Assembly: GCA_031416075.1 (NCBI GenBank)
Contig: JANOSY010000046.1
Location: 1 to 57,462 of the forward strand
Source of the DNA: Candidatus Tenderia sp.
Lineage (GTDB): Bacteria; Pseudomonadota; Gammaproteobacteria; Tenderiales; Tenderiaceae
Direction: 5' to 3'
Length of the DNA stretch: 57,462 nt
The number at the start of each line of letters is the position of its first letter. Position 1 is the stretch's first letter. A program made the translations under genes and the position numbers. Below, piece by piece: positions 1 to 57,462 of the stretch. The notes below the pieces were generated by a model that searched no databases, was not told the DNA's origin, and saw only the letters and a list, made by a program, of their open reading frames with translations.

Positions 1-141
1 AGTCCGTCCAGATGGCATGAAATGCCTGAGAGTGGACGAAAACCTTGGGAATTTTTCGCTAAATATCGTTATTTTTGGCTGTTTTTAGAAAAATCACCGG
101 CATGTGGAGGTTGCGGAGTTTGATTTTCAACGGCCTGCTAA
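1..141. mobile_element. Possible right end of an IS5/IS1182-like insertion sequence (mostly outside the window)
   Basis: Ends in GATTTTCAACGGCCTGCTAA, resembling the ...TTTTCAACAGCCTGCTA terminal inverted repeats I recall for these IS families. No transposase is visible in the window. Confidence 0.3.
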
Positions 142-229
142 AAGCCACGTTGGTCAATACGGTGTAAAAGCCTTTACCATCACAACTCATCACCCAACAC
201 AATATTTTCCACTTACCCTAAAACCCGGC

Positions 230-275
230 TTGACTAGAACACCAATGCGCATCTATTATTCGAAATATGTCGAAT
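230..275 (+). promoter_or_regulatory. Sigma-70 promoter and ArsR operator of arsR-arsM
   Basis: TTGACT (230-235), 18-bp spacer, TATTAT (254-259). Inverted repeat ATTCGA-N6-TCGAAT (258-275) overlaps the ATG at 267. Confidence 0.6.
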
Positions 276-635
276 TATGAAACCAACAACCTCTCCGCCA
301 TGTTCAAAGCACTGAGCAACCCACACCGGCTGGCCCTGTTTCACCGGCTGATGAGTTGCTGTGCCCCTGGCACACGCTGCGGATTGGAGGAGACATCACG
401 GGTCTGTGTGGGGGCGCTGGGGGATGGACTGGAGATTGCCCCATCCACCCTCTCCCACCATCTGAAGGAGTTGCACCGTGCCGGGCTGATCCAGATGGAG
501 CGGCGTGGCAAGTTTGTGGAGTGCTGGCTGGAGCCAAGTGTATTGGCTGAGTTGAGCGCCTTTTTTAAATCTGACAGTAATTTAAGGAGTAATGACCATG
601 AGCAGCTGCTGCCCACCCAAAACAGACAAGATTGA
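267..635 (+). CDS. arsR: ArsR/SmtB family metalloregulatory repressor
   Basis: FKALSNPHRL...APSTLSHHLKEL.AGLI..ERRGK wHTH signature, Cys cluster (SCCAPGTRC...VC), directly upstream of arsM. Confidence 0.9.
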   Translation: MSNYETNNLSAMFKALSNPHRLALFHRLMSCCAPGTRCGLEETSRVCVGALGDGLEIAPSTLSHHLKELHRAGLIQMERRGKFVECWLEPSVLAELSAFFKSDSNLRSNDHEQLLPTQNRQD

Positions 636-1461
636 CCCAAGCCAACACGACAGCCATCGCCAAGGCGTGCGTGGTGCCTACGCCAAGGTCGCCAACGCCA
701 GCAATAACAGTGAGAGCACCGGAATCGAGGGCAGCTGTTGTGGGGTATCTGACGATAGTGCCATCAATACCCTGATCTCCACCCGCCTCGGCTATAGCCA
801 TGAAGATCTGGCTAAGGCACCCAGTGGTGCTGACATGGGGCTGGGATGTGGTAATCCACGTGCCATAGCCTCATTACGGACAGGTGAAGTGGTGGTTGAT
901 TTAGGCTCCGGCGGCGGCTTTGACTGCTTTCTCGCCGCCCATGAGGTAGGTGAAACCGGACATATCATCGGGATTGATATGACCCCAGACATGGTAAGCA
1001 AGGCGCGCAATAATGCCGCCAAGGGCAGTTTTAGTAACGTTGAGTTTCGTCTGGGCGAGATTGAACATCTGCCACTTGCCGATAACAGCGTTGATGTCAT
1101 TATCTCCAACTGTGTGATCAACCTCTCCCCTAACAAGGAGCAGGTATTTAAGGAGGCGTTCCGGGTACTCAAAAAAGGGGCGCGACTTGCCATTGCCGAT
1201 GTGGTGGCTACGGTTGAACTGCCAGAAGCTATGCGTAATGACCCAGCCCTGATTGCGGGCTGTATGGGCAACGCCTCGTTAATCACTGATCTGGAGGCGA
1301 TGATCAAGGCCGCCGGTTTCAGCCATGTACGTATCGAACCCAAGGATGAGTCGAAGGATTTCATTCGTGATTGGGCACCAGACCATAATGTGACTGACTA
1401 TGTGGTCTCAGCCACTATTGAAGCGTTTAAACCCAGCACCCCCAGCAGCGGCTGCTGTTAA
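592..1461 (+). CDS. arsM: Arsenite S-adenosylmethionine methyltransferase
   Basis: GLGCGNP, VDLGSGGGFDC, IISNCVINLSPNK motifs, N-terminal CC pairs and C-terminal GCC. RBS AGGAG at 585-589. Confidence 0.92.
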   Translation: MTMSSCCPPKTDKIDPSQHDSHRQGVRGAYAKVANASNNSESTGIEGSCCGVSDDSAINTLISTRLGYSHEDLAKAPSGADMGLGCGNPRAIASLRTGEVVVDLGSGGGFDCFLAAHEVGETGHIIGIDMTPDMVSKARNNAAKGSFSNVEFRLGEIEHLPLADNSVDVIISNCVINLSPNKEQVFKEAFRVLKKGARLAIADVVATVELPEAMRNDPALIAGCMGNASLITDLEAMIKAAGFSHVRIEPKDESKDFIRDWAPDHNVTDYVVSATIEAFKPSTPSSGCC

Positions 1462-1467
1462 CAAAAC

Positions 1468-1504
1468 CTCTGTTCGTGGTGAGTGTATCTAGCCACGAAC
1501 AGGG
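1468..1504. repeat. Palindromic REP-like element / bidirectional terminator
   Basis: CTGTTCGTGG-N13-CCACGAACAG hairpin between convergent genes, similar to CGTTC-type REP units. Confidence 0.5.
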
Positions 1505-1544
1505 GTACACTGCTTGCGAATACCCATATATATAGTATCCGCAG

Positions 1545-2507
1545 TCATTCCCCTCTCCACTCACCCACTCGCTGCAAAAAGGGCGAATACTCCACAGCCC
1601 CTTGCCAGCGTAACGGGGCTACGGCTGTTACATATTTTATCTGGTTGATTTTGAACATCACCAGCCGCTCTGCACCCGCAAAACTATCAACCATCATCCC
1701 CCGCTCGATAATCGTCACCTCCGTTGCAAGATAGAGCAGATCGCCCGTTTCAAAATCGATAAACAGCAGCCCGGCATAGGGATTTAACACTAGGTTTCCC
1801 AGGGTATTAAAAAAGTGGTTGCCACTAAAGTCGGGGACAAACAGACGCCCCTCCTCTATCCGTACAAACCCTGGTTTGCCACCCCGGTGTGATACATCCA
1901 CACCTTGGGCTGCCGTCCCCTGTTGGTGGGCATGGGGGTGGGCGGAGGCGATAAAAAAGGTGTCTGCACGGCTGATCATCTGCGCCATCCTGGCGTTCAG
2001 CACACTCGTATCAGTACACGCAATCACCTCAGTGCGCGGCCAATACTCCGCCTGCCGTGCCTGAATATATTTAGGGCAGTTACCAAAACTCTGATCTACC
2101 GCCACCTCAATACCACTGCTGCTGACCGTTATTACCCGTCCATTCATACGGTTGCGCCGCCGTGTATGTTGCTCAATACCCAGTACGGCAATGGCGGCCC
2201 CAGCCACCAGAGTCTGTCCCAACGGGTCCAGTGCCGTGGGCAGTGCGGCTATGGATAGCCGGTGTGGTGTGGGGGCCGTAATGAAGCCCGGCGGATTGCA
2301 GAGCAGTGACGCCCACGGCTGCCCCGTACGGTCCACCCCACCCACCACCACAAACGGGAGCTGGGCAAAAAAGCGCCGGTGCTGCGCTTGCATATGGTCA
2401 CGGATCAGCTGGCTGCCCAGCGCTGCCAGCCGTACCTCTGCGGCAACGGAGGTCTGCATCTGCTGCTCACCTTCGTGAAATACCGCCTCGCTACCCGCGC
2501 TGCCCAT
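1545..2507 (-). CDS. Pyridoxamine 5'-phosphate oxidase-related FMN-binding protein
   Basis: FHEGE, RRRNRMNG, FGNCPKYIQ, DVSHRGGKPGFV, PDFSGN..FNTLGNL motifs. Co-transcribed with the GST. Confidence 0.85.
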   Translation of the reverse strand: MGSAGSEAVFHEGEQQMQTSVAAEVRLAALGSQLIRDHMQAQHRRFFAQLPFVVVGGVDRTGQPWASLLCNPPGFITAPTPHRLSIAALPTALDPLGQTLVAGAAIAVLGIEQHTRRRNRMNGRVITVSSSGIEVAVDQSFGNCPKYIQARQAEYWPRTEVIACTDTSVLNARMAQMISRADTFFIASAHPHAHQQGTAAQGVDVSHRGGKPGFVRIEEGRLFVPDFSGNHFFNTLGNLVLNPYAGLLFIDFETGDLLYLATEVTIIERGMMVDSFAGAERLVMFKINQIKYVTAVAPLRWQGAVEYSPFLQRVGEWRGE

Positions 2508-2508
2508 A

Positions 2509-3138
2509 TCAACCCACTTTTGATTGTTTCATCGCCACAAAACCGGGCAACGCCTCTATACCCTGCAACCAGCGTTGAATATTCGGGTAACCCTCCAGCG
2601 AAATGTTGCCCTCCGGGGCGTGGGCGGTATAGCTATAGAGGGCGATGTCGGCAATGGTTGGCGTACTGCCCGTCAGGTATGTACGCTCTTTCAGTTCACT
2701 CTCCATAATGGTAAACAGGTCATGGGCACTGACCACTGCCTCTTCTGTCGAGGCGGGGACTTTAAACAGCGTGATATAGCGCGCCCTGGCCGGACCATAA
2801 GCAAGCTCACCTGCCGCCACCGATAACCAACGCTGTACCGCCGCCGCTGCCGCCGGTGCCAGTGGCAACCAGACGCCGTCACCATATTTGGCAGCTAAAT
2901 AGACCAGAATGGCGTTGGAGTCCGACACCACGGTCTCGCCATCCTCAATCACGGGCACCTGACCAAAGGGGTTCATGGCAAGAAACGCTGGCTTTTTGTG
3001 GGCACCATTAGCCAAGTCCACATCCACTAACAGATAGTTCAATTTAAGCAGGGATAACATCAGCTCCACACGGTGGCTGTGGCCTGAAAGGCTAAACCGG
3101 TGTAGCCGAATAGGTTGGCCGGGCTGGTGGGTAGTCAT
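2509..3138 (-). CDS. Glutathione S-transferase family protein
   Basis: SGHSHRV, NPFGQVPV, DSNAILVYLA, TIADIA motifs. Confidence 0.92.
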   Translation of the reverse strand: MTTHQPGQPIRLHRFSLSGHSHRVELMLSLLKLNYLLVDVDLANGAHKKPAFLAMNPFGQVPVIEDGETVVSDSNAILVYLAAKYGDGVWLPLAPAAAAAVQRWLSVAAGELAYGPARARYITLFKVPASTEEAVVSAHDLFTIMESELKERTYLTGSTPTIADIALYSYTAHAPEGNISLEGYPNIQRWLQGIEALPGFVAMKQSKVG

Positions 3139-3256
3139 GACGATGGTGCTCCTTTAAGATAGTGGTTGGGTAGTGGCCCCCATTATTGGCAGTTCTCCAT
3201 AAACAATAAATGCCCTAATATGAACAACACTCTTCCGTTTTATGGAGCAATTGTAG

Positions 3257-4144
3257 ATGGATAGACTCAAGGCGATGCAGGCGGTGGTACACATTGCCGA
3301 CCAAGGCAGCCTGACCGCAGCAGCAGCCACCATGAACACCTCGTTACCCTCCATGGTCCGCACCCTGGCAGCACTGGAGTCACACCTGGGGGTGCGGCTC
3401 TTCAACCGCACCACCCGCAGCATCTCACTGACGGATGAGGGGCGCAGTTACATCGAAAACTGTCGTTCACTGCTCGCCACACTCCAGGAGGTTGAAGCTG
3501 GCTTGAGTAGTGATGCGGTGGAGCCGAGCGGACTGCTGACACTCACCGCCCCGGTTCAATTTGGCCAGATGTACATTGCGCCTGCTGTCACTGGTTTTGT
3601 ACAGCGCTACAACAAGGTGCGCATCAATCTGGTTTTGCTGGATCGTGTAGTCAACTTAGTAGAAGAGAATATTGATGTTGGCATTCGTATCGGCGCGCTG
3701 GAGGACTCTTCACTGATTGCCCAACCCCTGGGCAGTGTCTGCCGCATGGTGGTTGCCAGCCCCGATTATCTGGCCCGCCACGGTGAGCCGCAACACCCTA
3801 AAGAGCTGCTTCAGGCCAACTGTATCCGTTTTTCCGGAGGCACCGGGCCGTGGTGGACCTTCCATGAAAACGGCAAACCGTTCAACGTACCGGTGATCGG
3901 CAATCTTGAATTCAATCAAGTGGCACCAACGGTTGACGCCTGTCTGGCCGGACTGGGATTTGGCATGTTCATCTCCTACCAGGTAGAGCAACAGATCAAA
4001 CAGAATCGGCTACAGGTGGTGCTCGAATCGTTTCAGCTACCGCCCCGGCCGATCAATCTGATCTACCCCTCTGGACGGCTACTGCCCGCCAGAACCAAAC
4101 TATTTATTAAATGGATAAAAAATGAGATAAGCGCACGACTGTAG
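3257..4144 (+). CDS. LysR family transcriptional regulator (CrgA-like)
   Basis: N-terminal HTH with LE.HLGVRLFNRTTRSISLT, substrate domain DRVVNLVEENIDVGIRIG. Divergent from the GST. Confidence 0.93.
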   Translation: MDRLKAMQAVVHIADQGSLTAAAATMNTSLPSMVRTLAALESHLGVRLFNRTTRSISLTDEGRSYIENCRSLLATLQEVEAGLSSDAVEPSGLLTLTAPVQFGQMYIAPAVTGFVQRYNKVRINLVLLDRVVNLVEENIDVGIRIGALEDSSLIAQPLGSVCRMVVASPDYLARHGEPQHPKELLQANCIRFSGGTGPWWTFHENGKPFNVPVIGNLEFNQVAPTVDACLAGLGFGMFISYQVEQQIKQNRLQVVLESFQLPPRPINLIYPSGRLLPARTKLFIKWIKNEISARL

Positions 4145-4155
4145 TGGCATAGTTA

Positions 4156-4203
4156 ATTTGACCTGTCAGTTACTTCATAAAACCGGTAACTGTCAGATCA
4201 AAT
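4156..4203. terminator. Imperfect inverted repeat between convergent genes
   Basis: ATTTGACCTGTCAGTTAC ... GTAACTGTCAGATCAAAT, 18-bp arms with 2 mismatches. Confidence 0.5.
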
Positions 4204-4233
4204 CGCGACGATTACAGCTCTGGGCTAACCGCG

Positions 4234-5817
4234 TCAGCCGTTGATACTAAGTTTGTTCAAGCGGTAGTGCAGCTGGCGACTGGTCATGCCTAACACCCGC
4301 GCAGCAGCAGTTTTATTGCCGCGAGATTGATGCAGCGCATAGATAATGGCATCACGTTCATCAGACCGCACCTTGGTATAGGGGCGCATGGTGAAATCAA
4401 CATTCGCGGGCAACTCCACCTCAGTGGTGGGTTTAGCGGGGATAGTTTCATCGATCTCAATCCCAGACTCATCCGTCAGGGTGGCACTGATCATATCGTT
4501 GCTAACCACTTCGGCATCACTCATCACCACCAGCCGTTCAATTACGTTTTCCAGCTGCCGTACATTGCCTGGCCATTCGTACTGTTTCAACTGTTCTAGT
4601 GCGCGGTTGTTCAACACCACGTTACGTTTGTGCAGTTGATTGCAACGGTTAAGAAAATAGAGCGCCAGCAGTTCGATATCATCCTTGCGCTGGCGCAGCG
4701 GTGGCAACTGAATGCGGATGACGTTTAAACGGTAGAAGAGGTCAAGGCGAAAATTACCGCTGTTAACCCCCTCCTCCAGCCGTTTATTGGTGGCGGTGAT
4801 GATCCGTACATCAACACTGATCTCGCGGCTGCCACCAACCCTCTGCAAGGTCTTCTCCTGCAAAACACGCAACAGTTTTGCTTGCAGATCAAATGGCATG
4901 TCGCCGATCTCATCAAGAAACAGTGTGCCGCCCGTGGCCATCTCAAACTTACCTGCACGGCTGGCCGTTGCGCCAGTAAAGGCACCCTTCTCATGACCAA
5001 ACAGTTCGCTCTCCAGCAGGTTGGCGGGGATGGCGGCACTGTTAATACAGACAAACGGTTTGTCGCGGCGGTTGCTGGCGAGGTGGATCATCCGGGCAAA
5101 ACGCTCTTTGCCGGTGCCCGACTCGCCGACCAGCATGACGGTTACTTCCGATACGGCGGCCTTGCGCGCCTGCTCGATAGACTGACGTAACGTGGCGCTT
5201 TTACCAATAATGCCGTGTACCGCCGTTGTCTCCTGCTGGCGATCTTTCAGCGCCCTATTCTCCTGCTTCAGGCGGCGGGTCTTCTGATCGACCAGGTCAC
5301 GGATATGCAGCGCCTGTCCCACCAGGGTGGCCATGATCTGTACAATAAAAAGATCGCTGTCAAAATGACACTGCAACTCTTCCATCCGATGGACCGCCAT
5401 CACCCCCACCGGCACATCGTCACGCATAATGGGCACCGCCATATAAGCGACCGTCATGTCCTTTATAGGGCTAGCAGTAAACACCCGTGCCACATAGGTA
5501 GGCTCTTTGCTGATGTCGGGGATCAGGGCGATCTCGCCCGTCGACATTACCCGTCCTGTTACCCCCTCCCCCAGTGCATACAGTCCACGCCCTATCTCAT
5601 CCTCACTCAGACCATGGCTGTGGGCAATACGCAGCACACCATCGCTCAAATCGGGCAGAACAACCCGACCCTTTGTTAAACCAAGCCTGGTTGATAGTAG
5701 TGCCAGGATTCCTTCAATGGACTCACTCGGATTGAGTGTCCGCCCAATCAATCTTGAGGCATCCAAAATCACCTCAGCAATCTGAGGTGATAAGGTTGGA
5801 CAGTGTGTCGGTATCAT
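4234..5817 (-). CDS. Sigma-54-dependent transcriptional activator, GAF-AAA+-HTH (NifA-like architecture)
   Basis: N-terminal GAF ([10 protein letters not shown]), Walker [42 protein letters not shown]-terminal Fis HTH ([20 protein letters not shown]). Confidence 0.9.
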
Positions 5818-5953
5818 AGCGCTGCTCCCAAAGAGGTTGCCAAATCCACATCAACCACAGTGAACTGCGTAGGACAATAGTAGCGCAGACGTTTTACGGT
5901 TTAATGACAAACAACCATCTATCTCTGCATATCACCCCTACACAACAGCTCCA

Positions 5954-5969
5954 TGCATAGAAGGTTCCA
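5954..5969 (-). promoter_or_regulatory. Putative sigma-54 -24/-12 promoter of the NifA-like gene
   Basis: Minus strand reads TGGAACCTTCTATGCA (GG-N10-GC), about 140 bp upstream of the start codon. Confidence 0.5.
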
Positions 5970-6053
5970 CCCTTTCACGAAGGGCAATCTCCTTGATATT
6001 TAAATCAAAATCAAGCATTACAGTTGATTTAACAGTACATTGGTGGGATAACT

Positions 6054-6082
6054 TTGGTGCAACAGCACTGTTAATGCACCAA
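6054..6082. promoter_or_regulatory. Inverted repeat containing NtrC-like half sites
   Basis: TTGGTGCA...TGCACCAA about 90-110 bp upstream of the 5954-5969 sigma-54 motif. Half-site orientation is inverted relative to the canonical NtrC palindrome. Confidence 0.3.
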
Positions 6083-6112
6083 GGTAGCCGACAACAAAGG
6101 GGGATTTACGAA

Positions 6113-6152
6113 ATCCCCGGAAGGCTTTAACAACAGCAGAGCCTCCGGGGAT
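6113..6152 (-). terminator. GC-rich hairpin downstream of the small membrane protein gene
   Basis: ATCCCCGGAAGGCT...AGCCTCCGGGGAT. An overlapping hairpin GGGGATTT-ACG-AAATCCCC lies at about 6100-6118. Confidence 0.5.
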
Positions 6153-6168
6153 GGGTCGGGCAACAACG

Positions 6169-6408
6169 TTAGCGATGTGCATGCAGTGCCATCCGTGTTC
6201 TGGCTGGCATATGCAGTTTCAGCTGATCAAGCAGAGAGTAGACAGGGTCCCAGGCGATGGTGGCAGTGATCAGCGGGTAGATTGCCAACAGCGCTAGCCA
6301 GGGGGCCGCAATAGCCGGGGTAAAGGCGGCGGCCACAAGCAGACTGCCAACAGCAACACGGAGAGTGCGTGCCAGTGGTTTTAGATTGTCAGATGGTGAG
6401 CTAAACAT
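6169..6408 (-). CDS. Small membrane protein, DUF2892/YgaP-like
   Basis: Two hydrophobic segments with N...R.LR..VG and W-D-P-V-Y-S-L-L (family-like xCP/DPxY). RBS GAGGA upstream. Preceded by a sigma-54 promoter. Confidence 0.7.
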   Translation of the reverse strand: MFSSPSDNLKPLARTLRVAVGSLLVAAAFTPAIAAPWLALLAIYPLITATIAWDPVYSLLDQLKLHMPARTRMALHAHR

Positions 6409-6470
6409 GATTTAATCCTCATCTATTCGGTTAAGGGAAGCAGAGTTTTTCACATCCGCACCCTAACCAA

Positions 6471-6606
6471 TGCAGAGGCCGTGCCATCATCTACAACATG
6501 GCTTTTAACCGTTTAAAATCAATTGATTACCAAAAAAACAGTGGCAGTCACAGTCATGCAGTGACAATGTCAAAACAATAACAATGTCGACAATGTCCAC
6601 ATTGTC
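6471..6606 (-). promoter_or_regulatory. Complete sigma-54 promoter: -24/-12, IHF site and upstream activator sequences
   Basis: TGGCACGGCCTCTGCA on the minus strand (6486-6471). IHF consensus match AATCAATTGATTA (6517-6529). TGT-N10-ACA (6568-6583) and TGT-N11-ACA (6585-6601) lie within ACAATGTC repeats. Confidence 0.75.
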
Positions 6607-6731
6607 AGCACCAATTCTAGTAATTTTGAATAGATCAATAAAAAACTGGGCCACCCGCTAACACCATTAGATGATATATATCTCCCCCCACCCTATTATG
6701 GACAACCACTAACCCGCGGTGAATATGGATT

Positions 6732-8516
6732 GTGAATAAGATAAACAGACCTCAGGCCCGTAAAGTCGAGCTAGGTGAACTGGCCGAACAGCTGCTCACC
6801 GATGGATTGATTAATCAGGATCAACATGAAAACCTGAAACTGAAGGCCCGCTTTCGCGACGTTGGCCAGCTCCACCCCCTGCTGCTAATTGCCGACCAGG
6901 GGTTAAAATCGGCGCTGCCACCACACAAAGTACTGAATCAAGAGTTTCTGACCGAGTGGCTGGCGCAAAAGGCCGACATGCCCTACTACCGCGTCGATCC
7001 ATTAAAGATCGATGCCGCCGCCGTGACCACCGTGGTCTCCCACTCCTATGCTGAGCGCAACAAACTACTGCCCGTAGAGAACAGCACCAGCTACGTCGTC
7101 ATTGCCACCGCCGAACCTTACGACACCCAGTGGGTGGCGGAGCTGTCACGCATACTGAATAAAGATATCCGGGTCGTGGTGACCAACCCGGCAGAGATCA
7201 ACCGCTATCTGGTGGAGTTTTACAGCGTCTCCCGCTCGGTGCTTGGGGCCGCAGACCAGCGCGGCAGCGCGATGGGGGATATCTCCAACCTTGAACAGCT
7301 GCTGGAGCTGGGCAAAAAGGGCAGCCTCGATGCCAACGATCAACACGTCGTCAGCATCGTCGACTGGCTGCTGCAATACGCCTTTGAACAGCGCGCCAGC
7401 GACATTCACATCGAACCGCGCCGCGACAAGGGCAACATCCGTTTCCGTATCGACGGCATGTTACATCTGGTCTACCAGCTGCCCGCCACCATCCTCTCTG
7501 CCGTCATCAGCCGCCTGAAGATTTTGGGCCGTATGGATCTGGCAGAGAAACGTCGCCCCCTCGATGGCCGGTTAAAGACCCGCTCACCCAGCGGTGATGA
7601 GGTGGAGCTACGCCTCTCCACCCTACCCACCGCCTTTGGCGAAAAGATGGTGCTACGTATCTTCAACCCTGATGTACTGGTGAAAAACTTCGCCGCCCTC
7701 GGTTTTAACAAAACAGAAGAGAGCCAGTGGCAACAGATGATCCAGCAGCCCAACGGCATCATCCTGGTCACCGGCCCCACCGGTTCGGGCAAAACCACCA
7801 CCCTCTACTCCACCCTCAAACAGCTGGCCAAACCTGAACTGAACCTCTGCACCATTGAGGATCCCATAGAGATGGTGGTGCCGGAATTTAACCAGATGCA
7901 GGTGCAGCACAACATCGATCTCGACTTTGCCAGCGGTGTGCGGGCGCTGTTGCGGCAGGATCCGGACATCATCATGGTCGGCGAGATTCGTGACATGGAG
8001 ACGGCTGAGATGGCGATCCAGGCGGCACAGACCGGCCATCTGGTCATCTCCACCCTGCATACCAACGACGCCGTCTCCGCCATCACTCGTCTGCTCGACA
8101 TCGGCGTACCACGTTACATGATCAGCGCATCACTGCTGGGTGTGGTGGCGCAACGGCTGGTGCGCAACCTCTGCCCCCACTGCAAACAGCCGGTCACCAC
8201 CGATGCCGAACTCTGGAATAACCTAAGCCGCCCCTGGAAAGGGCCCATGCCTGAGCAAGTCATGGGGCCAGTCGGCTGCGCCGAGTGCCGCAACACCGGC
8301 TATGCAGGGCGTAGCGGTATCTACGAGATGTTACTGATGTCAGGCAAGATCAAACGACTGGTCCACACCAGCGATGGCGACGTTGCCGCCATCCGCCTGC
8401 AGGCGCAAAAAGAGGGGATGCGGCCATTGCGGATCAACGGCATTCAAAAAGTGGCCAACGGCACCACCTCACTAGCCGAGGTGGCGCGGGTCTCACCCCT
8501 GAGTGATGATGAGTAG
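6732..8516 (+). CDS. GspE/PulE/PilB family secretion ATPase
   Basis: ASDIHIEP, GPTGSGKTT, TIEDPIE, LRQDPDIIMVGEIRD, TGHLVISTLHTN, CxxC...CxxC Zn motif. GTG start. Confidence 0.92.
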   Translation: MNKINRPQARKVELGELAEQLLTDGLINQDQHENLKLKARFRDVGQLHPLLLIADQGLKSALPPHKVLNQEFLTEWLAQKADMPYYRVDPLKIDAAAVTTVVSHSYAERNKLLPVENSTSYVVIATAEPYDTQWVAELSRILNKDIRVVVTNPAEINRYLVEFYSVSRSVLGAADQRGSAMGDISNLEQLLELGKKGSLDANDQHVVSIVDWLLQYAFEQRASDIHIEPRRDKGNIRFRIDGMLHLVYQLPATILSAVISRLKILGRMDLAEKRRPLDGRLKTRSPSGDEVELRLSTLPTAFGEKMVLRIFNPDVLVKNFAALGFNKTEESQWQQMIQQPNGIILVTGPTGSGKTTTLYSTLKQLAKPELNLCTIEDPIEMVVPEFNQMQVQHNIDLDFASGVRALLRQDPDIIMVGEIRDMETAEMAIQAAQTGHLVISTLHTNDAVSAITRLLDIGVPRYMISASLLGVVAQRLVRNLCPHCKQPVTTDAELWNNLSRPWKGPMPEQVMGPVGCAECRNTGYAGRSGIYEMLLMSGKIKRLVHTSDGDVAAIRLQAQKEGMRPLRINGIQKVANGTTSLAEVARVSPLSDDE

Positions 8517-8524
8517 CCTGAGCG

Positions 8525-9181
8525 CTATTTGTCACTACCGGAAGGTGTGAGTTGTGGTGGCGACTTTTCAGCAGCGGGCACCACAGCGCCCCCTTTAAAT
8601 AGCGCAACCACTTTGGCAAACAGCAGTTTAATACCACGCCAAAGTTTGGGTAACAGCCAGACCATTACCGCCACCATCACCACCAGCGCCAGCAGGAACA
8701 ACACGGGGTAGTGCAGCGCTGTCCACAATCCCAACACCACGGCAACATCTTCAGTGATGGAGGCGATCCAGTTGCTGACCGGCTCTGGCGAGGCGTTGAT
8801 CAAGACCCGGCTACCGGCCTTGGTGGCGTGGCTGGCGGATGAGAGCGTACCGCCAATCAACAGCGCCGCCAGCTCCGCCCCCTGCCCCAGATCACCCACA
8901 GCGCCCGCCGCCAGCAGCGCCCCGGCGGGGATGCGAATAAAGGTGTGCAGCGTATCCCAGAGCGTATCAACCCCAGGAATCTTATCGGCAAAAAACTCCA
9001 CACAATACATCACCGCTGCTGCCGTCATCACCAGCGGATCAGTACAGATCTGCAACCCCTCCGGCAGCGCGATGCTGCCACTACTGCCCAGCCAGCCAAC
9101 TACAAAAATGGCGGCGTAGAGGTTGATACCACTGGCCCAGGCAACCCCCATGCTGAGGGCGATAATCTCAACAACACCCAT
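8525..9181 (-). CDS. DUF4126 family membrane protein
   Basis: WASGINLY, EFFADKIPGVD..WD.LHTFIR, SPEPVSN.IAS..ED motifs. Confidence 0.85.
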   Translation of the reverse strand: MGVVEIIALSMGVAWASGINLYAAIFVVGWLGSSGSIALPEGLQICTDPLVMTAAAVMYCVEFFADKIPGVDTLWDTLHTFIRIPAGALLAAGAVGDLGQGAELAALLIGGTLSSASHATKAGSRVLINASPEPVSNWIASITEDVAVVLGLWTALHYPVLFLLALVVMVAVMVWLLPKLWRGIKLLFAKVVALFKGGAVVPAAEKSPPQLTPSGSDK

Positions 9182-9280
9182 TAACGATACCTCGGTTAAG
9201 ATGAGGAGCAGCGGATCAGGGTAGCACCCTGACCATTACCACAATGTAAAAGAGTGTTTGTCATCTCCGCCATTCCAACA

Positions 9281-10060
9281 TCAGGCCAATCCCACACAAC
9301 GCTGCCGCACCCGTTCAAACAGGCAGACTGCTACTGCCGCCGCCACATTCAGTGACTCAACCTTACCGGGCATAGGAATACGGATATTACGGGTAGCACA
9401 GGCGGCCAGCGTATCGCTCAACCCAGCCCCCTCATTGCCAAACAGAAACGCCATCGGTCCACGCAGATCGAGGTCATAAAGCGCCTCTTCAGCATCCAGC
9501 CGCGTGGCAACCACCATCGCCATCTGAGCGGCACGCGCCAACAGATCCTGCTGTTCGTAAATCGCCACCACAAAGTGCGCCCCCATCGCCACCCGCAACA
9601 CCTTGGGCGACCACGCCTCGGCACACCCCTTGGAGAGATAGATTGCATCTACACCTGCCGCTGCCGCCGTACGCAAAATAGCGCCGATGTTGCCGGGATC
9701 CTGAATATTCTCCAGCAACACCGCACACTCGGGCGTGCGCTCGTCTGGCTGGGGGATGGTATAGAGCGCCAAAATGCCCACCGGCGTTTCAACGGGGGAG
9801 AGTTCATCAAACAGCACTGCACCCAGTTCAATAACAGGCGCAGTCGGGAACCATTCAACGCAGCGCTGAATCTCGGCATCAGCACCACTGCCCTGCCGCA
9901 CAATCAACAACTCAACGGCACCATTCACATCGGCCAGCGCCTGTAACAGATGCACACCATCCAGTAGTGTCTGGCCACATTTGCGCCGCTCGCGGGCATT
10001 GCTCGCCAGTTTCTTCAACTGTTTGTACTGGGGATTATCGGCGGAGGTGATCTGTTTCAT
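9281..10060 (-). CDS. TrmH/SpoU family RNA methyltransferase
   Basis: ITS.DN, QDPGNIGAILRTA, FGNEGAG, IPM.G.VESLNVA SPOUT motifs. ATG at 10060 preferred over TTG at 10069. Confidence 0.9.
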   Translation of the reverse strand: MKQITSADNPQYKQLKKLASNARERRKCGQTLLDGVHLLQALADVNGAVELLIVRQGSGADAEIQRCVEWFPTAPVIELGAVLFDELSPVETPVGILALYTIPQPDERTPECAVLLENIQDPGNIGAILRTAAAAGVDAIYLSKGCAEAWSPKVLRVAMGAHFVVAIYEQQDLLARAAQMAMVVATRLDAEEALYDLDLRGPMAFLFGNEGAGLSDTLAACATRNIRIPMPGKVESLNVAAAVAVCLFERVRQRCVGLA

Positions 10061-10081
10061 GTTTGGCAATGACCAATTCGA

Positions 10082-10207
10082 TGTAGGGTGGGGTAGGAAT
10101 GTTTTTTATTCCGTAACCCACCAAGCGTGCCGACAGGCACACCTTTAAAAATATTTAGTATTGCTTCGCAAGGCTTGGTGGGCACAAAAAAGCGTGTCCA
10201 CCCTACA
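10082..10207. repeat. GTAG-type REP doublet (REPIN-like)
   Basis: TGTAGGGTGG at the left end and CCACCCTACA at the right end, with internal CCCACCAAGC / GCTTGGTGGG inverted pair. Intergenic. Confidence 0.7.
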
Positions 10208-10208
10208 T

Positions 10209-11834
10209 TTATTGCACTCTGCTTACCATACTCAACGCCAGCGCCTCTGCCACCTCAATACCATCCACCGCCGCAGAGAGAATGCCACCGGCATAGCCTG
10301 CCCCTTCACCGGCAGGATAGAGTCCCTTGGTATTGATGCTCTGATAGTCATCACGATTACGTTTGATACGCAGCGGTGACGAGGTGCGTGTCTCCACCCC
10401 GGTCAACACTGCGTCATGCATGGCAAACCCTTTTATCTGTCGATCAAAGGCGGGCAGCGCTTCACGGATTGCTTCAATGGCGTAGTCGGGCAATACTGAA
10501 CTTAGGTCGGTCAGATGGACACCCGGTGTATACGAGGGCTGCACACTGCCCAACGCTGTAGATGGTTTGTCTTTGATAAAGTCGCCCACCAATTGCCCAG
10601 GTGCTTCGTAATTACTGCCACCCAAGACAAAGGCACGGGACTCCAGATCGCGTTGCAGTTCTATACCCGCCAACGGATGATCACTGGGGAAATCCTCCGG
10701 TGTGATGCCCACCACAATGCCACTGTTGGCATTGCGTTCATTGCGTGAATATTGGCTCATGCCGTTAGTGACGACGCGTCCCTCTTCTGAGGTGGCCGCC
10801 ACCACCGTGCCGCCAGGACACATACAAAAGCTATAAACACTCCGGCCATTTTTGCAGTGGTGCACCAGCTTATAGTCCGCCGCGCCCAGATCGGGATGAC
10901 CGGCAAACGTGCCATAACGGCACTGATCGATCAGCGCTTGTGGGTGTTCAATGCGAAAACCGATCGAGAAGGGTTTGGCCTCAACATAAACGCCGCGCTC
11001 ATAAAGCATCTGAAAGGTATCGCGGGCGCTGTGGCCAATCGCCAGCACCACATGGTCGGTCTCGATCCGTTCGCCACTGGCCAACACCACGCCACACACC
11101 TGTTTTTGATCGTGGCCATCGTCAATGTCGATATCCGTCACACGGCTCTCAAAACGGAACTCACCACCGAGACTGACAATCTCCTCGCGCATTTTTTCCA
11201 ACATGCCCACCAGACGAAAGGTACCGACATGGGGTTTACTGATGTGCAGGATCTCCTCCGGTGCACCCGCCTTCACAAACTCACGCAATACCTTCACACC
11301 TAAGTGGCGTGGGTCTTTGATCTGGGTATGCAGCTTGCCGTCAGAAAAGGTCCCTGCCCCGCCCTCGCCAAATTGCACATTCGATTCGGGATCAAGTTTG
11401 TGGTTACGCCACAGCCCCCAGGTATCCTTGGTGCGCTGCCGCACCTCTTTGCCACGTTCCAGGATCAGTGGTTTGAACCCCATCTGCGCCAGAATCAGCG
11501 CCGCCATAAAACCACATGGACCACTACCGATGATCACCGGGCGGGACTTAAGATCGCTCGGGGCATGGGTCACAAACGTGTATTCGGTCTCGGGCGTCGG
11601 TTTGATATGGCTGTCACCGCTAAATTGCTGCAACAGCTGCACCTCATCCGCCACCTCCACATCGAGTGAATAGACAAACAGAATCGCACTGCGCTTGCGG
11701 GCATCAAAACCACGCCTGGCTACCGTGAAGCCATGCAATACCTCGGGGCTGATCTGCAAGCGGTCAATAACCGCCTCCCGCAGTGCATCGGGCGAGTGGT
11801 CAAGCGGCAGTTTGATCTCTGTCAGTCGTAACAT
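10209..11834 (-). CDS. NAD(P)/FAD-dependent oxidoreductase (COG2509-type)
   Basis: IIGSGPCG, SNVQFGEGGAGTFSDGKL, SFCMCPGG, GVETRTSSP, GEGAGYAGGILSAAVDG. Confidence 0.9.
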   Translation of the reverse strand: MLRLTEIKLPLDHSPDALREAVIDRLQISPEVLHGFTVARRGFDARKRSAILFVYSLDVEVADEVQLLQQFSGDSHIKPTPETEYTFVTHAPSDLKSRPVIIGSGPCGFMAALILAQMGFKPLILERGKEVRQRTKDTWGLWRNHKLDPESNVQFGEGGAGTFSDGKLHTQIKDPRHLGVKVLREFVKAGAPEEILHISKPHVGTFRLVGMLEKMREEIVSLGGEFRFESRVTDIDIDDGHDQKQVCGVVLASGERIETDHVVLAIGHSARDTFQMLYERGVYVEAKPFSIGFRIEHPQALIDQCRYGTFAGHPDLGAADYKLVHHCKNGRSVYSFCMCPGGTVVAATSEEGRVVTNGMSQYSRNERNANSGIVVGITPEDFPSDHPLAGIELQRDLESRAFVLGGSNYEAPGQLVGDFIKDKPSTALGSVQPSYTPGVHLTDLSSVLPDYAIEAIREALPAFDRQIKGFAMHDAVLTGVETRTSSPLRIKRNRDDYQSINTKGLYPAGEGAGYAGGILSAAVDGIEVAEALALSMVSRVQ

Positions 11835-12013
11835 CGAAGGTTCCGTAGGGGGGGCACAAGGGCAAAAAGGGGGACCATTTTACCCTGTCAGGGGAATTAA
11901 TGCCCCACTCCCTTTCAGCAGTAGAAAAACAACCATACATACGTTTAGTATGGTGACAACCGGCCCAATACCCACAACTCGTGCCCATGCACACATTTGA
12001 AATCAGGTGACCA

Positions 12014-12538
12014 ATGGCTCTTGAGACCTTCCGAACCGCCACCCCCGCAGATGCCGCTGCCATTACCCAACTGGTTAACAGCGCCTACCGTCCACGGGCT
12101 GAATCTTGTGGTTGGACCCACGAGGCCCATCTGATAGAGGGTAATCGCATCGAGCCAGCACAGGTCACTGCACTGATCGAGGCACCCTGCTCCACTATAT
12201 TATTGGGGTTGATTCAATCCGCCGCTGTTGCCTGCATCCACATCAAACAGGAGCAGGCCATCAGCCACATCGGCATGTTTGCCGTCGCCCCCCACCTTCA
12301 AGGCATAGGGGTTGGCAGCGCACTCTTAACAGCAGCAGAAAACCACGCCATCAGACATTTTAATGCCCAGCAACTATGTATGTCCGTGATCAGTGCACGA
12401 GAAGATCTAATCGCCTTCTACAATCGCCGTGGTTACAAACAGTGCGGCGAACGACTGGACTACCCTCTGACGGCGCTGGCGGGCAGACCCAAAACCGACG
12501 ATCTCACCATCGAAATTCTGAAAAAGGGCATCGCGTAA
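12014..12538 (+). CDS. GNAT family N-acetyltransferase
   Basis: LVNSAYR, GWTHEA, FAVAP.LQG.GVG..LL (motif A), LIAFY.RRGY. Confidence 0.9.
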   Translation: MALETFRTATPADAAAITQLVNSAYRPRAESCGWTHEAHLIEGNRIEPAQVTALIEAPCSTILLGLIQSAAVACIHIKQEQAISHIGMFAVAPHLQGIGVGSALLTAAENHAIRHFNAQQLCMSVISAREDLIAFYNRRGYKQCGERLDYPLTALAGRPKTDDLTIEILKKGIA

Positions 12539-12574
12539 CAGCACTGGGCAGCCACCCAGTGCTATCAAACACCT

Positions 12575-13108
12575 TTACACCGGGTGTGCAACACCCTTGT
12601 TTCTCATACGGCTACCCAACAGACCCGCCACCCCCATCGAAAGCAACAACACTGTGGTTGGCTCCGGCACAGAGTTAATAGAAAGCTGCCCTCGAATCTC
12701 GCCCCCAGGAAACTGACTGCTGTGAATATTCACATACCAGTTTCCTGCCAACAGGTCTGCGGCCTGTAACATCGTGATTGTTGTGGATGAGCTGACCATG
12801 CCACTCATCGATCCCGCCACCGAAGGGATCGTCACCGCTACCGGTCCATTAAATCCTAACGGCGCAACATGAAAGTGGGCCGCTGTTGCTGGAGCCAGCA
12901 AATCACTCCAGCTCAACGTCCAGGTCAAACCACCCGAAACATCATCGTAAGTCCCGACTATGCTTCCCATCCCTGTCGTTGCAATAGGCACTGTTCCCTG
13001 CAAACCATCCAGGGTCGCCGAATAACTAATAACGCTCGCCTCCGTCACACCCACCATACTCAACATCAACATGCCCGATGCCAACCCTGCCAATCGTTTG
13101 TTATTCAT
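12575..13108 (-). CDS. CHRD-domain protein with PEP-CTERM sorting signal
   Basis: Signal peptide, AAHFH...GP, G.WYVNIHS..FPGGEIRGQL (CHRD), VPEPTT + TM + basic tail. RBS GGAGGAG before ATG 13108. Confidence 0.88.
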   Translation of the reverse strand: MNNKRLAGLASGMLMLSMVGVTEASVISYSATLDGLQGTVPIATTGMGSIVGTYDDVSGGLTWTLSWSDLLAPATAAHFHVAPLGFNGPVAVTIPSVAGSMSGMVSSSTTITMLQAADLLAGNWYVNIHSSQFPGGEIRGQLSINSVPEPTTVLLLSMGVAGLLGSRMRNKGVAHPV

Positions 13109-13408
13109 TTTAACTCCTCCACTTTTCCCATTTTGACTCGAGTAAAACCACACTCCCCTACTGTATTAACCGACACACAACCAAGCCAAGCCGGACCATA
13201 CTCGTACACTATGAAATAAATAACAACACCGGTAAAACTCATGTTTAATGCATCAATGCCGACCACATGCAATGCAGAATAAACCGCCTTCATCGTCAAA
13301 CGTGGGAGAGGTGCGCCACCAATAACCATGTTAAAAAAGTGTTAGAATGGCCTGTCGCAACAAACTCATTTTGCTTTTCCCTGCCAAAACAGCTAGTTAA
13401 ACACCATC

Positions 13409-14188
13409 ATGAAAAACGCCCCGCTCACTGCCATTATCTTCATCAGCAGCTACGGCTACGTAGTGCCCGCCAATGCCATCGTCAATGTTGAAAGCATCCG
13501 TATTGGACTCTCCACACCGGGCATCAGCGGCAGTCTCGACCTCGGCCTCAGTGGTAAACGTGGCAATACCGACAAAGATGAATACAACATCAGCGGTCGC
13601 ATCCAGAATAACAGAGACAAAAGCACCAACTTCATCGTCGCTTCCTATGACTACGGGGAGGTTCGCAACGTCACCAATACCGATAAAAGCTTTATCCATG
13701 GCCGTCACGTTGTTCAATTTAGGCCGGAGCAGGCGTGGGAGATCTTTACACAGGCAGAAAAAAACAGATTTTCCCGGCTCTCGTTTCGCGGACTCATAGG
13801 AGGTGGCTTACGTTTCACACTGGCAGAAGCGGCAGAGCAGCTCGGGCTGTACCTCGGTGCCGGTCTCTACTGGTCTCGAGAGACGCTTGATGAACGGGCA
13901 AATCTGACCGACCACGGTACCGAAAGTTTTAGTCGGGCCAACCTATATTTGGTATACAAGCACAAGCTTAACAACCAGTTGAGCCTGATCAGCACCACCT
14001 ACTACCAGCCACGATTAGGCAGCCCTCAAGACTACCGCGCTCTGGAACAGGCGGGATTAAGTGTGAAAATGACCGACAACCTGAATTTAAAACTCTCGCT
14101 CGACATCACCCATGACAACCATCCACCACAGAGCATTAAACAGACAGATATCGGCTACAGCACCAAGTTTTCATATCGTTTTAAATAA
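13409..14188 (+). CDS. DUF481 family outer-membrane beta-barrel protein
   Basis: Signal peptide, IVNVE, GNTD, alternating beta pattern, C-terminal YRF. Confidence 0.8.
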   Translation: MKNAPLTAIIFISSYGYVVPANAIVNVESIRIGLSTPGISGSLDLGLSGKRGNTDKDEYNISGRIQNNRDKSTNFIVASYDYGEVRNVTNTDKSFIHGRHVVQFRPEQAWEIFTQAEKNRFSRLSFRGLIGGGLRFTLAEAAEQLGLYLGAGLYWSRETLDERANLTDHGTESFSRANLYLVYKHKLNNQLSLISTTYYQPRLGSPQDYRALEQAGLSVKMTDNLNLKLSLDITHDNHPPQSIKQTDIGYSTKFSYRFK

Positions 14189-14257
14189 CCACATCTGAAC
14201 TGTTTGCCTTGTGCTGCTTGCACCCATACCTGCCTGCGGTGTTCGTTTTAATGTTTT

Positions 14258-14545
14258 CTAATCAAGTAAAAACTGCAATCGCTCATCAACTTTAGCAGGC
14301 GTTATTTCAATAATGTCTGCACTGACTACATTGCCCTCCACAAAGGGATCTTCACTGATTCTATTTTCAAGATCTATCCGTGACGTATTATGTGCCACGA
14401 TTCCCCCACCTAAATTAGGCTGCAAACTGCCTGCCAGCAGAAACACCCCCTCATCAAAGCCACGTTTGACCCACTCATTGTGGCCCACCATCAATTGACC
14501 GGCCTGGCTTTTATTGTCAGAAAATCTGAGCAGTACCATAAACAT
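14258..14545 (-). CDS. YciI-related small protein
   Basis: H..WV..GFDEG.FLLAGS...GG.I, EDPFV. RBS AGGAG before ATG 14545. Confidence 0.75.
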   Translation of the reverse strand: MFMVLLRFSDNKSQAGQLMVGHNEWVKRGFDEGVFLLAGSLQPNLGGGIVAHNTSRIDLENRISEDPFVEGNVVSADIIEITPAKVDERLQFLLD

Positions 14546-14807
14546 GCATGTATTCTCCTGTTCTATAAACACACTCTCCCTATTCCAGCAGAGAGATAGC
14601 GACTGATGACCAGACTCAAAACTCACCATTACAACACTCTGGCATAAAAACACTTGATCTGCACTTTTCCAGCGATCCTGCCCCTTCTGACTGCCAAATA
14701 ACAAACACTGGACTTAAATCCTACAGCCAAGCAGGATATTCAGACTACAATCAACGACGCAGTACCGCTTTTACAATAATTTATCGCTAACAGGAAATAG
14801 ATTGGCC

Positions 14808-17600
14808 ATGGCACGCAGCAATCCCAACAGCTTCGGCACTCAGAAGACCCTGATGGTAAAACGCAAAAGCTACCACTACCACTCGCTGGCAGAGCTGGCC
14901 GAGGCCGGTTATCCAACACTGGAGCGGCTCCCTTTTGTTATTAAGCTGTTGCTGGAAAACCTGTTGCGCCATGAAGATGGGATCAATATCACCCGTAACT
15001 CCATTGAGGCACTGATTAACTGGAACCCTAAAGCAGTACCGGAGCGCGACATACTCTTCATGCCCGCACGGGTGCTGTTACAGGATTTTACGGGGGTGCC
15101 TGCCGTTGCCGACCTAGCGGCCATGCGTAGCGCTGTGCAGCGATTGGGAGGAGATGCAACACGCATCAACCCCCTGACACCCGCAGACCTGGTGATCGAT
15201 CACTCGATACAGGTAGATAATTACGGCAGTGGCAACGCCCTTCAAACAAACACAACGCTCGACCATGCACGCAACCGCGAACGTTACCAGTTTCTAAAAT
15301 GGGGACAGCAGAGCTTTAGCAACTTTCGGGTAGTGCCGCCGGGCAGTGGCATCGTGCATCAGGTCAATCTTGAGTATCTTGCAACGCTGGTAATGAATCA
15401 GGAGATTGATGGCCAACGCTGGCTCTATCCTGACTCTGTGATCGGTACCGACTCCCACACCACCATGATCAACGGCTTGGGTGTGTTGGGCTGGGGCGTG
15501 GGCGGCATTGAGGCAGAAGCGGCGCTTTTAGGCCAACCCAGCGCCATGCCAATCCCACACGTAGTGGGGGTGCGATTAAGTGGGCAGCATGAATACGGTG
15601 TTACTGCCACTGATATTGTACTCAGCATTACCGAACGGCTGCGCCAGCACGGTGTTGTTGGGGACTTTGTTGAATTTTATGGCCCCGGTTTAGGCGAACT
15701 CAGCCTGGCTGATCGCGCCACCATCGCCAACATGGCCCCGGAATACGGCGCGACCTGCGGCCTCTTCCCTGTCGATGCCCGGACAATCGACTATCTGCGT
15801 TTAACAGGACGCACCGAACAGGCCGAATTAGCCGAGGCCTATTACCATGCTCAAGGAATGTGGCATTTCGTCGGGCAAAGCGAGCCCGAATATAGCGCAG
15901 TGATCGAATTTGATCTGGAGAGCGTGGAGCCCTGTTTAGCGGGCCCTTCGCGCCCACAGGATCGCGTCCCACTCTCCGCCGTACGGGGTTCTTTCCGTCA
16001 GGCACTGGTGAGCCAGATCGAACGCTCTGGTAAAAATATAGACAAATTACAAAAAGATCGATGGCTCAGCGAAGGCGGCAGCTTTCCCTTAGCGCCCGAA
16101 CTGGAAGAGAAACACCCCAACGATAGCCATCTCTTCAACCTCAGCGTGCCTGTGCGCCAACCCGATGGTGTTGCCTACAACCTCTGCCACGGCTCCATCG
16201 TGATCGCCGCCATCACCTCATGTACCAATACCTCCAACCCTGCCCTCATGATGGCGGCCGGATTGCTGGCGCGCAACGCTGTAAAACGGGGGCTACAGGT
16301 TAAACCCTGGGTCAAAACCAGCCTGGCACCAGGTTCACGTGTCGTCACAGACTACCTCAGCAGCGCCGGACTACTGCCCTACCTGGAGGCGTTACGTTTC
16401 CATCTCGTCGGTTACGGCTGCACCACCTGCATCGGGAATAGCGGCCCACTGCCGGACCATGTCAGTAATGCGGTGCGCGAAGGCGATTTAAATGTCGCCG
16501 CAGTACTCTCCGGCAACCGCAATTTCGAGGGGCGGGTCAACCCGCTGGTGCGTAGCAACTATCTTGGCTCGCCACCCCTGGTGGTGGCCTACGCCCTGGC
16601 GGGCAACCTCAACATGGATCTGACAAAAGACCCGTTGGGTATCGACCCCAATGGTCAGCCAGTCTATCTGCACGAACTCTGGCCAACGTATGACGAGACC
16701 GAGCAGCTACTACAGCGCCACCTCACCCCAGAACAGTTCCGTCGACTCTATGGCCAACTGTTTGAAGGCAACAGCCAATGGGATGCCCTGCCCATTCCGA
16801 GTGGAGAGCTATTTAAATGGGACCCTGACTCCAGTTACATCAAAGAGCCGCCCTTTTTCAATGGGATGCAGATCACACCACCTGGACTCCAGGAGGTGCA
16901 CAATGCACGGGTACTGGTCATGCTGGGGGATTCAATCACCACCGACCACATCTCCCCTGCCGGCTCCATCAGCCGTTCCAGCCCTGCTGGAGAGTATCTG
17001 ATCGCACAGGGCATCGATCCACTCAACTTCAACTCTTACGGCGCACGCCGTGGCAATCACGAGGTGATGGTACGTGGCACCTTTGCCAATCCCCGACTGC
17101 GTAATTTACTGGTCCCCGGCAGCGAAGGCAGCGCCACCCGTCACCTCCCCGATAACACACCAATGTCAATCCATGCCGCCGCCATGCAATACCAAACAGA
17201 GGGGACACCCTTGATCGTTTTAGGGGGTAAAGAGTACGGCACCGGCTCATCCCGTGACTGGGCGGCCAAAGGACCACTGCTGCTAGGTGTGCGCGCCGTC
17301 ATTGCCGAAAGTTTTGAACGCATTCACCGTTCCAACCTAGTCGGCATGGGAATTTTGCCGCTCCAATACCTGAGCAACAAAACCGCCGCCAGCCTGGGGC
17401 TGACGGGTGAGGAGACTTTTAACATTGAGGGAATTACTGAGCTAAAACCGTCACAACGGTTAAGAGTGCAGGCCAGCAGTGCCGATGGCCAAGTGACAAC
17501 CTTCCTGGTCAGCGCCTGTATCGATACCGCCACCGAAGTTGAATATCTACGCCACGGTGGCATCCTGCCGTATGTGGTCAGGGAGATGATAAAGAGATAA
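14808..17600 (+). CDS. acnA: Aconitate hydratase A
   Basis: LLQDFTGVP, DHS, GTDSHT, AITSCTNTSNP, GCTTCIGNSG, GNRNFEGR, TTDHISPAG, GSSRDWAAKG. Confidence 0.97.
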   Translation: MARSNPNSFGTQKTLMVKRKSYHYHSLAELAEAGYPTLERLPFVIKLLLENLLRHEDGINITRNSIEALINWNPKAVPERDILFMPARVLLQDFTGVPAVADLAAMRSAVQRLGGDATRINPLTPADLVIDHSIQVDNYGSGNALQTNTTLDHARNRERYQFLKWGQQSFSNFRVVPPGSGIVHQVNLEYLATLVMNQEIDGQRWLYPDSVIGTDSHTTMINGLGVLGWGVGGIEAEAALLGQPSAMPIPHVVGVRLSGQHEYGVTATDIVLSITERLRQHGVVGDFVEFYGPGLGELSLADRATIANMAPEYGATCGLFPVDARTIDYLRLTGRTEQAELAEAYYHAQGMWHFVGQSEPEYSAVIEFDLESVEPCLAGPSRPQDRVPLSAVRGSFRQALVSQIERSGKNIDKLQKDRWLSEGGSFPLAPELEEKHPNDSHLFNLSVPVRQPDGVAYNLCHGSIVIAAITSCTNTSNPALMMAAGLLARNAVKRGLQVKPWVKTSLAPGSRVVTDYLSSAGLLPYLEALRFHLVGYGCTTCIGNSGPLPDHVSNAVREGDLNVAAVLSGNRNFEGRVNPLVRSNYLGSPPLVVAYALAGNLNMDLTKDPLGIDPNGQPVYLHELWPTYDETEQLLQRHLTPEQFRRLYGQLFEGNSQWDALPIPSGELFKWDPDSSYIKEPPFFNGMQITPPGLQEVHNARVLVMLGDSITTDHISPAGSISRSSPAGEYLIAQGIDPLNFNSYGARRGNHEVMVRGTFANPRLRNLLVPGSEGSATRHLPDNTPMSIHAAAMQYQTEGTPLIVLGGKEYGTGSSRDWAAKGPLLLGVRAVIAESFERIHRSNLVGMGILPLQYLSNKTAASLGLTGEETFNIEGITELKPSQRLRVQASSADGQVTTFLVSACIDTATEVEYLRHGGILPYVVREMIKR

Positions 17601-17626
17601 CACCCTTAAAAACAGTGGTTATACCC

Positions 17627-19390
17627 TTACTCTGTACAGAGCGCGTAGACCTCTTCGATCGAAGTCACACCGTCACGGGCCAGCTGCAAAGCATTATCCT
17701 GCAAAGTACGCATCCCTTGTGCAATCGACAGTTTGTTGATCTCTTGTGCCACTTTTCCATCGGCAATAAGTTCAGAAATCTCTGGCGTCACCACCATCAA
17801 CTCAGAGACCGTCACCCGCCCCTGATAGCCCGAGTAGTTACACTTGATACAACCTGCACCGCGCCGGAATTTTTCACCCTCTTTAAGCTTCAACACCCTA
17901 CATACATGAGGTTCCAGCACCTCATCGTCCACACACTCCTTGCAATTCACCCGAATTAGACGCTGCGCCATCACACCCAGCAGCGTTGTACTCAGCAGAT
18001 AGGGCTCAATCCCCATATCCAGCAGGCGGGTCACGGTTGAAGGGGCGTCATTTGTATGCAAGGTGCTAAACACCAGATGTCCGGTCAGCGCCGCCTTATT
18101 GGCAATCTGGGCAGTCTCCTCATCACGAATCTCCCCCACCATGATGACATCCGGATCGTGACGCAAAAAATGCCGCAACGCCTTGGCAAACGTATACCCT
18201 TTTGCCAGCGCAACCTGCACCTGCTCCACCCCCTCCATGTCATACTCCACCGGATCTTCAACGGTAAGGATGTGCTGATTACGGCGTTTCACCTCATCAA
18301 GAATCGCATAGAGCGTTGTTGATTTTCCTGAACCCGTAGGCCCGGTGACCAGAAAAATTCCATTGGGGCGGGTAATCAACCGCTTAGTCAGCTCAAGGTC
18401 ACGTTTATTTAAACCCAGATCCTTCAGCGGACGAAAACCCGCCTGTTTATCCAAGACACGAATCACCACGCTCTCGCCCGTCACCGTCGGCATGATAGAT
18501 ATACGCAGATCAACCTGACGCCCCTGGCGCATCATGCGGGCATGCCCCCCTTGTGGCAGGCGACGCTCCGAAATATCCATCTGGCCAGTAATCTTGATTC
18601 GACTCACTAGCGCTGGTAATAAAGATCGGTGCAAAGTACGAACAAACTGCATCTTGCCATCAATACGGTAAAAAACATTTACCCGATCCTTTTCGGGACG
18701 GATGTTGATATCAGAAGCACCACTGGTCACCGCCTGCAGAATAATGGCGTTTACCAGACGGACAATCGGTTTCTTCTGAGCCTCCTGCTCGATGAGGTGC
18801 GCGGATTCGTTTTTTTGATTGAGTTCAGGTGCCAGATCAATATCAAGATCGACATCAATGTCGATATCACTCTCCGCCTCGAACTCTTGATCAACGTTGT
18901 AGTGCTTCAGCAGAGCGGCATCAAGATCCGCCACCGAAGCCATCACAGACTCAATATTCCGCTTCGAGTAAAACTGCAAGGCTTCGAGAATAGAATGGTC
19001 GAGTGGATTAACCATCGCCACCACCAATGAATTATCAATCTCTGCCAACGGCAACACCTTGTATTGTAAGGCGATTTCGGCAGAAATCACCGACAGCAAG
19101 GCCGAGTCGATCTCAAAGTTTTCGATTTTTACGTAGGGGATAGCCAGTTTCTTGGCCAGTGCGATATTAAGCTGATCGGGAGTCACCAACCCTGACTCGA
19201 CCAAAATCTGTCCAATATGGCGGCGTCCGGAACGGAGCTCCTTCTGAAATTCCAACGCCTTGTTGAGTTGCTCTGCACTAATCAGCTGCTCTTCCAGCAG
19301 TACCTCGCCCAGGCGCATGTCAGACATGCGCTTGTGCACTTGCAACAGTGCACGTAAATCTTTGGCGTTTTTAAGAGTGTAAGTACGCAT
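17627..19390 (-). CDS. GspE/PilB family ATPase with N-terminal MshEN c-di-GMP-binding motif
   Basis: RLGEVLLEEQLIS.EQL.KAL..Q and HIGQILVESGLVT.DQL..AL tandem motif, GPTGSGKST, LRHDPDVIMVGEIRD, TLHTN. Confidence 0.9.
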   Translation of the reverse strand: MRTYTLKNAKDLRALLQVHKRMSDMRLGEVLLEEQLISAEQLNKALEFQKELRSGRRHIGQILVESGLVTPDQLNIALAKKLAIPYVKIENFEIDSALLSVISAEIALQYKVLPLAEIDNSLVVAMVNPLDHSILEALQFYSKRNIESVMASVADLDAALLKHYNVDQEFEAESDIDIDVDLDIDLAPELNQKNESAHLIEQEAQKKPIVRLVNAIILQAVTSGASDINIRPEKDRVNVFYRIDGKMQFVRTLHRSLLPALVSRIKITGQMDISERRLPQGGHARMMRQGRQVDLRISIMPTVTGESVVIRVLDKQAGFRPLKDLGLNKRDLELTKRLITRPNGIFLVTGPTGSGKSTTLYAILDEVKRRNQHILTVEDPVEYDMEGVEQVQVALAKGYTFAKALRHFLRHDPDVIMVGEIRDEETAQIANKAALTGHLVFSTLHTNDAPSTVTRLLDMGIEPYLLSTTLLGVMAQRLIRVNCKECVDDEVLEPHVCRVLKLKEGEKFRRGAGCIKCNYSGYQGRVTVSELMVVTPEISELIADGKVAQEINKLSIAQGMRTLQDNALQLARDGVTSIEEVYALCTE

Positions 19391-19723
19391 CTATTCCCTA
19401 ATCCTTGGGCAACCCGTTGGAATCATCAGTCAATGTTTGAAGGTTCACATTCTAGCCATTTAATGACAGGCGGCAAACCAATACCTCTGCCAATGTCCAC
19501 TTTTTACCATTGATTGCATTTTTTGCACGTAGCCCTATAGTTATTTACACCCTATGATAGGCTCTAATACACTTGGCAGAGTTGTGCTTACGACACAAAT
19601 GGGGACGTATGCGGCAACAATGTGCCAAATTCTCTGTCAAATAGTTGGCGAAAAGAGACCTCATTCCCAAACACCCTGACTATATGTCTGTTTTTATTAG
19701 GGATAACAATGCAAAAAGAAAAC

Positions 19724-19739
19724 TGGCACGCATCTGGCA
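19724..19739 (+). promoter_or_regulatory. Putative sigma-54 -24/-12 promoter of the diguanylate cyclase
   Basis: TGGCACGCATCTGGCA (GG-N10-GC), 30 bp upstream of ATG 19769. Confidence 0.6.
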
Positions 19740-19768
19740 TACCTGATGACAAGCAGGAGGAGTTGCCA

Positions 19769-20707
19769 ATGAATGTAGTCACTCAGAAAGAGCTTGAACA
19801 GCCGCGTTATGATCGCCTTGGTGCGCTAGCACTTGCCATGCCCGGCCAAAAAGAGGGCGAAACTCAAAGCGACTTGGAAAAAGCGCTGCGCCTCTCAGGC
19901 ATTCTGCAAACCACTCTGGATATCACTAAGATAATTGAGCTCTTTGCCCACGAGATTGGCGTGCTGGTCAACTATCACCACATCTCCTACAGTCATAAGG
20001 AACTAGACATCGCCATCGCCTATGGGACCGTGGCACCTCACAGCTGCACCTACCGCTTGGTGGTTGCAGGTGAAAGTCTGGGCGAACTGATTCTCAGCCG
20101 TCGCAAAAAATTCACCCCCACAGAAACCGCCTTTCTGGAGACGCTGTTATGTGGCCTGGTCTACCCTCTTCGCAACGCCCTGCTCTACAAAATGGCTTTG
20201 GAAGCAGCTCACCGTGACCCATTAACAGGGATTAACAACCGCGCCAGCATGGACGCCTCCATTGAGCGTGAAATACAACTGGCACACCGTCATGGCACAG
20301 AGCTATCGATGCTGGCCGTGGATATTGACCATTTCAAAAAGATTAACGACACACACGGCCACTCAGTAGGCGATTGTGTCATCAAGGCGATTGCTGAGGC
20401 CGCCACATCAACAATCCGTGGTTCTGACATGGTGTTCCGTTTTGGGGGCGAGGAGTTTGTCATCCTGCTCAGCAATACGGGTCGTAAAGGGGCAACACTG
20501 CTTGCCAACCGTTTACGTCAAAAAATCGAAGATATGTGTGTTGTATGTGACGGCACTCAACTCTCCGCCACGGTCAGCATCGGCATTACCTGTACTCAAA
20601 AAGGGGATACGCAGGCAAAACTGTTTGCACGCGCCGACAGTGCGCTCTACCAGGCAAAATCAGCCGGGCGCAACTGCTGCAAATTTTATACAGTAGATGC
20701 AACCTGA
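19769..20707 (+). CDS. Diguanylate cyclase (GGDEF domain)
   Basis: DPLTG..NR, DIDHFKKINDTHGH..GD, RxxD I-site (RGSD) before RFGGEEF. RBS AGGAGG before ATG 19769. Confidence 0.92.
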   Translation: MNVVTQKELEQPRYDRLGALALAMPGQKEGETQSDLEKALRLSGILQTTLDITKIIELFAHEIGVLVNYHHISYSHKELDIAIAYGTVAPHSCTYRLVVAGESLGELILSRRKKFTPTETAFLETLLCGLVYPLRNALLYKMALEAAHRDPLTGINNRASMDASIEREIQLAHRHGTELSMLAVDIDHFKKINDTHGHSVGDCVIKAIAEAATSTIRGSDMVFRFGGEEFVILLSNTGRKGATLLANRLRQKIEDMCVVCDGTQLSATVSIGITCTQKGDTQAKLFARADSALYQAKSAGRNCCKFYTVDAT

Positions 20708-20710
20708 CAG

Positions 20711-21046
20711 ATGAGACCAGCCCCGCTGAATATTGCCAACACCACCACAATCAACGTCAGGCCAACACTGGCCGTACTGTTTTTTATCCTGGCCGCTGGC
20801 TGCGCAATGTCCCTACAAGCAGCAGGCACAACGGATCAACAAACATCACCAAAAACAGCCATCGGCATCATGCCTCATCGTGGCATGAGCATGGAACAGG
20901 TTACACAACACTTTGGCAAACCAGAGAGCAGCGTTGCCGCCGTTGGCACTCCCCCCATCAGTCGCTGGCACTACGATGGGTTTATTGCCTACTTCGAAAA
21001 CAATCAGGTAATTAACTCACTGATGATCACTGGCAGCCCCCATTAA
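20711..21046 (+). CDS. Conserved exported protein (SmpA/OmlA-like fold)
   Basis: Hydrophobic signal region then P.RGMSM.QV...FG.P....VG.PPISRW.Y..F..YFE. True start may be downstream. Confidence 0.65.
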   Translation: MRPAPLNIANTTTINVRPTLAVLFFILAAGCAMSLQAAGTTDQQTSPKTAIGIMPHRGMSMEQVTQHFGKPESSVAAVGTPPISRWHYDGFIAYFENNQVINSLMITGSPH

Positions 21047-21179
21047 ACCAAAATACAAACAATAACAGACACATTCGCATTGGCTTTTCCGGTGTAGCGA
21101 TTGACTCAACCAGCAACAACGTTCATATTTACGTAACTATTCACGCAGGACAACAACTAACTATGAGTCATTATTGAGC

Positions 21180-21938
21180 ATGGAGGCGCCAATTCTGATC
21201 GCCCACCGCGGCTATGCTAAACGCTATCCTGAAAATACGCTGGTAGCCTTTAAGGCCGCGTTTGAAGCGGGTGTTAATTATGTAGAATTTGATGTGCAGT
21301 TCACCAAGGATGGCATCCCGGTTGTACTCCACGATGTCAGCCTGAAACGCACCACGGGGACCAACAAGCGTATTTTCAACCTCAACTACGAACAGCTTGA
21401 TGGCATATTGGTCAACGAGGCAAAACTCCACCCCCGTAAATTTGCCCGTGTTGGCATCCCGGCACTGGCTGACGTTATTGCGCTCTTTGAACAGTGGCCC
21501 AATGCACGCGCCCTGGTTGAGATCAAGCAGGAATCCCTTGATGCCTTTGGCATTGAAAAGGTGATGAAAACACTACTTCAGACCTGCAAACCGATACTCG
21601 ATCGCTGCATCCTGATCGCCTACGATGACCTCTCACTGCGTTGTGGACGTGCCATGGGGTTCAAAAAAATTGGCTGGATTTTGACCAAGTACAATGATGA
21701 ATCTCTCTCTATCGCCACCGGTCTGGCACCTGACTACCTCATATGCAACCACACTAAAATCCCAAAATCAGCGACATCTCTCTGGCGTGGGCCATGGAAG
21801 TGGGCCTTCTATGAAGTGGATCAGCCTAAGGTTGCCCATGAGTTGGCCGCACTGGGGGCACATTATATCGAAACAATGGCTGTGGCAGAGATGTTAAAAG
21901 ACAAGGCCCTGATGAGCCGTTGTCAGGCAATCGAATAG
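21180..21938 (+). CDS. Glycerophosphodiester phosphodiesterase family protein
   Basis: IAHRG....PENTL.AF, EFDVQFTKDG.PVVLHD, VEIK. Confidence 0.9.
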   Translation: MEAPILIAHRGYAKRYPENTLVAFKAAFEAGVNYVEFDVQFTKDGIPVVLHDVSLKRTTGTNKRIFNLNYEQLDGILVNEAKLHPRKFARVGIPALADVIALFEQWPNARALVEIKQESLDAFGIEKVMKTLLQTCKPILDRCILIAYDDLSLRCGRAMGFKKIGWILTKYNDESLSIATGLAPDYLICNHTKIPKSATSLWRGPWKWAFYEVDQPKVAHELAALGAHYIETMAVAEMLKDKALMSRCQAIE

Positions 21939-21950
21939 AGTTGTATTGAT

Positions 21951-23156
21951 TTGTCCACTCTTCTGTCACCTAAACAGTTTGATATTGTTATCGTTGGCGG
22001 CGGTATCCACGGTACAGGGGTCGCACAAGCAGCAGCGGCAGCCGGTTACTCTGTGCTGGTACTGGAGCAGACAGCCCTTGCCGCCGGCACCTCCAGCCGT
22101 TCCAGCAAACTGATTCACGGTGGCCTGCGCTATCTGGAGAGCGCTCAGTTCAATCTGGTCCGTGAATGTTTACATGAACGTGCCCTACTGCTAAAAAACG
22201 CCCCCGATCTTGTCAAACTCAAACCCTTCTATCTGCCTATCTACCCGGAAACCACACGCCGTCCGTGGCAAGTCCGCAGTGGTCTCGCACTCTACGCCGC
22301 CCTCGGTGGTTTAAGCAGTGATGCCCGTTTCAAACAGATGCCTAGGCGTGACTGGTCGGCACTGGATGGATTAGAGTTGCGTGGACTTGAGAAAGTGTTC
22401 TGTTATTACGACGGCCAAACTGATGATGCAGCACTGACCGCCGCCGTGATGCGTTCAGCCCAGTCACTAGGTGCTGAACTGCTAATGCCCGCCGAGTTTG
22501 TCAGCGGCCTCCGCAAACCCAACCATGATGACGGCTATATCGTCAGATACCGCCATAACGGTGAAGAGCAGCTCTGCGAAACCCGCTTTATCATCAACGC
22601 GGCAGGCCCGTGGAGCAATCAGGTATTGAGCCGCATCAGCCCCACCGTAAACAAACTTGCCATGGATTTAGTACAAGGCACCCACATCATCATTGATGGC
22701 CAAGTCACTCAAGGTATCTACTACGTAGAAGCGCCACAGGACAAACGCGCTGTCTTTGTCATGCCATGGCAAGGGAAGCTCCTGGTCGGCACCACTGAAA
22801 CGGTCTACCACGGCGACCCCGCTAAAGTGGCACCGTTACCCAGTGAGATCAGCTATCTTTGCCAGACCTTGGCACACTACTTTCCCGCCCATCGCAATAT
22901 CGACAACAAAGATGTAGTGTCAGCTTTTACCGGATTGAGGGTGCTGCCAAAAAGCATGGACAACGCCTTTTCACGCCCACGCGAGACCATTTTTCACGTT
23001 GATAACCGCGACCTGCCACGCCTCGTCACCATCTATGGTGGCAAACTCACCGCCTATCGCGCAACCGCCGAGCGGCTACTACACCAGTTCAGAGATATGC
23101 TGCCCAAACGCAAGGCCGTTGCAGACACACGTATCTTGCCATTAACACCAGAGTAA
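21951..23156 (+). CDS. FAD-dependent glycerol-3-phosphate dehydrogenase/oxidase family protein (short GlpD-like)
   Basis: VGGGIHG, GTSSRSSKLIHGGLRYLE, NAAGPW, GGKLTAYR. TTG start. Confidence 0.85.
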   Translation: MSTLLSPKQFDIVIVGGGIHGTGVAQAAAAAGYSVLVLEQTALAAGTSSRSSKLIHGGLRYLESAQFNLVRECLHERALLLKNAPDLVKLKPFYLPIYPETTRRPWQVRSGLALYAALGGLSSDARFKQMPRRDWSALDGLELRGLEKVFCYYDGQTDDAALTAAVMRSAQSLGAELLMPAEFVSGLRKPNHDDGYIVRYRHNGEEQLCETRFIINAAGPWSNQVLSRISPTVNKLAMDLVQGTHIIIDGQVTQGIYYVEAPQDKRAVFVMPWQGKLLVGTTETVYHGDPAKVAPLPSEISYLCQTLAHYFPAHRNIDNKDVVSAFTGLRVLPKSMDNAFSRPRETIFHVDNRDLPRLVTIYGGKLTAYRATAERLLHQFRDMLPKRKAVADTRILPLTPE

Positions 23157-23224
23157 GGTCGCCAACCTGACACAAAGCCAGTAAAATGGCCGCTCTCGAT
23201 TACCACCAACAGGTCCGCATCACA

Positions 23225-25195
23225 ATGAAAAATCTCTGGGACGATAACGAAGCCAAACAGTACAGCGACGAGCTCGGCTTGCGTGTCTACAGCTCACGGC
23301 TATTAGGGCGTGATACCACCCTAGTGCTGCACGGCGGCGGCAACACCTCGGTCAAGATCACGCAGAAAAATATCGTCGGTGAAGAGCAGCAGCTGTTGTG
23401 TGTTAAAGGCAGCGGCTGGGATCTTGAGACCATCGACCGCCCCGGCTTTCCCGCCGTTAAACTCGACCACCTGATCAAACTCGCCAAGCTCGAATCGTTA
23501 AGCGACCCGCAGATGGTCAACGAACTGCGTACCCACATGACCGATGCCGCTGCACCGACACCTTCAGTCGAAGCGATCCTGCACGCCACCCTGCCCTACA
23601 AGTTTGTTGATCATACCCACGCCGATGCGCTGGTCACCATCACCAATACACCGAGCGGCCTGGAAAAAATCAAACAGATTTATGGCGATACGATTGTCAT
23701 CGTGCCCTACATCATGCCCGGCTTCGACCTCGCCCGACTCTGCGCCATCGAGTTTGAAAAGCAGCACAACGCCAATACCATCGGCATGGTGCTGATGAAC
23801 CACGGCATCTTCTCCTTTGCCGATGACGCCAAAGAGTCTTACGAACGCATGATCAAACTTGTCGGCATGGCCGAGGCATACATCAAATCACAAAGCGCCT
23901 GGGAGTTGGATTACGACGCGCCCGCAAAAAACGATGTTGATCCTCTCGCACTCGCCGAACTGCGCCGTGATATCTCCAAGGCCGCAGGCTTCCCGGTAGT
24001 GCTGCATAGTCAGCGCGATGCCAAGGCGATGAGCTTCTGCAACCGCAGCGACGTAAGCAAGATCGCACAACAAGGACCCGCCACACCCGACCACGTCATC
24101 CGCACCAAACGTCTGCCACAGGTCGGGCGCGATGTTGCCGCCTATGTCGAAATATACACAAACTATTTCAACCAACATGCCGCTGATTCTCGTGAACCCA
24201 AAACCATGCTCGACCCGGCGCCACGTGTCATGCTCGACAAAGCGCTGGGCATGATCAGCGTCGGCAAGAGCGCCAAAGAGGCGCAGATCGTCAGCGACAT
24301 CTACGACCACACCATGGATATCATCGCCCGCGCCGAACTGCTGGGCGGCTGGCAGGCGCTCTCAGCAAAACATATCTTCGACATGGAGTACTGGGATCTG
24401 GAGCAGGCAAAACTGCGCAAGGGCGGCAGCGCACCGCAGTTCCAGGGCGAGATCGCACTCATCACCGGCGCCGCCTCCGGCATCGGCAAGGCGTGTGTCG
24501 AATCGATGCTCAAACGCGGCGCGGCCGTGATTGCCATCGACATCGACCCCAAGATCGAAAACCTCTTCAAACGCGCCGACTACCTCGGCATCACCTGCGA
24601 TGTCGCCGACGAAACCAAACTGATCGCAGCATTGAAGAAAGGCGTCGCCCACTTCGGCGGCCTCGACATGGTCGTGCTCAACGCCGGCATCTTCCCCGGC
24701 GGCAAACGCATCGACAATCTCAGCAGTGACGAGTGGCGCAAGGTGATGCAAATCAACCTCGACCCCAACCTGGTGTTGATGCGCGAGACCTATCCATTCC
24801 TGAAACTGGCACCGAAAGGTGGCCGCGTCGTCGCCATGGGTTCCAAAAACGTCCCCGCCCCCGGCCCCGGCGCAGCCGCCTACTCCGCCACCAAAGCCGC
24901 GCTGACCCAGATGACCCGCATCGCCGCGCTCGAATGGGGAGCAGAGAACATCCGCATCAACACACTGCATCCCGATTGTGTATTTGATACCGGCATCTGG
25001 ACCGACGAAGTACTCGCTGCACGCGCCAAACACTACGGTCTGACAGTGGAGCAGTACAAACGCAAGAATATATTGAAGACCGAAGTCACCAGCCATGATG
25101 TAGCCGAACTTACCTGCGAACTCTGCGGACCGCTATTCGCAAAAACCACAGCTGCGCAGATCCCCATCGACGGTGGCAATGAGAGGGTGATTTAA
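23225..25195 (+). CDS. Bifunctional class II aldolase / short-chain dehydrogenase (RhaD-SDR fusion type)
   Basis: SRLLG, HGGGNTS.K, KGSGWDL, PSVE, DHTH.D, NHG, TPDH, EYW.LE.AKL, then SDR TGAASGIG, NAG, YSATK. Confidence 0.92.
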   Translation: MKNLWDDNEAKQYSDELGLRVYSSRLLGRDTTLVLHGGGNTSVKITQKNIVGEEQQLLCVKGSGWDLETIDRPGFPAVKLDHLIKLAKLESLSDPQMVNELRTHMTDAAAPTPSVEAILHATLPYKFVDHTHADALVTITNTPSGLEKIKQIYGDTIVIVPYIMPGFDLARLCAIEFEKQHNANTIGMVLMNHGIFSFADDAKESYERMIKLVGMAEAYIKSQSAWELDYDAPAKNDVDPLALAELRRDISKAAGFPVVLHSQRDAKAMSFCNRSDVSKIAQQGPATPDHVIRTKRLPQVGRDVAAYVEIYTNYFNQHAADSREPKTMLDPAPRVMLDKALGMISVGKSAKEAQIVSDIYDHTMDIIARAELLGGWQALSAKHIFDMEYWDLEQAKLRKGGSAPQFQGEIALITGAASGIGKACVESMLKRGAAVIAIDIDPKIENLFKRADYLGITCDVADETKLIAALKKGVAHFGGLDMVVLNAGIFPGGKRIDNLSSDEWRKVMQINLDPNLVLMRETYPFLKLAPKGGRVVAMGSKNVPAPGPGAAAYSATKAALTQMTRIAALEWGAENIRINTLHPDCVFDTGIWTDEVLAARAKHYGLTVEQYKRKNILKTEVTSHDVAELTCELCGPLFAKTTAAQIPIDGGNERVI

Positions 25196-25293
25196 GCGAC
25201 CACACCATCGAATCAATGGGCGGGCTCATTCTCACATTCGTAGGGTGCGTATAATCGTGGCAGGGGAACCAATCCTTTAAGGGACTTGTATTG

Positions 25294-26703
25294 ATGCTGA
25301 AGCACCTATTTCTTAGACCAGAAATGCTTGGTCGCCTGATATTTTCTAAACCAGACGGACAGTCCTATTACGTTCAAGCAACTTCTGAGCAGAAAACCAG
25401 ACGCGCGCTCCCCGAGGAGATCGTTCGACAATTGTTCGTGCTGTCTCTACTTCATGATTATAAATACCCGGAGGGGTTAATCCGCTTGGAATTACCTATC
25501 CAGATGGGTAGAGAAAAAAAGCGTGCTGATATTGCTGTATTGGAGGCTAATGGCAATGTCAAAATTATCATAGAGGTCAAGGTAGAGCATGACAAAGACT
25601 CTATGCCGCAGCTTATGTCATACATGGCAATTACGGGGGCTTTGTATGGAGCAATCGTTTCCAGTGCTGAAATTATTTGCGTCAAACGGCTATCAACCCA
25701 GGATATAGTACCGATAAGTGACTTACCTATTTTCTTGGGAAATGACACCTTGTCTGAGCCTGAAATACAGGCGAAGCACAATCCACAACCAAGTTTTCCA
25801 GGCACCCCGTGCGCCTCCATTGAAGTAGAAGGCTTTGAGCGAAATACTCCAACCCACGCCAAGATCACAATCAAAGGGCACACACTTCAACTCTCTAACG
25901 TAGAGCTAGAGTCATACAAAAAACTTAGGCAGAAGTTTCTGATAGCAGGTGTAGCCCTTAACCCGAACGTCAAACAGGCGGAGTGGTTTGATATGTTTAG
26001 TCAGCTGCTAGAGACCACGCCGATAAATGCCATGCCTATTTTAGTGGAAAGTGACACCTCGTCTGAGCCTGAAATACAGACGGATTACAATCCACAACCA
26101 AGTCTGCCAGGCACTCCGTGCGCCTCCATTGAAGTAGAAGGCTTTGAGCGAAATACCCCAACCCACGCCAAGATCACAATCAAAGGTCACACACTTCAAC
26201 TCTCCAACGTAGAGCTAGAGTCATACAAAAAACTTAGACAGAAGTTTTTGATAGCGGGCGCGGCCCTTAACCCGAATGTCAAACAGGCAGAGTGGTTTGA
26301 GATATTTAGTCAGCTGCTAGAGCATACACCGATTACTTATCTGTCCAGTCCACAGCGGGGTAGTGCTGTTGATGAGAAGGCACTGGCAGCTATCGAGGAA
26401 GCATTGGGGCAAGGGCAGCCTGGATTCTCGGGTGGTTGGATCAGTTCATTTGCGCTGGATAGGTTGCTGGATAGACTCAAGATCAGTGTTCCGCGCACTA
26501 ATCGCAAAAAATTATTAAACGCGCTTGGCTATGAGTGGCACCCTAACCTCCCTGATGGGCGTTTGAACAACCCGATCAATGACCCTTCTGGCGATTTCGG
26601 CAGACCGAGATTGTTTATTTCTAAGGAGCATATGACTGCAAGATGGGTTAATGGTAGTGATATCGCCAGGGCGTATCTTGCAGATCAAGTTTCGGGGAGT
26701 TGA
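25294..26703 (+). CDS. Type I restriction HsdR N-terminal-like PD-(D/E)xK nuclease fused to a tandem-duplicated domain and a C-terminal domain
   Basis: PEEIVRQ...YKYP...E.PIQMG...RADIAV...IIIEVK...QLMSY matches the HSDR_N-type nuclease pattern. 103-aa internal tandem repeat. No helicase motifs. Confidence 0.75.
   Translation: MLKHLFLRPEMLGRLIFSKPDGQSYYVQATSEQKTRRALPEEIVRQLFVLSLLHDYKYPEGLIRLELPIQMGREKKRADIAVLEANGNVKIIIEVKVEHDKDSMPQLMSYMAITGALYGAIVSSAEIICVKRLSTQDIVPISDLPIFLGNDTLSEPEIQAKHNPQPSFPGTPCASIEVEGFERNTPTHAKITIKGHTLQLSNVELESYKKLRQKFLIAGVALNPNVKQAEWFDMFSQLLETTPINAMPILVESDTSSEPEIQTDYNPQPSLPGTPCASIEVEGFERNTPTHAKITIKGHTLQLSNVELESYKKLRQKFLIAGAALNPNVKQAEWFEIFSQLLEHTPITYLSSPQRGSAVDEKALAAIEEALGQGQPGFSGGWISSFALDRLLDRLKISVPRTNRKKLLNALGYEWHPNLPDGRLNNPINDPSGDFGRPRLFISKEHMTARWVNGSDIARAYLADQVSGS
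25726..26333 (+). repeat. In-frame tandem duplication, 309-bp period
   Basis: 25726-26024 aligns with 26035-26333. A 51-aa core (PGTPC...KFLIAG) is identical at protein level. Confidence 0.95.
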
Positions 26704-26832
26704 GGTTGGTGCCAATAACGTCAATGAGACAAACCACGTTACCGGCTTGTCTCCGAGCAGCAAGTAGGCTGGACTTGGAGTTTTTCGAAAAAACTGGGGC
26801 ATTTGATTGAACAATATCTATGGGTGGTGTTT

Positions 26833-27513
26833 ATGACTGAATTGAAAGATCGAATTGAAGATGTTCTTTCCTTGGTGGAACAGAATTTTGAATTTTTCCA
26901 TGTTGGGATGTTTTTTGATGATTACGCAAAGCGTAATGATCTCTCATCAAAGGTTGTACCAATCGAACTATCTCTTGAAGATGAAAAAGTGTTTAGGCCG
27001 GGTGATATAGTCAAAGATTCATTGCGTGACTATTTTATAAAAGACAGATCGACCGTCTTTGGTTACATGGTCGCATGGAATGCATTTCGTGGAATCGGCA
27101 TGGCAATGAAGGAGGGACTGCAAGACAATCCAAACCTTAAGGATTTCATAAAGAAAAAGCTCGGGAACAGATATGAACATTATCACGCCATTTTGAGTTT
27201 TATTAGAAATGTGTTGTCGCACAACATACACGACGAAACACAGCTGAAAGAACAAAACTACAAAGATACCCGAACATATTTTGTGAGGGATGTTTGTTCA
27301 ACAGGAGTTGCAACACTTTCCATTAACTATGCCGATGATTTTCCAGGAACGAATCTTCCAAGTGGCTATGGATTCAATCTTGAAGTTAATTTCAATTTAT
27401 TAAATCCTGGAAAACGTTTTATTGAGGTTATTTCTGAATCGCATTTATATATGTTTTCTGAACTTTGCTTCATTTTAGTTAAAGCATTTCGGAACGAAGC
27501 GCAGCCAAGCTGA
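26833..27513 (+). CDS. Hypothetical AT-rich protein with HEPN-like R-x4-H motif
   Basis: FIRNVLSHN motif. Visibly AT-rich relative to flanking core genes. ATG at 26833. Confidence 0.6.
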   Translation: MTELKDRIEDVLSLVEQNFEFFHVGMFFDDYAKRNDLSSKVVPIELSLEDEKVFRPGDIVKDSLRDYFIKDRSTVFGYMVAWNAFRGIGMAMKEGLQDNPNLKDFIKKKLGNRYEHYHAILSFIRNVLSHNIHDETQLKEQNYKDTRTYFVRDVCSTGVATLSINYADDFPGTNLPSGYGFNLEVNFNLLNPGKRFIEVISESHLYMFSELCFILVKAFRNEAQPS

Positions 27514-27530
27514 GGTGCATTCCATGCACC
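27514..27530. repeat. REP-like palindrome
   Basis: GGTGCAT-TCC-ATGCACC immediately after the TGA of the preceding gene. Confidence 0.5.
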
Positions 27531-27617
27531 AATGACAACTGAAGCATAGACCATCGAATACAGAGATTGATGCCGGATATTTTTTGGATCGCAAAGGTAA
27601 AAATTGGAGCTGATCTT

Positions 27618-27851
27618 ATGAACATCAACCTGAACCTAGAGGCTTTGGAAGCGGAGGTTCTTAAACTCTCCTCTGCTGATCGTTCCCATCTTTTAGAGCG
27701 GCTCATTGGCAGCCTTGATGCAGATGCTGCAATCGATGCGGCATGGGAACAAGAGGCCGAGCGCCGTCAGATGGATATCGAATCCGGGAAGGTCACCCTG
27801 GTTTCTGGTGAAGAGGCGATGCCCCGTTTAAGAGAGAAGTTGAAACGGTGA
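27618..27851 (+). CDS. Addiction module antitoxin (TIGR02574 / Unstab_antitox type)
   Basis: L.LS..DR..L.E.L..SLD...AW..EAERR..DIESGKV pattern. Overlaps the toxin start (GTGA). Confidence 0.88.
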   Translation: MNINLNLEALEAEVLKLSSADRSHLLERLIGSLDADAAIDAAWEQEAERRQMDIESGKVTLVSGEEAMPRLREKLKR

Positions 27852-28141
27852 CTTTTTCACTGCACCCGGAGGCAGAAAGAGACATTGCCGATGCAATTGA
27901 TTTTTATCTTCGGAATGCAGGCTTGATTGTCGCCGAGAGGTTTTTGGATGAGTTTTACAGGGCGGCCCGCTTTCTCGTAGAGAATCCTGAGGCTGGTACA
28001 CCATCGTTGCGTGATCGCCGCACGTTTCCTCTCCATATTTTTCCGTATTCAATTGTGTATGTACCATCACGTGGAGAGATCTGTATTCTAGTCGTCAGAC
28101 ATCAGCGCCGTCAGCCAAGTTACGGTGTCGAACGACAGTAA
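27848..28141 (+). CDS. RelE/ParE family toxin
   Basis: LHPEAE.D..DA..FY, NPE.G, FPYSIVY, I.V.V.HQRR.PSY. Confidence 0.88.
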   Translation: MTFSLHPEAERDIADAIDFYLRNAGLIVAERFLDEFYRAARFLVENPEAGTPSLRDRRTFPLHIFPYSIVYVPSRGEICILVVRHQRRQPSYGVERQ

Positions 28142-28240
28142 CGAAGACATTGAGTAAATTCGCTCTACATTATAGGCTGTGACCGCATGAGCGAACATGG
28201 CAATAAACAAGATACTTAAACAACGGAAACTAAAAACACC

Positions 28241-29911
<1,671 letters not shown>

Positions 29912-29952
29912 TCCCAACAGATGAAGGTGAGGGGAGTTCCCTCCCCTCACAC

Positions 29953-29988
29953 AAAAGCCCCTTTGGCAGAGTGCCAAAGGGGCTTTTT
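29953..29988. terminator. Bidirectional rho-independent terminator
   Basis: AAAAGCCCCTTTGGCA-GAG-TGCCAAAGGGGCTTTTT. A second hairpin GTGAGGGGAG-TTCC-CTCCCCTCAC lies at 29927-29950. Confidence 0.88.
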
Positions 29989-30033
29989 ATTACAGCGGGT
30001 CAAAAAGTATTCACTCTTTACTGCCGGGTTCGA

Positions 30034-32475
30034 TTATAAAATTCTGTTTTTTATATATGCTGCCTGTTCCACTGTGCGGACCTTTAACCATGTAATAAAC
30101 TCGTCCGCCAGCAGCGGATAACTGATGCAGTAACCTTGTGCCTGATCACACCCCAGCTCAGTCAGCCGTTCTAATACAGCCAGACTCTCAACCCCTTCCG
30201 CCACCACGCGCAACCCCATGTTATGGCCAAGGTCGATGGTGGAACGCACAATCACCAGATCTTCACTGTTGTCACTATCCAACATGTCAATCACAAATGA
30301 TTTATCTATTTTTATCTCAGCAACAGGTAGCTGTTTAAGATAGACAAGGGATGAGTAACCTGTACCAAAATCGTCTATCGACAGCCCTATCCCCATTTCA
30401 TTCAACTGTTTCAGTGTATGCATGGCGCGCATGGGATCGGCCATGATGGCGCTTTCGGTAATCTCAAACAGCAGCTGACATGCGGGCACCTGCCACTCAT
30501 CGAGCAGCAGACTGATATGATCTGCAAGCTGTTGATCCTGTAGATGGCTGGCAGAGAGATTGATCGACATTACAACATCCACCCCAGCCTGTTGCCAGAG
30601 ATGGTATTGGTGCAGCGCCTCCTCCAGCACAAACAGGGTGAGTGGGCGGATAAGACCGGTCTGCTCGGCCAGGGGAATAAACTCATCTGAAGACAACAGG
30701 CCACGTTGTGGATGTTGCCAACGCACCAACGCCTCCACCCCGGTCACCACATCCCGCTTAAGGTCGACCTTCGGCTGATAGTAGAGCACCAGCTCATCAT
30801 TTTCGATAGCACGCCGCAGCTCACCCGCCAGTGCCAGACGGGTGACACTGTGTTGATCCTGCTCCGGGCTATAAATAACAAAATCCTGCGATGCCCGTTT
30901 GGCAACATACATGGCCACATCGGCGTGACGCATCAGCGTCGAGCTGTCCATGCCATGTTCGGGGAACAGCGCGATACCGATACTGATACCAACGTGAAGG
31001 CTGTGATCGTCCACCACAATTGGTTCTTCAAGCACTGCTGCCAATTTACGAGCGGCATTAACAGCATCACCCTCTCCTGTAATGGCGGGCAATACCACGG
31101 CAAACTCATCGCCCCCCAGGCGCGAGATAGTGTCAGACTCACGCAATGCGGCACACATACGGATCGCCACCTGCTGCAATACCACATCACCATAGTGGTG
31201 GCCCAGGGTATCGTTAATCTCTTTAAAACGGTCCAGATCAGCAATAAACAGCGCCAGCGGTTGCTGTTTACGTTGTGCTGTCATAATGGCATGGCGCAGT
31301 CGATCGTTCAGCAACAACCGATTAGGCAGCTCCGTCAGGGAGTCGTGCAGGGCTTGATGTTCAAGCTGCTGATTCAGCATGGCCAGCTCACGAGTGCGCT
31401 TGGCAACACGCTGCTCCAACTCCTCCTGCATCGCTTTGATACCGACCTCGTAATGTTTACGCTCGGTAATGTCGCGAACTATAGCAATGTAGAGCACCCC
31501 CTCATCGCGCCACAGTTCACTCACTGCCATCTCAACGGGAAAAGTATGTCCATCCCGATGGCGACCAATGGTCTCCTGAGTAATCGCGCTCTCCCGTGGT
31601 GGAAAGGTGGAACGAATGCCGTGCACCAGCAACCCCGTTAGCGGCCTGCCGACCACTTCACTGGCCTGATAGCCAAAGAGCTGTTCAGCGGCAGGATTCA
31701 TGGACTCAACATCACCCCAGCCACGAATTGTAATAATGCCGTTAACCACATTATCCATGATCGCCCGAATATGGGTTTCACCCACCACCAACTGGGCACG
31801 CATCAGTTCAAGATCTTCTGCAAGACCGACAATCTCATCAACGTTTGAATTCACCACAAGACGTTCACCCGTACGCCCGGCAACAATTTTCCGTGCCGCA
31901 CTCCGCAGCTGTCGAAGGGGACGTGTCACTTGAGGTGAAATCACTGCCAGCAGCAGTAGTGACAACAGAATGTAACCCACAGCCAGTAACATGCCACGTT
32001 TGTAGGTCTGCTCAATGTGCTCCTGGGTAGAGGCCTCGTCATACCCCAATTGCAGTACCGCGTCCCGTCCCTCAAACGAGAGGCGCAAAGCAATGAAGTA
32101 GACATTGTCACCATGATCTCCAAAAAAGAAATCTTCCTGGAAATTTAAAGTCGAATTAAAACGGCTACTGGACGAGGTGAGCGTCCTGCCCCCCTCAAAA
32201 ATAAGTTTTGCGTATACAACCCGCCCATCAACAAACGTATCATCGATAGTATCGATAACCTGTTTGCTGCTATTAGTTGCCGCGATATGATTCGTGAGCT
32301 GATGGGCGCTATAACGGGAAGAGCTAATAAACTGCTCCTGATAGCCATGCTCAACCAACTTCAATACCCAACTAAACAGTATTGAAATAAGCACGGCGTG
32401 AATCAGCAGGCCGCCAATAATGATGTAACTTGCAAACCCCCATTTCCAGTGCTTCAATTGACTCTGCCTTGCCAA
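30034..32475 (-). CDS. Membrane HAMP-PAS-GGDEF-EAL c-di-GMP signalling protein
   Basis: Two TM helices, HAMP (TRPLRQL), PAS (NPAAEQLFGY...RDITERK), RLGGDEF, YQPKV...EALVRW, IDDFGTGYSSL. Confidence 0.93.
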   Translation of the reverse strand: MARQSQLKHWKWGFASYIIIGGLLIHAVLISILFSWVLKLVEHGYQEQFISSSRYSAHQLTNHIAATNSSKQVIDTIDDTFVDGRVVYAKLIFEGGRTLTSSSSRFNSTLNFQEDFFFGDHGDNVYFIALRLSFEGRDAVLQLGYDEASTQEHIEQTYKRGMLLAVGYILLSLLLLAVISPQVTRPLRQLRSAARKIVAGRTGERLVVNSNVDEIVGLAEDLELMRAQLVVGETHIRAIMDNVVNGIITIRGWGDVESMNPAAEQLFGYQASEVVGRPLTGLLVHGIRSTFPPRESAITQETIGRHRDGHTFPVEMAVSELWRDEGVLYIAIVRDITERKHYEVGIKAMQEELEQRVAKRTRELAMLNQQLEHQALHDSLTELPNRLLLNDRLRHAIMTAQRKQQPLALFIADLDRFKEINDTLGHHYGDVVLQQVAIRMCAALRESDTISRLGGDEFAVVLPAITGEGDAVNAARKLAAVLEEPIVVDDHSLHVGISIGIALFPEHGMDSSTLMRHADVAMYVAKRASQDFVIYSPEQDQHSVTRLALAGELRRAIENDELVLYYQPKVDLKRDVVTGVEALVRWQHPQRGLLSSDEFIPLAEQTGLIRPLTLFVLEEALHQYHLWQQAGVDVVMSINLSASHLQDQQLADHISLLLDEWQVPACQLLFEITESAIMADPMRAMHTLKQLNEMGIGLSIDDFGTGYSSLVYLKQLPVAEIKIDKSFVIDMLDSDNSEDLVIVRSTIDLGHNMGLRVVAEGVESLAVLERLTELGCDQAQGYCISYPLLADEFITWLKVRTVEQAAYIKNRIL

Positions 32476-32918
32476 ACAACCGCAACTACCACCATACCTG
32501 CATCAGCCCTCAACTGATCGCGCCACATAAATGTCACCGCGTTTCGCTGCTTACGTAGTGTACTCAGTAACTCCTGCTGGTTGTTATACATCTGTGGCCG
32601 ATAACCGCTACCCTGGCGCACCACATTGGCCATAAGTTGGCGTTCATATAGCGGCGCTGACATAAATAACGCCTTCTGCAAAAACACCTGATATAACAGC
32701 GGCTCAGTACGGTTAATCACTGCAGTCAAGGGGGGTTGATGACTCGTTGGCAGACCCAAATAGAGCCTACGAATCTCCGGAGTAGTCAGGCGAACGTCGT
32801 TACCACCCACATAACTTACCAATACCAGTGAGCGGATTTCGTTTGCCATTCCAGAGGGAAGGACGGCAAATGCCGCCAATATCACAATGAAAGAAATCAT
32901 ATGCTTGATCATGACCAC
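32454..32918 (-). CDS. Exported hypothetical protein (small periplasmic binding-protein-like)
   Basis: Signal peptide, LT..EIRRLYLG motif. Overlaps the start of the downstream sensor gene. Confidence 0.7.
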   Translation of the reverse strand: MVMIKHMISFIVILAAFAVLPSGMANEIRSLVLVSYVGGNDVRLTTPEIRRLYLGLPTSHQPPLTAVINRTEPLLYQVFLQKALFMSAPLYERQLMANVVRQGSGYRPQMYNNQQELLSTLRKQRNAVTFMWRDQLRADAGMVVVAVVWQGRVN

Positions 32919-33120
32919 GCAGCACTCCCTTGCTGACCCTATTCGATTGACACACGGAGTCGACTCACGCTTATCTGCTGAGTTAATTAACGGATAACCA
33001 GAATCAGTGCAACAACAGAAAGCTTACCCCCAACACACAGCGCCCTCCGCACCCCTGTGAGGGCAGAAAAACCGACAACAAACGAACTAGCAAACTAGGC
33101 AATATTTTTCCATCAGTTGA

Positions 33121-34326
33121 TTATAGTGGCGCTGCAATCACTTTGGCATCTGGGCCACCCGCACGAATACTAAAATGGTACTGGCCGGCCTCTTTTGTGG
33201 CTTTGTTGGTGACTATCAAGCTAATCTTATAGTCACCTGGCGGCAACGGGACCTGAGCGCCACGTGTCTGCAGGGTTGTAAACTCCTTCATCACCCGCTG
33301 GAACAGTTCGCCAACACTGCCACCTGCCAAATTGCCGTTCTGAAACACCCCACGTCCTGTGCTGGCTATTTTCTTCAACTCATCGATGTTGATCGTCTCA
33401 CCCAAACCGATGACGTGAGTTGTCAAACGGGGATGGCTGCTAATGGCTGACAAGGTCTGGGCCAACGCATCAGCCGGCTTTTGTGACACAGGTCCCGTGG
33501 TGCCAAACTGACGATAGCTGGCACCACTGGTGGTTGTCAGGGGCTGATCTGGCTGTTTGCTGTTATCAAACCAGCTGTAATTATCGGCACCGTCAGAAAA
33601 GACCAACATCACGTACTGATCTCGGGGGCCATTAAAAATACCGTTGTCATAATCAATCTTCATCCGTTTTGCCATCACCTCCACCGCAGAATAGAGCTTG
33701 GTCTGACCACCATCCTGCTGCGGGGAGGGAATAGTAAGCAGATCACTAGGTTGCCAGTCACCTTGCCCACCCGCACCCGACTGACTCTGCTTGATCAATG
33801 AATCAAACCAGACCACTGAAAACTTGATCTTGCCTGGGCGGTTTTTCCAAAGATCCAGCACCTCCTGATAACTATCCCGCGCCGCCGTTTTCATGGGCAC
33901 AAACGCTGGCGGATTGCCCACGGTCATGGAGTAACTGGCGTCCAGTACCATTCCAAAATTGAGATTAACGCCCAGCTCTTCACTGGATTGATTAAGCAGT
34001 GACTCCACATCAACAGGGCTATCGTTCACGCGCAGTTCTACATCGAACTCATCTGAATTAAGAGGATTGCCTGTCTTGTCCCGTGCTGAAAACTGCACCA
34101 CCATTTGGGTAAGTCCTCTACCATCATTGGGGTAGGAGACCGTCGGCTGTATCGGCACACTCAGTTGCAAACCCGATTTTGAACCACCACCCGTGCCGGG
34201 TGTGCCCGTATTACCAGGGGTTCCTGCCGGGTCAGGATTATAACCACCACTACAGCTAACCAGTAGTGGCAGTACCAACAGTGACAAAAAAGAGGCGGGA
34301 TGTTTAAAGCGCGATACAACGGACAT
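33121..34326 (-). CDS. VWA-domain lipoprotein
   Basis: Lipobox LVSC, Gly/Pro/Thr linker, MIDAS-like VLDASYSM, T.LYSAV, VFSDGADN, HVIGLG. Confidence 0.8.
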   Translation of the reverse strand: MSVVSRFKHPASFLSLLVLPLLVSCSGGYNPDPAGTPGNTGTPGTGGGSKSGLQLSVPIQPTVSYPNDGRGLTQMVVQFSARDKTGNPLNSDEFDVELRVNDSPVDVESLLNQSSEELGVNLNFGMVLDASYSMTVGNPPAFVPMKTAARDSYQEVLDLWKNRPGKIKFSVVWFDSLIKQSQSGAGGQGDWQPSDLLTIPSPQQDGGQTKLYSAVEVMAKRMKIDYDNGIFNGPRDQYVMLVFSDGADNYSWFDNSKQPDQPLTTTSGASYRQFGTTGPVSQKPADALAQTLSAISSHPRLTTHVIGLGETINIDELKKIASTGRGVFQNGNLAGGSVGELFQRVMKEFTTLQTRGAQVPLPPGDYKISLIVTNKATKEAGQYHFSIRAGGPDAKVIAAPL

Positions 34327-34483
34327 GGGAGACCTCACTACTGAACTATCTTGCGGGAATATGCATGTAGAGTACCGCAAATACCCCTAGAGACAAAGCG
34401 CCATAGACGGTGAGAGCCGTTAATCTTCGTGTTAATAGATGGTTTTACAATCGCCGCTACCGATTAAAATGCAGAAACCCCAT

Positions 34484-35080
34484 TTACTCACCTGCCAGCA
34501 ACCGCTGCACATCAGGAATAATCTCTTTTGGGCCTGCGGCAATTTTAAAAAAGGCACGGATACGCCCTTGTTGATCAATAAGATAGATGATGCCGGTATG
34601 GGCAATACTATACTCACCCGCCGCATTCACCGGCTCTTTTTCGAAACGGGTACCGTACTGTTTTGCCACCTTACGAATCTCATCCAACGTGCCACCCAAC
34701 CCGACAAACCCAGGGTTGAAATAGTCCATGTAAGCCGCCAACCTTTCAGGGGTATCACGCTCTGGATCAAGGGTAATAAACAGCACCTGGAGTTTATTAC
34801 CGTCATCACCCAACAGCTTATGTATCCGCTGCATAGTGAACATGGTGGTAGGGCAGATATCAGGGCAATGGGTATAACCAAAACTAAGCAGTACCACTTT
34901 GCCACGAAAATCAGCCAGATTGATGGGGATGGCACTTTGGTCTATCAACGTAAAAGCCCCGCCCCAGCTATCGTAGACCTTCAGCGGTTCAACAGCTGCA
35001 GCAGGGCGCAACGCCACCAGCAGCAACAAAGCGATTACTGTCCCAGGCAGACAACGTAGTATTCTGGATAAATTCAACAT
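34484..35080 (-). CDS. SCO1/SenC family copper chaperone
   Basis: FGYTHCPDICP, ITLDPERDTPE, conserved His (IAHT). Confidence 0.93.
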   Translation of the reverse strand: MLNLSRILRCLPGTVIALLLLVALRPAAAVEPLKVYDSWGGAFTLIDQSAIPINLADFRGKVVLLSFGYTHCPDICPTTMFTMQRIHKLLGDDGNKLQVLFITLDPERDTPERLAAYMDYFNPGFVGLGGTLDEIRKVAKQYGTRFEKEPVNAAGEYSIAHTGIIYLIDQQGRIRAFFKIAAGPKEIIPDVQRLLAGE

Positions 35081-35170
35081 GTTGACTCTATCGGACTGTT
35101 TGTACTGCAGTTAGAGGGGATAACTTTATCATCACCTCTTCGACGGGGTGCAATGATCACAAAAACAAGC

Positions 35171-35635
35171 TCACATCGCTGGCGGCCAATCAGCACCCAA
35201 AAGTTGCCGCGCCATAATCAATGCATCTTCACGGCCATCTACTGCGGGATAATAACCTTTACGCCGCCCTAGTTCATTAAAGCCGAGCGACTCATACAGG
35301 GCAATCGCGCTGCGGTTAGAGGGGCGCACCTCGAGCAATACCATATCAACCTCACACCCTGCCAAGGCATCCAGCTGCTCCTGTAATAACAGCCGCCCAT
35401 ACCCTCTGCCACGCAACGTGGCGCGGATACATATATTCAGTATATGGGCCTCCCTGGCCCCTATCAAAACCAGCGAATAGCCCTGTATCACACCGTCAAT
35501 TTCAAAGATGCGGCAACGGTATCCAGCCCCCAGACAGTCAAGGAAGTTACCCATACTCCAAGGATACTCATACGCCTGCTTTTCGATCTCCATCACCAGC
35601 GGCAGATCAGCCGCCTGCATAACGCGGTAGACCAT
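35171..35635 (-). CDS. rimI: Ribosomal protein S18-alanine N-acetyltransferase
   Basis: YPWS, EAHILNI, RGRGYG, LEVRPSN..AIALY...GF...GRRKGYY...GREDA. Alternative TTG start at 35653. Confidence 0.92.
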   Translation of the reverse strand: MVYRVMQAADLPLVMEIEKQAYEYPWSMGNFLDCLGAGYRCRIFEIDGVIQGYSLVLIGAREAHILNICIRATLRGRGYGRLLLQEQLDALAGCEVDMVLLEVRPSNRSAIALYESLGFNELGRRKGYYPAVDGREDALIMARQLLGADWPPAM

Positions 35636-35636
35636 G

Positions 35637-36386
35637 TTAGCTGGCGCTGACAATTGAACGGGCGAAGAGCAGATCTTCCCACGCCTTACGTTTTTCATGG
35701 GGCGCACGTAGCAAATAAGCAGGGTGATAGGTGACAACAACTGGCGTCTGAGCATCACTGTACCTATGCTCTTTGCCACGCAACACCCCCACGGCAAGAT
35801 CATTATGTAACAGGTTATGGGCGGCAATACGGCCAACCGCGACAATAATCCGCGGCTTAATCAGGGCAACCTGCTGTTGAAGGTACCCCGCGCAGCTGGC
35901 CAGCTCCTCAACATGTGGGTCACGATTACCCGGTGGCCGACATTTAACAATGTTGGTGATGTAGACATCTTGCCGCGCTAAGCCCAGGGCATTAAGCATC
36001 AGATTAAACAGCTCCCCTGCTTTGCCCACAAAAGGTTCACCCTGTTGATCCTCATCAGCACTAGGGGCCTCACCCACAAACATCCAGGCGGCACTGCGAC
36101 TACCCGATCCCACTACTGCATGAGTACGCTGCCGATGCAGTTCACACCGGTTGCAATTAACAATCCCCGCCTCCAACGCACCCCACTCCGCAGGCAACTG
36201 AAGCTGCTGGTGAGGTGCCACAATTACCGGCAAAGAAGGGCTCACCGCAGACGCTTGGATATCCTGAATCACAGGAGACGACGGTATCTGAGCTGCCGCT
36301 TGAACACCCTGCCGCCGCTGCCAGACCTGAATCCCCATCGCATCCAGATAGGCATGATGCAGAACAGACATCTCTTTATCCGCCAT
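35637..36386 (-). CDS. Uracil-DNA glycosylase family 4 (Fe-S)
   Basis: C..C.L, VGEAP, GEPFVG.AG, TNIVKCRPPGNR.P, TYHPAYLLR. Confidence 0.92.
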   Translation of the reverse strand: MADKEMSVLHHAYLDAMGIQVWQRRQGVQAAAQIPSSPVIQDIQASAVSPSLPVIVAPHQQLQLPAEWGALEAGIVNCNRCELHRQRTHAVVGSGSRSAAWMFVGEAPSADEDQQGEPFVGKAGELFNLMLNALGLARQDVYITNIVKCRPPGNRDPHVEELASCAGYLQQQVALIKPRIIVAVGRIAAHNLLHNDLAVGVLRGKEHRYSDAQTPVVVTYHPAYLLRAPHEKRKAWEDLLFARSIVSAS

Positions 36387-36394
36387 TGTTAAAG

Positions 36395-37930
36395 CTAAAT
36401 CTGTGGATGGGCCCGCTCAGCGGCGGACAACAACTTGTTCAAAGCATTGATATACGCCCTGGCTGAGGCGATCACAATATCGATGTCAGCCCCCTGTCCA
36501 TTGACAATACGCCCGCCCTTCTCCAATCGTACCGTCACCTCACCCTGTGCATCGGTACCACTGGTGATGTTATTCACAGAATAGAGCTGCAACGTCGTGC
36601 CACTATTCACTATCGTTTCAATGGCCTTATAGGAGGCATCCACCGGTCCGCCCCCTTCAGATTGCGCCTGACGCTCGTCCCCATCCACCCAAAGTGCCAC
36701 CGTCGCCAACGGTGTTTCACCGGTCTCAGAACAGACCTTCAAGGCGACCAATTTAATATGTTCGTTATCTGCCTCCGTACTCGTTTCAGAGACCAACGCC
36801 TGCAGATCCTCATCAAAGATCTCATGCTTTTTATCCGCCAGCTCTTTAAATCGGGCGAATGTTGCATTCAACTCATCTTCCGTGGCAAAACTGATATTCA
36901 GCTCCTGTAGACGGGTACGGAAAGCATTACGCCCCGAGTGTTTACCCAGCACCATCCGGTTATCACTCCAACCCACATCCTGGGCGCGCATAATTTCATA
37001 GGTTTCACGGCTCTTCAGCACACCATCCTGATGAATACCTGACTCATGTGCAAACGCATTAGCCCCCACAATAGCCTTATTAGGCTGCACAGGAAAACCG
37101 GTAATGCCAGAGACCAAGCGACTGCAGGTGACAATCTGAGTGGCATCAAGGGTGGTATCACAGACAAAAAGATCCTGACGGGTACGGACCGCCATCACCA
37201 CCTCTTCAAGCGCAGCATTACCGGCACGCTCACCCAAACCGTTAATCGTACACTCCACCTGTCGTGCGCCACTCATCACCGCCGCCAGAGAGTTGGCCAC
37301 GGCAAGGCCAAGATCGTTATGGCAATGCACTGAAAAGATCGCTTTATCAGAGTTTGGAACACGCTCAATCAGACGTTTCACCAGCTCACCAAACTGATGT
37401 GGCACGTTATACCCCACTGTGTCGGGAATATTAATGGTAGTAGCGCCAGCATTAATCGCTGCCTCGATCACACGACAGAGAAAATCCAGTTCAGAACGCC
37501 CCGCATCTTCGGGTGAAAACTCGACATTATCTGTATGCTGACGGGCGCGTTTGACCGCCCTCACTGCCTGCTCCACCACCTGATCAGGCGTCATACGCAA
37601 TTTCATCTGCATATGAATAGGCGATGTTGCTATGAAGGTGTGAATCCGCCCGGAGTTGGCCCCTTTAAGCGCCTCACCGGCACGATCGATATCCTTATCC
37701 AGGGCACGGGCCAGGCCGCACACAGTGCTATCCTGCACCACCTTGGCCACGGCACACACCGCCTCAAAATCCCCCTGACTGGCCACAGGAAATCCAGCTT
37801 CGATCACATCAACCCGCATCTTCTCCAGCGCTTTGGCAATACGGACCTTCTCATCCTTCGTCATGGAAGCGCCAGGGCTCTGCTCGCCATCACGCAAGGT
37901 CGTATCAAATATAATCAGTTTATTACTCAT
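36395..37930 (-). CDS. leuA: 2-isopropylmalate synthase
   Basis: [43 protein letters not shown]. Confidence 0.97.
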
Positions 37931-38025
37931 ATTTCCGCTCCGCATGATGATGTAATCGCAGCACTAAAGATCATCTGGCCACCCCATTGTCACAACCATT
38001 TAACAACACCACACCATATAAAAAA

Positions 38026-38793
38026 TCACTCACTGTGCACATCGTGCTCCTGCTTCGTATTTAGTTTACGCTCCGCACGGCGACGACGGAGTTGCACCAG
38101 AGTCAGGCCAATACCAAACACAGAGTAGCCAAACACAATCAGGAAAATCATGCGCGGAGGATCCATGGCAATCAAAACAAATACCGCCACCACCAGCAAC
38201 ATTTTGAAAAATGGTACCTTGCCTTTAAGGTCAAGATCTTTAAAGCTCGAATAACGGACCGTACTCACCATTAATATACCGGCTGAGATTGAAAGAAAAG
38301 CAGCAATCCAGGCTAGATTTTCACGCACCCAACCCGCGTCATCCCCCCACCAGACAAAACTCACCAACAGGGCAGCAGCAGCAGGGCTGGCCAACCCCTG
38401 AAAGTAACGTTTGTCCGCAATACCAACCTGTGTATTAAAACGGGCCAGCCGCAAAGCAGCTCCTGCTGCATACATAAATGCCGCAGCAAACCCCACCTTA
38501 CCCAGCGGTGCTAACGCCCAGGTATACATCACCAACGCCGGGGCCACCCCAAACGAGACCATGTCGGCAAGACTGTCATACTCCTTGCCAAAATCACTTT
38601 GGGTATTTGTCATCCGCGCCAAACGTCCATCCATGCCATCCATAAACATAGCAATAAATATCGCAATGGCAGCCGCTTCAAAACGGCCATTCATAGCAGC
38701 AATAATGGCGTAAAAACCGGCAAACAGCCCTGCGGTAGTAAACAGATTGGGTAACAGGTAGATGCCACGACTACGTTTTTTTTCGGTTTCCAT
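38026..38793 (-). CDS. pssA: CDP-diacylglycerol--serine O-phosphatidyltransferase
   Basis: GIYLLPNLFT, DGMDGRLAR.T..QSDFG.EYDSLADMVSFG, RLARFN. RBS AGGAG before ATG 38793. Confidence 0.93.
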   Translation of the reverse strand: METEKKRSRGIYLLPNLFTTAGLFAGFYAIIAAMNGRFEAAAIAIFIAMFMDGMDGRLARMTNTQSDFGKEYDSLADMVSFGVAPALVMYTWALAPLGKVGFAAAFMYAAGAALRLARFNTQVGIADKRYFQGLASPAAAALLVSFVWWGDDAGWVRENLAWIAAFLSISAGILMVSTVRYSSFKDLDLKGKVPFFKMLLVVAVFVLIAMDPPRMIFLIVFGYSVFGIGLTLVQLRRRRAERKLNTKQEHDVHSE

Positions 38794-38933
38794 CGATTCC
38801 GTCACTCCTTTTACACATAACATCTTCATGTCGTCAGCCGCACAAGACGTAACCTTGATAAGGCGTTTGCACACCCATATCAATCCAGGCCACCACATAA
38901 TATCTCTACAACATTTACATAGAGTCAATAACA

Positions 38934-38969
38934 AACAGGGACTGGTGCACCAATGCACCAGTCCCTGTT
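38934..38969 (-). terminator. Hairpin after ilvC
   Basis: AACAGGGACTGGTGCA-CCAA-TGCACCAGTCCCTGTT, followed on the minus strand by a T-rich tract. Confidence 0.8.
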
Positions 38970-38988
38970 AGGGCCGAACAAACCAGCG

Positions 38989-40020
<1,032 letters not shown>

Positions 40021-40070
40021 TTACTCTAAAATGTCTGTACTTAAGTCAAAAAACTCAAACCAACCCGGCA

Positions 40071-40565
40071 TTACAGTGAAAGGCTCTTCTCACCACGAGA
40101 TATACCAGAAACACCTGAGCGCACCGTCTCCATAATCGCGTCGCGACCGATCGCTTCGATAAAGGCATCCAGCTTATCGCCGGTTCCGGTCAGCTCAATG
40201 GTATAAGTGCTGGCAGTCACGTCAATAATATGGCCACGGAAGATATCCGCCAGCCGCTTTATTTCGTTACGCGGCTCGCTCTCAGCCGCCCGTACCTTGA
40301 CCATCATCATCTCACGCTCAATGTGCGGCCCTTCAGTCAAATCAATCAACTTCACCACATCAATGAGCTTATTCAACTGTTTGGTAATCTGTTCAATAAT
40401 CTGATCTGACCCACGAGTCACCACGGTCATACGTGACAGCGTTGGATCCTCTGTTGGCGCAACCGTCAACGATTCAATATTGTAACCCCTGGCAGAGAAA
40501 AGCCCTGCAACACGAGAGAGGGCACCCGATTCATTTTCCATCAAAATTGAGATTATATGACGCAT
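40071..40565 (-). CDS. ilvH: Acetolactate synthase small subunit
   Basis: MRHIISIL.ENESGALSRVAGLFSARGYNIESL ACT domain. Confidence 0.96.
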   Translation of the reverse strand: MRHIISILMENESGALSRVAGLFSARGYNIESLTVAPTEDPTLSRMTVVTRGSDQIIEQITKQLNKLIDVVKLIDLTEGPHIEREMMMVKVRAAESEPRNEIKRLADIFRGHIIDVTASTYTIELTGTGDKLDAFIEAIGRDAIMETVRSGVSGISRGEKSLSL

Positions 40566-40569
40566 CAAA

Positions 40570-42267
40570 TTACACCAGAATCATTTCGTTCAAACCCGCA
40601 CCATTTGGAATCATCGGGTAGACATTTTCGGACTGATCAGTGACAAAGTCGATAAAGACCAGACGATCCTTATACTTACCAATCGCATCCTGCAGCGCTG
40701 GTATCACATCCTCTTTTTTCTCAACACGGATACCGATGTGGCCATAGGCCTCAGTCAATTTAACAAAGTCAGGCAGCGCTTCCATATATGACATGGCGTA
40801 ACGCCTCTGGTAGAAAAACTCCTGCCACTGGCGAACCATGCCGAGAAAGCGATTGTTAAGACAGATAATTTTAATTGGCAAACCATATTGAAGACAGGTG
40901 GATAGCTCCTGAATACACATCTGAATGCTACCCTCCCCCGTCACACAGGCAACCGTAGCGCCGGGATTGGCAAACTGGGCCCCCATCGCTGCTGGCAAAC
41001 CAAAACCCATCGTGCCCAAACCACCCGAGTTAATCCAGCGGTATGGCTTATCAAACTTATAGAACTGTGCCGCCCACATCTGGTGCTGACCAACATCAGA
41101 GGTGACAAAGGCATCACCTTTAGTCACCTTATACAGGCTCTCCACCACATACTGGGGTTTAATCACATCGCCGGTCTGGTCGTACTTTAAACAGTCAACC
41201 GCACGCCACTCGTCAATCTGCTTCCACCATTCGGCAAGTGCCTTTTTATCAGGTTTAACGTCGGTCTCATCCAAAATGGCCAGCATCTCCTTAACAACAC
41301 TGCTGACACCGCCCACAATAGGCACATCAACCTTGACATTTTTGGAGATAGAGGCCGGATCGATATCAACATGAATGATCTGCGCCGTTGGGCAAAATTT
41401 TTCAATATTGCCCGTCACACGGTCATCAAAACGGGCACCGATCGCAATTAAGACATCGCAATGGTGCATCGCCATGTTGGCTTCATAGTTACCATGCATA
41501 CCCAACATACCCAGAAACTGCTTATCAGTCGCCGGATAGCCACCCAACCCCATCAGGGTATTGGTGATCGGATAGCCCAGCTTACGAACCATCTCCGTCA
41601 GGGGCTTGGCACCACGATCAAGGATAACGCCACCGCCAGTGTAGACCATGGGCCGTTTGGCCGACAGCATCAGCTCCACTGCCTTCTGAATCTGACGCTT
41701 ATTACCTTTTTCTACCGGGCTATAAGAACGTATTTTGACCCGTTTAGGATAGTGGTACTCACACCTGTCCGCAGTAACGTCTTTGGGTATATCAATCACA
41801 ACAGGGCCGGGACGGCCAGTAGTGGCGATATAAAACGCCTTCTTAATGGTCTCAGCCAGCAGCGTGACATCTTTGACCAAAAAATTATGTTTAACACAGG
41901 GCCGGGTTATACCGATGGAATCAACTTCCTGAAAGGCGTCATTGCCAATCATGTCAGTGGGCACCTGGCCAGTAAAAACCACCATTGGAATGGAGTCCAT
42001 ATAAGCAGTAGCGATACCCGTTACCGCGTTGGTGGCTCCGGGACCAGAGGTCACCAGCACCACACCTGGCTTGCCGGACGAACGGGCGTAACCATCCGCA
42101 GCATGGGTTGCCGCCTGCTCATGACGCACTAAAATATGCTTCACCGCATCCTGCTGATACAGCGCATCGTATATATGCAGCACAGCCCCACCGGGGTAGC
42201 CAAAGATATATTCGACACCTTCATCCCTCAGACAGTGGGCGATGATTTCGGCACCAGTCAGTTCCAC
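40570..42267 (-). CDS. ilvI: Acetolactate synthase large subunit
   Basis: FGYPGGA, RHEQ, TSGPGATN, DVGQHQM, SGGLGTMGFG, GEGS...NN ThDP motif. GTG start 8 nt after AGGAG. Confidence 0.96.
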   Translation of the reverse strand: MELTGAEIIAHCLRDEGVEYIFGYPGGAVLHIYDALYQQDAVKHILVRHEQAATHAADGYARSSGKPGVVLVTSGPGATNAVTGIATAYMDSIPMVVFTGQVPTDMIGNDAFQEVDSIGITRPCVKHNFLVKDVTLLAETIKKAFYIATTGRPGPVVIDIPKDVTADRCEYHYPKRVKIRSYSPVEKGNKRQIQKAVELMLSAKRPMVYTGGGVILDRGAKPLTEMVRKLGYPITNTLMGLGGYPATDKQFLGMLGMHGNYEANMAMHHCDVLIAIGARFDDRVTGNIEKFCPTAQIIHVDIDPASISKNVKVDVPIVGGVSSVVKEMLAILDETDVKPDKKALAEWWKQIDEWRAVDCLKYDQTGDVIKPQYVVESLYKVTKGDAFVTSDVGQHQMWAAQFYKFDKPYRWINSGGLGTMGFGLPAAMGAQFANPGATVACVTGEGSIQMCIQELSTCLQYGLPIKIICLNNRFLGMVRQWQEFFYQRRYAMSYMEALPDFVKLTEAYGHIGIRVEKKEDVIPALQDAIGKYKDRLVFIDFVTDQSENVYPMIPNGAGLNEMILV

Positions 42268-42496
42268 GTACATCTCTCCTAATAATCCATTCTCAACAAA
42301 AAAGGCTCCGATATACGGCACCCATAACACACGACACTTTGTCCTCAACACCAAGACAGTCCCGGCAAAGTATATGCCGGGTGCAAACACAGAAAATAAG
42401 GGGTCAAGTATAGCAGAACTTCCAAAAAAACGGCCACCTCGGAAATTTTGCACGACTATAATACAGGCTGTGCTTCTAACCGCAAACGGAACCTGT

Positions 42497-42846
42497 ATGC
42501 CCTATTTACTGCTACAAACCAACGTTGAGATCCCCTCCGACGGCACAGAAACCCTATTAAAAAATCTATCCACTACCGTCGCCAAGGCCCTGGGGAAACC
42601 CGAAAGTTACGTCATGGTTGCGCTGGAAGTCAGTCGGCCCATGCTGTTTGCCGGCAATATTGAGCCTGCCGCCTACATTGAGTTAAAAAGCATCGGCCTA
42701 CCGGAAACTACAACGGCTTCACTCTCCCGGACGCTTTGTGGCCTGATCGAACAACAGCTGGAGATCAGCCAAGAGCGCATATATATATAGAGTTCTCAAG
42801 CCCCGCCTCCCACCTTTGGGGCTGAAATGGTGAGACATTTCAATAG
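42497..42846 (+). pseudogene. MIF/phenylpyruvate tautomerase family pseudogene
   Basis: N-terminal Pro (MPYL), GKPESYVMV, LKSIG. The frame stops at 42788-42790 in an (AT)5 tract. Removing 2 nt continues EFSSPASHLWG*NGETFQ, with a TGA (42823-42825) where the family has Trp. Confidence 0.85.
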
Positions 42847-42847
42847 A

Positions 42848-43588
42848 CTATAGATCCCCAATGTTGGCAGACAGGAACTGCTCCACCTGTTCCCACGCCT
42901 CCTGCGCCCGGGCCTGGTTGCAACCTGGATAACGCGGATCCAAGAACCCATGCCCCGCACCCACGGTAATAAACCGATTGATTGCAGACGATTTTCTCAA
43001 CGCCAGCTGGTACCCCCTTACGGTGGTGGTACTGATTTCAGCGTCATGCTCAGCAAAAACACCCAAAATCGGCGCACGCAGTTTGTCCACATTCTTACCA
43101 TCTAGGTCCATTTTTCCATACAACACCACGGTCGCGGCCACCTGTTCCGGTGCTAACAGCGCCGCTTGAAATGATTGCCACCCCCCCAATCCAGCGCCAA
43201 CCGTGGCGATAGCGCGCCGCGGTGCCGCCAGATACTTCAACCCCGCCAGGACATCCTGTTTAATCCACTCGGGATCAACACTGTTCATGATCTCGGTGGC
43301 CAGTTTCATCTTGTCTGATGCACGGCCATCAAAGACATCTATCGCCAACACCCGGTACCCCTTCTCTGCCCACCGATCGGCCCACTGTCGCATCGTGCCA
43401 TCAAACCCCCAGCGATCATGGAGCAGCAGGATCGCCCGGCCAGAATCCTCAGGCCCCGCCACATACCCTTGCAGAGTGGTGCCAATGGCTGTATTCAGCG
43501 TCACCGGCTGGCCACCCTCTGCTGCCTGCACCAGTTGAAAAGGCAGAAAAAGAGACAGCAGACCCCATATAAACATCGTTCGCAACAT
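42848..43588 (-). CDS. Exported dienelactone hydrolase family protein (nucleophile Cys absent)
   Basis: Signal peptide, LLHDRWG, GY.VLAID, GAGLGG at the G-x-C-x-G-G position, GAGHGF, A.EAW....FL. Confidence 0.8.
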   Translation of the reverse strand: MLRTMFIWGLLSLFLPFQLVQAAEGGQPVTLNTAIGTTLQGYVAGPEDSGRAILLLHDRWGFDGTMRQWADRWAEKGYRVLAIDVFDGRASDKMKLATEIMNSVDPEWIKQDVLAGLKYLAAPRRAIATVGAGLGGWQSFQAALLAPEQVAATVVLYGKMDLDGKNVDKLRAPILGVFAEHDAEISTTTVRGYQLALRKSSAINRFITVGAGHGFLDPRYPGCNQARAQEAWEQVEQFLSANIGDL

Positions 43589-43785
43589 TTAAGAATCTCC
43601 CACAATAGGGGCTGACCCCATCAAAAAACAGATAACTACTCCCCAGAATTGCAACTTACCATATGCCTGAAAATTTCCCATCTATTGGTTAGATTATTTA
43701 AACCTTAATCGTGCTACAGTCTGCCAGCAGTGCCATACACACCATCAGCTCAGGCCGGACAACCACGGGAAAGGGGTGCCTCTAC

Positions 43786-45102
43786 ATGAACAAATTTGCA
43801 GCAGTTTTCAGCTTTATCACACTCTCAACGGCCCTTTTTTCACCTACTATCTCAGCCCACGAGAAAAGTGACGGTTGGCAGCGCATCAACGCACCGCAAC
43901 ACACCACCGTCAAACTCAACGGTGTTGATCGAGAGATCCACCCTGGCTGCGCCTTTACTGGTGACGATTACTCTTTTTACTTTAAAAAGGGCAAAAGTGA
44001 CAAGCTCGCCATCCTCTTCAACGGTGGTGGCGCTTGCTGGAACAGCACAACATGTCTGGCCTCACTTAACTCATCCGCGCCCAGCTACGTACCCTCCGAT
44101 GAGTTTGCAAACAGTAATCCCCTGCTTCAGGATGGCATGTTAAATCTGAGCAATCCTGACAATCCCTATAAAGATTGGAACATCGCCTTTCTCCCCTACT
44201 GCACTGGCGACATCCATTTTGGCTCCAAGGATACGCTCTACCCAACAGGTCCCAGCAGCGGTCAGACCATCCGCCATCGCGGTTTTGATAACTTTTTGTA
44301 CGCCAGAGAGTGGCTTAAAAGCCGACTGGAGGATAAACACGCCTCTAAGAAACGTCATCACGAGAAAAAACGGCGTCATGACTCCAAGTCTAACGAAAAA
44401 GCAGATAAAGAGCAGGGTATAGAGCAGATTTTAGTGGTGGGATCCAGTGCCGGGGCCTACGGCGCGATCCTTAACTATCCCTACATTAAAGATGCCTTTC
44501 CTGACGCGCAGGGTCATGTGCTCGCCGATGGTGGAAACGGTGTGTTTGTTGACAGCATGTTACAGGCAGCCATCCGTGGCCCTAACTCCTCCTGGAACTT
44601 TGATGCCAACCTATCCCCAGCAGTACCAGGCTTGAGCAGTGTCACCTCACTCAACGCCAACGGCTTCACACCAGCAGTCTATTCGCTCATCACCAACCAC
44701 TATCCTGGCGATAAATTTGCCCAGTACACCACGGTGCATGATGTGATCCAGACCCTCTTTTACAACGTCATGCTCAACAGCAGTGACATCACACAATGGA
44801 ATAATCTGACACCCACTACCTTTGCCACCTGGACCACCGGCATGTTGACTAACAGTTATACCCAGGCCGCCTCACCCAACTACCGCTTTTTTATCGCCCC
44901 TGGCTGCCAACACACTATCCTGCGCTCACCCATCATGTACTCAACCCAAACGGTGGGCGGCACCACGTTTTTGGAATGGATGAAGGGGCTCACCAGCGAT
45001 AAAAACAAATACAGTTGGGACAATCTGATCTGTACCGATATTGGCTGTCAGTTCCAGCCCCTGTCACCGGCACAGATCAACGCCTGCCTGACAGCCCCTT
45101 AA
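43786..45102 (+). CDS. Secreted pectinacetylesterase/Notum-like serine hydrolase
   Basis: Signal peptide, F.GGGACW, PYCTGD.H.G, GSSAGAYG nucleophile elbow, C-terminal H (GCQHT). Confidence 0.85.
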   Translation: MNKFAAVFSFITLSTALFSPTISAHEKSDGWQRINAPQHTTVKLNGVDREIHPGCAFTGDDYSFYFKKGKSDKLAILFNGGGACWNSTTCLASLNSSAPSYVPSDEFANSNPLLQDGMLNLSNPDNPYKDWNIAFLPYCTGDIHFGSKDTLYPTGPSSGQTIRHRGFDNFLYAREWLKSRLEDKHASKKRHHEKKRRHDSKSNEKADKEQGIEQILVVGSSAGAYGAILNYPYIKDAFPDAQGHVLADGGNGVFVDSMLQAAIRGPNSSWNFDANLSPAVPGLSSVTSLNANGFTPAVYSLITNHYPGDKFAQYTTVHDVIQTLFYNVMLNSSDITQWNNLTPTTFATWTTGMLTNSYTQAASPNYRFFIAPGCQHTILRSPIMYSTQTVGGTTFLEWMKGLTSDKNKYSWDNLICTDIGCQFQPLSPAQINACLTAP

Positions 45103-45113
45103 AACAGACTGAC

Positions 45114-45141
45114 CGGGCGGGCGCACACTTGCGCCCGCCCG
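45114..45141. terminator. GC-rich hairpin between convergent genes
   Basis: CGGGCGGGCGCA-CACT-TGCGCCCGCCCG. Confidence 0.7.
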
Positions 45142-45148
45142 CTTCCCG

Positions 45149-47446
45149 TCAAACCGCCTTTTTATAACCATGCTCCTGGCGCAAACTATGGGCCGCCGCC
45201 ACCATCCGTTGCAGCGCCTCATCAACCTCGGGCCACTGCCGCGTTTTCAGACCACAATCGGGATTCACCCAGAGCCGCTCCACCGCGATGTGTGCGGTCG
45301 CTTTCTGCATTAACAAAACCATCTCAGCGATTGTAGGCACATTGGGCGTATGGATGTCGTACACCCCCGGACCGATACCATTGGGATAATGGAACCGCTC
45401 AAATACCTCCAGCAACTCCATGTCAGAGCGTGATGTCTCAATGGTGATCACATCCGCATCCATCGCCGCAATGGCCGCCATGATGTCGTTGAACTCCGAG
45501 TAACACATGTGGGTATGGATCTGCGTCTCATCGGTCACCACCGCCGCCGTGACCTTAAAGGCCCGCACCGCCCAGTCAAGATAGTGCTTCCAGTCCTCCT
45601 GACGTAGCGGCAACCCCTCGCGCAGGGCCGCCTCATCGATCTGAATCACCTTGATGCCCGCCCGTTCAAGATCCGCCACCTCATCACGCAGGGCAAAGGC
45701 GATCTGCAGGCAGCTCACGGCGCGGGGCTGGTCATCACGCACAAAGGACCAGTTGAGGATCGTCACCGGCCCGGTCAACATCCCCTTCATCGGCCTTTTA
45801 GTCAGCGACTGGGCATAACGCGCCCACTCTACGGTCATAGCAGCGGGACGACTCACATCACCATAGATGATCGGGGGTTTAACACAGCGTGAACCGTAGG
45901 ATTGCACCCAGCCGTTCTGGGTGAAGGCAAACCCCTCCAGCTGCTCGCCAAAATATTCCACCATGTCATTACGTTCCGCCTCGCCATGGACCAGCACATC
46001 CAGCCCCAGTTGCTCCTGTGCACCCACGGCAAAGGCGATCTCCTCACGCATGCTCGCCTGATAAACAGCGGGTGTGACAACCCCCTGTTTATACTGCTGG
46101 CGAATCTGACGTATCGCCGCCGTCTGCGGAAAGGAGCCAATAGTAGTGGTCGGAAACAGGGGCAGCTTGAGCCACGCCTGCTGCACAACACTCCTGACAG
46201 AATAGGGTGAATCGCGCTCGATCAGCGTCTCATCAAACGCCTCCAGCCGCGCCTTGACCTCAGCTTCATGGATCCGCCCCGACGCTTTGCGTGCCTGACA
46301 GAGGCGAGCGGAATGGTCCAGCGCCTCGGCCACGGCTGTCACACCCTCGCACAAGGCCCGTTTGATCACTGCCAGCTCGTCCAGCTTCTGCAGTGCAAAG
46401 GCGAGCCAGGACTTGATCTCCGGCTCCAGTTTAACCTCATGAGCAAGATCCACCGGCACATGCAGCAGCGAACAAGAGGGGGCGATCCAGAGCCGCTCCC
46501 CGAGCTGCGCCTTAAGCGGGGCCAGCCACTGCACCAGCTGCGTCAGATCACTGCGCCAGATATTTCGACCATCCACCACGCCTAACGAGAGCACCTTGTA
46601 GTTGGGCAACCAGCTCAATACCGCCGCCACCTCCTCCGGCGCCCGGACCGCATCAATATGGATGCCCGCCACCGGCAGACGACAGAGGGTGGTGAGGTTG
46701 TCACGCAACGGTCCAAAATAGGTGGTCAGCAGCTGTTTTATCCCGCGTGACTGCAACCGTGTATAGACTGCTTCAAAGGCCGTTCGCCACGCCTGCGGCA
46801 GATCCAGCGCCAGGATAGGCTCATCCATCTGTACCCACTCAACACCGCTGCTCTCCAGCCGTTGCAGGATCTCGCCATAGACCGGCAGCAGCGCCTCCAG
46901 CAGCTGCAACTTGTCAAAATCCGCCCCCTTGCCTTTCGCCAGCCAGAGGTAACTCAAAGGCCCCAGCAAGACCGGCTTGACGCGAAACCCCAACGCCTGC
47001 GCCTCCGCCACCTCATTAAACAACTTGTTGGATGAGAGTTTAAAGTTCTGCTCAGCCACCAGCTCCGGCACAATATAGTGGTAGTTGGTATCAAACCATT
47101 TGGTCATCTCGCAGGCGTTGACCGGCTCTCCGCCTGGTGCGCGACCCCGCGCCATACGGAAATAGGTGGTGATATCGACCTCTGCACCAAACCAGTGAAA
47201 ACGCTCCGGCACAACCCCCAGGGTGGCCGACATATCCAGCACCTGGTCATACCAGGAGAAGTCCCCCACCGGCAGCAGCTCCACCCCCGCCGCCGCCTGC
47301 TGCCGCCAGTGCTGCGCCCGCAACCGCCGCCCCAGCTGCTCGAGCTCGGCAAACTCACTGTCGCCACGCCAATACTGCTCCAGCGCCCACTTCAACTCAC
47401 GCTGCGCACCAATACGCGGAAAGCCCAAATTGTGTTGAATCGTCAT
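45149..47446 (-). CDS. metE: Cobalamin-independent methionine synthase
   Basis: [63 protein letters not shown]. Confidence 0.98.
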
Positions 47447-47501
47447 CCCCTGCTCCTATGGCTATGATTAAGTTGCAGTGAGTATGGAACGCCGCTAGAA
47501 T

Positions 47502-47514
47502 TGAATCAATTTCA
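47502..47514. promoter_or_regulatory. MetR binding site
   Basis: TGAA-TCAAT-TTCA matches TGAA-N5-TTCA in the metE/metR intergenic region. Confidence 0.7.
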
Positions 47515-47547
47515 CAATACTTGTAATTATCATTAGAGAATCTAATA

Positions 47548-48438
47548 ATGTTTATCGAAATTCGCCACCTGCGTAGCCTCCAGGCGATCCAGCAGAGCGG
47601 CAGTCTGGCACGCGCCGCCGAGACCCTGCACCTCACCCAGTCGGCCCTCTCACACCAGATCAAAGCGCTTGAAAACTACTTTGATACCGCGTTGTTTCTT
47701 CGCAGCACCAAGCCTCTTAAACTCACCCATGCCGGGCAAAAGCTGGTGGATATGGCCCATCAGGTACTGCCCGATATCACCACCTTGGAGGCCGATCTGC
47801 ACCGCATGGCCAAGGGCGAGGCGGGACGGCTCCACATCGCCATCGAGTGCCACGCCTGTTTTGAGTGGCTGCTGCCGGTGCTCGACAGCTACCGCCAGCA
47901 GTGGCCCGAGGTTGAGGTGGATATCCGCATCGATGTCAGCTTTAACCCCATCCCCGCGATTCAGAAGGGCGAGATCGATCTGCTCATCAGCTCCGACCCG
48001 GTCGCTAACCCCGATATCGTCTTCAAACCACTCTTCACCTACGCCCCGCTGCTGGTGGCCGCCGCTGGTCACCCGCTGGCCGGCAAAAAATTCATCGAAC
48101 CGGCGGATCTGGCCGACCAGACCCTGATCACCTACCCGGTAAAACGGGAGCGTCTGGATATCTTTACCCGTTTTCTCCAACCCGCCGGCATCGAACCCGC
48201 CACCATCCGCCAGAGCGAACTCACCGCCGTGATCCTGCTGCTGGTGGCCAGCCAGCGTGGTGTGGCCGTTCTGCCCGACTGGGTGCTGCGCGAGTCACTG
48301 CAAAAAAACAGCCTGATCACCCGACCCCTGGGCAAAAACGGCATGTCAGGTCAGCTCTACGCGGCCGTTCGCAGCAGCGACCAGCACGCCGAATTTATCA
48401 CCGACTTCATCGCTTTGGCGCAACAAGGCAACCCATAA
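47548..48438 (+). CDS. metR: LysR family regulator MetR
   Basis: IEIRHLR, LTQSALSHQ, IAIECHACFEWL, ITYPV..ERLD. Divergent from metE. Confidence 0.95.
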   Translation: MFIEIRHLRSLQAIQQSGSLARAAETLHLTQSALSHQIKALENYFDTALFLRSTKPLKLTHAGQKLVDMAHQVLPDITTLEADLHRMAKGEAGRLHIAIECHACFEWLLPVLDSYRQQWPEVEVDIRIDVSFNPIPAIQKGEIDLLISSDPVANPDIVFKPLFTYAPLLVAAAGHPLAGKKFIEPADLADQTLITYPVKRERLDIFTRFLQPAGIEPATIRQSELTAVILLLVASQRGVAVLPDWVLRESLQKNSLITRPLGKNGMSGQLYAAVRSSDQHAEFITDFIALAQQGNP

Positions 48439-48473
48439 ACAGCCCTGAAATAGCACTTGCTCCCCGCTTTTTT

Positions 48474-48521
48474 ATCGTATATCTTGTGCCAAGGCTTCGG
48501 TTGAGACACAAGATGTTGTGC
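48474..48521 (+). promoter_or_regulatory. Tandem NrdR boxes
   Basis: ATCGTATATCTTGTG (48474-48488) and ACACAAGATGTTGTG (48506-48520), 32 bp apart, resembling acaCwAtATaTwGtg, upstream of nrdA. Confidence 0.7.
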
Positions 48522-48692
48522 TCATATCCATAGGGAACCCGGTGTAAATCCGGGACTGTCGCGCAGCGGTAAAGGGGAACAGAGACCACCGGCATTATGC
48601 CAGGCACCGTCCAGATAGACGGCAAGCTGTGGTCCGAGGTGAATCACTATCAGTGGTTCGTGCCCCTAAGTCCGAATACCTGCCGAGGCCGT
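48492..48692 (+). ncRNA. Cobalamin (AdoCbl) riboswitch
   Basis: ATAGGGAA-CCCGGTGTAAATCCGGG-ACTGTCGCGCAGCGGTAA core, B12-box-like TAAGTCCGAATACCTGCC, P1 pairing GGCTTCGG/CCGAGGCC. Confidence 0.9.
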
Positions 48693-48832
48693 CATCACAA
48701 CCGTGATGTAACACCCGGATCTCGCGTCAAGGTCACAGGGTGGAGAGCAGTCACACCTTCTGATCGGGGTCCTCCCCTTTTTGCTCTCCCCTCTCACTTT
48801 GCGCGGTCCCCTAACTTACTGATGAGGGAACC

Positions 48833-51640
48833 ATGCAGACAGAACAGAAAACCAGCCACACCCCCCAACCACGCCCGGACAACAGCGCACAGCTCTGCCA
48901 TTGCGAGGTGATTCGCCGCAACGGCACACTCACCCATTTTAATGCCGACAAAATCAGCGTCGCCCTCAGCCGCGCCTTTCTTGCCGTTGAAGGCACGCAG
49001 GGCGAAGGGTCACGGCGCATCCATGAGATTGTCGAACAGCTCAGCGACGAGATTGTCGCCGCACTGTTTCGCCGTCTGCCACACGGCGGCACACTGCACA
49101 TCGAGGCGATTCAGGATCAGGTAGAACTGGCGCTGATGCGTAACGGTCACCACAAGATCGCCCGCGCCTATGTACTTTACCGGGAAGAGCACACTCGCCA
49201 GCGCGCCGCGCAACAGAACCCACCACAGGAGACCACCCTGCCCAACATCACCGCTGCCGACGGCAGCCGCGCACCACTCGACCAGGCACGGCTCACCACA
49301 CTTATCAACGAGGCGTGCAGCGGCCTGACCGATGTCTCCAGCGACCCAATTCTCAAAGCGACCCTGCACAACCTGTTTGATGGCATCACTGAAAAAGAGC
49401 TGGCACAGGTGCTGGTGATGAGTGGCCGCAGCCTGATCGAACAGGAACCCAACTACTCCTTTGTCGCCGCCCGGCTGCTGCTCGACAGCCTGCGCCAGGA
49501 GGCGTTGAGTTTTCTGGCCGGACACGCCGAGCGTGCCACCCAGGCAGAGATGGCAAACCACTACGCCGACTACTTCAGTCGCTACATCAAACATGCCGCC
49601 GAACTGGAGCTGCTCGACAAAACCCTGACACGCTACGACCTGAAAAGATTAGGCGCTGCGCTGCGCCCGGAGCGTGACCAGCAGTTCACCTATCTTGGGC
49701 TGCAAACCCTCTATGACCGCTACTTTATTCACGCCGGCATCCACGGCAACAATAGCCGCTTTGAGCTGCCACAAGCCTTTTTCATGCGGGTTGCCATGGG
49801 GCTGGCGATCAACGAAATCGACCGTGAGGCGCGGGCCATTGAGTTCTATGAGCTGCTCTCCTCGTTTGATTTCATCTGCTCAACCCCCACGCTGTTCAAC
49901 TCGGGCACCCTGCGCCCGCAGCTCTCCTCCTGCTATCTCACCCACGTGCCCGACGACCTGGATGGCATCTACAGCGCCATCAAAGATAACGCCCTGCTCT
50001 CAAAATTTGCCGGCGGCCTGGGCAATGACTGGAGCGCCGTGCGCGGTCTGGGCGCCGCCATCAAGGGGACCAACGGCACCTCGCAAGGGGTGGTGCCGTT
50101 TCTCAAGGTGGCCAACGACACCGCCGTGGCGGTCAACCAGGGTGGCAAACGTAAAGGGGCCGTCTGTGCCTACCTGGAGACGTGGCACATCGACATTGAG
50201 GAGTTTCTGGATCTGCGTAAAAACACCGGTGACGAACGGCGACGCACCCACGACATGAATACCGCCAACTGGATTCCTGACCTGTTTATGGAACGTGTCG
50301 GCGACGAAGCGCAGTGGACTCTCTTCTCCCCCGACGAGACCCCCGATCTGCATGACCTCTATGGCCAGCCATTCAAAAAGCGCTACGAAGAGTACGAGGC
50401 CAAGGCCGACCGGGGCGAGATGAAGATCTGGAAACGGCTGCCCGCCCTGGCGCTGTGGCGCAAGCTGCTCGGCCAACTGTTTGAGACCGGCCACCCCTGG
50501 ATCACCTTCAAAGATAGCTGCAACCTGCGGTATACCAACCAGCACGTCGGTGTGGTGCACTCATCCAACCTCTGCACCGAGATCACACTGCATACCAATA
50601 ACAATGAGATTGCAGTCTGCAACCTCGGCTCCATCAACCTTGCCGCCCATACCGGTGAGCATGGCATCGACCGCGAAAAGCTCGAACAGACCATCGACAT
50701 CGCCATGCGTATGCTCGACAACGTCATCGACTACAACTACTACTCCGTGCCCCAGGCGCGTAACTCCAACCTGCGCCACCGCCCAGTGGGGCTGGGGTTG
50801 ATGGGATTCCAGGATGCACTTTATATACAGAACATCCCCTACGCCTCAGAGGCGGCCATCCAGTTTGCCGACCACTCCATGGAGCTGATCGCCTACTCCG
50901 CCATCCAGGCATCGACCGATCTGGCGCAGGAGCGTGGCTGTTACTCCAGCTTTGCAGGTTCGCTCTGGAGCCGTGGCATCCTGCCGCTCGACTCTATTGA
51001 ACTACAGGCCGCCGCCCGTGGCGACTCGCTGGAGATGGATCGCAGCAGCCAGCTCGACTGGCACTCACTGCGGCAACGGGTACAGACGGTTGGCATGCGT
51101 AACAGCAACTGTCTCGCCATCGCCCCTACAGCCACCATCGCCAACATCTGTGGCGTCTCACAGTCGATTGAACCGGCCTTCCAGAACCTGTTTGTAAAAT
51201 CCAACCTCTCCGGTGAGTTCACCGTGGTCAACCCCTATCTGGTCAAGGAGCTGAAGGCGCTGGGGCTGTGGGACGAGGTAATGGTCAACGATCTCAAATA
51301 TTTCGACGGCTCCCTGCAAGCCATAGACCGTATTCCCGCCATATTAAAAGAGCGCTACGCCACCGCCTTCGAGATCGACCAGCGCTGGCTGATCGAGGCC
51401 GCCTCACGACGTCAGAAGTGGATCGACCAGTCCCAGTCACTCAACCTCTATCTGGCGGAAGCCAGCGGCCCCACACTCGACAAGCTCTACAAACTGGCGT
51501 GGCGGCGCGGCCTGAAAACCACCTACTACCTACGCACACTGGGCGCCACCAAGATGGAGGGCAGCCAGCAGCGCGAAGTGGCCGAACCAACAACAACGGC
51601 CTGCTCGATCCTTGATCCCTCATGTGAGGCGTGCCAGTAG
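48833..51640 (+). CDS. nrdA: Class Ia ribonucleotide reductase alpha subunit (two ATP-cone-like N-terminal domains)
   Basis: VIRRNG ATP cone, STPTLFN, QLSSCYL, SSNLCTEI, AIAPTAT, GLKTTYYLR, C-terminal CSILDPSCEAC. Confidence 0.96.
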   Translation: MQTEQKTSHTPQPRPDNSAQLCHCEVIRRNGTLTHFNADKISVALSRAFLAVEGTQGEGSRRIHEIVEQLSDEIVAALFRRLPHGGTLHIEAIQDQVELALMRNGHHKIARAYVLYREEHTRQRAAQQNPPQETTLPNITAADGSRAPLDQARLTTLINEACSGLTDVSSDPILKATLHNLFDGITEKELAQVLVMSGRSLIEQEPNYSFVAARLLLDSLRQEALSFLAGHAERATQAEMANHYADYFSRYIKHAAELELLDKTLTRYDLKRLGAALRPERDQQFTYLGLQTLYDRYFIHAGIHGNNSRFELPQAFFMRVAMGLAINEIDREARAIEFYELLSSFDFICSTPTLFNSGTLRPQLSSCYLTHVPDDLDGIYSAIKDNALLSKFAGGLGNDWSAVRGLGAAIKGTNGTSQGVVPFLKVANDTAVAVNQGGKRKGAVCAYLETWHIDIEEFLDLRKNTGDERRRTHDMNTANWIPDLFMERVGDEAQWTLFSPDETPDLHDLYGQPFKKRYEEYEAKADRGEMKIWKRLPALALWRKLLGQLFETGHPWITFKDSCNLRYTNQHVGVVHSSNLCTEITLHTNNNEIAVCNLGSINLAAHTGEHGIDREKLEQTIDIAMRMLDNVIDYNYYSVPQARNSNLRHRPVGLGLMGFQDALYIQNIPYASEAAIQFADHSMELIAYSAIQASTDLAQERGCYSSFAGSLWSRGILPLDSIELQAAARGDSLEMDRSSQLDWHSLRQRVQTVGMRNSNCLAIAPTATIANICGVSQSIEPAFQNLFVKSNLSGEFTVVNPYLVKELKALGLWDEVMVNDLKYFDGSLQAIDRIPAILKERYATAFEIDQRWLIEAASRRQKWIDQSQSLNLYLAEASGPTLDKLYKLAWRRGLKTTYYLRTLGATKMEGSQQREVAEPTTTACSILDPSCEACQ

Positions 51641-51719
51641 CGCGCCCCTCACCACGCCCTGCTCCCTGCCATGCAGGGCCAGGGCAAACAACCATCAAAC
51701 TTAAATTAAGGAAACCACC

Positions 51720-52808
51720 ATGCTCAACTGGGACAGCCCCGTTCTCGACAGACCCGCAACCCCTGCTACCGCAAACCCCACACGGGAGCAGCGGCTTAAC
51801 CTGACCGCGCCAGTCTCAGCCAATGACAAACGGGTCCTGAATGGCCAGACCGATATCAACCAGCTGGCGCCCTTCAAATATCCGTGGGCATGGAACTACT
51901 TTCTCAACGCCAACAAAAACCACTGGACCCCGCTCGACATCAACATGGCGCAAGATATTCAGGACTACCACCACAAACTGAGTCCGGCAGAACGGCATGT
52001 CTATGAAAATGTACTCGCCTACCTCACCACCTCCGACATCCTCGCCATGCGTAACATCGGCCTGGCGGTGATGGAGAAGATGAGCGCACCGGAGTTACAG
52101 ATCTACCAGGCCCGCCAGGTCTACGAAGAGGCGCTGCACACCTGGACCTACCAACACTGCATCGAGACCCTCGGGCTAGACCAGGGAGAGATCTACAACC
52201 GCTACCGTGTAGTGCCCGAAATCAACCGCAAGATCCAGATTGCCAACCGTCGCCTCAGCGCCATCATGCGTCCCGACATGGACTTCAACAATCCGGACGA
52301 ACTCAACACCTTTGTCATCTCCTATCTCTTTTTTGCCGCCGTCTTTGAAGGGTGCTGGTTCTACAACGGCTTCAGCCCCATCTTCTCCCTGCAGCGGCGC
52401 GGCCTCATGAAGGGCACCGCCGAACAGCTGCAATACATCATGCGCGACGAGGTGATGCACGCCGGCTTTGGCATCCGCACCATCAAACAGATCATGGTAG
52501 AGAATCCGGTCACACTCGACCCCCAGGCCCTGCGTGAGATGTGGGACGAGTGCGAAGCAGCCGAGCGCGACTACGCCCACTACCTGCTACCCACCCCGAT
52601 ACTCGGCTACAACGCCGCCGACCATAGCGAACAGTTTCGCTACATCGCCAACCGCCGCGCCCATCAGCTTGGCATCAGCGAACCCTTCCCCGGCGCACAG
52701 TGCAGACTCGTCTGGCTCGATGAGCAGGCCAACATCCGTAAAGAGAAAAATTTCTTTGAGACCCGCGTCACCGAATACCAGACCGGCGCCGGGCTGGCGT
52801 GGACCTGA
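51720..52808 (+). CDS. nrdB: Class Ia ribonucleotide reductase beta subunit
   Basis: PFKYPWAW, D ligand (TSD), EEALH...Y radical Tyr, EG..FY.GF, RDEVMH, NFFETRVTEY. Confidence 0.95.
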   Translation: MLNWDSPVLDRPATPATANPTREQRLNLTAPVSANDKRVLNGQTDINQLAPFKYPWAWNYFLNANKNHWTPLDINMAQDIQDYHHKLSPAERHVYENVLAYLTTSDILAMRNIGLAVMEKMSAPELQIYQARQVYEEALHTWTYQHCIETLGLDQGEIYNRYRVVPEINRKIQIANRRLSAIMRPDMDFNNPDELNTFVISYLFFAAVFEGCWFYNGFSPIFSLQRRGLMKGTAEQLQYIMRDEVMHAGFGIRTIKQIMVENPVTLDPQALREMWDECEAAERDYAHYLLPTPILGYNAADHSEQFRYIANRRAHQLGISEPFPGAQCRLVWLDEQANIRKEKNFFETRVTEYQTGAGLAWT

Positions 52809-52970
52809 CGGGAGAATACCCAGCAAGAATATCGACAGGCTATTCTCACCATCGACATTCGCTCAAACATAGCAAGATCCGGGTCGCGGATGCGTGTTTA
52901 ACTTTTTATATTTAATGGGTACAACACATTTTTTGTTGTACGGAAAATAAATTATAAGAGGTTTCGTACA

Positions 52971-53735
52971 ATGTCTGCACTATCAAACAAGGTCGCCATT
53001 ATCACTGGAGCAAGTTCCGGGATCGGTTATGCCACAGCAAAGCTGTTCGCCCGAGAGGGCGCCAAGGTTATCATCGCCGCGCGACGCCAACTGGAGCTTG
53101 ATGCACTCGTTGAGCAGATCACCCATGCGGGTGGTCATGCCATCGCGCTTGTCGGCGATGTCAAGGATGAGGCATTCGCAAAAGCCTTGGTCGAACTGGC
53201 TATAGCGCGTTTCGGCGGCCTTGATGTGGCATTCAACAATGCCGGCACAATGGGTGAAATGGGGGCCACGCCAGAGGTGGCGCTTTCAGAGTGGGAGGAG
53301 ACAATCAGGACAAATCTGACAAGTGCCTTCCTCGGAGCGAAGTATCAACTTCCCGCGATGCTTGACCGCAACGGCGGGTCCCTGATCTTCACGTCGACAT
53401 TCGTCGGTTACACCATCGGCCTACCGGGCATGGCAGCCTATGCCGCCAGCAAGGCCGGACTCATCGGCCTCACGCAGGCGCTCGCCGCTGAGTTTGGCCC
53501 CAAGGGTATCCGGGTAAACGCCCTCCTGCCGGGCGGCACGGATACCCCAATGGGCCGGGCCTTCGCCAATACACCGGAAGCGTTGGCGTTCGTCCAGGGC
53601 CTGCACGCGCTGAAGCGTATGGCCTTGCCAGAGGAGATCGCCAAATCCGCTCTTTACCTCGCCTCCGACGCATCGAGTTTCACCACCGGCCTGGCGCTCC
53701 TCGCTGACGGCGGAGTCTCCATCAATCGAACCTGA
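52971..53735 (+). CDS. Short-chain dehydrogenase/reductase
   Basis: TGASSGIG, NNAG, YAASK, VNALLPG.TDT. Confidence 0.93.
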   Translation: MSALSNKVAIITGASSGIGYATAKLFAREGAKVIIAARRQLELDALVEQITHAGGHAIALVGDVKDEAFAKALVELAIARFGGLDVAFNNAGTMGEMGATPEVALSEWEETIRTNLTSAFLGAKYQLPAMLDRNGGSLIFTSTFVGYTIGLPGMAAYAASKAGLIGLTQALAAEFGPKGIRVNALLPGGTDTPMGRAFANTPEALAFVQGLHALKRMALPEEIAKSALYLASDASSFTTGLALLADGGVSINRT

Positions 53736-53907
53736 ATAGGCACAGCCGATGCATATAAAGTGTGAGTCATTAATTTTGTACTTTTGGAACACCCGTTGTT
53801 CTAATCAGCACCCTGAACGATGACGGGAGCTACAATCTTGCGCCAATGTCTTCGGTATTTTGGCATCAAAGTCCGGACGCAGGGCGGCACGACCTTGGAT
53901 AATCTGA

Positions 53908-54735
53908 ATGTCTGACTACGACCGTATCGCCGAAGCAATTTCTTTCATAGCCAGCCGGGTAAACAGCCAGCCCGGCCTGGAAGAAATTTCGCGGCACTTG
54001 CGCCTGAGCCCCTTCCACTTCCAGCGCCTGTTCAGCCGCTGGGCCGGCGTGACACCCAAAAGATTCCTGCAAGTGCTTACGGTGGAGCGCGCCAAGCAAT
54101 TGCTGAGCGAATCGAAACCATTGCTTGAAGTGTCGGACGCCCTGGGATTGAGCAGCGGTTCGCGTTTGTACGACCACTTCGTTCATCTGGAAGCGGTTAC
54201 GCCCGGTGAATACAAGCTGGGCGGGGCAGGTTTAACAATTGAATATGGTGTGCATGACACCCCTTTTGGAAAAGCGTTTATTGCCACGACTCCCAGGGGG
54301 ATCTGTAGTTTTGCGTTTCTGGAATACGCGAAAATCGATGGTCATGTAGCTGGTTTACAAAAAAAGTGGCCGCATGCACTGGTGCACAAAAACCGTCAAC
54401 GAACGCTTGCAGTTATCAAGGCTATGTTCGGCGACGAAAAGAAATTGGACCGCCCGTTGTCTTTGTATGTTTCCGGCACCAACTTTCAGACCAGTGTGTG
54501 GAGAGCTCTGTTGCAGATACCTCCGGCAGCGGTGGTAAGTTACTCCCAAGTCGCAACCGCCATCGGTCATCCGGATTCCGCGAGGGCCGTGGGGCTGGCG
54601 GTAGGCGCGAACCCTGTTGCGTTGCTGATACCCTGCCACCGCGTCATCCAACAGAGCGGGAAGCTCGGTGGCTATCATTGGGGCGAGACCCGCAAGCAGG
54701 CAATCCATGCGTGGGAATCGGCAAGGGTCGAATAA
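53908..54735 (+). CDS. Ada-like AraC-HTH / methylated-DNA--protein-cysteine methyltransferase fusion
   Basis: SPFHFQRLF.RWAGVTPK, GTNFQ..VW.ALL.IP, RAVG.A...NP...IPCHRV. Lacks the Ada Zn-binding N-terminal domain. Confidence 0.92.
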   Translation: MSDYDRIAEAISFIASRVNSQPGLEEISRHLRLSPFHFQRLFSRWAGVTPKRFLQVLTVERAKQLLSESKPLLEVSDALGLSSGSRLYDHFVHLEAVTPGEYKLGGAGLTIEYGVHDTPFGKAFIATTPRGICSFAFLEYAKIDGHVAGLQKKWPHALVHKNRQRTLAVIKAMFGDEKKLDRPLSLYVSGTNFQTSVWRALLQIPPAAVVSYSQVATAIGHPDSARAVGLAVGANPVALLIPCHRVIQQSGKLGGYHWGETRKQAIHAWESARVE

Positions 54736-54771
54736 CCCCGGCCATAACAAGGCACTCTCAGAACCCGGTCT

Positions 54772-55755
54772 CTATCTGGCGGCAAAACTCTGGCGATACT
54801 CGCGCGGCGAGACCCCGACATTTTTCTTGAACAGGCGGCGGAACGCGCTTTCGTCCTGATAGCCGACACGCGCCGGAATCTGTTCGATGCGATAGTTCGT
54901 GCCCGCGAGCAGGGCCTTGCTCGCCTCCAGTCGCAGGCGTTGTAAATACGCGTAGGGGCTCTCGCCGGTGCGTTCCTTGAAACGTCGCACCAAGGTGCGC
55001 ACGCTCACCGCCACATGGCGCGCAATATCCGCGACGCCGATGTCGGCGCGCAGGTGGGCGCGCATCCATTTCTCGGCCTTGAGAATCAGCGGGTCGTGGT
55101 GACTCACGTGATGCGGAATAAGGTCGGCGGTGCGCGTCTCGCGGCGGTTATCCAGAACGAAATAGCGGGCCAGCGCACGCGTCAGCTCACGGCCGGCCGT
55201 GCGCTCAATGAGATGCAGGGTCAGGTCGATGTAGGAAAACGCGCCGCCACTCGTGATGAGGCGGCCGGACTCGGCCAGCGCCGCCGTGGCATCGAGCTTC
55301 ACGGCCGGGTAGTGTTGCTCAAACATTTCAGCGAACCAGGTGGTGGTGGTCGCGGTGTGGCCATTCAGCAACCCGGCCTGCGCCAGCAGGAACGGACCGG
55401 TGCAAGCGGCGGCGACCCACGCACCTTCCGCATAACACGCGGCCAGCCACTGGCTCACCGGTTCCAACTGCACCAACGCCGCGCGTAACGCTTGCGGTTC
55501 GATCAGCGCGATACCCGGCACAATCACAATCTCGGCGGTCGCGCCGGCCAAGCCGCCATCCACCGGCAGGCAATAACCATTGGCAGCGCGAACTGGCGTG
55601 CCATTCGGTGACAACACCTGCGTGGCAAACGGCGGCGGCGCGCCGGGCGCCAAACGCGCGGCGATGTCATTCGCCGCGTGCAACAGATCGAGCGGGCCGA
55701 TCACGCCCGAAGCGTGACAATCGTCGAAGGCCAGTATTGCGACACGTTTCGTCAT
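54772..55755 (-). CDS. GlxA family AraC regulator (DJ-1/PfpI + HTH)
   Basis: AACTG.FLLA.AGLL.G..ATT, S.RTL.RRFK, VGY.D.SAFRRLFK..VG.SP.EYR. Confidence 0.92.
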   Translation of the reverse strand: MTKRVAILAFDDCHASGVIGPLDLLHAANDIAARLAPGAPPPFATQVLSPNGTPVRAANGYCLPVDGGLAGATAEIVIVPGIALIEPQALRAALVQLEPVSQWLAACYAEGAWVAAACTGPFLLAQAGLLNGHTATTTTWFAEMFEQHYPAVKLDATAALAESGRLITSGGAFSYIDLTLHLIERTAGRELTRALARYFVLDNRRETRTADLIPHHVSHHDPLILKAEKWMRAHLRADIGVADIARHVAVSVRTLVRRFKERTGESPYAYLQRLRLEASKALLAGTNYRIEQIPARVGYQDESAFRRLFKKNVGVSPREYRQSFAAR

Positions 55756-55874
55756 TTTCTCGCTCCTGGCGCAAGTTGCGCGCTAATTGGCAGTTCATCC
55801 TCTGGCCTCACAGCGCGTGCTGCCTCACCATGGACAACACGCACGGCAACAACATTTAACACGCAAAGACGACC

Positions 55875-57026
55875 ATGCAGCAACTGACCTACATCCGCAA
55901 GAACACCCTGCAATGGCGGGATGTCGCCGCGCCCACCCTGCAATCGCCCGACGCGGCGCTGGTGCGCCCGTTCGTGGCGGCACGTTGCGACGGCGATCCG
56001 TTGTTCCTGCATCGCGATCTCGCCTGGGCGATGAATACCGGAGTGGCCCTGCACTATCTCGACCCGGTTGTTTCGACCATGCTCGGCGAGCATCCATTCG
56101 GGGGCCCGTTCGCCGTTGGGCACGAAGGTGTTGCGGAAGTGATTGAAGTTGGCGCGACCGTCAAGCAATTCAAAGTTGGTGACGTCGTGATCGTACCCTG
56201 GGCGATCTCCTGTGGGAGTTGTGCGCATTGCCGTATTGGCCTCACTTCACGTTGTGGCGCGCATGACAGCACGCTGCTCTCGGCCTACGGATTCGGCCAG
56301 GCGATGGGCAACTTCGGCGGCATGGTAAGCGATTGCCTGCGTGTGCCGCACGCCGATGCCATGCTGGTCGCGGTGCCACGCGGCGTAAACCCGCTCGCGC
56401 TGGCGAGCGCCTCGGACAATATTCCCGATGGCTGGCGTTGTGTTGCGCCGCAACTCAAGGCGCGCCCAGGCGCGCCGGTGCTAATCGCCGGCGGCGCGGC
56501 GCAAAGCATTGGTCTCTACGCCGCCGGCCTGGCCGTGGCGTTGGGATCGACGCGCGTCGATTATCTCGATTGGCAACGCGAGCGGCTGGACATCGCGGCC
56601 GCATTCGGTGCGAACCCGGTGGCTGTTCCGAGATCTGGAAGAAACAAATGGTTCAAGCGGCACGCACCCGCGGTGTGCGGAGATTTCCCGATTGCCGTCG
56701 ACGCCAGCGCCAATCCGGATGGACTGCGCTACGCCTTGCGCTCGCTTGCACCCGGCGGTATCTGCACCAGCGTCGGATACTATTTCCAGAAGGGAACGGC
56801 CATTCCGCTCATGCAGATGTTCGCCAACGACTCCACGCTGCGCACCGGCGTTTCGCACGCGCGTGCCGCGTTGCCCGAGGTGCTGGCGCTGATCGCCAGC
56901 GGCCGCTTCGATCCGACACGTGTCACGACGCTCGTAGCCGCGTGGAACGAAGCACCGCTGGCGTTTCTCGAACGCACCACCAAGGTGGTGGTGCAGCGCG
57001 CACCGCTGTCGGTGCGCGCGTCATGA
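55875..57026 (+). CDS. Zinc-dependent medium-chain alcohol dehydrogenase
   Basis: Catalytic Zn ligands C (RCDGD) and GHEG, structural Zn CGSCAHC...C. Confidence 0.9.
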   Translation: MQQLTYIRKNTLQWRDVAAPTLQSPDAALVRPFVAARCDGDPLFLHRDLAWAMNTGVALHYLDPVVSTMLGEHPFGGPFAVGHEGVAEVIEVGATVKQFKVGDVVIVPWAISCGSCAHCRIGLTSRCGAHDSTLLSAYGFGQAMGNFGGMVSDCLRVPHADAMLVAVPRGVNPLALASASDNIPDGWRCVAPQLKARPGAPVLIAGGAAQSIGLYAAGLAVALGSTRVDYLDWQRERLDIAAAFGANPVAVPRSGRNKWFKRHAPAVCGDFPIAVDASANPDGLRYALRSLAPGGICTSVGYYFQKGTAIPLMQMFANDSTLRTGVSHARAALPEVLALIASGRFDPTRVTTLVAAWNEAPLAFLERTTKVVVQRAPLSVRAS

Positions 57027-57462
57027 CCGGCCTGTTCGGCAAGCAACGCGCGGCGGCATTGCCTGTCGGTTTCCGACTGCTGCGGACGGCACTCAGACTT
57101 TCCACTCTGGTTTCCACCGAGCTTACTGGCCGTTGGGTAAACCATCTGTGGTTCCGCTCGCGGCGCTATCCGCAACCGGCGCGCGAACAGGAATGGTTGG
57201 CGGATGCACAATCGCTGCAGTTGACACACCGTGGCCGACCGCTCGCCGTACAGCACTGGGGCACGGGGCCAACAGTGCTTTTTGTACACGGCTGGCACGG
57301 TCGCGGCGCGCAACTCGGTGCGTTCGCGGCACCGCTGGTGACGGCCGGTTTCCGGGTGGTGGCCTTCGATGCCCCGGCGCACGGCCGCACGGCCGGCCGC
57401 AGCACCGACCTGCCGGAAGTGAGTGAAGCTTTGTTGACCGTAGCCAATGCGTATGCGCCGCT
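57023..57462 (+). CDS. Alpha/beta fold hydrolase (5' part, runs off window)
   Basis: Not in the ORF track. ATGA overlap with the ADH stop. Translates MTGLFG...WGTGPTVLFVHGWHG...GFRVVAFDAPAHGRT. Confidence 0.85.
   Translation, partial: MTGLFGKQRAAALPVGFRLLRTALRLSTLVSTELTGRWVNHLWFRSRRYPQPAREQEWLADAQSLQLTHRGRPLAVQHWGTGPTVLFVHGWHGRGAQLGAFAAPLVTAGFRVVAFDAPAHGRTAGRSTDLPEVSEALLTVANAYAP

Follow-up and report, generated by a model that had tools for sequence, protein, structure and literature searches.

An HsdR-N-type nuclease of Candidatus Tenderia with a C-terminal domain related to the ends of phage primase-helicases: a possible bacterial counterpart of the origin-directed nuclease Odn

Introduction

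The closest described system is Odn (Gp88), a nuclease of the vibriophage ICP1. The DNA-binding domain of this protein is reported to be 42% identical to RepA_N of the satellite PLE, and the nuclease cuts the satellite origin in an iteron-dependent manner (PMC8263062). According to the same account, Odn derives from a homing-endonuclease family (PMC8263062). In the literature searched, the term “origin-directed nuclease” is used in work on ICP1 and PLE only, and Odn is the sole experimentally demonstrated case found of a nuclease that is targeted through a domain of the enemy’s initiator.

The use of a C-terminal domain for origin recognition has been described for several initiators of mobile elements and viruses. 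[quoted passage not shown] The C-terminal domain of the vaccinia D5 protein, which belongs to DUF5906, is described as resembling the RFX DNA-binding domain (PMC9611036).

The locus described here lies in a window of 57,462 nucleotides, the whole of one contig of a Candidatus Tenderia genome. It encodes a nuclease of a family that was not described in the literature found on PF13588/HSDR_N_2 and on anti-phage nucleases with a primase winged-helix or origin-binding domain. What appears to be new, judged from the sequences, is that the members of this family carry differing C-terminal domains, two of which match the ends of further primase-helicase classes (DUF927 and Prim-Pol+VapE).

Gene and Domain Organization

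The gene encodes a protein of 470 amino acids (Table 1). The copy held in the database (P0001) has 469 residues, as it begins one codon on, at the ATG at 25294. The protein is composed of four domains, each folded with confidence: an N-terminal PD-(D/E)xK nuclease, two tandem ß3-α3 modules and a C-terminal domain with a predicted winged-helix fold. The reading frame given in the initial annotation holds, as do all of the features that it listed as seen.

Table 1. Positions of the gene, its domains and the surrounding features in the window.
Feature	Position	Strand	Basis
Whole gene	25291..26703	+	ORF, 470 aa, TTG at 25291
PD-(D/E)xK nuclease, HSDR_N_2 type, aa 1-146	25291..25728	+	Pfam, invariant residues, AF2, Foldseek
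Module copy 1, aa ~175-245, three strands and three helices, “ITIKG” core	25813..26025	+	HMM, model
Module copy 2, aa ~278-348	26122..26334	+	HMM, model, structural matches
Tandem DNA duplication, 25711-26010 and 26020-26319	25711..26319	+	Direct repeat
Predicted C-terminal winged-helix domain, aa ~358-468	26362..26694	+	Homology, structural matches
orf236, 236-aa ORF (database P0188, 226 aa)	26803..27513	+	Candidate HEPN
Unstab_antitox (ParDE-like pair)	27567-27851	+	Pfam
ParE_toxin (ParDE-like pair)	27848-28141	+	Pfam
Low-GC islet, 3 kb, between SDR/aldolase-like gene and ABC-F gene	25196..28202	.	GC, match break points

A Pfam search of the 470-residue protein found no helicase, ATPase, ResIII or DEAD family, in agreement with the initial annotation that a helicase motor is absent. 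It likewise found no MTase family, DUF5906 or prim-pol domain. The further remark that no methylase lies nearby is also correct: the contig, 57 kb in length, has no N6_Mtase match, and the only two such matches in the host genome are on other contigs (C8 and C93). The description of the protein as a motor-less and methylase-less HsdR-N-type nuclease, fused to a domain homologous to part of a phage replication protein, is supported.

The Nuclease Domain

The N-terminal domain matches Pfam HSDR_N_2 (PF13588) over aa 41-146 with an E-value of 1.5e-21 and 77 bits against a cut-off of 25, and a Pfam scan of the host’s own genome places the family at the same site (25411-25728). The catalytic residues D80, E95 and K97 are invariant in all 27 family proteins. 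The same is true of P41, E42, R46, Q47, Q107, L108, S110 and Y111, so the nuclease motifs noted in the first instance (PEE.VRQ, RADI, IEVK and QL.SY) are real and conserved. In the AF2 model, the 10-residue block means over this domain range from 88 to 95 after the first block. A Foldseek search of the PDB with the domain returned BsaXI (E 9e-4), Cas4, DrdV, BpuSI and an HsdR fragment. From its sequence and its modelled fold, the nuclease looks active.

Comparison with described defence systems by PADLOC-DB 2.0.0 (2023), a check that had been proposed at the outset, matched no system-specific model. The nearest profile was MTase_I with an E-value of 9.5e-20, and this match concerns the nuclease end of the profile: PDLC03034 was aligned at positions 38-165 of its 672 positions alone. 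As the protein is devoid of a motor, a methyltransferase and a specificity domain, the choice of target must come from its other domains.

The Tandem Modules

The “two copies of a ~100-aa unit” noted initially correspond to a direct DNA repeat, the copies of which are 90% identical and spaced 309 nt apart. The two modules with their linkers were thus created by a tandem duplication of the DNA. The module proper is a ß3-α3 unit of approximately 70 aa. The module HMM matches copy 1 at aa 175-244, where the pLDDT exceeds 90, and copy 2 at aa 278-347, within a model of aa 275-470 that has a pLDDT of 93. Within the family, the modules have been duplicated independently.

The repeat core had also been likened to a domain of phage primase-like proteins, a likeness that the sequence searches do not confirm. 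The module HMM found 32 matches among 187 proteins, all of them members of the nuclease family and none a primase-helicase; none of the 99 tail-bearing proteins of at least 500 aa was matched. A word-seeded search with the module alone retrieved eight proteins, again all of the nuclease family. Matches to PHROGs were faint (E 8e-4 to 9e-3), with one annotated as a primase, and an ESM Atlas search with the module gave no usable match.

In structural comparison, the top match is the N-terminal tier of SaPIbov1 Rep (8tch_B, Z 6.2, rmsd 2.9, 77 residues aligned), followed by the N-terminal tier of SCCmec Cch (5dgk_B, Z 6.1, rmsd 2.5, 74 residues aligned); Z-scores of about 6 are middling, and values in this range can come from common arrangements. 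The collar domains of NrS-1 and D5 were absent among the 50 structural matches listed. On the basis of the model, the module most resembles the N-terminal ring tier of the initiator-helicases of mobile elements.

The C-Terminal Tail and Its Phage Relatives

The resemblance of the C-terminal domain to the C-terminus of phage primases and D5-type proteins, put forward in the initial annotation, is confirmed by homology. BLASTP aligned the tail with the C-terminus of P0028, a 793-aa protein with prim-pol, NrS-1-HBD and DUF5906 domains, at 44% identity over 169 aa (E 3e-37). Identity to the extreme C-termini of DUF5906 primase-helicases (P0028, P0029 and the primases of named phages) is 43-47%, and it reaches 56% for the nearest relative, P0028, over the 107 domain columns. 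In phage primase-helicases, the corresponding region is the C-terminal stretch of ~110 aa. At E<=1e-3, the tail is matched by 473 representative proteins; when the first 77 of these were scanned, DUF5906 was found in 53, the NrS-1 HBD in 37 and a VapE-like domain in 24.

The same region is widespread in viral sequence. Among IMG/VR stretches matched by the tail pattern, 350 of 375 are confirmed relatives. A further 90 records of named phages match the tail, 81 of them over at least 80% of the domain, and these matches fall mostly under coding sequences annotated as “DNA primase”; three of the 90 records are of Escherichia phages. A BFVD search with the tail also returned phage primases and helicases as its top matches. 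The idea of a nuclease that bears phage-replisome-like parts therefore stands for the C-terminal domain, through its homology with phage primases, and is not confirmed by sequence for the repeat.

The fold of the tail is predicted to be that of a winged-helix domain. The top 50 VIA matches, obtained with model residues 82-178, are mostly winged-helix domains, those of MCM8 (WH), RAP30 and TFIIIC (eWH) among them, with Z-scores of 4.2-5.6. A sequence profile of the tail had no match among all PDB sequences (best E 0.52), and a Foldseek search of the PDB with the model of module and tail gave none at E<=0.001, the weak rows including winged-helix proteins.

In an alignment of 147 sequences, the columns conserved at 90% or above include G-F-x-G-G-W-[VI]-S-S and L-G-Y-x-x-H-P-x-L-x-x-G-R, among others. 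Such near-invariant columns mean that a common partner or a structural role fits the tail as well as, or better than, the recognition of diverse origins. Repeated 8-mers were counted in the 500 bp that follow the primase gene at 78 viral loci; two more of an initial 80 were set aside because their flanks or genes were short or incomplete. There was no general excess: p<=0.05 against shuffled sequence was reached at only nine of the 78 loci, and the maximum 8-mer count averaged 2.26 downstream and 2.18 upstream. Thus the SaPI/Cch2 layout, in which iterons follow directly after the gene, is not evident, and the origin may lie elsewhere.

In the host genome, scored as 99.98% complete, neither a DUF5906 gene nor another copy of the tail domain was found. 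The host thus has no resident cognate primase-helicase by these criteria, and the gene is therefore not part of a resident replicon.

Exchange of Tails within the Nuclease Family

Other members of the family retain the nuclease and the module and differ in the C-terminal domain. In P0021, the tail (aa 271-385) has its counterpart near the end of a DUF927 protein from Pseudomonas phage Rollin, at aa 859-976 of 990 (E 1e-5 by tblastn and 7e-10 in the pairwise comparison). In P0017, the tail (aa 280-357) corresponds to the very end, aa 659-731, of the Prim-Pol+VapE primase that Synechococcus phage S-LBS1 encodes (731 aa; E 5e-3 by tblastn and 3e-9 pairwise). The tail of P0006 weakly matches the C-terminal end of the phrog_47 “DNA primase” (E 0.003); the whole P0006 protein, searched against phages, gave matches to the nuclease domain only. 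The tail of the P0024 type had no match in phages. The family thus swaps its C-terminal domain, and the variants come from the tails of three or more classes of phage primase-helicase, which is a stronger connection with phage replication than had originally been proposed.

Repeated capture of the DUF5906-type tail itself was also considered and dropped. In a tree of these tails, the 17 nuclease-borne ones are scattered, with 10 changes and weak branch support. An AU test, run after the removal of 41 short rows whose architecture is unknown, did not reject their union in one clade (p 0.479).

The Genomic Islet, Its Distribution and the Neighbouring Genes

The gene lies in an islet with a GC content of 0.43-0.47, set in flanks of 0.55-0.60. 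In a sister genome (G003), the islet is absent and the break points of the DNA match and the alignment reveal an empty site. Within the taxonomic family, the gene was found in two of 17 genomes, its own included. A search of 185,579 species genomes, of which the 80 best loci were retained, yielded six loci with the full architecture and one decayed fragment that covers aa 7-61 only (L028). The family also has about 45 metagenomic members. Five of the full loci (L004-L008) belong to beta- and gammaproteobacteria and Elusimicrobia. No family member was found in viral contigs; seven loci there match the nuclease domain alone.

When the locus was compared with six others, no neighbouring genes were found in common. 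The neighbours of the relatives encode TPR, HerA_C, HTH_3, PmbA and HNH proteins as well as unknowns. PADLOC recognised an HTH protein like PD-Lambda-2_B at L006, a HerA/mad8-like protein at L007 and an HNH protein at L028, and nothing else. The survey of homologue neighbourhoods for defence islands that had been suggested at the start thus lent no support to a conserved defence context, with defence-like genes at some loci only. No inverted repeats of 20 nt or longer were found in 25000-27600. The ORF list shows no integrase or transposase in the islet, no terminal repeats were noticed there, and replication genes neither contain nor adjoin the nuclease gene.

Downstream of the nuclease gene lies orf236. 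The residues R125, H130 and N131 of its product are invariant in all 17 homologues, and this R-x4-H-N motif suggests that the protein is possibly a HEPN. The sole lead to the fold family came from an Atlas cluster, HEPN pEK499_p136 (score 0.90, rank 25). The product itself had no match in Pfam, PADLOC, NCBIfam or PDB sequences, and neither Pfam scans of the 17 homologues nor a PDB profile search gave a match. Homologues of orf236 adjoin the near-identical locus L003 only and not L004-L008. As it is not conserved beside other family members, orf236 is rejected as an obligate partner of the nuclease. The ParDE-like pair that completes the islet had no PADLOC match.

Proposed Function and Alternatives

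The reading preferred here is that the gene encodes a bacterial counterpart of ICP1 Odn, that is, a nuclease directed at replicating phage by an initiator domain that it has captured. Its probability is put at roughly 0.45. In its favour are the invariant catalytic residues, the homology, predicted fold and exchange of the tail, the origin binding described for SaPI Rep and Cch2, the precedent of Odn, the lack of a resident primase-helicase in the host and the patchy, islet-like distribution. Against it stand the strong conservation of the tail, the missing iteron excess, the single clade that the AU test does not reject, the thin defence context and the middling structural matches of the module. 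Members of this rare family would act as restriction-type nucleases that need neither a partner protein nor methylation. The cutting head is a PD-(D/E)xK domain of the sort with which type I HsdR and type IIG enzymes begin, the middle consists of one or two of the small ß3-α3 modules, and the tail is an exchangeable, predicted winged helix that would have been captured from the ends of phage primase-helicases. Through it the nuclease would share the DNA target of the phage initiator-helicase itself, namely origin DNA, and the enzyme would then cut the DNA of an incoming phage or other mobile element at or near the start of replication. A swap of the tail would redirect the enzyme to another phage group. 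On this proposal, the host has no target sites, so its own DNA would be spared and a methylase would not be needed. The sequences and models show the architecture, the homologies, the conserved catalytic residues, the tail swaps and the insertion of the islet. From these we infer DNA binding by the tail, its preference for origins, cleavage at such sites and protection of the cell, and with them the role in defence.

Direct targeting of origin DNA, for which Odn is an experimental precedent, is ranked somewhat above activation by phage replication proteins, the “sensor or decoy” of the initial annotation. In its concrete form, the latter is an unlikely yet substantial rival: the tail, perhaps with the modules, would bind the phage primase-helicase and not DNA, and the protein would be a motor-less pseudo-subunit that is brought to the phage replication fork or activated there, or that poisons the helicase ring. 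The protein does have look-alikes of both tiers that flank the ATPase of an initiator-helicase, with the ATPase itself absent, since the structural matches to the N-terminal tiers of SaPIbov1 Rep and Cch span the whole module and the tail is a primase-helicase C-terminal domain. In SaPI Rep, the N-terminal tier is reported to form part of the ring and the C-terminal domain to be swapped onto the ATPase body of the neighbouring protomer (PMC9371898). The many near-invariant tail residues across phage primases suit a conserved protein partner, and the lack of an iteron excess downstream of primase genes points the same way. However, the module HMM matches none of the primase-helicases among the 187 proteins, the long tail-bearing ones included, and the collars of NrS-1 and D5 do not appear among the 50 structural matches listed. 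Nor do we know of any nuclease that enters a helicase ring in the guise of a subunit, which counts against this rival. A complex prediction that paired the tail with the helicase core of P0028 (aa 335-668) returned “weak support” at a score of 0.42, with the best of three controls at 0.00 and a partner pLDDT of at least 78, but the runs disagree (0.42, 0.00 and 0.49, agreeing in at least 0% of contacts) and P0028 is the nearest available primase and not a known cognate. The mark applied is reached by 58 of 80 solved complexes and two of 110 mismatched pairs; scores of 0.60 or less account for only seven of those 80 and for both of the passing mismatches. By the method's own account, a pass of this kind is mostly wrong where the pairing was not already probable.

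A selfish or inter-element weapon in place of host defence is a good deal less probable. Here a mobile nuclease, homing-endonuclease-like or carried on a small element, would use the DNA-binding domain of a replication protein to cleave the target sites of competitors, or empty ones, and so promote its own spread or persistence. The insertion of a single gene in unrelated contexts and distant phyla, with no neighbours in common, would suit such an element, as would the addiction-type ParDE-like pair in the islet and the decayed fragment at L028. Odn itself is described as coming from a homing-endonuclease family (PMC8263062). The islet nevertheless has no noticed integrase, transposase or terminal repeats and no inverted repeats of the length sought, no family member was found in viral contigs, and the gene is not placed within or beside replication genes. 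The least probable reading is that of a host nuclease for DNA repair or replication restart, or of a functionless, decaying fusion with a leftover primase-like tail. Architectures of PD-(D/E)xK and winged-helix domains do occur in repair enzymes, and PADLOC matched no defence family, but a rare and patchy distribution (two of 17 genomes, and six full loci and a fragment among the best 80 loci kept), an empty site in the sister genome and a low-GC islet are poorly suited to housekeeping, and intact reading frames with invariant catalytic residues in 27 proteins are poorly suited to decay. The repeated tail swaps and independent module duplications argue for a conflict gene, and not for housekeeping or decay.

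Beyond the preferred reading of an Odn counterpart lies a broader generalization, a possibility that must be regarded as tentative. The family may be a modular, methylation-independent “initiator-mimic” restriction enzyme in which a constant chassis of nuclease plus collar receives a tail captured from whichever phage class is the threat (DUF5906, DUF927, VapE or others). Such an enzyme could either cut phage DNA at its own replication start or board the phage replisome. If true, the gene would be a host-encoded counterpart of Odn and would establish a new general principle, innate immunity by the theft of domains from the enemy’s replication machinery. Initiator mimicry would then be a general strategy and not a one-off. 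It would also explain how a restriction-type nuclease manages without a methylase, and would open a direct route to the function of the uncharacterised domain with which the widespread DUF5906 primases of phages end. The swappable tail suggests a specificity module that is naturally reprogrammable.

Comparison with Known Systems

The nuclease is shared with well-described restriction enzymes. Type I HsdR and the type IIG/IIB enzymes (BsaXI, 8w0p; BpuSI, 3s1s; DrdV, 7lvv; and the Vibrio HsdR fragment, 3h1t) have the same nuclease family, fold and D...ExK site. In contrast to type I HsdR, the protein has no SF2 motor, and hsdM and hsdS partners are absent from the contig. Unlike type IIG and MTase_I enzymes, it has neither a methyltransferase nor a specificity domain.

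The tail is homologous to the C-terminal domain of DUF5906-type phage primase-helicases, and its predicted winged-helix fold invites comparison with the self-loading initiator-helicases SaPI Rep, SCCmec Cch and Cch2, vaccinia D5 and the phage NrS-1 protein. The protein studied here lacks the AAA+/SF3 ATPase core and the primase and has a nuclease instead. Binding to the origin is reported for SaPI Rep and Cch2, yet neither is a sequence relative of the tail. The alpha protein of phage P4 consists of a primase, a helicase and then a C-terminal winged-helix domain that binds the origin repeats. The role of this last domain is the one envisaged for the donors of the tail, and the likeness, drawn from description, serves as a lead only.

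Odn is the nearest system in design. Both proteins are single-protein chimeras of a nuclease and a domain ~40-56% identical to part of the enemy’s initiator. They are not homologous, and the comparison is made through the domains described for Odn; in the protein studied here, Pfam finds HSDR_N_2 only. Odn, in its published description, joins a T5orf172 nuclease to an N-terminal RepA_N domain, whereas here an N-terminal HSDR_N_2 nuclease is combined with a predicted C-terminal winged helix and one or two extra modules. Odn is encoded by a phage and directed against the satellite PLE; the present gene is chromosomal in bacteria, with a tail from phage primase-helicases. The initiator modules that are reported to swap over evolutionary time in the Odn system are those of the enemy, whereas here the tails swap on the side of the nuclease. 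Binding and cutting of the origin are proven for Odn, and by analogy the Candidatus Tenderia nuclease may do the same to the phages whose primase-helicase tail it carries.

Gene and Domain Plan

The host genome comprises 3.49 Mb in 95 contigs, of which the window is all of contig C46. For the protein of the nuclease gene, AlphaFold2 (run on an alignment of 27 family sequences) predicts four confident domains with disordered linkers between them, at aa 1-146, 178-245, 281-348 and 358-468 and with a mean pLDDT of 84. These limits are close to those drawn in the initial annotation.

Features of the nuclease gene and its surroundings in the window, and phage matches of variant tails
Feature	Position	Strand	Remarks
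Islet (low-GC segment)	~25196-28202		bounded via the empty site in sister genome G003; holds the nuclease gene, the 236-aa ORF and the ParDE-like pair
Nuclease ORF	25291..26703	+	470 aa, TTG start; database form P0001 (469 aa) starts at the ATG one codon on
Direct DNA repeat	25711-26010 and 26020-26319	+	90% identical, spacing 309 nt
Downstream gene	26803-27513	+	236-aa ORF, database form 226 aa; no family match
ParDE-like pair	27567-28141	+	Unstab_antitox E 1.7e-13, ParE_toxin E 2.1e-13; closes the islet
Tail of P0021	aa 271-385		Pseudomonas phage Rollin, 990-aa protein (aa 859-976); E 1e-5 by tblastn and 7e-10 pairwise
Tail of P0017	aa 280-357		Synechococcus phage S-LBS1, extreme C-terminus (aa 659-731) of its 731-aa primase; E 5e-3 by tblastn and 3e-9 pairwise
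Tail of P0006			C-terminal end of phrog_47 ‘DNA primase’; E 0.003

The first domain matches the Pfam family HSDR_N_2 over aa 41-146 (E 1.5e-21; 77 bits, where the cut-off is 25), and its PDB matches by Foldseek are BsaXI, Cas4, DrdV, BpuSI and an HsdR fragment. The residues P41, E42, R46, Q47, D80, E95, K97, Q107, L108, S110 and Y111 are invariant in the 27-protein family alignment, and all of the nuclease motifs read by eye at the outset are conserved in this way. The closest PADLOC profiles are MTase_I models, matched at their N-terminal nuclease ends (profile positions 38-165 of 672, E 9.5e-20). The protein matched no system-specific PADLOC model, and an NCBIfam scan returned no significant match. 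No motor or methyltransferase domain is found in the protein by Pfam, and the host genome has only two N6_Mtase matches, both off contig C46. The Pfam match, the fold, the invariant motifs and the lack of a motor or of a methyltransferase in the protein or on its contig show that the description as an orphan HsdR-N nuclease was right.

The C-Terminal Tail

The tail of approximately 110 aa aligns with the extreme C-terminus of proteins of approximately 790 aa that combine a prim-pol domain, an NrS-1 HBD and a DUF5906 (SF3 helicase) domain. Two such primase-helicases are 44% (P0028; 169 aa, E 3e-37) and 43% (P0029; 131 aa) identical to the nuclease protein, rising to 56% for P0028 when only the tail columns are counted. 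With aa 275-470 as the query, exhaustive HMMER searching gave 473 representative proteins at E<=1e-3. The first 77 of these were scanned, and DUF5906 was present in 53, NrS-1 HBD in 37, a VapE-like domain in 24 and HSDR_N_2 in 7. In IMG/VR, 350 of 375 pattern-matched stretches were confirmed as relatives. Named phages contribute 90 matching records (Klebsiella 65, Rhizobium 8, Edwardsiella 5, Escherichia 3). In 81 of them at least 80% of the domain is covered, and the match mostly lies in the final part of a CDS labelled ‘DNA primase’; the primase of Edwardsiella phage PEi21 consists of NrS-1 HBD and DUF5906. In BFVD, Foldseek likewise finds primases and helicases of phages, the best at E 3.7e-5. 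The resemblance to phage primase/D5-type C-termini, proposed at the outset, is thus borne out.

A sequence profile search returned no solved structure for the tail. A model of aa 275-470 (pLDDT 93) was compared with structural representatives using VIA. Among the best 50 matches, most of those to model residues 82-178 are winged-helix domains, including MCM8 WH, RAP30 and TFIIIC eWH, at Z scores of 4.2-5.6, and the modelled fold of the tail is a winged helix.

A Rare Family with Exchanged Tails

The nuclease family is rare. A collection of 5.8 billion proteins yielded 26 further proteins of the same architecture among 44 matches, and HMMER on the representative library added a few more members. 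Among the best 80 loci from 185,579 species genomes, six carry the full architecture (L003-L008), one carries a fragment (L028, aa 7-61) and the other 73 match in the nuclease domain only. In viral contigs, none of the seven matches reaches past the nuclease domain.

All family members share the nuclease and the module, and differ in the tail. A DUF5906-type tail is present in 17 of the 32 module-bearing proteins. Three other tails match phage proteins (see table): the Rollin protein contains DUF927 and a weak prim-pol domain, and the S-LBS1 primase contains Prim-Pol and a VapE-like domain. In phage records, tblastn with P0006 matched the nuclease domain only, and the tail type of P0024 had no match. 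Each of these weak matches would be unremarkable alone; the strongest new result is that all of them fall at the C-terminal extremity of phage primase-helicases, and of more than one class. The family probably exploits whatever such tails do for primase-helicases.

The DUF5906-type tails borne by nucleases look scattered on the tree, with 10 changes and weak branch support, and a single capture is not rejected by the AU test (p 0.479). Some members have an extra insert between nuclease and module (P0009, aa ~161-257; P0010, aa ~153-327, where it is duplicated). Its motif is G-Y-x-W-D-x-R-I-H ... D-G-[ST]-W-R-Y-K-[KR]-G, and it matches phrog_11133 (E 9e-21), phrog_27827 and phrog_29341, all of them phage families of unknown function; on these matches it is presumably another phage-derived piece. 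In P0007, a helicase-associated HA domain (PF03457, aa 430-489, E 5.9e-22) follows a primase-type tail.

The Repeated Module

The direct DNA repeat encodes two copies of a module of approximately 70 aa, predicted to fold as three strands followed by three helices. Copy number varies across the family, with one in P0002 and two in P0009; the mutual similarity of the latter suggests that they arose by a separate duplication. The repeat core had been likened to phage primase-like proteins. This is unconfirmed by sequence, because the module HMM (32 matches among 187 proteins, no primase-helicase among them) and a word-seeded search with the module alone (8 proteins) return the nuclease family only; PHROG matches are faint (E 8e-4 to 9e-3, one annotated primase).

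In the VIA search, the best matches to the module were SaPIbov1 Rep (8tch_B residues 55-142, Z 6.2, rmsd 2.9, 77 aligned) and SCCmec Cch (5dgk_B residues 32-112, Z 6.1, rmsd 2.5, 74 aligned). Both alignments take in the entire module and lie in the N-terminal region of the helicase concerned. The likeness to these mobile-element replicative helicases is suggestive, since Z scores under 8 can come from a common arrangement.

Genomic Setting

GC content is 0.43-0.47 over 25-28 kb against 0.55-0.60 in the flanks. The limits of the islet follow from an empty site in G003 (L177, G003:C50, 1030-1240; compared with 25150-25300 and 28130-28260 of the window), where the flanks are adjacent: an SDR-type gene adjoins an ABC-F gene, with approximately 150 bp from stop codon to start and no islet. 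The site behaves as a cargo hotspot, as a second sister genome (L175, G002:C62, 747-1375) keeps the ParDE-like pair beside the ABC-F gene behind a different 124-aa ORF. The same islet occurs in genome G005, and the nuclease gene is found in 2 of the 17 genomes of the host’s taxonomic family, its own included. Neither a DUF5906 gene nor a second tail copy is present in the host genome, so the nuclease does not belong to a replicon resident in the host.

A further 16 homologues of the downstream ORF were found, none of which has a name or a Pfam family. Its R125, H130 and N131 are invariant (R-x4-H-N, ‘RNVLSHN’), a hallmark motif of HEPN RNases, and an ESM Atlas lead is HEPN pEK499_p136 (score 0.90, rank 25). 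The ORF may be an abortive-infection-type gene in its own right, housed in the islet with the nuclease gene.

The case for defence islands around homologues is weak, because the six other loci have no neighbours in common and PADLOC gives scattered defence-like matches only. The L028 fragment (8001-8165, 65% identity) lies beside a 418-aa protein with an HNH_2 domain (8441-9697), which also matches PADLOC type II restriction HNH models, and near a 134-aa ORF (9933-10337) that is PIN-like by eye only; the fragment has the appearance of a decayed copy, and its surroundings are defence-like. Upstream of an 82%-identical relative (L004), overlapping ORFs at 4670-5233 (187 aa) and 5217-6623 (468 aa), with no Pfam family and negligible PADLOC and PHROG matches, may form a two-gene cassette.

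Proposed Function and Comparison with Known Systems

The favoured reading, held at a probability of roughly 0.45, is that the protein is a host-encoded nuclease similar to Odn, the origin-directed nuclease of phage ICP1, which the tail, as a captured initiator domain, would aim at phage replication start sites. The shared design of a nuclease joined to a domain akin to an initiator suggests this reading, and such targeting would explain the missing methylase. [quoted passage not shown] Vaccinia D5, a DUF5906 helicase, joins an AAA+ domain to a collar that contains a small three-stranded sheet and to a C-terminal domain resembling RFX-DBD (PMC9611036).

In the main alternative, which is less probable, the tail and the collar-like modules would attach to the helicase of the phage, with the protein acting as a pseudo-subunit that lacks a motor. 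In its favour, the nuclease protein has look-alikes of both tiers flanking the ATPase, and in SaPI Rep the neighbouring ATPase receives the C-terminal domain by domain swapping (PMC9371898). Phage primases have many near-invariant residues in the tail, and no excess of repeats was seen in the 500-bp stretch that follows each of 78 viral primase genes (9 of 78 at p<=0.05). Complex prediction for the P0028 helicase core with the tail gave ‘weak support’: a score of 0.42 (runs 0.42, 0.00 and 0.49, agreeing in at least 0% of contacts; partner pLDDT at least 78; best of three controls 0.00). Of 80 solved complexes, 58 pass the mark, as do 2 of 110 mismatched pairs; only 7 of the 80 and both passing mismatches score 0.60 or under. 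By the method’s own account, a pass of this kind is wrong in most cases if the pairing was not likely beforehand. A selfish or inter-element nuclease is improbable, and a repair enzyme or decaying fusion slightly more so.

In the literature searched, the term ‘origin-directed nuclease’ is confined to the ICP1/PLE work, PF13588/HSDR_N_2 occurs, by titles, in a PD-(D/E)xK survey and a genome report, and an anti-phage nuclease with a primase and winged-helix or origin-binding domain is absent from it. Odn (PMC8263062) is a chimeric nuclease that carries a DNA-binding domain 42% identical to satellite RepA_N, and binds and cuts the satellite origin in an iteron-dependent manner. The present protein shares this design but is built of different parts, a restriction-type nuclease and a tail 43-56% identical to that of phage primase-helicases. 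The principle is known from Odn; the present family, with its predicted function, is not homologous to it, and differs in being host-encoded, in its HsdR-N nuclease and in drawing its tails from several classes of primase-helicase.
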